From an uncultured Planctomycetaceae bacterium (lineage in GTDB: Bacteria > Planctomycetota > Planctomycetia > Planctomycetales > Planctomycetaceae), in contig CAXBME010000008.1 of assembly GCA_963976765.1 (NCBI GenBank), positions 1-64,000 of the forward strand: a DNA stretch of 64,000 nucleotides, in the 5' to 3' direction. The position numbers were made by a program, and so were the translations under genes. Positions 1 through 64,000 of the stretch are shown here, piece after piece (the stretch's first letter is position 1; every line of letters begins with the position of its first letter). The notes below the pieces were generated by a model that made no database searches, was not told the DNA's origin, and saw only the letters and a program-made list of their open reading frames with translations.

Positions 1-19
1 TGAATCTATCAACCCGCCG

Positions 20-331
20 TCACCGGAACTTTCTACACGGCGTGGGACAATATCGATTGTGGGCAAGTGGAGTGTCTTCGTAAGCTCTGCCAATGTCCCG
101 AGTTGGCGGCAACATTCCATAGATGTCATGGTGATTGTGAAGTGCAAGTCCCCACTGCTTAAGATTGTTGACGCATTGAGACCTGCGTGCGGCCTCTCGA
201 GCCTGTTGAACTGCCGGGAGCAGCAGCGCCACTAGAATTGCGATGATCGCAATTACGACGAGCAGCTCGATCAGCGTAAAGCCGGCCCGTCGGGAATTAG
301 ACAACTTAGCCTTCGTATTGAGTCTTCTCAT
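20..331 (-). pseudogene. DUF1559 family prepilin-type N-terminal cleavage/methylation protein, truncated at 103 aa
   Basis: [51 protein letters not shown] is the canonical DUF1559 N-terminus. An in-frame TGA at 20-22 ends it far short of the usual ~300 aa. Confidence 0.75.
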
Positions 332-914
332 TCGAACATTACCTCACAGAACAGGGGACAAAAAAGTAAAGGGTGACTAAAGACAGTCGTAATTTGCAGC
401 AGGATTTTTATATCGCGACCTGATGAATGGCGATGTATTCTGCTGGGTATGAACGCTTTTGGATACGTTTGGAAGCGGCTGATTCAGCTGCCACCTATAC
501 AAGCGGAAGAGGCTACACTCCAAAGATCGGCAACTCAACGCCAAAAGCAACATCGTAAGAATACTTCACCGCAATCCAGAAGAATCATTCGTTCCAATGG
601 TAATTATTTGTATGCAGCGGTTGCCGAAGGGTAATTCGAAACGAATGAATGACGCCAGCACCACCAACAGCATTGGCAAATTTGAACGCGGTCGGCGGCA
701 TTGGTCGGATATGGCAGTCGAGTCTCTGCCGGGCGCGTTGATTCGGTTTCAGCGGTCAGTTGAGAGTGCTTTGCGGAGTCGTTTATAGTCGGACGCATTC
801 GCTGACGCTGATTTGTTGGCGAGCCCGCCTGTTGACAGATAGGGACTCGAAGAGTGCCCGTCCCAGCCTGCGGCTTCTGATCGCTCTTCACTATTTCCCG
901 CAAGGAAAACGACT

Positions 915-2222
915 ATGCCGAAACCTTTGAACTTCACGCGGCGAGATTTTCTGACAACGACCACGGCCGGCGCTGCAGCTGTTTCGTCCGGAGTCTGGAC
1001 CGGAGCCTCGCTGGCTGAATCGAAATCGGCCAACGAGAAACTGGTGATCGCCTGCGTCGGGACTGCTAACCGGGCACTGGCGGATATCGATGGAGTGGCG
1101 GGAGAGAACATCGTCGCGCTGTGCGATGTTGACTCGAACTATCTGGATCGATCGAAAGCGCGATTCAAGGATGCTCGAACTTACGCCGACTATCGCGAGA
1201 TGATCGAAGCAGAAGCCGACAAAATTGATGCGGTGGTCGTCGCGACGGCTGACCACAGTCACGCTCCGGCATCAATTCGGGCCATCCGCAAGGGGCTGCA
1301 TGTTTATTGTGAAAAACCGCTGACACACACCGTCGAAGAAGCTCGCATCATCGCCGAAGAAGCAAAGAAGTACGGCGTGGCAACACAGCTTGGAACTCAG
1401 ATTCACGCTGGCGACAACTACCGACGCGTGACTGAGATTATCCAGTCGGGAGCGATTGGCGACGTCACTGAGTGTCACGTATGGGTCAACAAAGGTTGGG
1501 GCGGTGGCGAGCTTCCCGAAAAGGCTGACGAGCCGCCGAAGAATCTGAACTGGGATCTGTGGCTCGGGCCAGCCCCTGAACGTCCCTTCGCAAACGGCCG
1601 ATATCATCCGGCTCAGTGGCGACGCTGGTGGGCGTTCGGTCAGGGCACACTGGGCGACATGGCCTGCCACTTTATGGACCTGCCGTTCTGGGCTCTCAAC
1701 CTTCGACACCCGACCAACGTCGAAGCGGAAGGACCGGAAGTTCATCCGGAAACCTGCCCGCTGGGGCTGACGGTTCGTTACAGGTTTCCGGCCCGAGACG
1801 ACATGCCGGCGGTCGACCTGACCTGGTACGACGGCAATCAGATCCCGAAAGAAATCGAAGGGCAGCGAGTCCCTGGTTCGGGCGTCATGTTCATCGGTAC
1901 CGAAGGCATGATGTACGCTAACTATGGAAGCTACAAACTCTTCCCGCAGGAAAAGTTTGCGGCCTTCGAACCGCCGGCGCCGACCATTCCCAACTCGATC
2001 GGCCATCACGCCGAATGGATCAAGGCCTGCAAAGATGGCTCGCCGACGACATGCAACTTCGACTACTCAGGCGCGTTGACTGAGTCCGTTCTGCTGGGCA
2101 ACGTTGCTTACCGCAGCGGTAAGGCTCTGGAATGGGACGCGGCCAATCTGAAGGTGACCAATACTTCCGAAGCGGACAAGTTTCTCCGTAAGGAATACCG
2201 CAAAGGTTGGGAAGTTTCGTAG
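915..2222 (+). CDS. Tat-exported Gfo/Idh/MocA family oxidoreductase
   Basis: Twin-arginine signal TRRDFL; DAVVVATADHSH and HVYCEKP motifs; WDLWLGPAP; RBS-like AAGGA upstream. Confidence 0.92.
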   Translation: MPKPLNFTRRDFLTTTTAGAAAVSSGVWTGASLAESKSANEKLVIACVGTANRALADIDGVAGENIVALCDVDSNYLDRSKARFKDARTYADYREMIEAEADKIDAVVVATADHSHAPASIRAIRKGLHVYCEKPLTHTVEEARIIAEEAKKYGVATQLGTQIHAGDNYRRVTEIIQSGAIGDVTECHVWVNKGWGGGELPEKADEPPKNLNWDLWLGPAPERPFANGRYHPAQWRRWWAFGQGTLGDMACHFMDLPFWALNLRHPTNVEAEGPEVHPETCPLGLTVRYRFPARDDMPAVDLTWYDGNQIPKEIEGQRVPGSGVMFIGTEGMMYANYGSYKLFPQEKFAAFEPPAPTIPNSIGHHAEWIKACKDGSPTTCNFDYSGALTESVLLGNVAYRSGKALEWDAANLKVTNTSEADKFLRKEYRKGWEVS

Positions 2223-2269
2223 TTTGGATTTTCGCCAGTTGAACTGGTAGCGATTTCGGCAATCATGGT

Positions 2270-2310
2270 GCAGGCCCGGTTTCGTTTTGAAGCCGGGCCT
2301 GTTTCCGTTT
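2270..2310 (+). terminator. Rho-independent terminator-like hairpin
   Basis: CAGGCCCGGTTTC-GTTTT-GAAGCCGGGCCTG stem followed by a T-rich tail, downstream of the oxidoreductase. Confidence 0.65.
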
Positions 2311-2326
2311 CTTGTGTGGTCGATCT

Positions 2327-3262
2327 GTGAACGACGCTCTCAGCGAAATTGATCATCAGCTCTTGAATGGAGTCCTCGCTGGAAGGAGTGAGGACTGGGA
2401 AGAGCTTGTTTCACAGTTTCATGGTCGCCTGCTGGCATTCGCGAGGCGACAGCTTGAGCAGAATGCTGACGCTGAAGATGCTGTTCAGGAAACTTTTCTG
2501 AGTCTCCTGAAGTCTCTCAATTTGTTTCGCGGTGAGGCGAGTCTGGAAACGTGGCTGTTTCAGCTTTTGCGTCGCCGCATTGCTGACATTTATCGTAGAG
2601 CGGGTCGGCATCAGCACGTGCAGCTGTGCCTGTCGGATTCTCAGGCAGCTGGCGACCGTCATTCACCCGCGACGCAGGCAGCGGTGAGCGTCGACCAGTC
2701 TGCAAGCTGGTACGTTCGCCAGGAAGAGCAGCAGGCGAAGGATCGAGCGGCGCTGCTGAAGGCAGTCACGTCCTCAACGGACCGACTGAAAGCAGATCGT
2801 CGATTTCAGGATCTCAAGACGTTTGACCTCCTGTTTTTTGCTCACTGGAGAAATCAGGAGATCGCTCAGGAGCTTGGACTGGAAGAAACGGCTGTCGCGG
2901 TGCTGAAGCATCGGTTCATTCAGCGAGTTGCCAGACAGCTTGATTTCAACGATGACCATCGCGAGGGGGCCGTTCAGCATTCTGACCTGTTGACCGAAGT
3001 CTGGCGGGACGGACGACCGAGCTGCCCCAAACGAACGACGCTGGGCAAGTACATTCTGGGGACGATGCCCGAAGACTGGGACGACTTCGTGACGTTTCAT
3101 GTCGATCGGCTCGGCTGTGAATTCTGTGCGGCGAACCTCGAAGACCTGACGGTCGAAATCAACGCTCCGCCCAACGAGGCAGTCGATCAGCTTCGCGGGA
3201 GAATCCTTGAATCGACGATCGGCTTTCTGAACCCACTGCTCGGCAGAAATTCTGCGAAGTAG
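2327..3262 (+). CDS. ECF (sigma-70 group 4) RNA polymerase sigma factor with C-terminal Cys/His zinc-finger-like extension
   Basis: Region 2 motifs DAEDAVQETFL and LETWLFQLLRRRIAD; region 4 NQEIAQELG; C-terminal CP..HVDRLGCEFC. The GTG start at 2327 is inferred. Confidence 0.85.
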   Translation: MNDALSEIDHQLLNGVLAGRSEDWEELVSQFHGRLLAFARRQLEQNADAEDAVQETFLSLLKSLNLFRGEASLETWLFQLLRRRIADIYRRAGRHQHVQLCLSDSQAAGDRHSPATQAAVSVDQSASWYVRQEEQQAKDRAALLKAVTSSTDRLKADRRFQDLKTFDLLFFAHWRNQEIAQELGLEETAVAVLKHRFIQRVARQLDFNDDHREGAVQHSDLLTEVWRDGRPSCPKRTTLGKYILGTMPEDWDDFVTFHVDRLGCEFCAANLEDLTVEINAPPNEAVDQLRGRILESTIGFLNPLLGRNSAK

Positions 3263-3446
3263 CTCGCGTTGTGGCGTTGATCGGGTGTCTCTGCGATAAT
3301 CCCGAGCCTCGTCCACAGCCACAAGGCATCGTCCGATTAAGCACAGGCATGCCGGTTTGCGGCAGGCGACGACGAAGCAGGATGCCGGCGTTTCACCTGG
3401 CATTACCTTCATGGTTCAAACAACGCAGAGAGCAGAGAGAAGCCGC

Positions 3447-4757
3447 ATGGCGACTGACACAACCAGCTCCACCGAAGTCGGCAGTTACTTCGTGTCCAAC
3501 TATCCGCCATTCTCGCTCTGGACCCGCGAGAACGTTCCGGAGATCCTGTCGGCACTCAACTCGCCGCCCGACGCCAGCGTGCCGATGGGACTTTACCTGC
3601 ACATTCCCTTCTGTCGAAAACGCTGCCGCTTCTGCTACTTCCGCGTTTACACCAATCAGAACGCCAAAGCGATTCAGCGTTATGTTGATTGCCTGGCGAG
3701 TGAAATCGAAATGCTTAGCCGCACTGAGGCTGTGCAGAATCGCGACCTGCAATTTGTTTATTTCGGCGGAGGCACGCCGTCCTACCTCAGCTCCCGGCAG
3801 CTTCTATTTCTGCGCGATAAGCTGGCGGAACATGTCTCCTGGGAAACCGCCGAAGAAGTCACTTTCGAGTGTGAGCCCGGAACGCTCAGTCTGGAAAAAG
3901 TTCAGACGCTGAAGGAAATCGGAATCACTCGTGTTTCGCTCGGCGTGGAAAACTTCGACGACGCGATCCTCGAAGAGAACGGTCGAGCCCACTTGTCGCC
4001 TGAAATTGAAACGGCTTACGGCTGGCTGCGGCAGGTCGGATTTCCTCAGGTCAACATTGACCTGATCGCCGGGATGATTGGCGAAACGGACGAAAACTGG
4101 CATCGCTGCATCGACAAAGCCGTCGAGATGGAGCCGGACAATATCACCATCTACCAGATGGAGTTGCCGTTCAACACGATCATTTCGAAAGAGATGAAAG
4201 AAAACGGCACAGCGTCGCCAATCGCAGACTGGGCAACGAAACGCCGCTGGGTCGATGAAGCATTCAATCGTCTGCTGGCCGAGGGGTATCAGATTTCAAG
4301 TGGCAACGAACTGGTCAGGTCGCTCGATACCGATCATTTCGTGTATCGCGATAACCTTTTCCGCGGGTCAGACCTGATTGCCGCCGGCGTGTCTTCGTTC
4401 GGGCATCTTCAGGGAGTTCATTATCAGAATCTTGACCAGATCGAGGATTACCAGACGGTGGTCGAGGCAGGCGAACTTCCGGTCAATCGAGCATTACGAC
4501 CATCGGCTCATCAGGCACTGATTCGAGAAGTCATCCTTCAACTGAAGGAAGGCCACATTTCCGGCGACACGTTTCAGCGAAAGTTCGGGGTCGATATCTT
4601 CGACGAATTCGCAGACGCCTTCCGCAATCAGCAGGCAGCAGGTTACCTGCAGGTTGAAGATGGCCACGTTCACCTCACCCGCAAAGGACTGTTGCAGGTT
4701 GACAGCCTGCTCACGGAATACTTCGAGCCTGAGCACCGTCAGGTTCGCTACACGTAA
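3447..4757 (+). CDS. HemN/coproporphyrinogen-III-oxidase-like radical SAM enzyme (class C-like)
   Basis: [17 protein letters not shown] (CxxxCxxC), [23 protein letters not shown] and a HemN-type C-terminal domain. ATG at 3447 chosen as start. Confidence 0.9.
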
Positions 4758-4783
4758 CAGGTCTCTCCCCTGGTCCTTCCTCT

Positions 4784-5335
4784 TTGACAGCACACCCCGC
4801 CGTGAATCCACTCACAGAACTTGAAGCCCTGTTGGACCTGTTTCCGGAAAGCCAGCCACTGGTTCTGCGGGCCGAACATATTCCGTCTTCGCAGACTCCC
4901 GAACCGTACAAGCAAATGCTCGTTCACGAGCACCACATGACGGTTACCATGGAGTCGTACCACGGAACCAGCGTCGATGTTCGCGTGCTGGATCAGAAGT
5001 TCGACCAGAACATGTACTGCCGGAAGATTCTGCTGCTGAAAAGTGGAACGGAAGACGTCGTTCAGTTTGGAATCGTGCGTTTCAATTTTCAGTATGTTAC
5101 ACGCGAAGTCAAAGAGCAGATTCTCAGCGGCGAAATCCCGCTTGGTCGAGTCCTGATAAACCACAACGTTTTGCGACATATCGACCTGGGAGCCATCGTC
5201 AAACTGACGGCTGGTCCCGGTCTGGCGACGCATCTACAAATGGAAGAAGGGGCGACGACCTACGGTCGCCTCGCCACAATCTTCTGCAATCACCGCCCCG
5301 CAGTTGACCTGCTGGAAGTCTCCGCGCCTCTGTAG
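4784..5335 (+). CDS. Chorismate pyruvate-lyase-like (UbiC/DUF98 fold) protein
   Basis: [28 protein letters not shown] and [12 protein letters not shown] resemble the chorismate-lyase signature (LL..GSxT..LE, R.V.L, PLG..L). Confidence 0.65.
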
Positions 5336-5346
5336 AGAATCGATAC

Positions 5347-6609
5347 ATGGTGGAATCCGCACAACCCGTTCTTGAAGAATCTTACGATGTCGTCGTCATC
5401 GGCGGTGGTCCGGCGGGAGCATCGACAGGTGCTCTGATTGCCGAACATGGATACCGCACTTTGATTCTGGAGCGATCTGAAGTTCCGCGTTTTCACGTTG
5501 GCGAGTCGCTGATTCCGGAAACGTACTGGACGCTCAAGCGTCTGGGGCTTGTGGAACGACTTCGTGAAAGTGCCTATCCGCGAAAATACAGCGTCCAGTT
5601 TTTCAGCGAAGGTCTGAAACCTTCCGCCCCGTTCTATTTCGATGAGTACAAAGACTGCGAAAGCTCTCAGACCTGGCAGGTGTGGCGAGACACTTTTGAC
5701 CAGATGCTCCTTGACCGGGCGATTGAACTCGGAGCGACGGTCCACACGAAAGCTCAGGTGATTGATGCTCACTTCGAGGGTGATCGCGCAACGGGTGTTC
5801 GAGTTAAAGTTGCCGGTCCAAACGGCGAGCGGGTCGAAAAGGATATCGCCTGCAAAGTGCTGGTTGATGCGACCGGCCAGTCCGCGTTTCTGGCCTCTCG
5901 ACTTGGCCTGAAAGAGACCGATCCTGCACTGAAGAAAGGAACCGTCTGGACGTATTTCGAGAACGCTCGACGTGACCCCGGCAAGGACGAAGGCGCGACG
6001 CTCATCATGCAAACAGCAGAAAAGCAGTCGTGGTTCTGGTTCATTCCGTTGCCTGACAACATTACCAGCATTGGCTGCACCGCCGACATGAATATTCTGT
6101 TTGCCGGAGGCTTGACCGCAGAGGAAGCGTATAACCGGGAACTCGAACGCTGTCCGGCCATGGTCGAGCGACTTGAGAACGCGACACGGGTGCGCGACTA
6201 CCTGACGACCAAAGATTACACATACTACGCTCGGCAGGGAGCAGGCCCCGGTTGGACGCTGGTCGGCGACGCGTACGGATTCATCGATCCGGTTTATTCC
6301 AGCGGGGTGTTTCTTGCATTGAAGTCTGGCGAGTTCGCTGCTGACGCCATTCACGCCGCCTTCAAGAAGAATGATTTTTCGGCGGAACAGCTCGGAAGCT
6401 GGACCAGCGAGCATGCTCGTGGCGTGGGCGTGTTCCGCAAGCTGGTCTACGCGTACTACAACCCGAACTTCAGTTTCGGGCAGTTTATGAAGATGCACCC
6501 GCAGTTCCGATCTAACGTCACCGACATTCTGATCGGCGATGTCTATAAACCTGACTTCGAAGAATGCTTCGCCGCTATGGGGGACGTGACGCCTCCGGTC
6601 GCGGAATGA
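5347..6609 (+). CDS. FAD-dependent oxidoreductase of the flavin-dependent halogenase / geranylgeranyl-reductase superfamily
   Basis: GGGPAG, RFHVGESL, YPRKY (Lys), WFWFIP (WxWxIP) and GDAYGFIDPVYSSG (FxxPxxSxG). Confidence 0.85.
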   Translation: MVESAQPVLEESYDVVVIGGGPAGASTGALIAEHGYRTLILERSEVPRFHVGESLIPETYWTLKRLGLVERLRESAYPRKYSVQFFSEGLKPSAPFYFDEYKDCESSQTWQVWRDTFDQMLLDRAIELGATVHTKAQVIDAHFEGDRATGVRVKVAGPNGERVEKDIACKVLVDATGQSAFLASRLGLKETDPALKKGTVWTYFENARRDPGKDEGATLIMQTAEKQSWFWFIPLPDNITSIGCTADMNILFAGGLTAEEAYNRELERCPAMVERLENATRVRDYLTTKDYTYYARQGAGPGWTLVGDAYGFIDPVYSSGVFLALKSGEFAADAIHAAFKKNDFSAEQLGSWTSEHARGVGVFRKLVYAYYNPNFSFGQFMKMHPQFRSNVTDILIGDVYKPDFEECFAAMGDVTPPVAE

Positions 6610-6639
6610 GGCAACGATAAGTCGACCAAGAGGAACGCC

Positions 6640-7911
6640 ATGAGAACCTGCTCGACGCGACTTCTTCTGATTCTGACGACGTTCCTTCTGCTGGATTGCT
6701 GCGTCAGTGCTCAGCAGTCAGCCGGTGATTCGACCGATGCGAAGCCAGTGCCGGAAATTGCCGGCATCACAACGGTCTGTCGGACCAACTCGCACGCAGA
6801 AGTCATCATCGGTCGGCTGGTCCGTGGCTACTCACTGAACGATCAAGGCCCTCGTCCGAACCTGAAGCTCACAACTTTGTTTACGGATCAGGTTCCCACC
6901 AGCGATATCAGCGGCGAATGGTCAACGACGTACGGAATTCCAGTTGTTAATTCCGTCACCGAGTCACTGACTCGCGGAAGGAACGCTTTGAATGTCGATG
7001 GAGTTCTGCTTGTCGCCGAACATGGCGACTACGAGACATCGGCCACCGGCAACAAGCAGTTTCCCAAGCGGCGGTTGTTTGCCGAAATCGCGAACGTTTT
7101 CGAATCGTCGAATCGTTCGGTCCCGGTTTTTTCCGACAAGCACCTGTCTGACAACTGGACGGACGCGAAATGGATTTATGACCGGGCGAAGGAGTTGAAG
7201 ATCCCGCTGATGGCCGGTTCCTCGTTGCCGGTGCTTTGGAGATACCCGCCGATTGACACTCGCCGCGATGCACCGATCGAAGAAATTGTGGCGGTTTCGT
7301 ATGGCTCTCTCGATGCTTACGGGTTCCATGCCTTGGAGATGGTGCAGTGTCTTGTTGAACGCCGAAGTGGCGGCGAAACCGGAGTACGCAGCGTCCAGTG
7401 CCTGACAGGTGACGCAGTGTGGAAAGCTCGCGACGCGGGCAAATTCAGTCCGCAACTCTTCGAAGCAACGCTGGACCGGCTGAATCAGAAACGTTGGGAG
7501 AAACGAAACAAAACGCTGGAAGAGTCCGTTCGCGAGCCGGTGCTCTGGATGGTCGAATATCGCGACGGACTACGAGCCAGCATTCTGACACTCAACGGTG
7601 CTGTCGCGGACTGGACCGCCGCCTGGAAGTACGCAGGCGAAGATCGAATTGAGTCGACGCGTTTCCAGGTTCAGGAAGAGCGACCGTACGGCCACTTCAC
7701 CTTCCTGGTAAAAGGCTTCGAAAAAATGGTACAGACCGGCAAGCCTGTCTGGCCGGTCGAACGAACTCTGCTCACCAGCGGAGTGCTCGATGCACTACTC
7801 ACATCAAAGCTGAGCGGCGGAGAGAAGCTTCCCACTCCGTGGCTCGACGTTCGATACACCAGCGACTACGACTGGCAGCAACCGCCCGAGCCCACATCAA
7901 TAAGCCAGTAG
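6640..7911 (+). CDS. Secreted conserved protein, distant Gfo/Idh/MocA-like oxidoreductase
   Basis: Signal peptide; VDGVLLVAEHGDY, PVFSDKHLS, PLMAGSSLP and YGFHALE motifs. Confidence 0.7.
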   Translation: MRTCSTRLLLILTTFLLLDCCVSAQQSAGDSTDAKPVPEIAGITTVCRTNSHAEVIIGRLVRGYSLNDQGPRPNLKLTTLFTDQVPTSDISGEWSTTYGIPVVNSVTESLTRGRNALNVDGVLLVAEHGDYETSATGNKQFPKRRLFAEIANVFESSNRSVPVFSDKHLSDNWTDAKWIYDRAKELKIPLMAGSSLPVLWRYPPIDTRRDAPIEEIVAVSYGSLDAYGFHALEMVQCLVERRSGGETGVRSVQCLTGDAVWKARDAGKFSPQLFEATLDRLNQKRWEKRNKTLEESVREPVLWMVEYRDGLRASILTLNGAVADWTAAWKYAGEDRIESTRFQVQEERPYGHFTFLVKGFEKMVQTGKPVWPVERTLLTSGVLDALLTSKLSGGEKLPTPWLDVRYTSDYDWQQPPEPTSISQ

Positions 7912-8003
7912 CCGACTTGTTTCGTCTACCGATAATTGCCGTGCAGGTTGATTCTATCTCTCTGGCTCTGTCGGACGGGCCCTGACCTACGGCAACTTCC
8001 AAT

Positions 8004-8046
8004 GGAAAACGGACAGGCCACTTGAGAAGTGGTCTGTCCGTTTTCC
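8004..8046. terminator. Bidirectional terminator hairpin between convergent genes
   Basis: GGAAAACGGACAGGCCACTT-GAG-AAGTGGTCTGTCCGTTTTCC, a 20-bp near-perfect inverted repeat. Confidence 0.8.
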
Positions 8047-8070
8047 TGAAAGCTTCATTAGCCGCACTTA

Positions 8071-8751
8071 TCAGACGTCGATGCCCAGGTCGTATTTCAA
8101 CTCGCGGAATCGTTCGATGAACTCTTCGCTCGAAGAATGGACGTGCTCGGCTTCGGTGATGAAGCGGATGTCTTCGTGGCAGTCGACGTAGTGATCGATC
8201 AGTGTGCCTTCGATGGCGTTGAGGTTCTGGCCGTAGGCGATCAGAAGTTTGTGCTCGTCGAACTGAACTTCCATCGGAATATTCGGATTCAGTACCGCGA
8301 TTCCCATGCAGCCATCGTCGAGCAGCAGGTCTTCGTAGTCCATCAGAATACTTTTCAGAACCGGCAGGTCGATTGATTCTCGAACCAGATCGTTGTGAGA
8401 ACCGTGGTTGGAGTCGTGGCTCGACTCCAGCACCACGTCAACTTCATTGCCCATCGGGTCGAGCAGATCGAAGAACAGATCAAGCACTCGTTCTCGCGAT
8501 GCCGCCGCCATCACGACTGGAATCTCGACACCGGTATCAGCGTCTTTGTAAGAATCGTGACGGAACCCGGCCTGGGGTACGATTTGAAGATCGTACGATG
8601 GCCGCACTGCATCCGTCAGCGTGAAATTTCCGTAACGGGCGATCCGTAGATGAGTCTCCAACTGGTCTTCAGTCAGGTGCTCGAAGCTGCTGGAGCCGCT
8701 CGTTTGCCCATCTCGAAAAGTATTTCTGACAAACTTCTGAATAAAACTCAT
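8071..8751 (-). CDS. Conserved hypothetical protein (acidic, ~226 aa)
   Basis: Clean ORF with genome-typical codon use. The start is placed at MSFIQKF because the upstream extension looks non-coding. Confidence 0.75.
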   Translation of the reverse strand: MSFIQKFVRNTFRDGQTSGSSSFEHLTEDQLETHLRIARYGNFTLTDAVRPSYDLQIVPQAGFRHDSYKDADTGVEIPVVMAAASRERVLDLFFDLLDPMGNEVDVVLESSHDSNHGSHNDLVRESIDLPVLKSILMDYEDLLLDDGCMGIAVLNPNIPMEVQFDEHKLLIAYGQNLNAIEGTLIDHYVDCHEDIRFITEAEHVHSSSEEFIERFRELKYDLGIDV

Positions 8752-9406
8752 CAGGCCAGAATCCCCTCTGCGTCGGATGATCCGACTGTTTCGGTCTCTG
8801 CTTCTTGTCGCCTCGCACTCAGAATGAGTCGCGGTTGGCCAACGTTCAGGCAGGGTTCGTTCGATTGATAAAAGGCCGACTTTCCGCAGCCCCAACTGCG
8901 TCGCCGACGTTTTGTTCGCCGCTCAGTGTTCCCGCTCTGAGCGATCAACTGATTCAGCTCAGCCAGCCCAACGGCTCGATTCCTCATCACAAAGACGAGG
9001 TCACGGCGCTGAATCAGCGTTGCCGCTTTCTGCGAAACACACACTGAACCTAGCACGCGATTCCCGAATAAGTTTCCGTGCCGCAAACGTCTGCATCTTT
9101 TTCGACGCTGGACTCTGAGGGCCGACGCACTGACGCGGTCTGGGATAAGCCGGCAAGAAGGCGAGACAATCCGGCTGCAACGATTCTGCAGCGCGCCGAC
9201 GTGCCTGAAATGGCGCGATACGATCATCCAGTCGTTACAAACTGCTTCAGCTGGCCCAGTCAGCCGCCAGGATCGTTACAATTCCGGGCCAGGATTGTTC
9301 AGCGCCAACACTGATTCACACGTACCCTGACTTGTGAAAGCCGGCAACGTCCGAAAACAATTCCCCTCATCACGAAACAGACTCAACCTGTTCCAGAGAG
9401 CCCGAC

Positions 9407-10912
9407 ATGTTCCGCCATTTGTTATCTGTATCAAATCTCGTTGCTGCCATCGTTCTGTTGATGCTGGCGATTACCTCCAGCGCACAGCTATCCGCTGCGG
9501 ACGAAAACCAGGCTGACGAGAGCTGGCAGGTCATTCACCTGGCGGGACAGAGAATCGGATACGGGCGAGTCGTGATTCGAAAGGTGATTCGCGACCGTGA
9601 AACGGTTTATCTGACCGACACCGAAGAGCACGTTTCGATCCGCCGCTTTGGACAGCAACTCCGGATTCAGTCGAAGACTCACACGGAAGAATCAGCAGAC
9701 GGGCAGCTCCTGTCGTACGACTTTGAAATGAAGAACCCGCCGGCGCAGACGACTAAAAGTTCCGGGCGAGTTGAAGGCAGCAACCTGATCATCGAATCCA
9801 CGGTCGGTGGTCGAGTTCAGACAAAAAAGATTGCATGGGATTCGACTGTCAAGTCTCCGGCGTGGCAGGATCGATCGCTGAGCGATTCGCCTCTCAAGCC
9901 GGGCGAATCGCGAACGTTCAAGACGTTCATGCCCGAGTTTTCGAAGGTCGTCACGGTCAAAATCAGTGCTGAAGATTACCGGGTCGTCAAACTTCACGAT
10001 GGTTCCGAGAAGTCGCTGCTGAAGGTCAGCGTGTTTCAGTCGATTCTTCCGGGAGTCGGCATGCGTGTTTACCTGGACGATAAAGGGGAATCACTTCGGA
10101 CCGAAGCGGACCTTTTAGGAATGGTGACCTTCAGTGTGCCTCGCGAGGTCGCCCTGCAGGAAATTGCTGGCGAAGAACTGGACGTCGCCACGAATACATT
10201 GATCAGAATTGCGAATCCTCCTGTCGGACTCCACGACCGGAACACAGCGACCTACCGCATTAATACAAAAGGGCGAAATCCGGCGGAGTTTCTTCCGACG
10301 GGCGGAACCCAGACGGTCAAAAAAGTTGATAACGAAACGGCAACACTCACGGTTTCCTCTGTGCGTCCGCCAACCAACATTCAACCTTCAAGAAACGAGC
10401 AGCAGGATTTTCTTGGCGATACTCAGTTTCTTCAGGCAAACGACAGCCGCGTCCAGGAGCATGCTCGTAAAGCGACGGCGGGGTCTCTGGATCCTGGTAC
10501 GGTCGCGGTTCGAATGGAGCAATACGTTCATAAGGAATTGAAGAAGAAAAACTTTTCGACGGCGCTGGCATCAGCCGCGGAAGTCGCCAGGAGTCTTGAA
10601 GGGGATTGTACCGAGCATGCCTGTTTACTGGCGGCAATGCTGCGAGTTCAGAAAATTCCATCGCGAGTCGCTGTCGGACTGGTTTATGCCGATCGTCTCG
10701 GAGCTTTCGGCGGGCACATGTGGACCGAAGCGTGGCTCGACGGCAAATGGGTTCCGCTGGACGGGACGCTGGGCAAAGGCGGAATTGGACCGGGACATAT
10801 CAAACTGGCCGATTCCTCGCTCGCAGACGATGGTCCTGCTCCTGTGACATCGTTCGTCCCGCTGATGAACATGCTCTCGAATGTGACGATCGACATCGTG
10901 AGTACCGAGTAG
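9407..10912 (+). CDS. Secreted transglutaminase-like (Cys-His-Asp) domain protein
   Basis: Signal peptide; GDCTEHACLLAAMLR, GGHMWTEAW and WVPLD triad motifs. Confidence 0.88.
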   Translation: MFRHLLSVSNLVAAIVLLMLAITSSAQLSAADENQADESWQVIHLAGQRIGYGRVVIRKVIRDRETVYLTDTEEHVSIRRFGQQLRIQSKTHTEESADGQLLSYDFEMKNPPAQTTKSSGRVEGSNLIIESTVGGRVQTKKIAWDSTVKSPAWQDRSLSDSPLKPGESRTFKTFMPEFSKVVTVKISAEDYRVVKLHDGSEKSLLKVSVFQSILPGVGMRVYLDDKGESLRTEADLLGMVTFSVPREVALQEIAGEELDVATNTLIRIANPPVGLHDRNTATYRINTKGRNPAEFLPTGGTQTVKKVDNETATLTVSSVRPPTNIQPSRNEQQDFLGDTQFLQANDSRVQEHARKATAGSLDPGTVAVRMEQYVHKELKKKNFSTALASAAEVARSLEGDCTEHACLLAAMLRVQKIPSRVAVGLVYADRLGAFGGHMWTEAWLDGKWVPLDGTLGKGGIGPGHIKLADSSLADDGPAPVTSFVPLMNMLSNVTIDIVSTE

Positions 10913-11138
10913 CGGCCGCTGCTCATCGGTGGCAATTAGACGCTCGCCTAATTGGACGAACCGATCCAGACGGACCGACATGCCATCTCCTGACAAAGAT
11001 TGTCGCCGTTTGGGTAGAGCAGTCGATTCGTGAATCCGCGTTTCCGATTTCGTCCGCCGTTTGGTTTCTGCGCTATCTTTCTGGAGGTCGCCTTGAGCGA
11101 CGGTTATCCAGTTGAACTCTTAGTGCGGAATCAGCGTC

Positions 11139-12191
11139 ATGATCGCAAGTGCCAGTCTTCGGTTTGGAATGGTTGGAGCCGGCGGAATCGCTCAGGCATA
11201 CGCTCAGGCATTTCGAGACACCAGTATTGCAACTCTCGTCGCCGTTGCGGATGTTCGCGCCGAGTCAGCAGAAGCGATCGCTCAGTCGATCGGTGCGACG
11301 GCGTATGGAAGTCACGAAGAGATGGCCGAGGCCGAACAGCTCGACGCCGTCGTGGTCTGCACTCCTCCGGTCACGCATCGAAATATCTGTGCTGACCTCG
11401 CAAGCCGTGGTCTGCACGTGCTGTGCGAAAAGCCGCTGGCGATCGACTCGAACAGCGCGAGGGAAATGTTCGACGCTGCCGCGCAGAACGACGTCAAACT
11501 GACAATGGCGACGAAGTTCCGCTACGCCGCCGACGTGATCCGAGCAAAATCGATTGTCAGCTCGGGAATCCTCGGTGACGTCATCCTCTTCGAAAACTGC
11601 TTCACCGGGCATGTCGACATGTCTCAACGGTGGAATTCAAATCCGGAAATCAGCGGGGGCGGAGTTCTGATCGACAACGGAACGCACTCGGTCGACATCA
11701 TTCGATACTTCCTTGGTCCGGTCGCCGAAGTTCAGGTTGTCGAAGGTCGCCGAATTCAGAAACTGGCCGTCGAAGATACGGTCCGCATGTTTGTGCGAAC
11801 CAGCGAAGGCGTCATGGGCAGCATCGACCTTTCGTGGAGCATGAATAAAGAACAGCCGTATTACCTGAGCATTTACGGTTCGCAAGGCACGGTGCTTGTT
11901 GGCTGGAAAGAGTCAAAGTACCGCCGCTCCAGCGACACGGACTGGGTTACCTTTGGCGAAGGCTACAACAAGTTCCAGGCGTTCCGCGGCCAGATCGAAA
12001 ACTTTACTCGCGCTATTCGAGGTGAAGATAAACTTCTCGTCAGCCCGGAAGATGCACTCGCCTCGGTGGAAGTCATCGAAACAGCGTACGACTCACTTCA
12101 CAACAGCGTCTGGCAACCGGTCAAGCAGACTGCCTGGCCGCCATCGGTCGACGCCCAGAGCCTGCTGGCCGCTGCCGGACAGGTCTCGTAA
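11139..12191 (+). CDS. Gfo/Idh/MocA oxidoreductase (WlbA/WbpB-like NDP-sugar dehydrogenase)
   Basis: VGAGGIA, HVLCEKP and GGGVLIDNGTH motifs; first gene of a glycan cluster. Confidence 0.88.
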   Translation: MIASASLRFGMVGAGGIAQAYAQAFRDTSIATLVAVADVRAESAEAIAQSIGATAYGSHEEMAEAEQLDAVVVCTPPVTHRNICADLASRGLHVLCEKPLAIDSNSAREMFDAAAQNDVKLTMATKFRYAADVIRAKSIVSSGILGDVILFENCFTGHVDMSQRWNSNPEISGGGVLIDNGTHSVDIIRYFLGPVAEVQVVEGRRIQKLAVEDTVRMFVRTSEGVMGSIDLSWSMNKEQPYYLSIYGSQGTVLVGWKESKYRRSSDTDWVTFGEGYNKFQAFRGQIENFTRAIRGEDKLLVSPEDALASVEVIETAYDSLHNSVWQPVKQTAWPPSVDAQSLLAAAGQVS

Positions 12192-12276
12192 CGATCCTGA
12201 ACCTTGATCCAGACTGCCACTCAAAACCAGGCGGAACGTTGTCCTCTATGAGTCTCGACTAAGATGCCGCAGAAAC

Positions 12277-13587
12277 GTGTACGCTATGGAGTATCTCAAC
12301 TGGCTGTGGCTTCCGTTCGTGCCAGGGATCCTGGCTCTATTTCATCGGGCGGGAAAGAGCCAGTCCGGCAGGTTCCGGCGGTTCGCGTTGTCCGTTCTGC
12401 TCGTCACGTCGACGGCGTGGCTGGCCATGAGTACGGCAACGGCTTGGCGAAATTCGGTAGCTCCACGGGAGTTTGATTTTCAGCTCTACTGGATTTACGG
12501 ATCGGCGATCTACGACGGGCATTCTCCGTACAATGTTGACGCTCTGAAACAGGCAGCCGAACCGCTGAACCCTGGCGCCGACCTGATGGCTGAACTGCTG
12601 TTTCTGCAGACTCCTCCATCCGCGTTGCTGTACGGGCCCCTGGGGGCATTCGATATCCGTACGGCGTGCGTGCTCGGGTACGCATTCCTGGCCGTTGTGA
12701 TTGCTTGTGTCATCCGATTGCTGAGCCAGACATTTTTTCCGGATGACGGAATTCACGGAGCGGCATTGTGTGTGACGTTGCTCCTCTCGATGCTGCCGGC
12801 ACGTGACACAATCTGGCTGGCTCAAACCAACTTTCTGATTCTTCTATTCCTCATCCTGTTCTGGCGGTCGCCGCGCACATTTAAGGGCGGGCTGGCGCTG
12901 GGGACAGGAATTCTCGTCAAGCCAATTCTGATCATGTACCCCGCTTATCTTTTCCTGACTCGACAATGGAAGCCGCTGTCAGGAGTCGTCGCAGCCGGTG
13001 CCGGTTTGTCGGTCATCACGATCGCCGTCTCTGGAGCGAGCATGTATTTCGGATACTTCTTTGACAACCCGATCGCCCATCAGATGCCATCGACTCTGTA
13101 CTCCGAAGACATCAATCAATCCCTGCTGGCAACGATACTTCGCATCCTTGGAACCGAAATCGACAGCGGGCATCCGGCGGTGGTTCCTGCGTTTGCAACT
13201 CTGGCTTTTATTTTCACAATCGTCTCGGGATGGGCCATTCTGCGAACCTGCCGTCGCGATGACAATCTGTCACTCGCCATTTTGCTGACGCTCAGCCTGC
13301 TTCTCTTTCCGAAGACTTTGTCACACTACAGTGTGCTGTTGATTGTGCCGCTGCTGTTGCTCTGGTCGCGCCGGGAAACAGTGCCTGGCGGTGCAGCATC
13401 CACCGGGTGTCTGGTAACAGCGGTGTTTGCCTTGTGTGCGGCCGACATGGCCTTCGCCGCGAATCTATGTAGTTGGGCATTCGTCTGCGTCACTGCACTT
13501 CAAGCTCCAATCCCGGTCACCTCTGTTGTCAGAATGCCTCAGGCTGAAGTCTCTCAAGACATCGCCCTTGCCGGATCAGGAGTTTGA
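12277..13587 (+). CDS. GT87 / DUF2029 family polytopic glycosyltransferase (GT-C fold)
   Basis: Many TM segments; DFQLYW..G, PY, PP..LL..PL, AQTN, GILVKP and NQSL motifs. Confidence 0.8.
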   Translation: MYAMEYLNWLWLPFVPGILALFHRAGKSQSGRFRRFALSVLLVTSTAWLAMSTATAWRNSVAPREFDFQLYWIYGSAIYDGHSPYNVDALKQAAEPLNPGADLMAELLFLQTPPSALLYGPLGAFDIRTACVLGYAFLAVVIACVIRLLSQTFFPDDGIHGAALCVTLLLSMLPARDTIWLAQTNFLILLFLILFWRSPRTFKGGLALGTGILVKPILIMYPAYLFLTRQWKPLSGVVAAGAGLSVITIAVSGASMYFGYFFDNPIAHQMPSTLYSEDINQSLLATILRILGTEIDSGHPAVVPAFATLAFIFTIVSGWAILRTCRRDDNLSLAILLTLSLLLFPKTLSHYSVLLIVPLLLLWSRRETVPGGAASTGCLVTAVFALCAADMAFAANLCSWAFVCVTALQAPIPVTSVVRMPQAEVSQDIALAGSGV

Positions 13588-13608
13588 ACGTTGGAAGTTC
13601 CCTCCATA

Positions 13609-14193
13609 ATGAAAAGTCGCACCGGTGACGCTGAGTATGTTCCGGTCACCAATTCTTCTCAGGCACAGAATCAAACTACGAATGACGATACTTCTCGCTT
13701 TGGCTCAATCAGTCAAATCAACCTGACGAAAGCCTTTCCATCGCTACTTGAGCACGTACGCGTCAACTATGCGCAGTTGACACGCTTCGTTCTTTTTGGC
13801 TGTGTGGGGCTCAGCGGAATGGTCGTCGACCTGGGAGTCCTGTATGTCCTTTTTCCATTCACCGGTCTGGCGGCTGGTCGAGCGGTGGCGATTGCCGTGG
13901 CGATGACGTGGAATTTCGTCTGCAATCGGGTCATTACATTTCAGAGCGACACAACGCTGTCTCCCTGGAGCCAGTACTGGCGATACGTTGCAAGCTGCAG
14001 CGTTGGCGCGGCCATTAACTGGTCAACTTCTCTGGCGCTGGTGTCGTGTATTGCCGTTTTTCGCGAGCACGTTCTGCTGAGTGCCGTCGCGGGTGTACTG
14101 GCAGGCTTTCTGCTGAACTTTCAACTCTGCAGCCGATGGGTCTTTCACGAGCACTCTGTCCGGGAAACATCAGTCACCAGGCAGTCGGTGTAA
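13609..14193 (+). CDS. GtrA family lipid-linked sugar flippase
   Basis: RFVLFGCVGLSGMVVD, WNFVCNRVITF and LNFQLCSRWVF motifs; four TM helices. Confidence 0.88.
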   Translation: MKSRTGDAEYVPVTNSSQAQNQTTNDDTSRFGSISQINLTKAFPSLLEHVRVNYAQLTRFVLFGCVGLSGMVVDLGVLYVLFPFTGLAAGRAVAIAVAMTWNFVCNRVITFQSDTTLSPWSQYWRYVASCSVGAAINWSTSLALVSCIAVFREHVLLSAVAGVLAGFLLNFQLCSRWVFHEHSVRETSVTRQSV

Positions 14194-14427
14194 ACCGATC
14201 GTCCGGACAATCCCGAATGTCCAGCCTGGCCGCTTCCAGAATGCACCGCGTGACTGCCCGATTTGCTCGTCTGACACTCCAGACTGGCGGTAAGTAAGAG
14301 TTGGATAAGACTCATCTCTGCCCGCCGTTGGTTCATCAATGTTGGGTTCTTTGAGTCGACAAACTGCCGGTTAACCCGGGTCAGTTACTTCTTCGAAACC
14401 ACACTCACTCACCGGAGTAAAGTATCA

Positions 14428-15090
14428 ATGGCCGCTCGAGTTCACAGCACCGCCATTGTCGAAGACGACGTTCGAATCGGCGACAGGACGTCGATCTGGG
14501 ACAACGTTCATATTCGCCACGATTCTGAGATTGGCGAAGAGTGCATCGTTGGCGAGAAAACGTACATCGCCTATGGCGTCAAAATCGGCGACCGCGTGAA
14601 GATCAACGCGATGGTCTATGTCTGCAACGCGGTCACGATCGAAGACGGAGTCATGATCAGCGCGGGCACCATCTTTACCAATGATCGATTTCCGCGAGCG
14701 ACGACTCCGGATCTGAAGCAACTGCGTGACTCGGCGCCGGATGAGCACACGCTACCGACCCTTGTCCGCGAGGGCGCGACCATCGGAGCGGGAGCGACTA
14801 TCGGCAACGACCTGACGATCGGTCGGTTTGCGATGGTCGGCATGGGCTCGGTCGTGACGAAGTCGGTGCCTGACTTTCATCTGGTGCTGGGGTCGCCGGC
14901 CCGTTCCATTGGAGCGGTCTGCCGTTGCGGCCAGATGATCGCCCGGTTCCCGGAGGATCGGTCGGCAAACTTCGCCTACCTGTGTTGCCCCGAGTGCGAA
15001 CGTGAATATTCGATCCACGACGGTGAAGTCAGTGAATCGCTGCTGCATGTTCTCTCGATGGCCGATACCGAAGCTCTTGCCGAAGTGTAG
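14428..15090 (+). CDS. Hexapeptide-repeat sugar N-acetyltransferase (WbpD/WlbB-like) with C-terminal Cys cluster
   Basis: VHSTAIVE, left-handed beta-helix repeats, FTNDRFPR, GSPAR, CRCG..CPEC. Confidence 0.9.
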   Translation: MAARVHSTAIVEDDVRIGDRTSIWDNVHIRHDSEIGEECIVGEKTYIAYGVKIGDRVKINAMVYVCNAVTIEDGVMISAGTIFTNDRFPRATTPDLKQLRDSAPDEHTLPTLVREGATIGAGATIGNDLTIGRFAMVGMGSVVTKSVPDFHLVLGSPARSIGAVCRCGQMIARFPEDRSANFAYLCCPECEREYSIHDGEVSESLLHVLSMADTEALAEV

Positions 15091-15097
15091 GTAGACG

Positions 15098-16309
15098 ATG
15101 CTCCGCCACATTCGAATTCTCGCCGGCTCGCTGAAGCCAACGGCCGGAAGCCATATCTACAATCGAGAACTGATCCGCCGGCTTGCCTCGCGAGGAAACC
15201 GTGTCTCGGTGGTCAGCTTCGACGATGGCGGTGAAGTCAAGGATGGTAAAGACTGGGGCGACGTTGAGTTCACGTGTCTGCCACGACGGGACTGGAACTC
15301 GATTCCCGGAGCATGGCGATTCGCGGCAACGCTTCAGGGACTCCAGTCACGACGCGATGTCGCATCCGCCACGCTCGACGAACCGGATGTTGTCATCGCC
15401 ACCGAGCATCTGTTTCTGAAAGCACATGCTCGCCGATTTCCACGGACTCCCTGGCTGTATCTGGCGCATTCGCTGGTGATCGCTCACGAAATCGACAGCT
15501 ACGGAATGACCGGGCTTCAGCAGCGTCTCACTCGAAACTTCTACATCAAGCAACAGCTGTGGGCTCTGCGTCACTCGTCAACGATTGTCCGATTCAACCA
15601 GTCGGCGACGAATGCCCTGCTGGATTTCTATGGAGCCGATTCGTTGCAGGCTCCGATTCTGATTAATCCGACGGGGATCGATGCTCCAGACTCGCCGCCT
15701 GGGGAACGACATAATGACACAGAAAGCCCGCTCCGTCTGCTTTTCGTCGGGCGTCTGATCGCGTCAAAGAATCTGAAGTTTGTTCTTCGCGCGCTGGCAG
15801 ATTTTCGCGGTGCCAACTGGACTCTTGACGTCGTTGGAGACGGTCCTGAGCTGAAAGACTGCCGGCAACTGCTGCGGGAGTTGCAGCTTGCCTCGCAGGT
15901 CACGCTGCACGGACATCAGTCGAATACTGCCGAGTGGTACAGCAACGCCGACCTGCTGCTGTTTCCGTCGAAGCTTGAGAATATGCCGCTGGTACTTCTG
16001 GAATCAATGGCTCACGGCACGCCTGCACTCGTCATCCGCGAAGACGGTTTGAACTACCGGGTTCCTTTTTCGGAAGTCATCGAAGACGACGTCACCGGAC
16101 TGATCGCTCGCGACGAAAGCGACTTCGCCCACCGTCTGGGTGACATTCTTGCGAAGCCGGAAAAACTGACTGGTCTCTCGTCCAATGCTCAGTCGCAGGT
16201 GCGAGAACATTACACCTGGGACGAGCATCTGAACTGCTTTGACAGGCACATCGACAAACTGCTCGGAACCACGTCGATCCCGCCGTCGCCTGTCTCTGTT
16301 CCGTGTTGA
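15098..16309 (+). CDS. Glycosyltransferase family 4
   Basis: LLFVGRLIASKN, VVGDGP and ENMPLVLLESMAHGTP (ExxxxxxxE) motifs. Confidence 0.92.
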   Translation: MLRHIRILAGSLKPTAGSHIYNRELIRRLASRGNRVSVVSFDDGGEVKDGKDWGDVEFTCLPRRDWNSIPGAWRFAATLQGLQSRRDVASATLDEPDVVIATEHLFLKAHARRFPRTPWLYLAHSLVIAHEIDSYGMTGLQQRLTRNFYIKQQLWALRHSSTIVRFNQSATNALLDFYGADSLQAPILINPTGIDAPDSPPGERHNDTESPLRLLFVGRLIASKNLKFVLRALADFRGANWTLDVVGDGPELKDCRQLLRELQLASQVTLHGHQSNTAEWYSNADLLLFPSKLENMPLVLLESMAHGTPALVIREDGLNYRVPFSEVIEDDVTGLIARDESDFAHRLGDILAKPEKLTGLSSNAQSQVREHYTWDEHLNCFDRHIDKLLGTTSIPPSPVSVPC

Positions 16310-16515
16310 GTTTCGGCAACGCTCTTCGTCGAGCGTGCTGGCAAATGCTTCTAATCGGCACGGACTGAAAGCAGGGGCGAGCTGCCGGGTCGCATTCAGC
16401 AGGCATTTCGATTGCGGTCTCTGTTTCCGATCTATGTTTGATCCGTCGCCTCACGGCTTTTGTGCGATGCGATCGTGACCTCCATCCGAGACCACATGAA
16501 TTGCGGAATAGAAAT

Positions 16516-17496
16516 ATGAAGCGTCTTTTTCTGATTGCGCTGGCTGTCATTGCCGTCGGAGGCATCGGCATCACCTGTGCCTGCAAAGCCGGGATTGTCA
16601 CACCTCCGTACGTCGGCTTCGCGAAGGTCTGGTCGGTTGCCATTTGTAATGTGGACCGTCCTTTTGCAGGTGCCCCGCTTGAAATATCGCCGCTGAAGAT
16701 CATTACCGCCGACCACGTCACTGATATTCCGGCTCGGTTAATCGCAGATCCGTTTCTGATGCAGGAAGGAGAATCGTCGTACCTGTTCTACGAAGTTCTG
16801 AACGAAGACACGGGCCAGGGCGATCTTGCCGTTTCAGTCAGCACCGACGGAGAGAACTGGACCTACCAGGGCGTCGTACTTGATGAGGACTTTCATCTTT
16901 CCTACCCGCAGGTGTTCAAACACCAGGACAGCATTTACATGATTCCGGAGTCATGTGCGGCGGGATCGGTTCGTCTCTATCGAGCGACGAACTTCCCGAC
17001 CGAATGGGCATTCGAGCGGACCCTGATCGAGAAGCCGCTCGTCGATCCAACAATCTTTCGACACGGTGATCACTGGTGGCTGTTCGCCAGCCCCGCCGAT
17101 GACTGGGACGATCTCCGACTCTACTTTTCGAAGACTCTCGATCCTGCCGACTGGCGGGAACACCCACAGAGTCCAATCGTTGAGGGCAGCAAACGATTTG
17201 CCAGACAGGGCGGACGAATCATCCAGGAAGATGGGCGACTGTTTCGGATCGCTCAGGACCACAAACTTCACTACGGACATCAGGTGTGGGCGATGGAAAT
17301 CAACCGGCTGACGCCTGAGGAGTACAGCGAAACGCTGACAAGCAGGTTGCCACTTCTGACTGCCGGCGGAAAAGGATGGAACGGAATCGGCATGCACCAC
17401 CTGGACACGCTCACCCTTCCGAATGGCAAAAGAATCATGTGCGTCGACGGGCTTGAGCAACTTCTGGTCGTCGGCCCCATCCGGCTGAGCTTCTAG
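16516..17496 (+). CDS. Secreted five-bladed beta-propeller protein resembling the GINT1 (glucosamine inositolphosphorylceramide transferase) N-terminal / GH43-like domain
   Basis: N-terminal TM or signal; ADPFL, HLSYPQVF, YMIPE, VDPT, W.EHPQSPI and GMHHLD motifs. Confidence 0.75.
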   Translation: MKRLFLIALAVIAVGGIGITCACKAGIVTPPYVGFAKVWSVAICNVDRPFAGAPLEISPLKIITADHVTDIPARLIADPFLMQEGESSYLFYEVLNEDTGQGDLAVSVSTDGENWTYQGVVLDEDFHLSYPQVFKHQDSIYMIPESCAAGSVRLYRATNFPTEWAFERTLIEKPLVDPTIFRHGDHWWLFASPADDWDDLRLYFSKTLDPADWREHPQSPIVEGSKRFARQGGRIIQEDGRLFRIAQDHKLHYGHQVWAMEINRLTPEEYSETLTSRLPLLTAGGKGWNGIGMHHLDTLTLPNGKRIMCVDGLEQLLVVGPIRLSF

Positions 17497-17617
17497 GTCA
17501 CTTTTCGAATTCGTTCTCAACGTCGTTCAGGAAATCCACTACGGAAAGCGTCGGCGAACTAAGAACCGCATGCTTGCTCGGGACGCCGCACTGGCGACGC
17601 ACACAAAGGTTGATTCT

Positions 17618-18991
17618 ATGTTAAACCCCACTTCACAACGCTGGGGCATCATTGGTGGCGGCGTGCTCGGCATGACGATCGCGCATCGTCTCGCGCAGGC
17701 CGGGCAGGATGTCACGCTGCTGGAAGCAGCTCCGCACCTGGGCGGCCTCGCCGACGCGTGGCAGCTTGGCGATGTCACGTGGGACCGCCATTACCACGTC
17801 ACTCTGCTGTCGGACATTCACTGGCGAAACCTTCTGAAAGAACTCGACCTCGAAGATCAGATGAACTGGGTCGAGACGAAGACCGGCTTCTACACCGACG
17901 GACAACTTTACTCGATGTCCAACAACGTCGAGTTTCTGAAGTTTCCACCGCTCCGCCTGATCGACAAATTTCGACTCGGCGCGACGATTTTCTACGCCTC
18001 GAAACTCAAAGACTGGAAGAAGCTCGAGCAGGTTCCTGTTGCCGACTGGCTGAAAAAACTGTCCGGCTCGCGCACGTTTGAAAAGATCTGGCTGCCGCTT
18101 CTCCGAGCGAAACTCGGAGAGAATTATCAGAAGACGTCGGCCGCTTTTATCTGGGCGACGATCGACCGCATGTACGCGGCCAGGCGTACTGGCCTGAAGA
18201 AGGAAATGTTCGGATACATGTCCGGCGGCTACGCCAGAATTCTTGACGCGTTCACACAGCAGTTGATTGACGAAGGCGTGGACGTCCGGGTTGAAACTCC
18301 AACGCGACTTGTGCAGCCAACCGGCGTTGGTACCGTCATGGTCGAAACAGCGGGCGACTCGCGGTCCGAGTTCGACAAAGTGGTGATGACAACACCCTCA
18401 CCCATCATTTCGAAGGTCTGTCCTGCCCTGTCCGAAGAGGAACATGCCCGGCACAACGGCCTGCAGTATCAGGGGATTGTCTGCGCGTCGGTGCTGTTGA
18501 AGAAGCCATTGGCCGAATTCTACGTCACCAACATCACGGAGTCCTGGGTGCCGTTTACGGCGGTGATCGAAATGTCGACGCTGGTCGATCGCGCGGAATT
18601 TGGAGGCCGCAGTCTGGTGTATCTCCCGAAGTATGTCTCGCCGGACGACGCACTCTTTGAGGAATCGGACGATTCAATTCAGGAAAGATTTGTTGCCGCC
18701 CTCGAAAAAATGTATCCGCACTTTTCACGCGAAGGCGTACTCGAATTCCGCATCTCACGAGTTCGGCATGTCGTCTCTCTGACGACGCTGAATTATTCGA
18801 ACCAGTTGCCGCCGATGCAGACGTCGTTGCCCGGAGTCTTAGCCGTTAACTCGGCACACATCGCCAACGGTACTCTGAATGTGAACGAAACGGTGAAGCT
18901 GGCCGAAGACACGGTGCGCGATCTTCTGCTGAAAAGCAGCGAACACTCACCCGCAGGCCAGGCAGTGCCTGACGAAGTATTTCAGCACTAA
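17618..18991 (+). CDS. FAD-dependent oxidoreductase (amine oxidase / protoporphyrinogen oxidase-like superfamily) in a glycan cluster
   Basis: IIGGGVLG, LLEAAPHLGGLA, WDRHYH and GYMSGGY motifs. Confidence 0.85.
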   Translation: MLNPTSQRWGIIGGGVLGMTIAHRLAQAGQDVTLLEAAPHLGGLADAWQLGDVTWDRHYHVTLLSDIHWRNLLKELDLEDQMNWVETKTGFYTDGQLYSMSNNVEFLKFPPLRLIDKFRLGATIFYASKLKDWKKLEQVPVADWLKKLSGSRTFEKIWLPLLRAKLGENYQKTSAAFIWATIDRMYAARRTGLKKEMFGYMSGGYARILDAFTQQLIDEGVDVRVETPTRLVQPTGVGTVMVETAGDSRSEFDKVVMTTPSPIISKVCPALSEEEHARHNGLQYQGIVCASVLLKKPLAEFYVTNITESWVPFTAVIEMSTLVDRAEFGGRSLVYLPKYVSPDDALFEESDDSIQERFVAALEKMYPHFSREGVLEFRISRVRHVVSLTTLNYSNQLPPMQTSLPGVLAVNSAHIANGTLNVNETVKLAEDTVRDLLLKSSEHSPAGQAVPDEVFQH

Positions 18992-19012
18992 CGAATTCGG
19001 AATTCACAGATA

Positions 19013-19987
19013 ATGTCAAAACCAATTGCCAGCCTGTCGCTCGATCTGGACAACAAGTGGTCGTACATGAAGACCCACGGTGATGCCGGGTGGGAATCGT
19101 TCCCGTCGTATCTCGACATCGTCGTGCCACGCTTCATCGACTTCTTCAATCACCGCGATTTGAAAATCACTGTCTTTGTGGTCGGTCAGGACGCGGTGCT
19201 GGAGAAAAACCGTGACGCGCTGTCACTCATTCCAGAGAACGGTCACGAAGTCGGCAACCACTCGTTCCATCACGAACCGTGGCTGCATCTCTATTCGCTG
19301 GACCGGATCGATGAAGAATTCGCCCGTACGGAAGAGGCACTTCAGCTGGCAACCGGTGAAACACCGGTCGGCTTCCGTGGGCCGGGTTTCAGCCTGTCGC
19401 CGGATGTTCTGAAAGTTCTGCAGCGTCGAGGCTACCAGTACGATTGCTCGACCTTCCCGACGTTCCTCGGACCGCTCGCCCGGATGTACTACTTCATGAC
19501 GGCGAAGCTCGACGAGCAGGAAAAAGAAGAACGAAAGAAACTCTTCGGCACGTTCAGCGAAGGTTTTCGCACGCTGAGACCGCACCACTGGGAACTCGAA
19601 GACGGGCCGCTGCTTGAGATTCCCGTAACGACCATGCCGTTATTTAAGGTGCCGATCCACGTCAGCTACCTGCTCTATCTTGATCGGTTCTCGCGCGGCC
19701 TGGCGATGACCTACTGGCGAATGGCCCTGACCATGTGCCGCATGACCGGCGTTGTTCCGTCGCTCCTGTTGCACCCTCTCGACTTCATGGGCTGCGACGA
19801 CGACTCCGACCTTGGTTTCTTTCCGGCCATGAACATCGAAAGCGGACGAAAAGTCGAACTCGTCGGCAAAATTATCGACCTGATGACCCGTTACTGGGAC
19901 GTTCGCCCGATGATCGACCATGCAGCTTCTGCCAGCGAAGTTCTTCGAGGTGGACTTGTGAGACCGTTTGAAACTGCAAGCGTTTAG
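19013..19987 (+). CDS. Polysaccharide deacetylase (CE4/NodB-like)
   Basis: SLDLD, HEVGNHSFHH, GFRGPG, YDCS, EIPVT and LLHP motifs. Confidence 0.88.
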   Translation: MSKPIASLSLDLDNKWSYMKTHGDAGWESFPSYLDIVVPRFIDFFNHRDLKITVFVVGQDAVLEKNRDALSLIPENGHEVGNHSFHHEPWLHLYSLDRIDEEFARTEEALQLATGETPVGFRGPGFSLSPDVLKVLQRRGYQYDCSTFPTFLGPLARMYYFMTAKLDEQEKEERKKLFGTFSEGFRTLRPHHWELEDGPLLEIPVTTMPLFKVPIHVSYLLYLDRFSRGLAMTYWRMALTMCRMTGVVPSLLLHPLDFMGCDDDSDLGFFPAMNIESGRKVELVGKIIDLMTRYWDVRPMIDHAASASEVLRGGLVRPFETASV

Positions 19988-20058
19988 TCGAAGCCGACAA
20001 TCACTCTGGTCCTGATGATCCGAAATTATCAGACCGAACAGCAGAAAGGCGCGTTCGA

Positions 20059-20985
20059 GTGTTGCAGCTTGCCAGTACCAGTGAACCAACCACCGACGAA
20101 CGTCTGAGCCATCGGACGGTTGTCGACGCTCACCGAATCGAATGTCCGCTGTGTAATGATGACTCGCGGACGCTGTTTCAGAAACATGGAATCTGGATTC
20201 GCGAATGCACAGCCTGTCGGCATCGGTTTGCGAATTCTGAGATGCCGAATGATCACGTCGAACAGGTTTATGGAGACGACTATTTTTTCAGCGGCGGGGC
20301 GGGGTACGACAATTATCTGAGCGAAGCCGGACTGCTGGTTCCTCACGGTCGTCGATATGGTCGATTGTTGAAGCGGCATGGGGCAGGTACTTCGCTGCTG
20401 GACGTCGGAGCGGCAGCCGGGCTGATTCTCAAAGGGCTCGTCGAAGAGGGGTTTGATGGTCGAGGCGTTGAGCCAAACAGCACGATGGCAACGTTCGCGC
20501 AGGTGGAACTGCAACTCAACGTGGAAGCTTCGTCATTCGAGCACTTCGAGCCGGACACACAGTTCGACGTACTGACCGTCATTCAAGTCATGGGACACTT
20601 CATCGATCCGGTGGAAGTCGTCGGGAAACTGCATCGTCTGATGAAGCCCGGCGGCCTTTGCCTCGTCGAAACCTGGGACGCCGGAAGCTGGCCGGCTCGA
20701 CTGCTGGGTTCCAACTGGCACGAATACAGCCCGCCGAGTGTTCTGCAATGGTTTTCGCGAGGTTCGTTGAACCAGCTCTTCGAACGTTGTCAGTTTGAGC
20801 CGGTCGCGACAGGGCACCCGTCCAAGTGGATCAACGCCAGCCATGTCTGTTCACTGATTGATCATAAGCTTCCACATTCTCGCTGGGCCGATGCCGTTCG
20901 TTCTGGTCTGAGATGCATGCCGGCGTCGCTGAATCTTCCCTACCCGTCTGACGATCTCTTCTGGACGCTGTTCCGGAGAATTTGA
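20059..20985 (+). CDS. Class I SAM-dependent methyltransferase with N-terminal zinc ribbon
   Basis: CPLC..CTAC zinc ribbon; LLDVGAAAG motif I; FDVLT..VMGH. Confidence 0.88.
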   Translation: MLQLASTSEPTTDERLSHRTVVDAHRIECPLCNDDSRTLFQKHGIWIRECTACRHRFANSEMPNDHVEQVYGDDYFFSGGAGYDNYLSEAGLLVPHGRRYGRLLKRHGAGTSLLDVGAAAGLILKGLVEEGFDGRGVEPNSTMATFAQVELQLNVEASSFEHFEPDTQFDVLTVIQVMGHFIDPVEVVGKLHRLMKPGGLCLVETWDAGSWPARLLGSNWHEYSPPSVLQWFSRGSLNQLFERCQFEPVATGHPSKWINASHVCSLIDHKLPHSRWADAVRSGLRCMPASLNLPYPSDDLFWTLFRRI

Positions 20986-20986
20986 A

Positions 20987-22519
20987 ATGAATGCAGAAAA
21001 CGGTCACGACTCGAAATCTGTTTCGTCTGCCACCGACGGCAGCCAGCGCTCGCGCGCGACCACGATAATGTTGTGTCTTGCCGTAACGCTGCTTGCCGGA
21101 TGCCTGCGTTTTTACGGTCTGGGAGAGTGGTCGTTTGCGAATGACGAGCTGGCAACGTTTGTCGAATCCGACCGACTGTTCCGAGCGACTGACGACGGCG
21201 AGTTCACCATTTACGACGTGCTTCCCCGGCTGATCCCCGCCAGCTATGCGATTCTGGAATCCGGGTATCGACTCTTTGGTCGAGAAGAATTCGGCAGCCG
21301 CACGATGCCTGCGATTTTCGGGACGCTGCACGTGGCGATGGTCTTTTTGTTTGGAACCCGGCTGCACGGGCGACGTTTTGGTCTGATTCTCGCGCTGCTG
21401 GTGACGTTGTGGCCGGAGCACATTTTCCACAGCCAGCAGAATCGTTTCTACATGTTTGCGATGTGTGGCTCGACGCTGGCGTTCTTTCTGGCCACACTCG
21501 GCCTGCAGAGCGGAAGGAAGAAATACCTGATCGGTGCTCTCGTCGTCGCGGCGCTGTCAGTCACAACTCATACGCTCGCGACCGGGCTGGCTCCACTGTT
21601 CTACTTAACGATCCTTGCATCGCTGATCATCTGCCGAACGAAGATCTCTCGTCGATTTACGGTGAACGGTGTCAGTGTGGTCGCGCTGGTTGCTGCCTAC
21701 GTCTTGTTCTACGCATTGCCCAATATTCGGGGAAACTGGACCGGAGGCAGCGGCTGGATGTACTCGCCGGTGCACGCGCTGATGACGATTCCCGGCACGC
21801 TCGGGTGGGGACTCATTCTGCTCAGTGCGTCAGGCGGATTGCTGCTCGCCTCGAACCGGCAGCCGCAACACATCTTTGCGTTTCTTTGCACCGTCGCGAT
21901 TGTGCCCTTTGCTCTACTGGTGCCTTACGCGGTCAATTTTCATCCCGAGTATCTGATGATCGTCATCTTCCCGGCGGTGTATTCAGCGGCCTGGTTTGTT
22001 CAGTTCGTGTTTCAACATCTTCAGGAACATTCCAGAACAGCCGCCTTCACGTTTGCCGCATTTGCGATCCTGACGAATTTTCCCAGCCTGGCGAGTCACT
22101 ACGCGGACGGCTCACGGCCCAACTTTCGATCGGCTTCCGACTTCCTCATCACCAACGCTCAGGATCACGACACGATCGCCGCGATCTCGATCGGGAATCT
22201 TCGCCACTACCATCGGGATTTGCCGCCGACGCATGTCATCGATCCGGAATCTCCCATTGCAAGCATTTCAGAAGTCGTTTCCGATTCGGGCAAGACGTGG
22301 ATCGTTATTCAGAGCGGACGAAACGGGATCGCGCCGTCGTTGCAGGACTGGCTGAATTCAACCTGCCGTCTGGAGAAAACCATTCAACGAAAGCGGTACG
22401 ACTACTATTCGAACCGGATTGACATTTTCTCGACGGATGCCGGGCGACTGATAGCGAGTCTCGGCGATGCTCCGCAGCAGCCGGACCCTGACGAACCGGC
22501 GTGGTTCCAGGCAAACTGA
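20987..22519 (+). CDS. GT39/PMT-like (ArnT-like) polytopic glycosyltransferase (GT-C)
   Basis: LRFYGLG..SFANDE, R.MPAIFG and SQQNRFY motifs; many TMs and a C-terminal soluble domain. Confidence 0.8.
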   Translation: MNAENGHDSKSVSSATDGSQRSRATTIMLCLAVTLLAGCLRFYGLGEWSFANDELATFVESDRLFRATDDGEFTIYDVLPRLIPASYAILESGYRLFGREEFGSRTMPAIFGTLHVAMVFLFGTRLHGRRFGLILALLVTLWPEHIFHSQQNRFYMFAMCGSTLAFFLATLGLQSGRKKYLIGALVVAALSVTTHTLATGLAPLFYLTILASLIICRTKISRRFTVNGVSVVALVAAYVLFYALPNIRGNWTGGSGWMYSPVHALMTIPGTLGWGLILLSASGGLLLASNRQPQHIFAFLCTVAIVPFALLVPYAVNFHPEYLMIVIFPAVYSAAWFVQFVFQHLQEHSRTAAFTFAAFAILTNFPSLASHYADGSRPNFRSASDFLITNAQDHDTIAAISIGNLRHYHRDLPPTHVIDPESPIASISEVVSDSGKTWIVIQSGRNGIAPSLQDWLNSTCRLEKTIQRKRYDYYSNRIDIFSTDAGRLIASLGDAPQQPDPDEPAWFQAN

Positions 22520-22816
22520 CTCTACGTTTCTCAACGACGTCGACAAACATTCGTAGTGGAAGTCTCAAACGAGTCCGCAATTTTCGGAAGGTTGCGGGCT
22601 CGTCTCCGTTTTCGGGCGGTCACTCCACATGATGTAATTCGGTACGGCGCCGAGTCTGAACGATGGCTCTGCACGCCGTCCGCTTCGGTCGATCGAAATC
22701 GGCTTCAAGGCGAGCACCCAGGCCAAAGGTGCATCCGATGGGTTGCTCCAAAGAGCCGTGCCGTTACGCTAATCCGCCTGCAAAGATGGCTTTGACGGCA
22801 CCAGTGAGAAACAGTT

Positions 22817-23713
22817 ATGCGCGACTTTGAATACGAAGCCCCCACGGCACTCAGTACGGCGATCGAACTGCTCGCTCAGGCGAACGGATCCGCGAAACCC
22901 CTGGCTGGTGGGACGGACCTCATCGACCACGTTCGAACCGGTCGACTCGAACCAGACCTGCTGGTCGATGTCAAGAAAATTGACGAACTCAACGTGCTTG
23001 AGTTGAACGGCGACGGACTACGCGTCGGAGCTGCCGTGCCTTGTTACAGGATCTACGGCACGCCCGAGATTTCTCAGCAGTACGCCGCTTTGACGGACAG
23101 TTGCCGTATTATTGGTGGGATTCAGATTCAAAGCCGAGCGAGCGTCGGCGGAAATCTGTGCAACTCCGGCCCGGCTGCTGATTCGATTCCGAGTCTCATC
23201 GTGCTCGGCGGCGTCTGCGTCATCGCCGGTCCGAACGGAACTCGCGAAGTTCCTGCCGAAGATTTCTGCACGGCTCCCGGTAAGAACGTACTGAAAGCTG
23301 GCGAACTACTGGTCGAAATCAAATTTCCGGCACGAGCAGCCAACAGCGGATCGCACTACCGCCGCTTCATTCCGCGAAACGAAATGGACATCGCGGTGGT
23401 CAGCGTTGGAGCGTCGGTCGTACTCGACGAAAGCAAACAGAACATCGTCTCGGCCCGGATTGCTCTGGGAGCCGTCGCTGCGACGCCGTTGTTTGCTCAG
23501 GCTGCCAGCGATCTTCTGGCGGGACAGCCGATCAACGACGAATCGATCGCCAAAGCTGCCGCAGCCGCCCAGGATATCGCGACACCGATTACAGACATGC
23601 GAGGCACGGCAGAATACCGAACGCACCTCGTTGGTGTTCTTGTCGAGCGAGTTGTGAAAGCTGCAATTTCTCAGGCTCGCGGCGAAGCCATTTGTTACCG
23701 GCCCGGACATTGA
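22817..23713 (+). CDS. Xanthine dehydrogenase/CoxM family FAD-binding subunit
   Basis: PLAGGTDL, QIQSRASVGGN and DMRGTAEYR motifs. Confidence 0.92.
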   Translation: MRDFEYEAPTALSTAIELLAQANGSAKPLAGGTDLIDHVRTGRLEPDLLVDVKKIDELNVLELNGDGLRVGAAVPCYRIYGTPEISQQYAALTDSCRIIGGIQIQSRASVGGNLCNSGPAADSIPSLIVLGGVCVIAGPNGTREVPAEDFCTAPGKNVLKAGELLVEIKFPARAANSGSHYRRFIPRNEMDIAVVSVGASVVLDESKQNIVSARIALGAVAATPLFAQAASDLLAGQPINDESIAKAAAAAQDIATPITDMRGTAEYRTHLVGVLVERVVKAAISQARGEAICYRPGH

Positions 23714-23717
23714 TTTC

Positions 23718-23818
23718 GCAGGTCAGGCTTTGCCTGGCGAAGTCCTCGCCGTGCGGCAAATCCATGAACTCTGTTCCAAACTCAAGACATAAACTCCGTC
23801 AGGCAGAGCCTGACCTAC
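23718..23818. repeat. REPIN-like element (inverted pair of GTAG-type REP palindromes)
   Basis: GCAGGTCAGGCTTTGCCTGGCG (23718-23739) and CGTCAGGCAGAGCCTGACCTAC (23797-23818) form a 22-bp inverted repeat with 3 mismatches, each arm itself palindromic. Confidence 0.7.
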
Positions 23819-23836
23819 CAGACAGGCGGACTCATC

Positions 23837-24322
23837 ATGGCGAAAAAACGAATCGTCACCACGACGATCAACGGAGACACTCACGAGTTCCTCTGCAAGC
23901 CGCAGCAGACTTTGCTGGAAGCTCTTCGCGACGTGCTCGGCCTGACCGGCACCAAGGAAGGCTGCTCAAATGGCAACTGCGGAGCGTGTACCGTTCAGAT
24001 GAACGGTCGTCCGGTCGACAGCTGCCTGGTGCTGGCTGTCGAGGCTGAAGGTGCCAGCCTGAAAACGATTGAAGGCGTCGCCTGCGGAAACCACCTCGAC
24101 GAAGTGCAGAGTGCCTTCCTCGAAGGCGCCGCGCTGCAGTGTGGTATCTGCACGCCGGGATTCATCATGCAGACAGAATCGCTGCTCGAAGAAAACGCCA
24201 CTCCCAGCGAAGAAGAAATCCGTTTCTATCTTGCCGGCAACCTCTGCCGCTGCACGGGCTACGACAAAATCGTCAAAGCCGTCCAGTGCGCCGCCGAACA
24301 ACGACAGGCCGCGAACGCCTGA
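23837..24322 (+). CDS. CoxS family 2x[2Fe-2S] subunit
   Basis: GTKEGCSNGNCGACTV, QCGICTPG and GNLCRCTGY motifs. Confidence 0.95.
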   Translation: MAKKRIVTTTINGDTHEFLCKPQQTLLEALRDVLGLTGTKEGCSNGNCGACTVQMNGRPVDSCLVLAVEAEGASLKTIEGVACGNHLDEVQSAFLEGAALQCGICTPGFIMQTESLLEENATPSEEEIRFYLAGNLCRCTGYDKIVKAVQCAAEQRQAANA

Positions 24323-24387
24323 AGTTTTTCGTGGTTCCCAAAATCGCATCTGAAACTAAGCCTTTCGATAACCAGTGAGAGACGATC

Positions 24388-26658
24388 ATGGCTACTGCTG
24401 AAAAGCCCAAATACAAAGTCATAGGAACTCGACCTGTTCGTCACGATGGCGTCGACAAAGTCACTGGTCGAGCCCGTTACGGAGCGGACACCGAGCTGAC
24501 TGGCATGCTCTACGGGGCGATGCTTCGCAGCCCGCATGCTCATGCGAATATCAAATCGATCGACACATCAAAGGCCGAAGCACTGCCTGGCGTGCGAGCG
24601 GTCATGACCAGTGCCGATCTGCCTGAGCAGGGTGATCGGATCGTCGAACTCGGCGAAGGCGCGGTTAACATGCGGCATCTTCGAGCGAACGTTCTGGCGA
24701 CAGAGAAAGTCCTTTACAAAGGGCACGCAATCGCCGCCGTCGCGGCTGATACGATTCACATCGCCCAGGAAGCGGTCAAGCTGATTGACATCGAATTCGA
24801 AGTTCTGCCGCCGGTACTGGATGTCGTCAAAGCGATGGCCGACGACGCTCCTGTTCTGAACGACGATATTCGCACTGAATCGCTGGGTTCTCATCCACCA
24901 TCCGACGACGCTTCAAAACACACCAACGTCGCCAAACATTTCGTCTTCGAGAAGGGCGACGTTGCCAAAGGTTTTGCAGAAGCCGACGTCGTGATTGAAC
25001 GAGAGTTCGACACGGCGACCGTTCATCAGGGGTACATCGAGCCTCACGCTTCCACTGCTCTCTGGAATTCCGATGGTAAAGTCACTGTCTGGACCTGCAC
25101 ACAGGGCACGTTCAGCGTTCGGCATCAGACTGCTGAATTACTGAATATCCCCATCTCTGACGTGAAAGTCGTTCCGACAGAAATTGGCGGTGGCTTCGGT
25201 GGGAAGATTTCGGTTTACCTGCCGCCTGTCGCCGCTGGCCTTTCCAGGAAAGCGGGTCGTCCGGTCAAGATTGTGATGGATCGAGCCGCCGTGTTCGAAG
25301 CCACCGGTCCGACGCCGGGCTCACACATGAAGGTCAAAATCGGAGCGACAAAGGACGGAAAAATCGTCGCCGGTGAAGCCTGGATCGCCTTCGAAGCGGG
25401 AGCGTTCACCGGTTCACCGATCGCTCCGGGCTGCATGTGCGTCTTCTCATGTTATGACGTTCCCAATGCCCGAGTCGACGGCTTCGACGTCTGCGTGAAC
25501 AAACCTCGCACAAACGCGTACCGGGCTCCCGGTTCGACTCAGGTCTGTTTCGCGACCGAAACCATTGTCGACGAAATCTGCCGAGAGATCGGTATGGAAC
25601 CCGCCGAGTTTCGCCTGAAGAACGCTGCCAAAGAAGGCGTTCGTCGAGTCGACGGTCCTGTCTACGGTCGCGTCGGTATGGAAGAAACCGTTCAGGCCAT
25701 CAAAGATAGCGATCATTACAAAACATCGCTGACCGGCAAGTTCCAGGGACGCGGTATCGCAACCGGGTTCTGGTTCAACTGCGGACTCAAGTCAGCTGCC
25801 ACGGCGACGGTCAATCCCGACGGGACAGTTTCGCTACTGGAAGGTTCGACAGACATCGGCGGGTCGCGAGCGGGGATCGCCATGCAGCTGGCAGAAACGT
25901 TGGGCATCACGGCTGAAGAAGTGAAGCCCGCCGTCGTCGACACCGACAGCATTGGCTACACCGACGTCACGGGCGGAAGCCGGGTGACCTTTGCAACGGG
26001 CATCGCCGCCATCAATGCGGCGAAGGACATTCAGCGGCAGATGTGTGCTCGTGCAGCCATGATCTGGGACTGCGACGAAGCCGACGTCCGTTACGAAGAC
26101 GGTTGCATCATTGGTTCCGGCGACCATCGCTTCACGTTCAAGGAACTCGCCGCAAAGATCAACGCGACCGGTGAACCAATTGCCGGACGAGGCACAGCCA
26201 GTGAAGAAACTCAGGCCGGAGCGTTCGGTACTCACTGTGCAGACGTCGAAGTCGATCCGGACACCGGCAAGGTTCAGATTCTGCGTTACACCGTTGCTCA
26301 GGATGTTGGCACGGCTATCCATCCAAGCTATGTCGAAGGCCAGCTTCAAGGCGGAGCGGTCCAGGGAATCGGTTGGGCACTTAACGAGGAATACTGGTAT
26401 GACGAAGCTGGCTCGATGCGAAACGCGTCGTTCCTCGATTACCGAATTCCGACGATTTACGACGTGCCAATGATCGAAACGATTCTCGTCGAAGTCCCCG
26501 ATCCCGGTCATCCATACGGAGTCCGCGGCGTCGGCGAAGTTCCGATCTGCCCTCCGCCAGCGGCCATCGCCAACGCCATTTACGACGCCATCGGAGTCCG
26601 AATGCGGGAGCTGCCGATGGCACCTCACAAAGTGTGCGCCGAAATCCTGAAGAAGTAA
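24388..26658 (+). CDS. Xanthine dehydrogenase family molybdopterin-binding subunit
   Basis: KVTGRARY, GGGFGGK, active-site loop AYRAPG, GQLQGGAVQG and GVRGVGE motifs. Confidence 0.93.
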   Translation: MATAEKPKYKVIGTRPVRHDGVDKVTGRARYGADTELTGMLYGAMLRSPHAHANIKSIDTSKAEALPGVRAVMTSADLPEQGDRIVELGEGAVNMRHLRANVLATEKVLYKGHAIAAVAADTIHIAQEAVKLIDIEFEVLPPVLDVVKAMADDAPVLNDDIRTESLGSHPPSDDASKHTNVAKHFVFEKGDVAKGFAEADVVIEREFDTATVHQGYIEPHASTALWNSDGKVTVWTCTQGTFSVRHQTAELLNIPISDVKVVPTEIGGGFGGKISVYLPPVAAGLSRKAGRPVKIVMDRAAVFEATGPTPGSHMKVKIGATKDGKIVAGEAWIAFEAGAFTGSPIAPGCMCVFSCYDVPNARVDGFDVCVNKPRTNAYRAPGSTQVCFATETIVDEICREIGMEPAEFRLKNAAKEGVRRVDGPVYGRVGMEETVQAIKDSDHYKTSLTGKFQGRGIATGFWFNCGLKSAATATVNPDGTVSLLEGSTDIGGSRAGIAMQLAETLGITAEEVKPAVVDTDSIGYTDVTGGSRVTFATGIAAINAAKDIQRQMCARAAMIWDCDEADVRYEDGCIIGSGDHRFTFKELAAKINATGEPIAGRGTASEETQAGAFGTHCADVEVDPDTGKVQILRYTVAQDVGTAIHPSYVEGQLQGGAVQGIGWALNEEYWYDEAGSMRNASFLDYRIPTIYDVPMIETILVEVPDPGHPYGVRGVGEVPICPPPAAIANAIYDAIGVRMRELPMAPHKVCAEILKK

Positions 26659-26714
26659 CACGACGCAAAATATCGTCTTGGCGATCACCCACCCAAATGA
26701 GCGCAGGAGATTTC

Positions 26715-27407
26715 ATGCGAATCGATTCGGGCCATCTTCAGAACCAATTTGAGGCATATCTAAAGAGTCCGGAAGGTGAGAAATTCGTCGACGACAATTC
26801 ACTTCCGTTGGTCGTCCTTCTAATCATGTCCGCCATGTTTGCGGTAGTAGGTTTCTTTTTAATTGCAACAGTGATTCTTGTGGTCCCTGGCGTAAAAATG
26901 CTTTTTAAATCGCTTACCTTCGAACTCGTAGCCAACGACTTGGGCAGACAACTAGCGAACGGAGCAGCCGGATATCGACTTATGCTGGGACACGGAATCA
27001 TTGCTGGCCCGACCGGTAGCTCGCTAATTCTGGGAACATTTGATTCTGAGAATGTTGAAGTGCTCGACAGTCTTTCTCAGCGGCTGGCTCACATTTACTT
27101 GAACGGAGCGGAGCGTTCCGAAGAGGAAGCGACGCTTAAACTTCTTCGCAAGGATAAATTCAAGGAACATCGGCGTCGTGCAGTTCCGACTGAATTAGCA
27201 GACGGACAGAATCTATGGTTGTTTGATATCGCATTGGATATGAACAAAGTTCGATGTAGCGGCGAACAAATTCACGTGGCCTGTCTCGTTTCCGAAGGAA
27301 AGTCTGGAAAAATCTTTCCATTGCCGTGGGAAAACGTGGGCCATTTGTTTGGACTACGAGACTCTGTTGCCACACCGTCCTCTGATTCCGAAAAACAATC
27401 AGAATAG
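26715..27407 (+). CDS. Hypothetical membrane protein
   Basis: ORF with a TM hairpin and an AGGAG RBS before ATG 26715; more AT-rich than its neighbours. Confidence 0.65.
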   Translation: MRIDSGHLQNQFEAYLKSPEGEKFVDDNSLPLVVLLIMSAMFAVVGFFLIATVILVVPGVKMLFKSLTFELVANDLGRQLANGAAGYRLMLGHGIIAGPTGSSLILGTFDSENVEVLDSLSQRLAHIYLNGAERSEEEATLKLLRKDKFKEHRRRAVPTELADGQNLWLFDIALDMNKVRCSGEQIHVACLVSEGKSGKIFPLPWENVGHLFGLRDSVATPSSDSEKQSE

Positions 27408-28016
27408 ATGGCCAAGTTTTACTTTTACTACTCGGCGATGAACGCGGGGAAGTCGACGACTCTGCTTCAGTCGAGTTACAACTATCGTGAGCGGGGAATG
27501 AATCCGCTTGTGCTGACGCCGCAACTGGATAATCGGTTTGGTGAAGGCAAGGTGGCGTCCCGAATCGGGATCAAAGCAGAAGCCGTGACGTTCACGCAAA
27601 CTGACAACCTGCTGGACCGAATTCAGGAAATGCACGAGGCGAGCCCGGTGCATTGCGTACTGGTCGACGAGGCTCAGTTTTTGACGAAGCTGCAGGTGCG
27701 GCAGCTTAGCGATGTTGTTGACGATCTTGAGATACCGGTCCTGGCCTATGGTCTGCGAACCGACTTCCAGGGCAACCTGTTTGAAGGCAGCCTGAATCTG
27801 CTCGCCTGGGCCGACAGCCTGACCGAAATCAAGACGATCTGTCATTGTGGCCGAAAGGCAACGATGGTCTTACGACTCGGTGAGGACGGCAAGCCGGTCC
27901 GCGACGGAGCACAGGTCAAAATTGGCGGCAACGAGACCTACCAGTCCGTCTGTCGTCGCCACTTTAAAGAGGGTATCGCTACGCGGCAGACGAACCAGCT
28001 TCCGTTCAAGGACTGA
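27408..28016 (+). CDS. tdk: Thymidine kinase
   Basis: [31 protein letters not shown] and [14 protein letters not shown] motifs. Confidence 0.97.
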
Positions 28017-28028
28017 GTTGCAATTTCT

Positions 28029-28084
28029 CAGGGTGGGCATCATCCACCAGTAAATCCGCATTTTCTTTCCAGGTGGGCAGAGCC
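28029..28084. repeat. Degenerate GGGTGGGC..GCCCACC REP-like pair
   Basis: CAGGGTGGGCATCATCCACC and GGTGGGCAGAGCC resemble the element at 57557-57621. Confidence 0.45.
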
Positions 28085-28338
28085 GAATAATATTGAGATC
28101 TGACCCAGCCAGCTGGACTGCAAGTAATTGCCGGTGCGACTCCGGCCTGCGGAGGTGGCCGGAGTTTTGCGAGGTACAAGGTACGACCGTTCAGAGTGCA
28201 GAGCGGTCGGAGACCATTCCGGCAAGTTCGGCAGAAACGGTGCTTTCGTTGTACGCAGTGCGGTGAAATTCGAACTACATTCAAGAGAAGTCATTGTCGA
28301 AGGCAAAGCCAGATTCGAAATTCAGAGAGCTGCTGATT

Positions 28339-29699
28339 ATGTCCAGCGAAAAACCAGTGCGACTGATGTCGCTTGATGCGTACCGCGGATTCGTGATGCT
28401 GCTGATGGCGTCCAGCGGGCTGGCGTTACCTCGAATTGCCAGTGACGAGCGAGTGCTGACGCAGTTCGACGGAACTCAATGGGCGAGTGCCTGGCGAATT
28501 TTGTGGGACACGCTGGAGTATCAGCTTTCGCATGTCGCATGGACGGGTTGTTCGGCTTGGGATTTGATTCAGCCGAGCTTCATGTTCATGGTCGGGGTGT
28601 CGCTGCCGTTCTCGATGTCTCGACGGGATGCTGAAGGAACGGCTGGATGGAAGAGCTTTCTGCACGCGATCTGGCGGTCGCTGATACTGGTCGGTCTGGG
28701 AGTGGCGTTGTCGTCGTCGAATCGGGAAGGGATTTTCAACTTCACTTTCGCGAACGTGCTTTGCCAGATCGGGCTCGGTTATTCGTTTCTGTATTTGCTG
28801 CGCGGTCTGAGTCTGAAAGGGCTTGCTGCAACTGCGACCGTTGTCCTGGTTGGTTACGGAGCGTGGTTTGCGTTTCACAAGCAGAAGTTGATCTGACAAA
28901 GCAGTATCTGACCGAGCATGCTGCCGAGCCGGGCCTTGCGGAACTTGACTGGTCGCAGTTTCGGGAAGGCAGCTGGGCGGCACACTGGAACAAGCACACG
29001 AACGCCGCTGCTCAGGCGGATCGCGATTTGCTGAACCGACTTCCTCGAACGGAAGAACCCTGGAACGGCAAAGGCTTCTGGGCAAATCGAGGTGGGTACC
29101 AGACTCTGAATTTCATTCCGTCGCTGGCGACGATGATTTTCGGACTAATGGCGGGTCTCGTGTTGATGAGCGATCGTGATGACGGAGCACGGCTTCGCTG
29201 GATGTTTCGCGCGGGGCTGATTTGTTTCGGACTGGCGATGGCTGCAGACACGACGTTGTGGCCGACTCAGTGGTTGCCGATCGGTTTGCAGCAGCAGTTG
29301 TACGATTACTCGTGGTCGCTCTGTCCAGCTGTCAAGCGAATCTGGAGTCCGACGTGGGCGGTCTTCGCTGCCGGCTGGACATTCTGGACGCTCGGGTTTT
29401 TCTACTGGCTGGTCGAAGTCGTGGGCTGCCGACGGATCATGACGCCGTTCGCGATTGTCGGGCTGAATTCGATCGCGATGTACTGCATGGCTCAGCTCTT
29501 CAAAGGCTGGATTGGTGAATCACTGCGGACGGTCGCTCGAACTGTTGATCAGATCGGCGGCTGGACAGACGGGTTGAGCTGGTGGCTGAACGCTGACGTG
29601 TTTGCCTACGCACCTGTGCTGGATTATTCGCTGCGTCTGTTGGCGATGTGGTGCGTCTGCTGCTGGATGTATCGCCGCAGTTTGTACATTCGGATCTGA
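28339..29699 (+). pseudogene. HGSNAT/DUF5009-like membrane acyltransferase, frameshifted near 28880
   Basis: 5' part in one frame (RLMSLDAYRG, WDLIQPSFMFMVG, VLCQIG) stops at 28896. The 3' part (TLNFIPSLAT, KRIWSP, GLNSIAMY, YIRI) continues in another frame. Confidence 0.8.
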
Positions 29700-29705
29700 C
29701 TGGTG

Positions 29706-29722
29706 ACTGGTGCCCACCCTAC
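29706..29722. repeat. Single REP half (..GGTGCCCACCCTAC) just after the stop codon
   Basis: Matches the right arm of the 57557-57621 element and ends in CTAC (reverse of GTAG). Confidence 0.5.
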
Positions 29723-29914
29723 AGGCCGCATCGCTGTGTGCGCGTGACACCTTGACATAGTCCGAGCCGTCGTTGCACGCCGCTTGGCTGGAGCGTCGTG
29801 TCTAACCGGCGTCTGCCGTGTTTCCGACCGTCCTGCTTCTGGTCGACGAATTCTCTGCTGTTGCTCGCCGGCGCGGCTGCATCGCGCGCCACCGTTTGCT
29901 GTTATGTCGTGCGG

Positions 29915-30222
29915 CGATGTTGCTCCGATGCAACATTGGTCGTCTGGCGTTGATTTCGGGCATCCAGCCCGAGTGATCGAATCAGCCGGCAATTCATGGC
30001 GTTACGACTGCTTAACGCTGTGTTTCAAACTGGCAGTCTCTCTGAACAGGCCGCCTGACAGCACTTTGGTCTGTTTGGTTTTCTCAACCGCTGACTGTTA
30101 CGCAGTCAAAGGTTGAGACGTTTTTCGTGAGATGGTTCGTTGATTCTCCTGAATCGAATTGTCTCGCGAAGTCGCGGAAACCGGGTCTACGCAATCTTTC
30201 CGGTTTCCGCGTGTTTCTCTTC
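29915..30222 (+). ncRNA. Candidate structured RNA or leader: at least six consecutive hairpins ending in a terminator-like stem
   Basis: Stems at 29915-29938, 29944-29989, 29996-30021, 30082-30118, 30124-30170 and 30173-30211 plus a U-rich tail. G-U pairs favour the + strand; no convincing ORF. Confidence 0.4.
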
Positions 30223-30596
30223 AGTCATCTCTTTGTTTCTGACAGCTTGACGCGCTATGAAAAGTCGATCGACCGACACTCAAACGCAGAATGAATTCGC
30301 CGTTGAAGTTTCGTCGTCCATTCTGTGTGCGTTATCGGATCACCCGGCGTGGGCGGAAAATGCAGTGCTGCCCCGGTCGTGAAATACGAAGTTCTCAACG
30401 ATCTGGAATCGCTGCCTGAGACGTTCCATGCAGCGGCTTCACTGAATCATTTGCCGGCCTGAGCTTTGCCGGTTGTGTGAGGGCCGACAGGAAAATCCCG
30501 GTGAAGGTCACAATGGATCGGTTTCAGACTCTTTCGCCGGACCGAAGTGCCGCCATCCAACGAAGGAATGTCTAACGAAGTTGCCGCCATTTTTGA

Positions 30597-32075
30597 CTAC
30601 AGCTCAGGAATCGGATCGTCGGTTCCGACATCTTCGCCTTCCCAATTGACCTGACCATTTTCGAATGTCAGCACGCGATGGCTGCTGCCTGGAGCGGGCT
30701 TGCGGTCGATCTTTGGAACCCACCGACGGTGCTGGGAGATGATGTCGGCGTATTTCGGATTCCCGGCGAGGTTCGACCATTCGTTGGGATCTTTTCGCAT
30801 GTCGTACAACTCTTCGGTTCCGTCAGCATAGGTGATGTACCGCCAGTCCTCGCTGCGAATTCCGTGATTGCCCTTGTTGTGAGTCGTGATGGCTGGCCAC
30901 TCGCGGTCTGCGTCTGCATTCCTAAGTTGCGGTACGAGACTGTGACCTTCGAGCTGTTTGTTCTCCGGCAGCCCGCACAGTTCCAGCAGAGTCGGGTACA
31001 TGTCGAGCAGCTCTGCCGGCTTCGTGCAGCGTCCCGCGGAAGCGATTCCCGGTCCGGCGAAAATCAGAGGAACTCGGGTTCCGTCGTCCCACAACGTGTT
31101 CTTGCCGGTGATGAGTTTCTCACCCAGATGCCAGCCGTGATCTGACCACAACACGACGATTGTGTTGTCGGCTTTGCCGCTCTTTTTCAAGGCTGCCAGT
31201 ACGCGGCCAACCTGACTGTCGACAAAGCTTGTGCAGGCGAGGTACGAACGGCAGAGGTTTTCCCACTGGTCGGCTTCTTCCAGAAACTTGAAACGAGGTT
31301 CCGGAAGTTTCCAGTGCAGGTACCACGAGAATCGTGGAGTGTCGTCCCGGTCGTGCCTCATGATTGGCGGCAACAGCGATTTACCGTCTGGATAAAGGTC
31401 GAACCATTTCTGAGTCGCATAACACGGAACGTGAGGCAGGAAGAAACCCACCGACATGAAGAACGGTTCGTCGGGCGTGGCTTCGAGTTGTTCGACTGCC
31501 CAGCTCGCGACTTTCCAGTCACCTTTGTCCTCGTCTTTGTGGGGAAAGACTCCCCAATCAACCAGCGGATGCGCAGCCGGAGTCTGCACCAGTTTTTCTT
31601 TCGGTCGAACTCCTACTCCAGGTGGCGGGCCGACGACATCAAACTCGGTGTCGGTCTTTTTTCGACCGTAGCCGCCGTGATAAATCTTGCCCGTTGTGAA
31701 AGTCTTATAGCCGTGCTGCTTCAGATACTGAGGCAATGTGACGAGATCCTTGAACTCGTCCAGGCTTCGGAACCACGGAGACAATCCACAAACTCCGGTC
31801 GACGATGGTCGCAAGCCGGTCATCAGACTTGTTCGCGATGGGTTGCACAACGGTGCCTGACAATGAGCGTTCAGAAAGACGGTTCCGCTGGCGGCCAGCT
31901 TGTCGATGTGCGGCGTTTTCACTTCCGGGTGTCCACCAAGGCAGCCAATCCAGTCGTTCTGATCATCAATCGCGATGAAGAGAATGTTTGGCTTTTCCGC
32001 TGCGCTAACACCAGCCGACAGCACCAGCGTGAAACACAATCCGACGAGAATCGTTAAGCGTGATGGGACAGGCAT
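30597..32075 (-). CDS. Secreted formylglycine-dependent sulfatase (iduronate/choline-sulfatase-like)
   Basis: Signal peptide; KPNILFIAIDD, CNPSR (CxPxR), GKIYH and SDHGWHLGEK motifs; start at MPVPSR. Confidence 0.92.
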   Translation of the reverse strand: MPVPSRLTILVGLCFTLVLSAGVSAAEKPNILFIAIDDQNDWIGCLGGHPEVKTPHIDKLAASGTVFLNAHCQAPLCNPSRTSLMTGLRPSSTGVCGLSPWFRSLDEFKDLVTLPQYLKQHGYKTFTTGKIYHGGYGRKKTDTEFDVVGPPPGVGVRPKEKLVQTPAAHPLVDWGVFPHKDEDKGDWKVASWAVEQLEATPDEPFFMSVGFFLPHVPCYATQKWFDLYPDGKSLLPPIMRHDRDDTPRFSWYLHWKLPEPRFKFLEEADQWENLCRSYLACTSFVDSQVGRVLAALKKSGKADNTIVVLWSDHGWHLGEKLITGKNTLWDDGTRVPLIFAGPGIASAGRCTKPAELLDMYPTLLELCGLPENKQLEGHSLVPQLRNADADREWPAITTHNKGNHGIRSEDWRYITYADGTEELYDMRKDPNEWSNLAGNPKYADIISQHRRWVPKIDRKPAPGSSHRVLTFENGQVNWEGEDVGTDDPIPEL

Positions 32076-32249
32076 GGGCAATCCTCGATCGATGTTCAAG
32101 TTCAAGATGCGGTCAGATTCAATGAACGGCTCGGCGAAGTATATTCTCAACCGTTCTCGATTCCGAATGCCCTGGGACACTATGTTGTGTGGCAAAGTGT
32201 GTGACAGTGTCGTGAGGTCTGTTCGGAAACTTCTCCGAGGTGCTGGGTT

Positions 32250-32654
32250 GTGATCGTTGCAGAAGTTATCGTTCTGGAGAAGCAAGCGCGTTGGGCTCCT
32301 GAACTGAGTCGGCAGTTCCAGAACGAAAACATTGCCGTGCGTGCGTGTCGAGACGTCGCCGGTCTGCGCGAACGAGTCGACGCCGCTCGAGGGAATCAAA
32401 AGATCTGCGTCGCCGTGCTGAACCTTGCAGGCTGGCCCGGCGAGTGCCTGCCCGTAATTTCCCAACTGCACAGACTGCACGTCTGCGTCGCTGTTGTTGG
32501 GCATCCAGGAGTCGAATTACTCGAACCATCGCTGCGGGAACTCGGTGTAACGACGTTGTTTCTGCCGCCTGTTGCTGGCCATGAAATCGAAGATGCGTGT
32601 CGCAGACTGTTGGGGCAACATTCGCTACAGTGTCTCGGACCGGGATCGCGCTGA
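32250..32654 (+). CDS. Stand-alone atypical (pseudo-)receiver domain protein
   Basis: CheY-like beta/alpha pattern (VIVLE, VAVLN, VAVVG, LGVTTLFLPP), but the phospho-Asp and Lys positions are substituted. Confidence 0.5.
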   Translation: MIVAEVIVLEKQARWAPELSRQFQNENIAVRACRDVAGLRERVDAARGNQKICVAVLNLAGWPGECLPVISQLHRLHVCVAVVGHPGVELLEPSLRELGVTTLFLPPVAGHEIEDACRRLLGQHSLQCLGPGSR

Positions 32655-32726
32655 ATGACGACTTCGCTTGAAGCTTTGCTCGTTCCTGGCATCAGTCGTC
32701 GACAAAATTAAAGGCAGGAACGCCGG

Positions 32727-33431
32727 ATGAGGATTATTCGAGGTCGCTTCGGCCGCCGAAAATTGCTGAGTAACCCGGGAGACACGACTCGACCAATCAC
32801 CGACAAAGTGAAGGAGAGCCTGTTTGAGTACCTGGAAGACGAGATCCAGGAAGCGCGGGTTGCGGACATCTTCGCGGGAACGGGCACGATCGGTCTGGAG
32901 TCGCTCAGCCGCGGAGCCAACTCGGTCGTTTTTTTCGAACGGGATCGCAAAGCGGTCGAACTGCTTCGGAAGAACGTGGCGTCACTGAAAGTCGAAGACG
33001 AAACGCTCTGCTGGGCGACGGACGTCCTGAAGACTTCATTCCGTCCCAAAAACTGCGAAGGGATGACGCCCTTCGACGTCGCCTTCTTCGACCCACCCTA
33101 CAAGATGGTGCCGGACATCATCCCCGGAAAGCAGCTGTTTAGATCGCTGGAACGGCTGGCTCGCGAAGACGTAACTTCAGACGGTGCGCTGCTTGTCTTT
33201 CGAACGCCGAGTCGTGCAGTCTTTCAACTACCAAATGCCTGGCAGTTCGAGCGGATGCTTGAGTATTCGCGAATGGAAGTTCACTGGTTTCGCAAAAAAG
33301 CTCAATCATTAAATTCGCCAAATAGTGAGACTGCACTGGGCGAAGCTCAGAAAGACGAATCCCAGTCTGGCGACATCGCGAAAGGCGATGCTGCGCAGGA
33401 ACCACTCGATGGTCCAGTCCCAATAGTTTAG
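32727..33431 (+). CDS. rsmD: 16S rRNA m2G966 methyltransferase RsmD
   Basis: MRIIRG, TRPITDKVKESLF, DIFAGTG.IGLESLSRGA and FFDPPY motifs. Confidence 0.93.
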   Translation: MRIIRGRFGRRKLLSNPGDTTRPITDKVKESLFEYLEDEIQEARVADIFAGTGTIGLESLSRGANSVVFFERDRKAVELLRKNVASLKVEDETLCWATDVLKTSFRPKNCEGMTPFDVAFFDPPYKMVPDIIPGKQLFRSLERLAREDVTSDGALLVFRTPSRAVFQLPNAWQFERMLEYSRMEVHWFRKKAQSLNSPNSETALGEAQKDESQSGDIAKGDAAQEPLDGPVPIV

Positions 33432-33929
33432 TTGTCGGAACTTCAGCCCCAGCCAGAGAGGCCACTGGAGAAACGATGACCCTCCCCCGGAACCGTTTCT
33501 GCCTGGCGACAGCCTGCGCTGCCGTCGGACTGTCTCTGCCCTGGGGAGGGTCTACGCTTGAAGGCGATCATTACTAATCGGCCTTTGCAGGCGCTGTGAT
33601 GAATACAAAAAATCAGGCGAATGTTCATTCGCGTTTGGGAACGAGCGATTTGGCATGAAATAGCAGCAGCTGGCGTGGGCAGCAATGGGAGTGCTGGGCT
33701 CGTGGAGTTCGGCCACTATCAGGTATTTCCTGATAATTGCAACAGGTGTTCCTGATTTTTCTTCACCGGGCTGTTGAGCTGCATGTGGAAGAATTCAACT
33801 TCTCGCCCTTGTCGATGCTTCAATTGCCCACGACCATTGATTGCCAGACAGGCTTGTCAGAGATAGTTTTCGTTCCGGTTTGCCGGTCATTCTTACGTCC
33901 GGCATCGTGTTTCCAGCCACTTGGCCTGT

Positions 33930-35675
33930 ATGACTGACGTTCCGATGCACAACAGCGAGATTGCAGGTCTGTTTGATGAACTGGCCGACCTGCTTGAAAT
34001 TCAAGGTGCAAATGCATTTCGACTTCGAGCCTACCGAAACGCCTCAAGGACAATCGGCAGCTTGCCTGAATCGATTGCCGAGTTGGCTCAGGATGGTTCG
34101 AAGGCTTTGCAGGCGATTCAGGGAATCGGCAAGGATCTGGCGGAAAAGATTGTCACGATCGTGGAAACTGGTGAACTCCCGCAGCTTGAAGAACTTCGGG
34201 AGCAGGTTCCCACCGGCGTCGTGATGATGCTGCGAATCCCCGGAATTGGCCCCAAAAAAGTCGCGGCCATTTTCAATGAACTCGGCGTTACGACGCTTGA
34301 TGAACTTCGTGAAGCGGCAGAGCAGGGGCAGATCGCCAAACTGAAGGGCTTTGGCGCAAAAACCGCGACGACGATTCTGGAAGGACTCGATCAGGTCGAA
34401 CAGTCGGCTCAGCGAGTTTACCACGCAGATGCTCGACCGATTGTCGAGCAGATTGTCGCTGCCCTGACCGAGCTGGACGAAGTGACTCAGGTCAGCGTCG
34501 CGGGAAGTTTTCGACGATGCCGTGAAACGATTGGCGACCTCGACGTTCTGGCAACGGCAACGGATTCTGCTCGAGTGATGGACACGCTTGCTGAGCATCC
34601 GCTTGTCGAAAAAGTACTCGCTCGTGGTGAGACGAAACAGCGGGTTCGATTGAGTCCATTATTTGACGGCATCAAAAAACTGGAACTTGACCTGCGGGTT
34701 GTTCCTGACGAATCGTACGGTGCCGCAATGCAGTATTTTACCGGCTCGAAAGAGCACAACATTGTCGTCAGAAAGCGTGCTCAGGAGCAGGGACTGAAGG
34801 TCAACGAGTACGGCGTTTATCGCGGCGACGAGTACATCGCCGGAGCGTCCGAAGAAGATGTTTATGCGGCATTGGGACTGCCGTTCATTGCTCCCGAGTT
34901 GCGTGAAGATCGTCGTGAGTTTGACCTTGCCGCCGCCGGAACGTTGCCGGAGCTGGTCACGGTCGACGACATTCAGGGCGACCTGCACATGCACACGACG
35001 GCGACGGACGGGCAGGCGTCGATCCTCGAAATGGCCGAGGCAGCCAGAGCTCGAGGTTTGAAGTACATCGCGATCACCGACCATTCCAAACGAGTCACGA
35101 TGGCCAACGGCCTGGACGCGGATCGGTTGCGGGCTCACTGGAAAAACATCGACAAAGCTCGCGCACAGATTTCGGGCATCGAAATTCTGTGCGGGATCGA
35201 GTGCGACATTCTCGAAGATGCAACGATGGACCTGCCCGACGATGTACTTGCCGAAGCCGATTGGGTTGTCGCCGTTCTTCATTACGGCCTGAAGCAGCCG
35301 CGTGACCAGATCAACAAGCGGCTGCTGAATGCGATCAGGAATCCACACGTGTCGGTGATCGGTCATCCAAGCGGACGAGTGATCGGGAAACGATCCGGGG
35401 CTGACATCAGCTTTCCGGAAATGTTTCAGGCTGCCGCTGATCACGGGTGCATGATGGAAATCAACGCTCACCGCAGCCGGCTGGACTTGAACGACGTCCA
35501 CGCAGCGGCTGCGAAAGACTTTGGGATTCCCATTGTTATCAGCACGGACGCTCATAGCGTTCATGGATTTGCAGAGCTGCAGAACGGAGTTAACCAGGCT
35601 CGGCGCGCTGGCCTGAGTGCTGACGACGTCGCAAACACTCGGGATCTCAGCGATTTTCGCAAAATGATTCGCTGA
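33930..35675 (+). CDS. polX: DNA polymerase X / PHP 3'-5' exonuclease
   Basis: HhH motifs GIGKD and [35 protein letters not shown] motifs DLHMHT, TDHS and STDAH. Confidence 0.95.
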
Positions 35676-36138
35676 CTGACCTGTGGATAGGTCACATGCA
35701 GCCGTTCTGCTGCAAATTTCAAGAGCCAGCAGAGGTTGGGTCGGCGCAAAGGAAAACAGGCCAGAAAGCGTAACTTCCTGACCTGCTTCGGCTTATCAAA
35801 TGCTCGCGGCTTTTAATCAGCCCAAGCCATGCTGGCTATGCCAGTTTCTTATTGCACGTTTTGCAACGGACTCGTCGACGGACAACCTTTCCGCATTTCG
35901 GGCAGCGGGCTGTGGATCGTGCTTTGTGCAGTTTTGTACGGGGTCGTTGAACCATGATTCACCTGTGTCAGCATTGATTCGGCTGACGTCTGAATCAGCC
36001 GATCCTGTAATTGAAAAAGTGGGGGAACGCGAAAATCTACCGACGCAGCACGACGCTCGCAACCCATGCCCGTTCGACTCTGGATTGTCAGGGCCGTTTA
36101 CAAAGCACATGAGCTCGTCAGATCGTGTCAGAAAACAG

Positions 36139-36175
36139 AAAAGCCCTCGGGTGAAATAAATTCACCGGAGGGCTT
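36139..36175 (-). terminator. Rho-independent terminator of the small minus-strand gene
   Basis: AAAAGCCCTCGGGTGAA-ATAAA-TTCACCGGAGGGCTT; the A-run on + gives a U-tail on -. Confidence 0.75.
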
Positions 36176-36213
36176 CCGGGCACCGGCAGTCAGGAGACAG
36201 CCTGCGGAGCCAG

Positions 36214-36465
36214 CTAATCTTCTTCGACTTCCCCGTCGGGACCGTGATCGACACAGTCTTCATTGTGCCACAGCGGGAGTCCAGCGGCATAACGGGCAGC
36301 AAGCATGCAGACTTTTTCTTCTGAACCCGGTTTGGCAATGGTCGCCGTCTGGGGGTCAATGTTCAGTCCCTCGAGATCAATCTCGGGGTACTCTTCGAGC
36401 GTGCTGAAACTGTCGTCGTCAAAGTCAAAATCGTCCATTTTTACGTCCACATCAGCTAACGGCAT
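36214..36465 (-). CDS. Small acidic conserved hypothetical protein (83 aa)
   Basis: AGGAG RBS, own promoter and terminator; motif T.AKPGSEEKV.MLAARYAAGLPLWH..D. Confidence 0.8.
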   Translation of the reverse strand: MPLADVDVKMDDFDFDDDSFSTLEEYPEIDLEGLNIDPQTATIAKPGSEEKVCMLAARYAAGLPLWHNEDCVDHGPDGEVEED

Positions 36466-36825
36466 CGGGATTTACTCCTGCTCCAGAGAGGGAACTAAAG
36501 CGGGGTGGTCAGTTGGAAAACAAGGAACGACCGCGTTCCTGGTCAGCGATATCAAGAAAAACTGTTCAAAACTCACTTAAACAGAAACCGTATTTACAGA
36601 GACAGCGCACAGCGACTCTGCTGATAAAGCTACATTAGGGAAAACGATGAGCGACTATCGGGCGGACGCCAACGGCATCCTTAACAAACTCAGCGGAGGG
36701 ATTCGTCGAGGAAGAACTACACCAGACGCAACACAGGCAGCTGTCTTTTACCAAGCAAAAACTAAAACTGTTGAGTGAGTCGGCGAGTTTGATCAGGAGG
36801 GTTAATCAGGTGGGTGGTGGCCCGG

Positions 36826-36866
36826 ATTCTCAGCTCAATCGTTTGGGAAGTCAACAATTTTTTTTC
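36826..36866 (-). promoter_or_regulatory. Sigma-70-type promoter
   Basis: Minus strand TTGACT-17 bp-GAGAAT (36854-36849 and 36831-36826) with an A-rich UP-like tract upstream. Confidence 0.6.
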
Positions 36867-36963
36867 TTTCTCTTCGACAAACCTTCGATCGGAATGGTGT
36901 ACCGTAATATTCGCGTGTGTGGCCTACCGCAAAGATTGAAATCGCTCACTCTCAGCCAGAGTC

Positions 36964-38991
36964 TCAACCTGATCGGGAAGGGCGAGAAACTTTGTAACGC
37001 TTCAGTTTCCTATCCAGCGTCGACCGCTCGATCCCCAGAATCTGAGCCGCAGTCGATTTGTTCCAGTTAGTGCGCTCAAGGGTGTTGAGAATATGTTCTC
37101 GCTCCAGCCGATTGAGTGAAATGTCCCGGTTGTCCTGTTTGAATGATTCTCCCACCGCTCCGATTTTCGCCGAAGTCGTTCGGGTGGAAAGCTGGATATC
37201 TGCTGGTTCGATGGTCGTATTTCGAGCGAGAATGACAGCTCGCTCGATTGTGTTCTGCAGTTCCCGAATGTTGCCGGGCCATTGATACTCCATTAACTGC
37301 TGGATTGCTGCGTCCGAAAAACTCTGAACCCGGTTGCTGGTCTTTGCTGAAAACTTCTGGAGGAAATAATGAGCAAGGACCGGAATATCTGAGGCATGAT
37401 CTCTAAGTGCCGGCACCGCAATTTCCATCACAAATAATCGAAAGAAGAGATCCTGCCGAAACGTCTTCTCCTCGATTGCCAGTTCAAGATCGCGATTCGT
37501 TGCGGCAACGACTCGCACGTCGACAGTGATCGGACTTCCGCCGCCGACTCGTTCAAACGGATGACCTTCCAGAACTCGCAGAAACTTTGCCTGAATGGGA
37601 AGGCTCATCTCGCCGACTTCGTCGAGAAACAGCGTCCCGCGATCGGCCTGTTCGAACTTACCAATCTTTCGACCGGCTGCCCCCGTGAATGAACCCTTTT
37701 CGTGTCCGAAAAGTTCACTTTCGAGCAGCGTCTCAGATAGAGCAGCGCAGTTCATACAGACAAAAGGTCCGCTGCGTCTGCCACTGCTGAAGTGAATTGC
37801 CCGAGCGACAAGCTCTTTGCCAACGCCACTTTCGCCACGAATCAACGCGGTCGCGTCAGTAGGTGCAACCCGCGCGATCGTGTCTTTCAGAGATTGCATT
37901 GCCGGGCTGTCGCCAACAAGGTCACTTTCAATGGCCAGTTGATGCCGCAGCGTCTTTGCTTCGTCTTTTGCTTTGGCGAGTCCATCCTGAAGATGCATTT
38001 TCTCCTGAAGATGTTCCAGAGCGACGGCAAACTGATCGGCGACCGCCAGCGTGTAATCCAGATCGTCAAGCTCCAGATGGCTGCCGCCTTGAGTCGTGTA
38101 AAGGTGAATCAGCCCATAGATCGCATCCTTCGTTCTGATCGGCGCACAGATCACGCTGTAAGCCTGAAGTTTCTGCAGACTCGCTTTGTCAGTCAGACGA
38201 CTGTCTTCTTTAATATCCCGCGCCAGAACCGCTTCCCAGTCATTCAACACGATCGTCGACAGCGAATTCGACACCTTCTCGTAAGTCTCGTCGCCGACCG
38301 TTTGATAGGCGACGATCTGTAGCTGCGACGGCTCTGGTCGCTCGACACTTTTCGGCAGAAGCAGCACCGCTCCGATGCTCACCTTACTTTCCGAGACAAG
38401 TCCTTCGAGAACGATTTCAGACAGTTCTTTGATGTTCCGTGTCGAACCCATTTCAAGGGCCAGGCGGTACATCTTCGCCAGTTCCTGACTGGCACGGTCC
38501 CGGCCAATCGCTTCTGCTCCGCCGCCTGAGTGATACCTTGTTTTATGTCTTCGAAAGACGATCTCAGGTTCAGGAGTTCCTCGCGGCGCAGATGGCAGGC
38601 CGTCGCAGGTTTCCGTTCCGCTTTCCAGTGAAATGTCACTGTCTGGCGGCCTGGAGATATCCAGCGTGAAGACAAGGCTGCATTCTCCGATCTGAATCTG
38701 GTCACCGTCGCTCAGAGGCCAGTCATCGGTAACGCGGCAGCCTTCAATCAGCGTTCCATTTCGACTTCCCAGATCCCGCAGCATCCATTCGCCGTCTGCC
38801 TGATAGATCTCGCAGTGGTGTCGGCTGCAAATATCGTCTGGAACCACGACACGGTTCGTCGGCGCTCGACCAATGGTTGTGACCTGTCCGGGAGCCAGAC
38901 GAAAGACATTTCGCCACTTCAGCTCATCCCGAAGAATCAGATACACCGACTGGTCCGAAACGGCTTCCGAATTGGTCCGTTCGTGCGACAT
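36964..38991 (-). CDS. Sigma-54-dependent enhancer-binding protein with FHA and GAF input domains and a Fis HTH
   Basis: FHA motifs IGR..SRHH..GSRNGT; GAF domain; [51 protein letters not shown]. Confidence 0.95.
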
Positions 38992-39482
38992 TAACGGAAA
39001 TCGTCCTCAATGAATGAAGTCAGAACCGTGACCAGGACAACGCTAAGTGGACAAAACCCCGAATCGAACGTGCGGTCGGGTGCTGCTGGACGATAATCAT
39101 CAGGCTGTAATGTCTGCACTGATGAATCGTCGCAGATCGGTAGTTTCGAGAGTTGGTCACTTGGCAGCCAGCATAAACAAGCTTGATTCGAGCTGGCAAT
39201 GTATTTCAGGCTTCAACGTCGTTGTGTCTGAGTTCGTGCGCGAGCAACCTTGATATCTTCGCCAATGCGGACAACCTGACAGCTCGATCAGACGCAAGCG
39301 GGCTGGAACTCATTGAGTGTCTGAGACAATCACTTTAGGCTGACTGCCCTGCAAAATCCGATCAGAGCAGCCGCGTGGCTACAATGTCGCGGATCGAGGT
39401 TACCATCGATCAAATTACTTTCCTTCAGTAGTTTGTCTGACCGTTCGTCGTACCCTGAAAAAACATCGCCAGAGGCCAACGA

Positions 39483-40928
39483 ATGAGCATTCCCCGCCAT
39501 CCGAATCTAACTCGCAGATCAGCACTCCAGGTCGGCGGAGTTGGTCTGCTCGGTCTGGGATCGAACCATCTGGCTGCTTTGCGAGCGGCTGACTCAGCAG
39601 CCCCCTTGCCGGACTCGTCAAAGCAACGTTCGGTAATCTACATATTCCTGTCCGGAGGACTCGGTCAGCACGACAGCTTCGATATGAAGCCAGACGCCCC
39701 GGACAATATTCGCGGCGAGTTCATGCCAGTGTCGACGCAAACGCCCGGCCTGCAAATCTGCGAGCACATGCCGGAACTGGCCAAACGTAGTAACAAGTGG
39801 TCGATCGTGCGTTCCCTGACTCATCCTTACAACGAGCACTCGCAAGGGCACATGGTGATGCTGTCCGGTCGGACGCCCATGCCGCCGACGTTCAGCGCGA
39901 GCAAGCCAATGCCCGAGGACTGGCCGTCCATTGCGGCCATTTCCGGCGACCACTTTCCGGCGACTAATAATCTTCCGCCAGCGGTTGTTCTTCCCGAACG
40001 GCTGATCCATCGAACCGGTCGAGTCATTCCCGGCCAGTTCGCCGGTCAGATGGGCCGACGACGCGATCCCTGGTTCGTCAATGCGGCGCCGTTTAACGGC
40101 ACAACTTACGGAGCGTTTCCCGAGTACGAGTTTCATCACGCTCGCGGAACCGAGCATGTCGACTCGATGAAGTTTCAGGCTCCAAGTCTCGATCTGCCCG
40201 AAGGTTTCACACAGCCTCGCATCGCCCGCCGATTCGGCTTGATGAACGAAGTTGAGCGGCAGCGCAAGGAGCTCGACCGTTTCGCCTCGACGCAGCAGTT
40301 CGATAAGTTCCGACAGGGAGCGATTTCGCTGCTGACCGACGAAAAAGTCCGGCACGCGTTTGACGTCGTCAAGGCTGACGATGCAACGCTCGACCGCTAC
40401 GGTCGTAATTCGTTCGGCTGGTCACTGCTGATGGCCCGCCGTCTGGTCGAAGCTGGCGTCAACATGGTCCAGGTCAATCTGGGCAACAACGAGTCCTGGG
40501 ATACCCACGGCAACGCATTTCCCAATCTGAAAGACAAGCTGCTGCCGCCGATGGACCGGTCCGTCGCGGCACTGCTGGACGATCTCGACGATTCCGGACG
40601 GCTCGATTCAACACTCGTCGTTATGGCCGGGGAATTCGGGCGAACTCCCAAAGTCTTCGGTTTGCCGGCTCACTACAAGCTTCCGGGACGCGACCACTGG
40701 GGAGCCGTCCAGTCGGTGTTCTTTGCTGGCGGCGGCATCCAGGGCGGGAGAGTCATCGGCTCGTCGGACAAGATCGGAGGCTACCCGGCTTCTGATCCGC
40801 AGAAGCCTGAAAACATGGCCGCGACGATCTATCAGTCGCTCGGAATTCCTCGCACCGCCGCCTGGCACGACGATTTCAATCGTCCTCACCACATCTATAA
40901 CGGCGAGCCAATCGCTGGCCTGACCTGA
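39483..40928 (+). CDS. DUF1501 domain protein (Tat signal)
   Basis: TRRSALQVGG, IFLSGG..QHDSFDMKP, ARRLVEAGV, WDTH, GEFGRTP and GRDHW motifs. Confidence 0.93.
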   Translation: MSIPRHPNLTRRSALQVGGVGLLGLGSNHLAALRAADSAAPLPDSSKQRSVIYIFLSGGLGQHDSFDMKPDAPDNIRGEFMPVSTQTPGLQICEHMPELAKRSNKWSIVRSLTHPYNEHSQGHMVMLSGRTPMPPTFSASKPMPEDWPSIAAISGDHFPATNNLPPAVVLPERLIHRTGRVIPGQFAGQMGRRRDPWFVNAAPFNGTTYGAFPEYEFHHARGTEHVDSMKFQAPSLDLPEGFTQPRIARRFGLMNEVERQRKELDRFASTQQFDKFRQGAISLLTDEKVRHAFDVVKADDATLDRYGRNSFGWSLLMARRLVEAGVNMVQVNLGNNESWDTHGNAFPNLKDKLLPPMDRSVAALLDDLDDSGRLDSTLVVMAGEFGRTPKVFGLPAHYKLPGRDHWGAVQSVFFAGGGIQGGRVIGSSDKIGGYPASDPQKPENMAATIYQSLGIPRTAAWHDDFNRPHHIYNGEPIAGLT

Positions 40929-41388
40929 AATCCCGAAGAAATCGGGTGTGGGTGGCGCAGCCAGCATGGCTGAGCCTCGCAGCGGCAGGCCGTTTCATCA
41001 TGCGTGGGCAGTCTGAAAACACAGGATTGAATGTCAAATTGGGAGCGATGGGGCGAGCTGTCTGCTCCTCTGGCAACTACCCAATGCCCCCTGAACACGA
41101 CCACCCCAAGGCTTCGAGACTCTCGCATCTCTTCCGGACTCGAATTGCCGCCATTTTGCCAGGTCGCCTATCATGGGCCTGTCGCACGGACTTTGTCCCG
41201 GTCGAGCTTTCCGTCGAATCGTCAACTGTGCGGCGTTTCACCGTTCGATCGGTGATCATGTTCCGAAGATAGAAAAAGCCAACGCTTAATGGGAAACGGG
41301 GCGTACCGTTCCGCACCGCAGACTGCTGACCACACTGCCTGGATCCCACCCAACCCAGCCTGAACCTACCCGGTCGGAGAATTTTAAT

Positions 41389-43809
41389 ATGTTGAGAAGG
41401 CCTCAAACCTTCCGGATCGATAGCAGCCTACTTCGACGTCCTGCTGTCGCTATCCCGCTCTGCGTTGTTCTGGCCGTCGTCGCCTCTTTTGGGAACCCGA
41501 CGCGACCGGCACAGGCTCAGGATGCCAGCGGGCTGTTCAACCTGGGTGACCTTGTCGGCAAGCCAGCCACTAAACCATCGTCATCCGAAGCGAAGATCAC
41601 GCTCGAACCGGCGAACGCGAAAGCTGGCGATGTCGTAACGGTGAAAGTCGCGTTGGATCTTCCCCGTGGCTCGCATACCTATTCTATGTCCAGGGGTTTC
41701 AGCGGTCGGACAAAATTCGAGATCAGTGCTTCAGCTGGAGTCGAACCTGTCGATGCAGACTTCGTAGCAGCGACCAAACCAAAGTCGAAGAACGACGCAC
41801 TGCTCGGCCAGGTGGTCGAGACTCACGAAGGCAACGTCGTCTGGACTCGCCGCTACCGCCTGAAAACCGGAGCCTCACCCGAGTCCGTCAAAATCGCTGG
41901 CCAGATGCGCTATCAGGTCTGTGATGCCACGAGTTGTCGACCAAAGAATCAGAAGTTCGACTTGACTCTCGGCGGCGGTTTGGCGAGCGATCCCGTCTAC
42001 GAAGTTCAGCACGCACCGACCCAGAAAGTCGGCGGCGTTGAGAAACCCGGACCATCTACATGGACCGCTCGTCTTTCACCCAAAGACGCTGCACCCGGTG
42101 AGAAAGTGACGCTCTCAGTCGTCGCCAGAATGCAGAAGGGCTACCACACCTTTGCCCTCGACCACGATAAACGAAACATCGGCCTGCCAACGGTCATTCA
42201 GACGCTCGTCGTCAGCGGCCTGAAACCGGTTGACGAAAAAGCCAGTTTCAAACCGAACCACAAAGTCGAACTGCACGAAGTACTCGGCAAGACGCAACGA
42301 ATCCACCACGACGAGGTCACCTGGACGCGCGAGTTTGTCGTCGCCGACTCCGCTCAAAGCGATGGCTACGGTATCTCCGGCAAAGTCAGTTTTCAGGTCT
42401 GCGACGCCAGCAGTTGCCGACCGGGCAGATTTTCATTCGAACTCGGGAACATCGATGAAGCTTCGTCGGCGAACTCGCAAGTTGCTCCGCTGGCCGGACC
42501 CGACTCAACTGAATCAGCATCCGTCTTTGACGACCTTCGGTATCGAGAACCAGGTGGCGGCGCGACCGAAGGGGGATTGAGCCAGTTCCTCATGTTCGCA
42601 TTTCTGGGTGGTTTGATTCTTAACGTGATGCCGTGTGTTCTTCCGGTGATCGCGATCAAAGTTCTCAGCTTCGTTCAGCAGGCGGGTGAAGATCGAGGGA
42701 GAATCTTTCTGCTTAACGCGACGTACTCACTTGGCGTGATTTCAGTGTTCATGTTGCTGGCAACGCTCGCCGCGTTCGCTGGTACAAGTTGGGGCGGGCA
42801 GTTTCAGAGCGTTGAATTCCTGGTCGCCATGTCGGCTCTGGTTTTTGTGATGGGGCTCAGCTTGCTGGGAGTATTTGAAATTCCGATTCCCGGCTTTGTG
42901 GGGTCTTCAGCCGGCGGTCGTCAGGAAGGACTTGGCGGCGCGTTTATGACCGGGGTTTTCGCGACGATTCTGGCCACTCCGTGCAGCGGTCCGTTTCTGG
43001 GACCAACGCTCGGCTGGTCGATTCAGCAACCGCCCACGACCATTTACATGATCTGGGGAATGATGGGGCTGGGCATGGCGTCGCCCTATTTGTTATTCGG
43101 GTTGTTTCCCGGAGCCGTTCGCTTTCTGCCGAAACCGGGCAACTGGATGATCCGCTTCAAGCAGATTGCTGGCTTCATCATGCTCGGTACGACGGTCTTT
43201 CTGTTGTCAATTCTCGACGAGGCTTACCTGGTACCGACTCTTGTCATGCTGCTGGGCGTTGGCATTGGCGTGTGGATGATCGGCAACCTTTATGACCTGT
43301 CGTCTCCGCCAGCGACGCGATGGAAAATGCGATTCCTGTCGCTTTGCACGGTCGGCATCATCAGCGGCTACGGATATCACCTCGCCTCTGCTGACGAGAA
43401 ACTTCACTGGGAGCCGTTCACGCCTGCGGCAGTTGCGGACGCACTTCAGAACGGGCAACCGGTCATGGTTGACTTTACCGCCGACTGGTGTCTGACCTGC
43501 AAAGTCGTTGAAAAGACCACGCTCAACACAGATTCGACGCGCGACGTTGTGGACGCTCACCGATTTGTCACGCTGAAAGCAGACTGGACCGATGGGTCAG
43601 ACGAAATTCGAGACCTGCTGAATCGACTCGGTGGAGACAGTATTCCAACACTTGCGGTGTTTTCTCCCGCGAAGCCAACGGAACCGATTGTCCTTCGCGA
43701 TGCCTGGAGCCAGTCGACTCTGCTTGAGCAGTTGGAAACGGTTGTAGCGGAAAACGCTCAGCCAGCAGGTCCGCAGGCAAGTCTGGCGGCGACCACGACG
43801 GTCAAATAA
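41389..43809 (+). CDS. dsbD: Protein-disulfide reductase DsbD family with two N-terminal DsbD-alpha domains
   Basis: QVCDATSC and QVCDASSC; TM motifs LNVMPCVLP and ATPCSGP; thioredoxin motif DFTADWCLTC. Confidence 0.85.
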   Translation: MLRRPQTFRIDSSLLRRPAVAIPLCVVLAVVASFGNPTRPAQAQDASGLFNLGDLVGKPATKPSSSEAKITLEPANAKAGDVVTVKVALDLPRGSHTYSMSRGFSGRTKFEISASAGVEPVDADFVAATKPKSKNDALLGQVVETHEGNVVWTRRYRLKTGASPESVKIAGQMRYQVCDATSCRPKNQKFDLTLGGGLASDPVYEVQHAPTQKVGGVEKPGPSTWTARLSPKDAAPGEKVTLSVVARMQKGYHTFALDHDKRNIGLPTVIQTLVVSGLKPVDEKASFKPNHKVELHEVLGKTQRIHHDEVTWTREFVVADSAQSDGYGISGKVSFQVCDASSCRPGRFSFELGNIDEASSANSQVAPLAGPDSTESASVFDDLRYREPGGGATEGGLSQFLMFAFLGGLILNVMPCVLPVIAIKVLSFVQQAGEDRGRIFLLNATYSLGVISVFMLLATLAAFAGTSWGGQFQSVEFLVAMSALVFVMGLSLLGVFEIPIPGFVGSSAGGRQEGLGGAFMTGVFATILATPCSGPFLGPTLGWSIQQPPTTIYMIWGMMGLGMASPYLLFGLFPGAVRFLPKPGNWMIRFKQIAGFIMLGTTVFLLSILDEAYLVPTLVMLLGVGIGVWMIGNLYDLSSPPATRWKMRFLSLCTVGIISGYGYHLASADEKLHWEPFTPAAVADALQNGQPVMVDFTADWCLTCKVVEKTTLNTDSTRDVVDAHRFVTLKADWTDGSDEIRDLLNRLGGDSIPTLAVFSPAKPTEPIVLRDAWSQSTLLEQLETVVAENAQPAGPQASLAATTTVK

Positions 43810-43878
43810 CAACGGCCAAAGCCTGGCCTCAATTTCGCACCTGGTGAACTGACCATTCGCGACCAGCTCGACCGTCGG

Positions 43879-44787
43879 TTACGTCGGCGTTTCCAGGATG
43901 ACTCCGACGCTTTCGCCTTCGTGGACACGCGGGAATGTTCTCAGCGTCAGAACGATTCCCGATTGCTGCGCAGCGATTGTTCGGCGATCGGAGCCGGTCT
44001 GATTAAAGACGGTTCCCAGGGAATCGCCGACCTGAACCTCATCGCCCAGCTTGACGGATGGCTCGAAGTAACCGGTGATCGGTGAAGGATTGCAGACCTG
44101 CATGTGTCCGGAACCTGGTCGTGGATCTTCGACGATTCTTTCAACACGACTTTCAGGTGACGGATGGTCCAGTATGCCCAGCATCGACATGACATTCAGG
44201 CACCCGTCAACGTAAGCCATGACGCCTGCTTCATGGCAGGTTGCCGAGCCAAGGTACTCGGTGTAAATCGCGGGCACATTCGCATCGCGAGCGACTGACA
44301 GGGAGCGTCCGTCAAGATTTCCCGCCGTGCCCCAGATGGTCGGCAGGTTGAACGCTCGGGCCATGCGCCGTTGAGCATCCTGAACGGTCGCATTCTGGTG
44401 AATTGCGTACCCGGCCAGCGGAAGAACCGTGTATTCTGTTCCGCCAGTGTGAAGGTCGATGTAGTAGTCCGCTGATTCGATCAGATTGCTGAGTGCTCGT
44501 GCCGTTCGTTCGGTCGTCGTGCCGCCGGCTCGCCCCGGACAAACTCGAGCCAGGTCCAGCCCATCATCGGCGCAACGATGACCTCGAAGAAATGCGGCTT
44601 CATTCACAACCGGTACCAGCGTGAGAGTCCCGCAGAGAATCTGAGATCGGTTTTCGTCCGCCTTGAACCTGTCGATCAGTCGGCGAATCGCGGCCATTGG
44701 TTCAAATTCGTCGCCATGAACGCCGCCAGTGACCAGCAGCCCGGGCCCGTCGACCTGCCCACCGAACACCTGATTCGCCAGTTCCAT
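43879..44787 (-). CDS. Succinylglutamate desuccinylase/aspartoacylase (M14-like) family protein
   Basis: GGVHGDE, DLAR..PG and IDLHTG motifs; C-terminal biotinyl-like hairpin. Confidence 0.9.
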   Translation of the reverse strand: MELANQVFGGQVDGPGLLVTGGVHGDEFEPMAAIRRLIDRFKADENRSQILCGTLTLVPVVNEAAFLRGHRCADDGLDLARVCPGRAGGTTTERTARALSNLIESADYYIDLHTGGTEYTVLPLAGYAIHQNATVQDAQRRMARAFNLPTIWGTAGNLDGRSLSVARDANVPAIYTEYLGSATCHEAGVMAYVDGCLNVMSMLGILDHPSPESRVERIVEDPRPGSGHMQVCNPSPITGYFEPSVKLGDEVQVGDSLGTVFNQTGSDRRTIAAQQSGIVLTLRTFPRVHEGESVGVILETPT

Positions 44788-44821
44788 AAACAGTTCCCTC
44801 TACTGGTCCACTCGACACGCC

Positions 44822-45616
44822 TCAGTCGCCATTTCGCAACGGAATCAACTGGTTAAGACAGCCCTGCTTGAAACGAAAGCAACCATCGACGGGAAGAATA
44901 GAGCCGGTGATGTAGTCGGCTGCGTCCGAGCAAAGAAAGACCGCCGCCTTGCCGATATCTTCAGGAAGTCCGAGCCGCCCCCAGGGAAGTTTGCGACCTT
45001 CGGCTTCAATCGCCTCGTCGGAAAACGCAAGGTGCTCGCCCGGCGTGTCGATCCAGCCGGGTTCGATCGCGTTGACGTTGATTCGGTGCGGAGTCAGTTC
45101 AACCGCGATTGACATCATCAACTGATTGAGCCCCGCCTTTGCCGCCGAGTACGGCGTGCACAAAGCCGTTGGCAATTCAGCCTGCACACTGGAAATGAAA
45201 AGAATCTTTCCTCCGCCGCCCTGAGCGACCATCTGCCTGGCCACCAGCTGGCTCATGTGAAAGCCACTGGTTAGCGTCCCCGCGATTGTCTGCTCGAAAA
45301 CCTCCGGGTCATATTCGAGAAACGGTGCCCGACGACTGAACGCCGGATTGCTCACCAGAATGTCAACTCGCCCAACTTCCTGCAGAGCGTGTGCGAGCAG
45401 TTCTTCGCAGCCTTGCCGACTGAACACGTTCGCTTCGATGGCCAGGCAGGCTCGTCCGGTACCGCGAATTTCGTCAGCCGTTGCTGCCAGAACTTCACTG
45501 CCTGGCCGGTCGTTAATGATGAGGTCGGCGCCAGCCCGAGCCAACTCCAGAGCACACCCTTTGCCGATTCCCTGACCGGCCCCCGTTACCAGTGCCGTCT
45601 TACCTGACAGGTCCAC
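44822..45616 (-). CDS. Short-chain dehydrogenase/reductase
   Basis: TGAGQGIG, YSAAK and NAIEPGWIDT motifs. Confidence 0.93.
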   Translation of the reverse strand: MDLSGKTALVTGAGQGIGKGCALELARAGADLIINDRPGSEVLAATADEIRGTGRACLAIEANVFSRQGCEELLAHALQEVGRVDILVSNPAFSRRAPFLEYDPEVFEQTIAGTLTSGFHMSQLVARQMVAQGGGGKILFISSVQAELPTALCTPYSAAKAGLNQLMMSIAVELTPHRINVNAIEPGWIDTPGEHLAFSDEAIEAEGRKLPWGRLGLPEDIGKAAVFLCSDAADYITGSILPVDGCFRFKQGCLNQLIPLRNGD

Positions 45617-45679
45617 TCGACTTCTCCTGGATCAAATCGCAACTTTCTGGAAAAGCGAAGAACATCAGGTCGATGACGA

Positions 45680-46402
45680 TCAGGCGTTGAATCTGCCGGT
45701 AGATTCGCCCGGCTTCTGATCAAGCCAACCTGTCCGCGTCTCGCCGTTCTCGCGAGCCTGCCAGACTTCGCCCGAGTCAACGTCCAGACACGTTAGCCAC
45801 CCGGTCTTTCCATACACCCAGGTGTCGATACAAATGGCGTGGCCAATCGTCAGCGGCCATCCGTTCTTCTGAGCCGTGTGGCCGCAAACCATCGTCTTGC
45901 CTGAAACATGTGGCGGCGGATGTGCCCGCGACTCCCACTTCTCCCAATAGACGATGTCGTCAGGCTGATCGTCAAGTGGCCGCCGGAAGTGCGCGAAGGC
46001 ATGAACGAAAAAATGGTGATCGGTAACGTGGATTTTCCGACAGTCCGATTCAAGAAACCGCCGGTGCCGCTCGGGAAGGCCGTCCTTTTCAGGATCAAAT
46101 CCTCGCTGTCGATACGATTCCAGAGTCGTGTCACCACCGAATGACTGCCACCTGCCAGCCCACTCACCGCCATCCAGCGCGTCGAGCATCATGATGTCAT
46201 GATTGCCTCGCAGAGGAACCAGTTGTCCGGCGTCGAATCGCTTAATTAACCATTCAATGACTCCGGCGCTGTCCGGCCCGCGATCGACGTAATCGCCGAC
46301 GGTGATCAGCGTGTCTTCGCTCTTCGGAGCGACCAGCTCAACCAGCGCCTCCAGCGCATTCAGGTAACCGTGAATGTCGCCGATGGCCAGAGTTCTGGGC
46401 AT
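45680..46402 (-). CDS. PPP-family metallophosphoesterase (PphA-like Ser/Thr phosphatase)
   Basis: GDIHG, GDYVDRG, LRGNHD, FVHA and GHT motifs. Confidence 0.92.
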   Translation of the reverse strand: MPRTLAIGDIHGYLNALEALVELVAPKSEDTLITVGDYVDRGPDSAGVIEWLIKRFDAGQLVPLRGNHDIMMLDALDGGEWAGRWQSFGGDTTLESYRQRGFDPEKDGLPERHRRFLESDCRKIHVTDHHFFVHAFAHFRRPLDDQPDDIVYWEKWESRAHPPPHVSGKTMVCGHTAQKNGWPLTIGHAICIDTWVYGKTGWLTCLDVDSGEVWQARENGETRTGWLDQKPGESTGRFNA

Positions 46403-46509
46403 ATCGCTAGAGTACTTTCGGAATTCGTTTTTAGTGTACTTCAGGATGTCACAAAGGAAACAGCGGCTGGTCCGGGGGCCAGCTCCTGCACAGATGCCAT
46501 GAAAATGGT

Positions 46510-46803
46510 CTACTTTCTCGACAGCCAGTAGTCCGGTTTTCGATGACGGTGTGCGACCGCAAAAATCAGTATGACGCCGTCTCGAACGCCGAACACGACG
46601 TCATACGGAAACGCCGCCACGGGGCAGCGGCGAAATCTGGAATCGATAATTGGCCAGCTCTCGGGTTGTGCGATCAACCGAACAATCGCTGAATCGACAG
46701 CCTGAACAAATTCCGTTCCCAGGCCAGGACGTTGCTGTTCGTACCGGCGGCGGAATTGTCGAATTCTTCCAGAGCCTCAGCAAGGAAGGAACCGATAGCT
46801 CAT
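46510..46803 (-). pseudogene. ParE/RelE family type II toxin, disrupted
   Basis: ATG overlaps the antitoxin stop (ATGA). The frame reads MSYRFLPC-TGA and later YEQQRPGLGTEF..FPY.VVF..IFAVAHRHRKPDYW, a ParE signature. Confidence 0.85.
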
Positions 46804-47045
46804 GTCCTGTCAGCGCCGTATTTGCGTCTCATTTCGGACATTGCCGTCGCCCCATCAGTAAGCTGAGTATCCCCACTTTCAACCGCGTCCCATCGGCGCC
46901 GTAACTCAATGGCCCATGCATCAGCGATCTGCGACTGCGAGCTACCGTCCAGACTTTCCCATAACCGCTCAGGCAATTCTGCACGCTGTTTTTCGGGAAG
47001 TTCCAACGCGGCGTCGAATACATTCTGCTCACTCGAGCTGACCAT
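46800..47045 (-). CDS. Putative addiction-module antitoxin (TIGR02574-like)
   Basis: AALELP..QRAEL...LWESL..AWAIELRRRW..VESG pattern, directly upstream of the ParE-like gene. Confidence 0.85.
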   Translation of the reverse strand: MVSSSEQNVFDAALELPEKQRAELPERLWESLDGSSQSQIADAWAIELRRRWDAVESGDTQLTDGATAMSEMRRKYGADRT

Positions 47046-47129
47046 GTCTGGCTCCTTTCTTTCCAGAGAATAAATTGCCCGCTTTCACCGCAGGCAATTC
47101 ACGCAGACCTTTCAAGTTCTCTTCACCAT

Positions 47130-50100
47130 CTACTTCGTCGCCTTCTTCAGCGTCTGCAGATACTCGACCACGTCGACCAAATCCTGTTCGCTGAGCAGCT
47201 TCTGAAGATCAGCCGGCATGATTGAGATCTTCTGTTTGACGATTTCGTCGATGTCGCCCGTCGGGATTGTTCGACTGATTCCGTCTTTGTTCTTGATGGT
47301 GACTGCCTGGTCGGTCTGGCTGGTCATCAGACCCGACACCACATTCCCATCATCCAGCACGACGGAATACATCTCATAGTTATGAGCGATGCCCGCGCTG
47401 GGAAAGAGAATCGACTCGAAGAACGCTGTCCGACTCAGCTTGCTGCCGATTTCCGAAAGGTCCGGACCGACGTCTTTACCCTGCTTGTTGACGATGTGGC
47501 AGTTCGCGCAGGTGCCGGTCTTCGCAAAGAGTTCCGCTCCGCGAGCGGCGTCTCCACGGCGAGCGACCAGATCACTGATCGGCGGCAGCGGTTTGGCATC
47601 CTTGCCCGGAGGCAGCGGGAATAACTTCTGAGCTTCATCGCGAATCTGCTTCACCGACGAACCATGCAGGCTCGCCGCCACTGCCGGCATCAACTGAGCG
47701 TCGATCTCGTCCTTTTTCGCCATGTCGATCAGACGTTGAACTCCGTTGCGGGAAGCACCAACCGCCTGAGTCGCCTGACGTCGCAACTCGGCCGGCTTGT
47801 CCCCATTCCGTACGATGGGCAGCAGGAGCCCGACGGCCCCACCGTTGCCGGAAACCTGAAGTGCTTGAACCATCGCCAGCGGCGTCTTCTCGTCGTCGCT
47901 GTTGAGCACCGCCGAGATCAGGTCCCACTGCTTCTTCTCGATCAACGCGTTGACCGCATCGACTCCGAGCTGATCGCCCGGATGAGTGATCGCCAGCTCG
48001 ACCAGTGTCGGATACCGGTCCGCCATCTCGAACTTCGCGACGAGTTCGACGAACTGTGACGTGCCGGCCAGTCGATCGAGCATTTTGTTCAGGGCCGCGA
48101 GTGCTCCGTCCTTACTCTTGACGTTGCTGCCGAGTCGCTTGATCGCTTCAGCGTTGACGAAGTTCGCTCGCTCAGTGTCACCTCTGCCGTCGTAGCCGAA
48201 CGCCAGACCGAACAAGGCGGACTCTTTATTTTCGCTGCTCACGAAGTCAAAGGCCCGCATGAATCGCGGCAGGTCTTCGTTTGGAGCGTTGCCCGTTCCG
48301 ATCTGCATGGCGAGCAGTTCAGCACTGCGTGAACCGCGGCTGCGCCAGACAATATCCAGCCACGCCTGCTTGCCGGGAAACACGGCTTCGCCACCAGTCT
48401 TCACTTGATCCATCAGCGCATCCAGACAGGCATCCCAGTCCTGATCAGCGCCGATCCCCAACGCTTCCAGATACCAACGATCTTCGCCGTCGTGCTGAGT
48501 CGCCAGTTCCGTCCAGAGCCTCGCCTTGCCGCCGATGTGATGTGTTTCGGAGGATTCGCCGGATTCACGAAACTCGTGCAGAGCGACCGCACATTCGCGA
48601 CGCACCTGAGGACTCGGATCCTTCACCAGGTGGCCGATACTCGCCAGCATTGCCGCCGTATTCAGACTGCCAGGGACGGGACGGTAAATCTGCCGAGCGA
48701 GTCTCAAGCCGAGAATCCGGATGTTTGGATCGGCGTCCTTGATCGCCGTCGCGACAGCCTTTTCGCCGCCTTCGTGTCTCTTGCCGAGCAGCCACAATGC
48801 GCGGGCTCGCATTCGCGGGTTGGTGCTCTCGTTGAACAGTTTAGTCAGAGCCGGAACAGCCTTTTCGCCCTCGGCGTGCAGTTTCGTCCAGGCGAGATAT
48901 CGAGCTTCCAGATTCGGGCTCTGCAACGCGACGATCGCACCGTCGATCGAATCAAAATCGTAAGCCGGAGCTTTGTATGGTGAGTTCGGCGGAGCGACTC
49001 GGAACAGACGCCCTTTCTCAGCATCACCCATGCGGTGCCCGCCGACGCCCGGGTCGTACCAGTCGGCGATGATCAGCGAACCATCCGGAGCGACCACAAC
49101 GTCCGAAGGTCGGAACCATTTGTCACGGGTTCCAACGAGCAGATCCTGAGTCCATGCCGAGTAGCCGGCTCCGTCATTCCTCACCGGGTAAGCGCGAACA
49201 ACGTTCGGCCCGGCATCGCAGTGAATGATCTGACCGCGAAACACTTCCGGCAGCAGATCGCCTTCGTAAAGACAGATGCCCGTCGGAGCACCGGCTCCCG
49301 TCTGCAGCAGATTCGGCATCACACCCGGATCGTTCAGGTGCCAGTGGCGCAGCGGGATTTCGGACTCGATGTTCGTCCGGTCGTCGCGCCATCCGGCACC
49401 GGTGAACTCGTCCTTGTAGCCGTAGTTGCCGAATTCCATCACATAGTTGATGCGGACTCCGCGGTTGCCGTCGTCGTCGTTATCGCTCTGCCAGATCGAG
49501 CCGAAGCTATCAATGCACAGCTCCCAGTTGTTGCGGAAGTTCCAGCCGAGCGTTTCCAGATGCGAGCCGTCCAGATCGCACCGGAACGCCATGCCTTCCT
49601 GATAGGGCTTCCGATTGGCGACGACATCGTTCCCCGCCAGATCCTTCACGACGTTGCCGTCTTTGTCTTTGATCTGGTTCCCGCTGTTGCCGAAGTTGAA
49701 GTACAGCTTGCCGTCCGGCCCGAACGAGAACGCGTGAATGCCGTGATCGTGCTGCGTCCCGCTGATGCCCTGAAACATGATGTCGTGACGATCAGCTTTC
49801 GAGTCCCCGTTGTCGTCATAAAAGTTCATGACCTTATCGCCGGCCGAGACAATCACTCGGTTGCCGAGCACGCAAATGCCGTGGGCCGTGTCGACTTCCC
49901 GCCCCTGATAGAACACCGTCTGCTTGTCGGCGATGCCGTCTGCGTTCGTGTCTTCGAGCACGAGAATACGGTCACCTTCGGGACGCTCACCGAGTCGGTG
50001 TCGGTAGTTGACGACTTCGCAAACCCACACGCGGCCTTTGTGGTCGATGTCGATCGCCGAAATGCTCAACACCGCCGGTTCAGCCGCTTCCGAAGCAAAC

Positions 50101-52469
50101 AGCGTCGCTTCCAGTCCCTCAGCAATGTCGAGCTGACTGAGAGCATCCGCCGCGTCGCGACTCTCGCCCCCTCCACCTGATGGCGAGATCAGGCTCCCGC
50201 TGGGGCGTTTCGAGTAAACCGCGAACGTGACCGTCGAGCCGCACGGCTGATCGGTCCCGCCATTGTCGATCGCTCCGGTCGCTTTGAAATGAGTCGCACC
50301 GTCCGGCACGTCGAACTCAAGCAGAGAGTTCGCGTGAACTCCGATGCACTTCTCAATCGGCTTCCCGGCAACACGCGGAGCCTGACCGCCAGCATTCTTA
50401 TTCACATGCACCGCACCGAAGCCGGTTGAGGCCGACTTCCACTTCAGCTCGGTGAGACTTTCCTCGCTGTCCTTGCCAACGAAGCGGGGATTCACCCAGT
50501 CCGCCCAGTCGCAGCCGAATCCGTCGCCGCCATCGGTGACAACCAGAAACAACGACTTTGCACCGTTCAGTGGGACGTCGATCTCAACGGCGTGCCCTTT
50601 GGTCGCTTTCGTTATCACCGGGCTCTGAAAGAGCTTGCCATCGTCCGCCACCTGCGGAGCGTCAGCAGCTTTGGGTTCCAGTTTCGGAGCAGCGGCCGGA
50701 GCCAGCGACAACGACGCACGACCGTTCCAGGCATCGAGCTGTTTCTGAAGTCCTGAGAAATCGGTGCCCGGCTTCGGATCGAAGTCCTGATTCTCCTGCA
50801 GATCGTCGAGCGTCACTTCCGGGGATTCGACTCCGCCTTCCGGAACATCGGCCTTCGAGCACCACACGATCGCGTTCAACACAACCTTGCGGAAATTCGG
50901 ATTGCCCCAGTTCCAGTGATTGTGTCCGCCCGTAAATCCAAAGCCGCGACTGCCGCTTTCGTTCTCAGAGGCCCAGGCCATGTGCTGCGGTTCTTTGCGA
51001 ACCAGTACGGCTTCGCGCACGTGCGGGTTGTTATTGTGAGCGTTCTCCGGTCGAGCCAGCGAACCATCTTCCCGCACCAGAGTGTTCGACGGCGGCAGAT
51101 CGGTGAGGATCGGCGTCACGCCCTTCATCTCCGGGCGGAACCGCATGTGGTAGTACCACTCGTCGTTGATCTCGAACGGCTTCACACCATTCGAAATCGG
51201 ATGCTTCGGGAACTTCGTGTACTTTGCCGTCCAGTGCGGATTCACCGACCAGTGAGCTTCGAAGTAGCCGCCAATCCAGTCCAGAAACTTTTTGCCGGCC
51301 GGATCGGCTTCGACTTCCACTCCGTAATGAATCGCGACAACGCCGACGCCCTGCTTCGAGTAGGCGTCCACCTGTTCGAGATGCGGCACGACCATGTGAC
51401 GACCGCCGCCGTCGCAGTACATGACGATGCAGTCAAAGCCGTCGAGCGCGTTCGGGTCTTTCGGCCAACCGTCAGTAAAGACCGCCGTATCGAAACCCGG
51501 CATCGAACGTTCGAGCGATCGAGCCAGCAGAATGTTTCCGGCCTTGTGCTCGTGTGCCCCGTACCCGTGACTGCGATTTCCCGAAACAAACGCAACCCGC
51601 TTGTTCCGCGACGGCTTGCTGTCAACTGCAGCAAAGCCTGAGAAACTGGTTGAGGCCACATTCGTTTCGACGCTCTGCGTATGAGAACGTGGAGAGTTGG
51701 AGTGAGCAGTATCAGTCGTCAGTCGTTTTTTTTTTGAGGTCGCCTCAGCCGACTTCTTCTCGCCGAGTTGCTTGATCATGATCTGGCGAAACTGCACGAC
51801 CATCGGCGGCCCAGCGTGCAGTTGCAGAGCGAGAATTCCGGTCGCTCGAGCTTCATCGTCTTCATCCGTGCATTCGATCGTTGCGACGCCGTTGATGAAG
51901 TGCTTGAAGTGGTTGCCTTTCGCGACAATGTGATAGTCGTTCCAGTCTTCGTTTTTGATTTTCGATTGAATTTCAGCCGAGTCGCCGACCGAGCCAACGA
52001 CTTTCGGCTTACCGTCTTCGCCGATGACCGTCTTCTGACCACGGTTGGCCAGGATTCCGCGGAAACGTTCTCCGTAAAGAATCCCCGAGTACGTTTTGCC
52101 GGCTTCGAAGTCGCCCTGATAACCGCCAACGACCCACTTGTTGTTCTCAACTTCGAAACTGCGGTACTGAATGCCGGAGTTCCCGCCAACGATCTTGTAT
52201 TGCAGCTTCAGTTCGAAATCGCCGACTTCACCACCGCGCCAGATGATGAACGTGTTACCTTTGGTCGGATTATCTTTGGTCGTCCGGCCAGTAATTGCTC
52301 CGTCTTGAACACTCCAGAACGCAGGATTGCCGTCCCACTTATCGAGTGTCTTGCCATCAAAGATCGATTTCCAGCCATCATCGGCGCTGGCTGTCGACGA
52401 AGTTGCAAGTGGCAGTACGATGGCGGCGGTCATCAGCGACAGCAAAGCGATTCGCAGGGTGCGGAGCAT
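47130..52469 (-). CDS. Secreted multidomain PVC-type heme-binding protein: DUF1080 - ThuA-like - NPCBM - beta-propeller (GSDH-like) - HEAT repeats - cytochrome c
   Basis: Signal peptide; DUF1080 (IFDGKTL..W, NSGIQYRS, LQLH); ThuA (SHGYGAHEH, DEWYY, GGHNH); NPCBM (DWADW, IGVHANS); FRNNWE propeller; CANCH followed by GPDLS. Confidence 0.9.
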   Translation of the reverse strand: MLRTLRIALLSLMTAAIVLPLATSSTASADDGWKSIFDGKTLDKWDGNPAFWSVQDGAITGRTTKDNPTKGNTFIIWRGGEVGDFELKLQYKIVGGNSGIQYRSFEVENNKWVVGGYQGDFEAGKTYSGILYGERFRGILANRGQKTVIGEDGKPKVVGSVGDSAEIQSKIKNEDWNDYHIVAKGNHFKHFINGVATIECTDEDDEARATGILALQLHAGPPMVVQFRQIMIKQLGEKKSAEATSKKKRLTTDTAHSNSPRSHTQSVETNVASTSFSGFAAVDSKPSRNKRVAFVSGNRSHGYGAHEHKAGNILLARSLERSMPGFDTAVFTDGWPKDPNALDGFDCIVMYCDGGGRHMVVPHLEQVDAYSKQGVGVVAIHYGVEVEADPAGKKFLDWIGGYFEAHWSVNPHWTAKYTKFPKHPISNGVKPFEINDEWYYHMRFRPEMKGVTPILTDLPPSNTLVREDGSLARPENAHNNNPHVREAVLVRKEPQHMAWASENESGSRGFGFTGGHNHWNWGNPNFRKVVLNAIVWCSKADVPEGGVESPEVTLDDLQENQDFDPKPGTDFSGLQKQLDAWNGRASLSLAPAAAPKLEPKAADAPQVADDGKLFQSPVITKATKGHAVEIDVPLNGAKSLFLVVTDGGDGFGCDWADWVNPRFVGKDSEESLTELKWKSASTGFGAVHVNKNAGGQAPRVAGKPIEKCIGVHANSLLEFDVPDGATHFKATGAIDNGGTDQPCGSTVTFAVYSKRPSGSLISPSGGGGESRDAADALSQLDIAEGLEATLFASEAAEPAVLSISAIDIDHKGRVWVCEVVNYRHRLGERPEGDRILVLEDTNADGIADKQTVFYQGREVDTAHGICVLGNRVIVSAGDKVMNFYDDNGDSKADRHDIMFQGISGTQHDHGIHAFSFGPDGKLYFNFGNSGNQIKDKDGNVVKDLAGNDVVANRKPYQEGMAFRCDLDGSHLETLGWNFRNNWELCIDSFGSIWQSDNDDDGNRGVRINYVMEFGNYGYKDEFTGAGWRDDRTNIESEIPLRHWHLNDPGVMPNLLQTGAGAPTGICLYEGDLLPEVFRGQIIHCDAGPNVVRAYPVRNDGAGYSAWTQDLLVGTRDKWFRPSDVVVAPDGSLIIADWYDPGVGGHRMGDAEKGRLFRVAPPNSPYKAPAYDFDSIDGAIVALQSPNLEARYLAWTKLHAEGEKAVPALTKLFNESTNPRMRARALWLLGKRHEGGEKAVATAIKDADPNIRILGLRLARQIYRPVPGSLNTAAMLASIGHLVKDPSPQVRRECAVALHEFRESGESSETHHIGGKARLWTELATQHDGEDRWYLEALGIGADQDWDACLDALMDQVKTGGEAVFPGKQAWLDIVWRSRGSRSAELLAMQIGTGNAPNEDLPRFMRAFDFVSSENKESALFGLAFGYDGRGDTERANFVNAEAIKRLGSNVKSKDGALAALNKMLDRLAGTSQFVELVAKFEMADRYPTLVELAITHPGDQLGVDAVNALIEKKQWDLISAVLNSDDEKTPLAMVQALQVSGNGGAVGLLLPIVRNGDKPAELRRQATQAVGASRNGVQRLIDMAKKDEIDAQLMPAVAASLHGSSVKQIRDEAQKLFPLPPGKDAKPLPPISDLVARRGDAARGAELFAKTGTCANCHIVNKQGKDVGPDLSEIGSKLSRTAFFESILFPSAGIAHNYEMYSVVLDDGNVVSGLMTSQTDQAVTIKNKDGISRTIPTGDIDEIVKQKISIMPADLQKLLSEQDLVDVVEYLQTLKKATK
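51726..51735 (-). repeat. A10 homopolymer in the coding strand at the DUF1080/ThuA linker
   Basis: T10 on the + strand; reads TCA AAA AAA AAA CGA on the - strand. Confidence 0.9.
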
Positions 52470-52709
52470 GGAGTCTTCCTCTTGTCTTATTCGGGAAGGA
52501 GACCGGTCTGAAAAGACGCGGCCGGCAGGCAGTTTTGCAGGGCGACAGTATTAGAGAGTTTGACGGGCGAAACAATGGACGGAGGGTGTTCCGGTGAGGT
52601 CGTCGTTTGCCCTGCCTCCGGAAATGTCTCCGTAATTGATAGGATGCCCTGTCCAGCCGCAGCGTTTCAACTCTCAGGACGATCAAGCCATTGATTTAAG
52701 TCATCAGTC

Positions 52710-53771
52710 ATGTTTTACCACTCGGCATCGAAACTGTTCACGCTGCTTGCAATCGGCGGGATCATTATCGCGCAGGCCCCGAATCATACGTTCGCCCAAC
52801 CGGAGATTCCGGAAACGGTCGATACCAGCGGTATTCGCTTTCTGACTCCAAACACGCTGGTTCAAATTGACTCGGGTTTGAAGTGGTTGTCGGTTCGGCA
52901 GAACGAGGATGGTGCCTTCGGAGTCCGTCGCGGGTATGGTCGAAACGTTGCTGTCGTGTCTCTGGCAGGGATGGCCTGGCTGTCGTCGGGAAGCAGTCCT
53001 GGCCGCGGCCCGTACGGCGTAAACATTCAAAGAGCGACAGACTTCATTCTCAGCTCGTGCCGATCAAGCGGGTTCATCAACGTGCCGGAGGGGCAGTCTC
53101 ACGGGCCGATGTACGGACACGGTTTTGCCACGCTGTACCTGGCCGAGGTCTACGGCATGACGCCTCGGAAGGACGTCCGCGAGAAGCTTGAGAAGGCAGT
53201 CAGGCTGATCATTTCCTGTCAGAACAAAGAAGGCGGCTGGCGTTACGAGAACGAACCCAACGAAGCCGATGTCTCGGTCACGGTTTGCCAGATCATGGCG
53301 TTGCGGGCTGCTCGCAACTGCGGGTTGTTCGTGCCGAAAGACGTGGTCGATCGATGTATCGACTACGCGAAGCAATGCCAGAATGACGACGGCGGATTTC
53401 GTTATCAGCTCGTCCGACGAAGCAGCAGCCAGTTTGCACGATCGGCGGCGGGCCTCGTCGCTCTGTACAGCGCTGGAGTCTACGACGGGCCGGAAATTGG
53501 CCGGGCACTGGCTTACCTGGAACGTCACCGGCCTGGCGGAATGATCGACCCGCACTATTACTACGGGCATTACTACGCCGTGCAGGCTCAATACCAGGCT
53601 GGCGGCGATCACTGGAATCGCTGGTTTCCCCGCATTCGTGATCAGCTGCTCAACGATCAGCAGAAAGACGGCAGCTGGTCGGACCTGACTTTCTCAAACG
53701 AGTACGCCACGGCGATGTCCTGCATCATCCTGCAGATCCCGAACAACCACCTTCCGATCTTCAAGAGGTAA
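52710..53771 (+). CDS. Prenyltransferase/squalene-oxidase (QW) repeat protein
   Basis: Repeats RQNEDGAF, CQNKEGGWRY, CQNDDGGFRY and QQKDGSW; MYGHGFATL..AE; N-terminal signal. Confidence 0.88.
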   Translation: MFYHSASKLFTLLAIGGIIIAQAPNHTFAQPEIPETVDTSGIRFLTPNTLVQIDSGLKWLSVRQNEDGAFGVRRGYGRNVAVVSLAGMAWLSSGSSPGRGPYGVNIQRATDFILSSCRSSGFINVPEGQSHGPMYGHGFATLYLAEVYGMTPRKDVREKLEKAVRLIISCQNKEGGWRYENEPNEADVSVTVCQIMALRAARNCGLFVPKDVVDRCIDYAKQCQNDDGGFRYQLVRRSSSQFARSAAGLVALYSAGVYDGPEIGRALAYLERHRPGGMIDPHYYYGHYYAVQAQYQAGGDHWNRWFPRIRDQLLNDQQKDGSWSDLTFSNEYATAMSCIILQIPNNHLPIFKR

Positions 53772-53799
53772 CGTCCGGGAGGAAATAAGGCTCGAACGT

Positions 53800-53884
53800 G
53801 ATTTGCTGTGGAGTCGCCGGTCGCCAGGAGTGACACTGCTGTGCGGCTGCTTCCTGGCTTCTGGATGTAACGCCTTCGGCTTAA
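53800..53884. repeat. Degenerate intergenic REP/MITE-like remnant
   Basis: Ends in TGTAACGCCTTCGGCTTAA, recalled as a common planctomycete palindrome type; single copy in this window. Confidence 0.3.
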
Positions 53885-54135
53885 CTCGAGTTCCCGGTTG
53901 CGTGATCGCGATCTCCGCCAGGCGGTTGCCAGTCTCCTCGTTCGTCTCTCGCCGTAAACCGTCTGTAACGGTCACTCCGGATTGCCGGTTTGCTGATGAG
54001 TTAAATCTCCCGCCTGTTCCGATTTGGCAGGTCTGCTTCCGCCCGTCGCTCAATCGTGCGGCATATTCAGGTGGAGCTTGACGTTTCTGTGGATGCCGTA
54101 GTCCGCACGCGACATGCCTGATCAGGAGAAGGTGG

Positions 54136-55311
54136 ATGGACATTGCGATTGTGACGGGGGCGGCCGGGCTGATCGGAGCCGAGGCGGTGCGACTGTTCGC
54201 CAGCCGCGGCTACAAGGTCGTTGGCATCGACAACAACATGCGGGAAGTCTTCTTCGGCAAAGACGCATCGACTGCCTGGAGCCGCAGGAGCCTCGAATCG
54301 ACCGTTGCCAACTATCAGCACTTCGATGTCGACATCCGTGACCAGGTCTTCGTGAATCAGGTTTTCGCCGAGTTTAACAGCGACGTCCGAGCGATCATTC
54401 ACACCGCCGCGCAGCCGTCTCATGACTGGGCCGCGTCTCAGCCGCAGGTTGATTTCAGCGTGAACGCGAACGGAACGTTAAACCTGCTTGAAGCGTGTCG
54501 CGAGTTTTGTCCGGAAGCGTCGTTCGTTTACACATCGACTAACAAGGTCTACGGAGACAACCCGAACCAGTTGCCGCTCATCGAACTGGATACTCGCTGG
54601 GAAGTTGACCCGTCGCATCCGTTCTCAAAGCAGGGCATCGACGAGACGATGTCCGTTGATCATACGACTCATTCACTGTTTGGAGTGTCGAAGCTTGCTG
54701 CCGACTCGCTCGTGCAGGAATACGGTCGTTACTTTGGCATGAAGACGGCTTGCTTCCGAGGAGGCTGTCTGACCGGTCCAGGACATTCCGGAACGCGGCT
54801 GCACGGTTTTCTGTCATACCTCGTGAAGTGTGCACTGACGGGCGATGAGTACACGATCAACGGTTACCAGGGGAAGCAGGTTCGCGACAATATTCACTCG
54901 GCGGATCTGGTCGAGATGTTCTGGCACTTCCACCAGAACCCGCGTTGCGGCGAGGTCTACAACGCTGGCGGCAGCCGGCACAGCCACTGCTCGATGATGG
55001 AAGCCATCTCGCTGATTGAAGAGCTGACCGATCGGAAGATGAACGTGTCCTACACCGATCAGAACCGGATCGGTGACCACATCTGGTACGTCAGCGACAC
55101 GAGAAAATTCCAGTCGCACTATCCTGGCTGGTATTACGGTTACTCGCTTCGCTCCACCGTCAAAGAGATTATCGAGGCACATGTTCAACGGAGTCTTCAG
55201 ATCGAAAAAGAGAGTCAGCGATCAGCATCGGTCGGCACGTCGGCGATCGATTCAATCCTAAAGAACATCCAGCCAGCAGGAGCAGCTTCGTGCGATTCGG
55301 TTCGATCCTGA
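54136..55311 (+). CDS. NAD-dependent epimerase/dehydratase (CDP-paratose 2-epimerase RfbE-like)
   Basis: [29 protein letters not shown] and GKQVRD motifs. Confidence 0.9.
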
Positions 55312-56360
55312 TCACCGGCGGCGCTGGCTTTGTGGGAGCCAACCTGTCGCTGTATCTGAAACAGAGTTTTCCAGGGGCCCGTGTGGTCGCTCTGGATAAT
55401 CTTTCTCGGCGTGGCAGCGAATTGAACCTTCCTCGGCTGCGCGATGGTGAGGTCGACTTCCTGCATGGCGATGTTCGCTGCCCCGAAGATTTGCAGCGCT
55501 GTCCCGATTTTGACCTGCTTATCGATTGTTCGGCAGAACCGTCCGTGCAGGCCGGAGCAGATTCCTCGCCGCGGTTCGTGCTCAACGCCAACCTGCTGGG
55601 AACCATCAACTGCCTTGAAGAAACACGCGAACGTGATGCGGCGTTTCTCTTCCTGAGCACGAGCCGCGTTTACCCGATTGCTCGGCTCAACGAGTTGCCG
55701 TACGCTGAAAGCGGATCACGCTTCGAATGGCAGATCCAGAACGGAATTCGTGGCGCGTCAGCAGCGGGCGTTAGTGAAGAGTTTCCGCTGGAGGGCGCGC
55801 GTTCGTTCTACGGAGCAAGCAAGCTGTCCGGCGAGTTGCTCGTCGCGGAGTACGTTCACAACTACGGAATGGAATGCCTCATCAACCGTTGCGGCGTGCT
55901 GGCCGGTCCCTGGCAGATGGGCAAGGTCGATCAGGGCGTGATCACGCTGTGGGTCTCGCGGCATCAGTTTAATCGGCCACTCAGTTATCGAGGCTTCGAC
56001 GGTCAGGGGAAACAGGTGCGCGACGTTCTGCACGTGCTCGATCTGTGCGAGCTGATCGGGCAGCAACTGAGCAGCGATACCGGCTGGAACGGCAGCGTCT
56101 TTAATGTCGGAGGGGGCGTCGACGTCTCGATATCTCTGCGAGAACTCACTGACGTCTGTCAGGATGTCACCAGCTCGAAAATCGAAATCGGATCCGTTCC
56201 GGAAACCAGCGACCTGGACCTGCGGATCTATCTGACCGATTCATCAAGAGTTCAACAAACCTACGGCTGGAAGCCGCAACGTTCCGTTCAGAACATCGTC
56301 GAGGATATCCACGGCTGGATCCTGAATAACCAGAGCCAACTGAAAACGGTGCTGGCGTGA
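55290..56360 (+). CDS. Second NAD-dependent epimerase/dehydratase (RfbE-like)
   Basis: [30 protein letters not shown] and GKQVRD motifs; overlaps the upstream gene. Confidence 0.9.
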
Positions 56361-56540
56361 CCCGGTAAAGGATTGAACCAGGTGCTCAGCCAGAATGGCT
56401 GAGTGCCGCAGACGCAAGATGAATCTCCATCAGATTGCACACTACGAAAGGACGTCCCACTTAAATCGGCCACAGATGATTCGACATCCTGTCGCTTCGT
56501 GACTCAGCCATGCTGGCTGGCCACCAGTCGCAATCATTAG

Positions 56541-56610
56541 TCACGGATGGGCACTGTATTTTTTCGGATGCTTCAGAAGAACATCCGTGTTGATCCGCGT
56601 AATCCGTGGT
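56541..56610. repeat. Degenerate CACGGAT..ATCCGTG palindromic element
   Basis: TCACGGATG at the left and ATCCGTGTTGATCCGCGTAATCCGTGG (three ATCCG units) at the right. Confidence 0.5.
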
Positions 56611-56644
56611 TCTTAATGCTGCATGAATCAAGTCGCGAGTTGAA

Positions 56645-57550
56645 ATGAAACTGTCCATTGTCATTCCTGCCTACAACGAAGCTGGCAACATCGCCGCCTG
56701 CGTGAAAGAACTGCAGGATGTCATCGGCGTTCGCGAAGGACTCGACTACGAAATCATCGTCGTTAACGACAACAGCACAGACGAAACCGCCGACATTGTG
56801 CGGAAACTGATCGAGCAGGATCCGTCGGTCAGGCTGGTCGACCGAACGCCGCCGGGTGGCTTTGGGCGAGCAATCCGATCAGGGCTCGACGCCGTCACTG
56901 GCGACGTTGTGGTGATTTACATGGCGGATCTGTCCGACGATCCAAATGACGTCATTGCTTACTGCCGTAAGATCGGAGAAGGCTACGACTGCGTCTTTGG
57001 TTCGAGGTTTCGTGCGGGCAGCAAAGTTCAGCATTACCCGTGGCTGAAGCTCGTCGTGAATCGGATCGTCAATCGGTGCATTCAACTGATGTTCTGGACG
57101 CCGTACAACGATCTTACGAATGCCTTCAAAGCATACCGCACGAGCGTCATTCGGGACTGTGGCCCGTACCAGGCAAGCCATTTTAATATCACGCTGGAAC
57201 TTTCGCTGAGCGCCCTGGTTCGCCGCTACCGGATCGCCGAGATTCCGATTTCATGGTCCGGGCGTCAGTGGGGTGCGTCGAACCTGCGGCTTCGTGAAAT
57301 GGGGCGACGATATCTCAGTACGTTGCTGATGATGTTCTTTCAGCGGATCCTCGTCGCGGACGACATCCGAGCGGAGTGCTCTTCCTCTCGCCGTCACAAG
57401 CCAGTAATCGCTGCTGATGATCGGCGAGACAATTCGGAAATCGAAGCTGATTGTGAAGAGCGTGATCTCGCAAGTGTGCTCGACGAATTGCGGCGAGTGC
57501 AGAAGGACTTACGGTCGCCAGTTGAGAAACCGACGGCGGTGAAGTCGTGA
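56645..57550 (+). CDS. GT2 glycosyltransferase, polyprenol-phosphate sugar synthase (Dpm1/GtrB-like)
   Basis: SIVIPAYNE, VNDNSTD, GFGRAI, MAD.SD, GSRF and D.TNAFKAYR motifs. Confidence 0.9.
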   Translation: MKLSIVIPAYNEAGNIAACVKELQDVIGVREGLDYEIIVVNDNSTDETADIVRKLIEQDPSVRLVDRTPPGGFGRAIRSGLDAVTGDVVVIYMADLSDDPNDVIAYCRKIGEGYDCVFGSRFRAGSKVQHYPWLKLVVNRIVNRCIQLMFWTPYNDLTNAFKAYRTSVIRDCGPYQASHFNITLELSLSALVRRYRIAEIPISWSGRQWGASNLRLREMGRRYLSTLLMMFFQRILVADDIRAECSSSRRHKPVIAADDRRDNSEIEADCEERDLASVLDELRRVQKDLRSPVEKPTAVKS

Positions 57551-59778
57551 ATGGCTGCAGGGTGGGCACTGCCCACCAGAACAGAAGTCCTGAGGATGAT
57601 GGTGGGCGGTGCCCACCCTGCGGGGCGGCAGGGCTTTGGCTGTTGATGGCTTTTGCCATCTTCCGAATGCCGCCGTGGTTACCTCTGTTTGCACATGAGT
57701 CGGACGGTGTCGATCCTTCCTGGCAGATGCTGCTGAACGAGGCTGTTTCAAGCGACTGGGTATTCGGTCGGGACCTGTTCTTCACTTACGGACCGTTCGG
57801 CTTTATCCACGCGCGAATGTACCACCCGGAGACGTGGGCAGTTTTGGTCGCGGCCTGGCTCGGCATCTCGGTGATCACCGCCGATCTTGTCTGGCGAGTT
57901 TCCAACCACGGGCGCCTCAGTTCAATCGGAAGAGTTCTGTTCGGTCTCGTGATGCTCGAATTCATGAGTCGCGATGCGATGGCTGTTTGTTTCGGCCTGC
58001 ACGCTCTTGTCTTTCTGGAAGCTGGCGAAGTTTCACGTAAAGGGGTAAAGCAGCAAAACACGACAGAGTCCTTACACACCTCTGCGTCTTCAAGCCTTTG
58101 CGCTGATTCAATCGTTGGGGCGTGGGGAGTGGTCAGGAAGGCAATTCCGATTCTGCTGCTCGCCGCACTCCCGTGGGCGAAGTTCAGCTATTTCGTGACG
58201 GTTGCTTTCCTGAGCTGCTCGTTGGTCGCGATCGGGATTCTTCAGAAGCGAATTCCCTGGCAAGGGGGGCTGCTGTTTGCCGCGTGTCCGTTGGCGTGGT
58301 TGATGTCCGGAGCGACGCTGGTCGAGTGTCGCGAGTTCGTCGGTACCGGTTTTCAACTGGCGAGTGGCTACATCGCAGCGATGGGACTTGGCCCGGAGTC
58401 GGCAGCCGGGCTTGTCGTGCTGGTCAGCTCTGGCGTCGTCGTTTTGACATTACCGGTCTGGCTGGCGTCCCGTCTGAAGTCTGGCGACTGGCGGCTGAGT
58501 ATTCTGACGATGCTGGTTTTTCACGGGCTGTTGTTCATCGCGTGGAAGTCGTGCTTCGTCAGGTATCACGTGGAACGGATTCCGGTTTTCCTGGGAACGG
58601 TGTTTCCGTTGCTGGTCTACGGCTGGCTTATTTCCAGACAATCAGAACGTCTTGCGCGTGCCACTGACTCTGCCGGCTCCGTTGAGACAGGCGGTTCATG
58701 GAAACACTCGCAGAGCCAGTGGCACACCGTTTTGACGACGATTCTTGCCGTGGAGCGTCGGTGCGGTTTGCCGGCTTTGTTGACGACGATTGTGATTCTG
58801 GTTTCCGCTGGAACAATCGAACGAGTACAGCCCTGCACGTTTGCCGGAGTCATCGATCACGCAACCGCCCCGTTGCGTGATCAGGTTCTGGCCGTGGCTG
58901 AGTCGGTCAGAAATTCAGGATGGCGACGGAGTACGCACGAAGCACAGATGCAGAAGATCCGCGAGGCGAATCCGGTGCCGGATATCGACGGCTCTGTCGA
59001 CGTCTTCCCGAGCAAGCTGATTGTCGGCTTTGCTCATAAACTCGACATGCGGCCTCGACCGATCCTGCAAAGCTATGCGGCTTTTACGCCAGAGTTGATC
59101 GAGCGGGATGCTCAGCATTTCCGAAGTGCCAGCGCGCCAGACCACGTTCTGATTTCAGTCGCAGAAATCGACCATCGACTGCCGACGATGGAAGATTCGC
59201 GGACCTGGTTCGAGCTACTGTCGAGTTACGATCTGACAGACTCCAGCGGCGACCTGCTGAAGCTGAGTCGACGAAAGCAGTCTTGTCTTGTGCATGGCGC
59301 AGAGCCAGCATGGCAGAGAACAGCAAGTTTTGGTGAGCAGGTTAATCTGCCGGCTGAGTTAACGGAGTTAGTGTGGTGTCGAATTCACATTGAACCATCG
59401 TTGGCTGGTCACGCTGCTTCGATAGCCTATCGACTTCCCGAGCTTCGACTGCGGGTTCAGTATGACAGCGGTACTGAGCAGGAATTCCGTCTGCTTCCTG
59501 AGGCGGCCAGAGCCGGCTTTCTCGTCAGCCCGGTTGTTAAGGCACGTGGCGATCTTGTCCGGCTGTGGAAGTGGCGGGACGGTTCTGTTTCAGAGAACGT
59601 GGGCAATAATGATCATGTTGCGAGCATTGCCTGCTTCGTCGCTGGTGAAGACTGGAGCCGCTCGTTCTTCAGAATGACCGTCAAGTTTGAATTCTTTGAA
59701 TGCTTCAGACGTATTGAGTTGGTACCGGAATCTGCTGGCTCAAGAAACCTCGCATGCGGTTTGGATTTTTCTTTATAA
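57547..59778 (+). CDS. Polytopic membrane protein, probable GT-C glycosyltransferase
   Basis: DPSW..FGRDLFFTYGPFG, many TMs and periplasmic PRPILQSYAAFT; follows the GT2 gene. The start is uncertain (GTG overlap or a later ATG). Confidence 0.7.
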   Translation: MNGCRVGTAHQNRSPEDDGGRCPPCGAAGLWLLMAFAIFRMPPWLPLFAHESDGVDPSWQMLLNEAVSSDWVFGRDLFFTYGPFGFIHARMYHPETWAVLVAAWLGISVITADLVWRVSNHGRLSSIGRVLFGLVMLEFMSRDAMAVCFGLHALVFLEAGEVSRKGVKQQNTTESLHTSASSSLCADSIVGAWGVVRKAIPILLLAALPWAKFSYFVTVAFLSCSLVAIGILQKRIPWQGGLLFAACPLAWLMSGATLVECREFVGTGFQLASGYIAAMGLGPESAAGLVVLVSSGVVVLTLPVWLASRLKSGDWRLSILTMLVFHGLLFIAWKSCFVRYHVERIPVFLGTVFPLLVYGWLISRQSERLARATDSAGSVETGGSWKHSQSQWHTVLTTILAVERRCGLPALLTTIVILVSAGTIERVQPCTFAGVIDHATAPLRDQVLAVAESVRNSGWRRSTHEAQMQKIREANPVPDIDGSVDVFPSKLIVGFAHKLDMRPRPILQSYAAFTPELIERDAQHFRSASAPDHVLISVAEIDHRLPTMEDSRTWFELLSSYDLTDSSGDLLKLSRRKQSCLVHGAEPAWQRTASFGEQVNLPAELTELVWCRIHIEPSLAGHAASIAYRLPELRLRVQYDSGTEQEFRLLPEAARAGFLVSPVVKARGDLVRLWKWRDGSVSENVGNNDHVASIACFVAGEDWSRSFFRMTVKFEFFECFRRIELVPESAGSRNLACGLDFSL
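57557..57621. repeat. REPIN-like element
   Basis: GCAGGGTGGGCACTGCCCACC-23 nt-GGTGGGCGGTGCCCACCCTGC, a 21-bp inverted repeat with one mismatch. Confidence 0.8.
58656..58727. repeat. REPIN-like element inside a CDS
   Basis: GCGTGCCACTGACTCTGC ... GCAGAGCCAGTGGCACAC, an 18-bp inverted repeat with 2 mismatches spanning 72 nt (a multiple of 3). Confidence 0.65.
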
Positions 59779-59964
59779 AGCTGGCAGCCAACGATCTTGC
59801 AGGCGAGTGCAACTTCGAACGAGTGTCTTCAGGTTACATTCGAACAGGTTCTCGGTGCTGTCGGAATTGTAATACACTTCTCCGCCTTGTTCGGAAGGAT
59901 ACTCGTAAAATCAATTCATCTGCCTGGGCCGGCGGAGCAATGATTCGACAGCAGGCGATAGTGT

Positions 59965-62900
59965 ATGACCGTTGGACCTGAGGACTTCTTCAAGCGGATT
60001 GAAGAGTCGGGATTACTCAATGACTCGATCATGGAGCAGAAGGACCGGTTGCAGACAGTAGCTTCCGGCGCGGATGTAGCTGCTGACCTGGTCGGACAGA
60101 GACTGCTGACGGAATACCAGAGCGAAGTGCTTCTCAGCGGCGAAGATGTCCCGCTGGTCGTTGGTGATTACGTTGTCACCGAGTCGATCGGCCGAGGCGG
60201 AATGGGTTACGTGCTCAAAGCGCGGCACCGTCGCATGAAACGCACGGTTGCGATCAAGTTCCTGCTCAAGTCACTGACAGATTCTGATGATCTGCGGCGA
60301 CGGTTTGAGAGAGAGGTTGAGGCGGCGGCACAACTCGATCATCAGAACATCGTCACAGCCTACGACGCGGGAGTTCACGAGGGCAGTCATTACCTCGTCA
60401 TGCAGTATGTCGATGGCGAAGATTTGTCGCAGATCGTGAAGTCGACTGGTCCGCTGGATATTCCAGACGCGGTTGATGTGATCCGGCAGGCGGCCCTGGG
60501 ACTGGGCTACGCTCATGACCGAGGCATTATTCATCGGGATATCAAACCGGGCAATCTGCTGCTTGATACCGAAGGCGTCGTCCGCATTCTGGACATGGGG
60601 CTGGCTCGAATGACGCCGTCGCCAGGTGACGAACTGGAAGGCGGAGCCCATGCCGACCTGACCAATACCGGCAGCGTCATGGGCACCATCGATTACATGG
60701 CTCCCGAACAGGCGCTGGATGCGAAGTCCGTTGATCATCGAGCGGACCTCTACGCCCTGGGCTGCACATTGTATTTTCTGCTGACGAGCAACCCGCCATT
60801 CCGCAACGAAACCGTCATGCGACGGTTGCTCGCTCACCGCGAGCAGCCAGCGCCGAGAATTTCGGAATATCGTCCTGGCGCTCCGCCGGAACTCGACGAC
60901 ATCTTTGCCACGATGATGGCCAAGTCGCCGGATGATCGTTTTCCGTCGATGCAGCATCTGGTCGTCGCGCTGGACACTCTTGGGCTGAGCGATTCAGAAG
61001 CCGAACAGATGGCGACGCTGGACGTGCCGGATGATGGAAACGGTGGCTTCGTCAAACTGCCTGACGCCTGCGATTCATCGATTCCCGAATCGGAAACCTC
61101 GCCAGCGACGTCATTTCAATCAGGCGAAGAACCGGCGGACGGGATGACGCGCAGGTTGCCAGTTTCCGATGTCACGATTCTTGAAGCTTCCAGCGACGTT
61201 CCGGCATTAAATACCTTCGAAGGTGCCGAGACTGCTTCACCAGCGGACGCGTCCGATACAGACTTCACGGGAATCAGTGAGACGATCGTTGGCGACTCGC
61301 GATCTATTGCCGGCACAGCAGCGGCGCGTGCGGCCAGGTCCCCACCACTGTGGAAGCTGATAGCGCCGGTCGGCCTGGCCGTTGTCGCTCTGATCGCGTT
61401 TATGGTAACTCGCCCCGGTCCAACCGTTGAGGGCGAGGAACCAGTAAAGCCAGCTTCTGTCGCAGTCGCACCGCAGAAAGCTCCCCCGTCCGATAATTCT
61501 CCGAGACTTGAGAGTTCAGAGGCCCAGATCCCCGATCGCCGAGGTGCCGAGTGGGTGTTGTCAGTTGGCGGCAATATCAGAATCGAAACTCCTGACGGCA
61601 CCAGGCTTGACATCAGGAATCAGGAAGATCTACCTGACGAGCCATTTGTGCTGAGTGGTGTCAACGTGCAGAACATTCAGCAGGTGACAGACGATGGATT
61701 GATGAATCTTCGTGGTTGCTCGCAGCTGACGTCGTTCTATGCCTACGACACGGCGATTACAGATCAAGGACTGGCGAACCTGACCGACGAAGGAAGCCTG
61801 CCACTCGAATATCTGACAAGCCTGTTCATCGCCAGGACTTCGGTTACTGAAAAAGGTTTGCAATACCTTCATCAAAGCAGAAACCTTACGTACCTGGATA
61901 TTGAATCGAATCCGGTCAGTGATGGATCAATTTTGGGACAGTTCCGTGAACTCGAAACGGTCAGCATCTCACTCACAAAGATTTCCGCCGCAGGGCTGTC
62001 TGTCTTGCAGGCGCTGCCCAGGTTGTGGCAACTGAGTGTCGACGGACGACAATTACAGGGAGCCGGCGGGCAGAGTGTTTCGGCATTGAGCAATCTTGAG
62101 AATCTCCTGGTACGGTTTCCGGGAGCGGAATTCGACGGTGTCGCTCTGAGTGATCTGAAAAAACTGACGAAATTGCACCTGCATGAACTGCCCGCGCGGC
62201 TGGATGATCAGCTATGGATGGCAATTGCCGGGTTGCCCAAACTGAATGACCTGTACCTGTCGGGTGCCGGAGTTTCCAATTTCTCGATTGGGAAGATGCC
62301 TGCCCTGGCCAGGTTACAAGTCCTGAGACTCCAGAGTGGCGAGGAAAAACTCAGCGGCGAAACGATTGCAGCGGCCGTCCGCCGTGCTCCAGCTTTGAAA
62401 GAGCTGGTCGTTTCTCACGATGAGTTAAACGATGGTGATGCCAATTTCCTTGAATCTCTGACGCAACTGAGACGGTTGTCGCTCACTGACAACGAAATCT
62501 CGGCCGAGGCCATCGACTCGCTGCACGCCGCACTGCCGGGCTGCCGAATCGAATCCGACCACGGCACGTTTGAGCCGACCGTTGCTGTCATGAGTCCAGA
62601 CCGTCGCTCGGCGGAAGCTGTGTTGAAGCTCGGCGGAATGGTTTGGGTCGGGAGTAACTTTCAGCAGATTACGGATCCGGGCGATCTGCCGACGGCACCA
62701 TTCTCGGTGACGAAGATTGACCTCTCACAAAAGAAGAATATCGAAGACGAGTTTCTGGCAAACTTTCGCGGGCTTGCGGGTCTGCAGAATTTGATCCTGA
62801 CAGAAACTTCGATTTCGGACCGCGGCCTGGCAAATCTGACGGATGAGGGGCGACATCCACTGCCGGCTTTGCAACGGCTTTACCTGGATGGCACGAAGGT

Positions 62901-64000
62901 TTCGCAGGATGGCCTGCTGTTTCTTAGTGGCTCGCGTGGTCTTTTTAGCCTGATGCTTGACGGGACAGCTATCACGGAAGGAGCTGTTCTGAATCAGTTT
63001 CCCAGGCTGAGAAATCTTGAACTGGGGCAGACATCACTCACAACAGCGAATCTTTTGGAGATTATCTCCAGGTGTCCCCAACTGGATCGTCTGACGATGG
63101 ATGGTCGCCATCTGACCGAAACGATGGCGAGCAGCCTCGCTGACCTTCCGGATCTGCGTGCTTTGAAACTACGGGATCTACCCTCTGATTTTGATCCAGA
63201 CCATCTCGCGAAACTTCCGCTACTGACGGAGCTCTATGTAGGCACTGCAGATTCCACCGTGTTTGACGACGACTTCTGGAAAGTCGTCGCTGGTTTGGAC
63301 CAGCTTCACATCCTGATGTGCACGGAAGGCGTCACAGACCAGACACTGGCAATAGCTCGGCCTATGCCACAGGTTCAGGTGTTTACCATCATGTCGAAGG
63401 CGGTGACTGGCGAGGCTCTTGCGAAGGCGATGTCAAAGTTCCCGAATGTTCGATTTCTTTCGGTGAATTACTCGGACTGGACTGACGACGACGTCCAGCA
63501 GCTTCACCGTCTGAAGTCGCTCGGGAAACTTGATTTGACAAAGAACTCTGCCAGCGTTGAAGCCATCAAGGCATTGTCCGCTGCTTTGCCGAAGTGTCAG
63601 ATCATCTCTGATCACGGGACTTTTGAAGCCGGGTCAGTCTCGGGAATACGATCGGCACTTAGCTTCGACGGTGTCGACGATTATGTTGAGTGCCCCGGCG
63701 TGACGATTGCGTCGAATCGTCCCTTCACGATTGAAGCGACCGTCACCAACTGGAAAGAGGGGTACGGAACGGTCTGCGGCTGGATGGGCAACGTTGGCCT
63801 CTATCTGGCGAAAGGCAATCTCATTGGTGCGGGAATCACAACAACTGAATTGCAAGATGGTCAGACGCACAAACTGGGAACAGAAATTCCAGACACTGAT
63901 GTTTTGAGACTCGCACTCACTTCGGATGGGAAGCAGATCAGGCTGTTTGTGAATGGCGTCGAAAGAACGTCACGAACGAATGATCATCCAATCAGCCCGA
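59965..64000 (+). CDS. Membrane Ser/Thr (Hanks-type) protein kinase with two extracytoplasmic LRR modules and a LamG-like domain; partial, runs off the window
   Basis: Translated by hand from ATG 59965: IGRGGMG, VAIK, HRDIKPGN, DMG, GTIDYMAPEQ, TM at ~61350-61410, LRRs, then ALSFDGVDDYV. It is absent from the ORF track, consistent with no stop before 64000. Confidence 0.93.
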   Translation, partial: MTVGPEDFFKRIEESGLLNDSIMEQKDRLQTVASGADVAADLVGQRLLTEYQSEVLLSGEDVPLVVGDYVVTESIGRGGMGYVLKARHRRMKRTVAIKFLLKSLTDSDDLRRRFEREVEAAAQLDHQNIVTAYDAGVHEGSHYLVMQYVDGEDLSQIVKSTGPLDIPDAVDVIRQAALGLGYAHDRGIIHRDIKPGNLLLDTEGVVRILDMGLARMTPSPGDELEGGAHADLTNTGSVMGTIDYMAPEQALDAKSVDHRADLYALGCTLYFLLTSNPPFRNETVMRRLLAHREQPAPRISEYRPGAPPELDDIFATMMAKSPDDRFPSMQHLVVALDTLGLSDSEAEQMATLDVPDDGNGGFVKLPDACDSSIPESETSPATSFQSGEEPADGMTRRLPVSDVTILEASSDVPALNTFEGAETASPADASDTDFTGISETIVGDSRSIAGTAAARAARSPPLWKLIAPVGLAVVALIAFMVTRPGPTVEGEEPVKPASVAVAPQKAPPSDNSPRLESSEAQIPDRRGAEWVLSVGGNIRIETPDGTRLDIRNQEDLPDEPFVLSGVNVQNIQQVTDDGLMNLRGCSQLTSFYAYDTAITDQGLANLTDEGSLPLEYLTSLFIARTSVTEKGLQYLHQSRNLTYLDIESNPVSDGSILGQFRELETVSISLTKISAAGLSVLQALPRLWQLSVDGRQLQGAGGQSVSALSNLENLLVRFPGAEFDGVALSDLKKLTKLHLHELPARLDDQLWMAIAGLPKLNDLYLSGAGVSNFSIGKMPALARLQVLRLQSGEEKLSGETIAAAVRRAPALKELVVSHDELNDGDANFLESLTQLRRLSLTDNEISAEAIDSLHAALPGCRIESDHGTFEPTVAVMSPDRRSAEAVLKLGGMVWVGSNFQQITDPGDLPTAPFSVTKIDLSQKKNIEDEFLANFRGLAGLQNLILTETSISDRGLANLTDEGRHPLPALQRLYLDGTKVSQDGLLFLSGSRGLFSLMLDGTAITEGAVLNQFPRLRNLELGQTSLTTANLLEIISRCPQLDRLTMDGRHLTETMASSLADLPDLRALKLRDLPSDFDPDHLAKLPLLTELYVGTADSTVFDDDFWKVVAGLDQLHILMCTEGVTDQTLAIARPMPQVQVFTIMSKAVTGEALAKAMSKFPNVRFLSVNYSDWTDDDVQQLHRLKSLGKLDLTKNSASVEAIKALSAALPKCQIISDHGTFEAGSVSGIRSALSFDGVDDYVECPGVTIASNRPFTIEATVTNWKEGYGTVCGWMGNVGLYLAKGNLIGAGITTTELQDGQTHKLGTEIPDTDVLRLALTSDGKQIRLFVNGVERTSRTNDHPISP

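What the first reader, a model, noticed from the sequence alone, without database searches (positions are those of the whole stretch)
3447..6609. Radical SAM + chorismate-lyase-like + flavin-halogenase-like cassette: candidate undescribed aromatic or quinone tailoring pathway
Seen: three co-directional genes with 26- and 11-bp gaps. The rSAM has the HemN fold but lacks both the HemN RNFQGY motif and the HemW HNxxYW motif. The FAD enzyme carries the halogenase motifs GxGxxG, a Lys in YPRKY, WxWxIP and FxxPxxSxG. Known: chorismate lyases make 4-hydroxybenzoate, and chorismate lyase/halogenase pairs build brominated aromatics (the bmp pathway; as I recall, also the dibromo-p-anisic acid pathway of a marine planctomycete). 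HemN-like class C enzymes such as MenK/MqnK methylate sp2 carbons. Inference: chorismate is converted to 4-HB or a quinone head group, which is then radical-methylated and halogenated or reduced. This combination uses a radical rather than a classical methyltransferase and needs no PKS/NRPS core.
Basis: partly seen in the sequence, partly recalled or inferred. Interest (0 to 1): 0.72.

Follow-up and report, generated by a model that had tools for sequence, protein, structure and literature searches.

The report
Hidden halogenated-aromatic pathway of planctomycetes
These three neighbouring genes are one piece of a much larger gene set shared by many planctomycetes and acidobacteria, which likely makes 4-hydroxybenzoate, likely adds a halogen and a methyl group, and likely reduces and exports the product, a conserved molecule that has not been identified.

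Summary
The three co-directional genes encode a HemN-like radical SAM enzyme (neither HemN nor HemW), a chorismate-lyase-fold protein and a FasV/PltA-type flavin halogenase. All 12 invariant residues of the lyase family are identical in E. coli UbiC.

The trio is not self-contained. In 301 genomes of the phylum the rSAM occurs in 57; the halogenase is in 56 of these and an EhpF-like adenylating enzyme in exactly the same 57. The lyase is optional (43) and always comes with a PaaK-like ligase. Compact clusters add an aldehyde-dehydrogenase-like partner, Fe-ADH, thioesterase, glycosyltransferase, solute symporter, ABC/FtsX exporter and PQQ-like propellers. This genome holds all of them, scattered. 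The rSAM also occurs in 24 of 101 Acidobacteriota, often beside a TonB receptor.

Best reading (0.5, inferred): 4-hydroxybenzoate is halogenated, C-methylated, reduced to an aldehyde or alcohol and exported as a shared envelope metabolite. No activity or product was tested. A lyase–halogenase pair (baaAB) was proposed in 2019 without genetic proof.

The parts
3447..4757 (+). HemN-like (class C-type) radical SAM enzyme, 436 aa; own clade, not HemN or HemW; predicted C1 (methyl) transfer
   Evidence: Pfam Radical_SAM E 7e-23 + HemN_C; below all NCBIfam cut-offs: HutW 201/400, HemN 186/325, HemW 160/205; HemN Y56, H58, E145, R184, D209 equivalents invariant in 24 rows; 18-row clade with SH-aLRT 96 that excludes E. 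coli HemN and HemW (quick tree)
4802..5335 (+). DUF98/UbiC-fold chorismate-lyase-like protein, 177 aa from GTG 4802 (ORF opens at TTG 4784); predicted 4-hydroxybenzoate synthase
   Evidence: AF2 pLDDT 93; AF1396/DUF98 Z 16.9, rmsd 1.9 over 142; UbiC Z 12.3, rmsd 2.9 over 140; profile vs 2nwi E 3e-6; all 12 invariant columns identical in E. coli UbiC, including the Met34, Arg76, Gly90 and Glu155 equivalents
5347..6609 (+). Flavin-dependent halogenase-like enzyme, 420 aa, FasV/Bmp2/PltA type
   Evidence: phmmer best hits 8zop E 2e-68 and PltA 2e-55; fold Z 49.7 FasV, 48.1 Bmp2, 46.7 PltA versus 34.5 GGR-like; K80 in 69 of 70, WxWxIP in 69 of 70, FxxPxxSxG in 68 of 70 orthologues

Best explanation
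The three genes are the ring-supply and ring-tailoring part of a larger gene set conserved across planctomycetes and acidobacteria, which likely turns chorismate into a halogenated, likely C-methylated hydroxybenzyl compound that is likely exported to the cell envelope. Proposed steps, all inferred: (1) the lyase makes 4-hydroxybenzoate (4-HB); cells without it import the acid or a later intermediate through the linked SSF symporter or TonB receptor. (2) A PaaK-like ligase activates 4-HB, and a 4HBT-family thioesterase releases or edits the thioester. (3) The flavin enzyme halogenates ortho to the phenol. (4) The rSAM adds a SAM-derived carbon at an sp2 ring position. (5) An EhpF-like adenylating enzyme with its aldehyde-dehydrogenase-like partner reduces the carboxyl to an aldehyde, and the Fe-ADH takes it to the alcohol. 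(6) A GT4 glycosylates the product and an ABC/FtsX transporter exports it, where PQQ-like beta-propellers would bind or use it. In many planctomycetes a second, prenyl-synthase/SHC-like module may attach and cyclise an isoprenoid. Shown: gene identities by fold and residues, co-occurrence, clustering, fusions. Inferred: every reaction, their order and the product.
For: Co-occurrence in 301 genomes: rSAM 57; halogenase at E<=1e-80 in 56, all within those 57; EhpF-like at E<=1e-105 in exactly the same 57, the other 18 hits being E>=1e-51 (PDB match EhpF E 5e-38); GT4 in 56 of 56 positives versus 8 of 24 negatives. Lyase in 43, all inside the 57. A PaaK-like hit occurs in all 42 other lyase-bearing genomes; 11 of 14 lyase-less genomes have none and 3 have only 40-42% identity hits like those of negatives. 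Compact clusters SSF-EhpF-Aldedh-FeADH-propeller-rSAM-lyase-halogenase-GT4-TE-PaaK-ABC-FtsX. A top-scoring orthologue of each is in this genome. Acidobacteriota: rSAM in 24 of 101; of 16 loci, halogenase 13, Fe-ADH 14, propeller 15, thioesterase 13, GT4 13, SSF 11, FtsX 10, lyase 2; a TonB-receptor-like gene in 11 of 16 (one confirmed by Pfam). Fusions: rSAM+lyase (P0126), Fe-ADH+rSAM (P0125), AMP-ligase+rSAM paralogue (P0134, P0140). UbiC residues and halogenase motifs are conserved.
Against: No enzyme, product or transcript was tested. The halogenase and rSAM persist in 11 genomes with no PaaK hit, so they cannot strictly need the PaaK thioester, and the step order is open. The closest halogenase structure, FasV, acts on free phenols by my recall, so a tethered substrate is not implied. 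Halogenase-fold relatives include non-halogenating enzymes (QhpG, LodB, GoxB hits). The fold search ties UbiC with GntR effector (UTRA) domains at Z 12-13. In the window's own family the trio is intact in only 3 of 16 genomes. Score thresholds for orthology were set after seeing the gaps in the score lists, and related genomes are not independent. Propeller-rich genomes also occur without the pathway (10 of 45). The aryl-acid reductase role of EhpF/GriC-GriD pairs is recalled, not read here.
Confidence: 0.5

Rival explanations
1. The pathway makes a diffusible quinone- or catechol-type redox cofactor for the PQQ-like beta-propeller proteins, and the flavin enzyme hydroxylates or halogenates only transiently.
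For: One to four propeller genes sit in most clusters (propeller orthologue in 15 of 16 acidobacterial loci). TonB uptake and ABC export fit a shared vitamin-like molecule. PQQ_2 matches: median 23 in 35 pathway genomes versus 5 in 45 others, at least 10 matches in 33 of 35 versus 10 of 45 (at most 30 candidates scored per genome). The single-copy, phylum-wide spread looks like primary rather than secondary metabolism.
Against: Halogenase motifs are under strong selection. Ten of 45 pathway-negative genomes also have many propellers, and genome size and kinship confound the count. A twin-arginine-like signal in this genome's linked propeller is absent from 57 of 57 relatives by pattern.
Confidence: 0.2
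2. The ring is mainly the head group of a meroterpenoid lipid: the DUF116-polyprenyl synthase, alpha/alpha-toroid protein and SHC-like cyclase prenylate and cyclise it (merosterol-like logic, recalled).
For: That module is physically linked to pathway genes in L045, L046, L051, L132, L165, L168, L172, L180. SHC-like hit in 43 of 56 pathway genomes versus 4 of 24 others. PMC7306690 (passages) says planctomycete SHC-like cyclases keep their catalytic residues and probably use a non-squalene precursor.
Against: 13 of 56 pathway genomes have no SHC-like hit at E<=1e-40, including G118, G136 and G172 at 99-100% completeness. None of 16 acidobacterial loci carries module genes. Four pathway-negative genomes have the cyclase.
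Confidence: 0.13
3. A stand-alone cassette making a free halogenated or methylated benzoate such as 3,5-dibromo-p-anisic acid (first reader; baaAB model).
For: A lyase gene adjacent to a halogenase gene was proposed for that compound in strain 10988 (bioRxiv 10.1101/723874, section 2.3 read). Lyase and halogenase are adjacent without the rSAM in 2 genomes.
Against: That paper had no mutant and detected no intermediates. The lyase is the most dispensable of the three genes, and the EhpF-like and GT4 genes co-occur more tightly. A free dibromo-anisate could be a shunt product of the larger route. Orthology to BaaA/BaaB could not be tested.
Confidence: 0.08
4. A catabolic or salvage cluster for imported aromatic acids (TonB/SSF uptake, CoA ligase, thioesterase, dehydrogenases).
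For: Uptake genes, a PaaK-like ligase, thioesterase, Aldedh and Fe-ADH are all present.
Against: A chorismate lyase, a halogenase, a class C rSAM, a glycosyltransferase and an exporter are biosynthetic. No ring-cleavage genes appear among the conserved neighbours I annotated.
Confidence: 0.05
5. The rSAM works in heme or menaquinone metabolism (HemN, HemW, ChuW or MenK role) and its neighbours are incidental.
For: Best NCBIfam scores are HutW, HemN and STM4012 families. MenK/MqnK are HemN-like quinone methylases (PMC10114718, passage).
Against: All scores are below cut-off; motifs are absent; a separate HemW with HNQVYW is on contig C2; the rSAM forms its own clade; 57-of-57 match with the EhpF-like gene and fusions to pathway enzymes.
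Confidence: 0.04

Closest known systems
baaA/baaB of Planctomycetales strain 10988, proposed for 3,5-dibromo-p-anisic acid (bioRxiv 10.1101/723874; passages and section 2.3 read; supplements not seen)
   Same: Chorismate-lyase-like gene directly beside a flavin halogenase gene in a planctomycete; no PKS/NRPS core.
   Different: Proposal without mutants; 'radical SAM' does not occur in its main text; no EhpF-like pair or other partners in the section read; it reports about 44% similarity to Bmp5, whereas this enzyme is FasV/PltA-like. Orthology untested.
E. coli UbiC and the DUF98/Rv2949c-like family (AF1396, PDB 2nwi)
   Same: Same fold; Met34, Arg76, Leu114 and Glu155 (4-HB binding, PMC7879144 passage) and Gly90 all have identical equivalents.
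   Different: 16-20% structural identity; below Pfam detection; no ubiA is a conserved neighbour; activity untested.
Flavin-dependent halogenases FasV (8zop), Bmp2, PltA, Mpy16, ChlB4, CndH
   Same: Fold (Z 44-50), catalytic-lysine position, GxGxxG, WxWxIP, FxxPxxSxG.
   Different: No ACP/PCP or megasynthase among conserved neighbours; single-copy and phylum-wide; substrate unknown.
Class C / HemN-like radical SAM C1-transfer enzymes (NocN/NosN, ChuW/HutW, MenK/MqnK, C10P, Jaw5)
   Same: CxxxCxxC, GGGTP, HemN_C domain, conserved SAM-site residues; NocN hit E 7e-26.
   Different: Own clade at 49-70% internal identity versus 26% to HemN/HemW; HemN Q172 is an invariant Glu; substrate unknown.
EhpF (PDB 3l2k/3hgu) and GriC/GriD-type aryl-carboxylate reductases (function recalled)
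   Same: The partner gene that tracks the rSAM 57 of 57 matches EhpF (E 5e-38) and sits before an Aldedh-family gene.
   Different: Lies outside the window (G000 C8:205027-207623); known examples serve phenazine and grixazone antibiotics (recalled).
bmp cluster (Bmp5/Bmp6) of Pseudoalteromonas
   Same: Chorismate lyase plus flavin halogenase logic.
   Different: Bmp5 lacks WxWxIP (PMC8407142 passage); this enzyme resembles Bmp2, not Bmp5; no P450 coupling enzyme among conserved neighbours; adds rSAM and reductase genes.

Membership tests
HemN (coproporphyrinogen III dehydrogenase) | RNFQGY motif and TIGR00538 score above cut-off | tested here: not met
   Motif absent (present in E. coli HemN); 186 versus 325 bits; separate clade
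HemW heme chaperone | HNxxYW motif (PMC10114718 passage) and TIGR00539 cut-off | tested here: not met
   Motif absent; 160 versus 205 bits; genome has a separate HemW with HNQVYW on C2
ChuW/HutW | TIGR04107 cut-off; heme-utilisation neighbours | tested here: not met
   201 versus 400 bits; no heme-utilisation genes among conserved neighbours annotated
HemN-like / class C radical SAM enzymes | CxxxCxxC, HemN_C domain, conserved SAM-site residues | tested here: met
   Y50, H52, C56, C60, C63, GGGT, E141, R180, D205 invariant in 24 of 24 rows; the roles of the HemN residue numbers are recalled
HemN-like / class C radical SAM enzymes | SAM-methylene-radical C1 transfer to a substrate | not testable with these tools
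   Needs an enzyme assay
MenK/MqnK menaquinone methyltransferase | Grouping with characterised MenK/MqnK; methylated menaquinone | not tested
   No MenK sequence was fetched; the tree does not contain one
UbiC/DUF98 chorismate pyruvate-lyase | UbiC/DUF98 fold | tested here: met
   Z 16.9, rmsd 1.9, 142 aligned to 2nwi; Z 12.3, rmsd 2.9, 140 aligned to 1g81; Foldseek E 2e-8
UbiC/DUF98 chorismate pyruvate-lyase | 4-HB-binding Met34, Arg76, Leu114, Glu155 | tested here: met
   Identical by sequence alignment to fetched UbiC; Met, Arg and Glu invariant in 32 rows, Leu in at least 90%; profile-to-sequence E 1.7e-5
UbiC/DUF98 chorismate pyruvate-lyase | Pfam Chor_lyase or DUF98 score | tested here: not met
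   No Pfam hit at E<=0.1; Atlas neighbours carry these families in only 11-19% of members
UbiC/DUF98 chorismate pyruvate-lyase | Chorismate to 4-HB activity | not testable with these tools
   Needs assay or ubiC complementation
GntR effector (UTRA) domain | UTRA fold joined to a DNA-binding domain | tested here: not met
   Fold ties at Z 11-13, but the protein is a lone 177-aa domain whose invariant residues are UbiC's
Flavin-dependent halogenase (FasV/PltA type) | GxGxxG, catalytic Lys, WxWxIP, Fx.Px.Sx.G (PMC8407142 passage) | tested here: met
   70, 69, 69 and 68 of 70 orthologues; K80 aligns with the lysine of PltA FPKKF
Flavin-dependent halogenase (FasV/PltA type) | Halogenase fold ranks above monooxygenases and reductases | tested here: met
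   Seven of the top nine rows (Z 43.8-49.7) are titled halogenases, plus FasV and an unnamed flavoprotein; best GGR-like Z 34.5
Flavin-dependent halogenase (FasV/PltA type) | Halide incorporation | not testable with these tools
   Needs assay
Geranylgeranyl reductase family | TIGR02032 cut-off | tested here: not met
   128.6 versus 158.8 bits; Z 34.5 versus 49.7
baaA/baaB locus | Lyase gene adjacent to halogenase gene | tested here: met
   11-bp gap in the window
baaA/baaB locus | Orthology to BaaA/BaaB and production of dibromo-p-anisic acid | not testable with these tools
   The preprint section read gives no accession or sequence; its supplements and the journal version were not available
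bmp (Bmp5/Bmp6) cluster | Bmp5-type brominase lacking WxWxIP | tested here: not met
   WFWFIP present; review passage

The most novel reading that the evidence does not exclude
Planctomycetota and Acidobacteriota share an unrecognised vitamin-like metabolite, a halogenated and radical-methylated hydroxybenzyl or quinone compound. Some cells make it from chorismate and others import it through TonB and SSF transporters. It serves as the ligand or cofactor of their expanded, orphan PQQ-like beta-propeller proteins, and in many planctomycetes is joined to the product of the unexplained SHC-like cyclase.
Probability: 0.22. Interest if true: 0.9.

Novelty: new variant of a known kind. Interest (0 to 1): 0.64.

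Why it matters
A halogenase that is mostly single-copy and present in every sampled genome of a bacterial family (16 of 16), with its partner rSAM in about a fifth of two phyla, looks like core metabolism, not an antibiotic cluster. If the reading holds, abundant soil, sediment and marine bacteria routinely make an organohalogen that has not been identified. The gene list makes three open questions testable: what an uncharacterised HemN-like clade does, what the many PQQ-like propellers of planctomycetes bind, and whether the SHC-like cyclase product carries an aromatic head. It also suggests that the reported dibromo-anisic acid may be a side product of this larger route.

Tried and rejected
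Complex prediction of rSAM with the lyase: no answer (score 0.00); not evidence either way. RNA runs: no RNA holder was listed, so co-transcription is untested. Rfam on 2200-8200: 0 matches. Promoter and terminator scan: counts at shuffle level (2 versus 2.0; 5 versus 6.4). Lyase profile in the 14 lyase-less pathway genomes: 0 of 14; the same profile rang in G349 at 2e-44; these genomes are 83-94% complete, so this is 'not found', not 'absent'. The fourth co-directional gene 6640-7911 (30-bp gap) had no paralogue in the genome and no match in any fetched locus, so it is left out. The upstream ECF sigma gene was not a conserved neighbour. A conserved Tat signal on the linked propeller was rejected (0 of 57). 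'Halogenase needs the PaaK thioester' was weakened. Plasmids: only two hits at 26-27% identity. The alpha/alpha-toroid protein had no PDB sequence match, so a likeness to MstE was not shown. The careful tree did not finish; the quick tree was used. First clustering was contaminated by opposite-strand ORFs and was redone. Literature: searches found no description of the whole gene set; the library lacks most subscription papers. Two papers (the journal version of the baa work and an EhpF structure paper) were not held. Supplements of the baa preprint and supplementary fig. S10 of PMC7306690 were not seen and may bear on orthology and on gene context.
Full report
OBSERVATION. The window is contig C8:1-64000 of an 8.57-Mb genome. 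The closest rSAM relatives are titled Planctomycetota or Planctomycetaceae. Three + strand ORFs lie at 3447-4757, 4784-5335 and 5347-6609 with gaps of 26 and 11 bp. The middle gene probably starts at GTG 4802, where close relatives start.

THE RADICAL SAM ENZYME. It hits Pfam Radical_SAM and HemN_C but no NCBIfam cut-off: HutW 201/400, HemN 186/325, HemW 160/205. It is 26% identical to E. coli HemN and HemW, and the genome has its own HemW with HNQVYW on C2. In a quick tree of 53 rows, the window protein and 17 orthologues form a clade (SH-aLRT 96) without HemN or HemW; acidobacterial and planctomycete rows interleave. Equivalents of HemN Y56, H58, E145, R184 and D209 are invariant in 24 rows. 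HemN-like enzymes share a SAM-methylene radical used for methylation or cyclopropanation (PMC10114718; part 1 of 6 and passages read). C1 transfer here is an inference.

THE LYASE. There is no Pfam or NCBIfam hit. The AF2 model (pLDDT 93) matches DUF98 protein AF1396 best (Z 16.9), then UTRA domains and UbiC in a tie at Z 12-13. Residues break the tie: all 12 columns invariant in 32 family members are identical in E. coli UbiC fetched from the K-12 record. These include the equivalents of Met34, Arg76 and Glu155, which bind 4-HB with Leu114 (PMC7879144, passage). This rests on a sequence alignment at low identity (hhalign E 1.7e-5).

THE FLAVIN ENZYME. Best solved relatives are FasV, PltA, Mpy16, CndH, ChlB4 and Bmp2. 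The model gives Z 49.7 to FasV and 34.5 to a GGR-like protein. In 70 orthologues K80 is kept in 69, WxWxIP in 69 and FxxPxxSxG in 68. A review passage names these as halogenase motifs and says Bmp5 lacks WxWxIP (PMC8407142). It is therefore halogenase-like, of the FasV/Bmp2/PltA type and not the Bmp5 type.

DISTRIBUTION. One sample of 301 genomes of the phylum was searched with each protein. The rSAM is in 57, all at E<=6e-142. The halogenase has 79 hits at E<=1e-50, of which 56 are at E<=1e-80, all among the 57; the miss is an 87%-complete draft. The lyase is in 43, all among the 57. All three occur in 16 of 16 genomes of the window's family. rSAM and lyase are adjacent in 28 of 43 genomes and the trio is intact in 22 of 43, but only in 3 of 16 in the own family. 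Among 14 lyase-less genomes, rSAM and halogenase are adjacent in 8 and within 11 kb in 11. A lyase profile found nothing in those 14 (positive control). Cut-offs were placed at gaps seen in the score lists, and kin are not independent.

THE LARGER GENE SET. Loci from distant families show a compact cluster: DUF3311 + SSF symporter, EhpF-like adenylating enzyme, Aldedh-family partner, Fe-ADH, PQQ-like propeller, rSAM, lyase, halogenase, GT4, 4HBT thioesterase, small membrane protein, PaaK-like ligase, ABC ATPase and FtsX permease. The window's genome has a clear top orthologue of each, spread over C2, C8, C11, C12, C15, C16 and C24. The EhpF-like gene scores E<=1e-105 in exactly the 57 rSAM genomes; 18 further genomes have only E>=1e-51. 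GT4: 56 of 56 positives and 8 of 24 negatives. PaaK-like: 45 of 56 positives and 4 of 24 negatives; all 42 other lyase-bearing genomes have it, while 11 of 14 lyase-less ones have no hit and 3 have only 40-42% identity hits. The pattern is nested: core, then PaaK, then lyase, as expected if the lyase supplies an acid that can also be imported. In Acidobacteriota the rSAM is in 24 of 101 genomes. Of 16 loci fetched from those 24, 13 carry the halogenase, 14 Fe-ADH, 15 the propeller, 13 thioesterase, 13 GT4, 11 SSF, 10 FtsX and only 2 the lyase; 11 carry a TonB-receptor-like gene. The EhpF-like gene was found in 4 of 5 non-planctomycete genomes tested. Among 150 listed representatives, 13 long ones were scanned: one fuses rSAM and lyase, one Fe-ADH and rSAM, and two join an AMP-ligase to a paralogous rSAM. 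One locus has lyase and halogenase in one open frame with a low-complexity linker, possibly a lost stop (L067). Each fusion is a single record.

A SECOND MODULE. Cysteine desulfurase, GcvH-like carrier, CobW-like GTPase, 2x[4Fe-4S] protein, a second rSAM, DUF116-polyprenyl synthase, alpha/alpha-toroid protein and SHC-like cyclase lie next to pathway genes in several genomes. Most are also in this genome (the desulfurase was not searched). The cyclase is in 43 of 56 pathway genomes and 4 of 24 others, and in none of 16 acidobacterial loci. It is associated but separable. PMC7306690 (passages) leaves the product of these cyclases unknown.

MECHANISM. Best reading (0.5): chorismate gives 4-HB; the ring is activated, halogenated and C-methylated in an unknown order; the carboxyl is reduced by the EhpF-like/Aldedh pair and Fe-ADH; the product is glycosylated and exported. 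The reductase role of EhpF/GriC-GriD pairs is recalled; my two literature searches for it returned nothing useful. Against a strict thioester requirement, rSAM and halogenase persist without PaaK in 11 genomes. A menaquinone role is unlikely because two MqnA/MqnD-family genes exist separately. This is suggestive only.

COMPARISON AND NOVELTY. The nearest published proposal is baaA/baaB (bioRxiv 10.1101/723874; passages and section 2.3 read). It names an adjacent lyase and halogenase, has no mutants, and does not mention a radical SAM enzyme; orthology could not be tested. Nine literature searches found no account of the full gene set. PMC13459092 (passages) had nothing on this clade. Earlier notes of this scan describe the same trio and the terpene module in other genomes; they are leads, not support. 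Each part belongs to a known enzyme kind, while the assembly and its product are undescribed in what I could search. Verdict: real; a new variant of chorismate-derived halo-aromatic biosynthesis, probably core rather than secondary metabolism; interest 0.64; novel cofactor case 0.22 likely, 0.9 if true.

Noticed in passing
window 2312-3262 (+): ECF sigma factor with a C-terminal extension containing a CEFC (CxxC) motif, like a fused zinc-finger anti-sigma domain; 184 bp upstream of the rSAM but not a conserved neighbour.
   Followed up: partly
window 6640-7911 (+): 423-aa protein with a signal-peptide-like start, 30 bp after the halogenase; no Pfam or NCBIfam hit, no paralogue in the genome and no match in any fetched locus.
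   Followed up: partly
window 9407-10912 (+): Transglutaminase-like protein with a signal-peptide-like start (Pfam Transglut_core E 1e-17).
   Followed up: no
window 11139-16309 (+): Run of genes that look like envelope glycan modification (Gfo/Idh/MocA, membrane protein, GtrA-like, acetyltransferase-like, glycosyltransferase-like), judged from the translations only.
   Followed up: no
L159:1119-2429 (G000 C15:164018-165328): The pathway-linked GT4 has an N-terminal CGSC motif (a CxxC or CGSC was found in 12 of 12 cluster members), unusual for a glycosyltransferase; it may bind metal.
   Followed up: partly
L178:8323-10845; L179:8018-9367; L202:9342-10664: A second, about 40%-identical paralogue clade of the rSAM; in L178 it sits directly before a halogenase-like gene and a B12-binding rSAM, and related proteins P0134/P0140 are fused to an AMP-ligase. 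Possibly a secondary-metabolite offshoot.
   Followed up: partly
L165:8278-17457; L168:3649-11699; L174:3740-13924: Conserved module of cysteine desulfurase, GcvH-like carrier, CobW-like GTPase, 2x[4Fe-4S] protein, second rSAM, DUF116-polyprenyl synthase, alpha/alpha-toroid protein and SHC-like cyclase; the combination hints at sulfur or metal handling on a terpenoid.
   Followed up: partly
G006, G007, G009, G016, G050, G101, G245, G289: Genomes without the rSAM/halogenase/EhpF core that still have the GT4; seven of these eight also have 14 or more propeller matches. GT4 and propellers may belong to a wider system than the aromatic core.
   Followed up: no
L203 (G302 C73); G183, G216, G232, G248, G263: Two EhpF-like copies per genome (about 60% and 67-69% identity to this genome's copy).
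   Followed up: no
G000 C11:54723-55499 and C13:161100-161834: Two VitK2_biosynth (MqnA/MqnD) family genes, indicating the futalosine menaquinone route.
   Followed up: no
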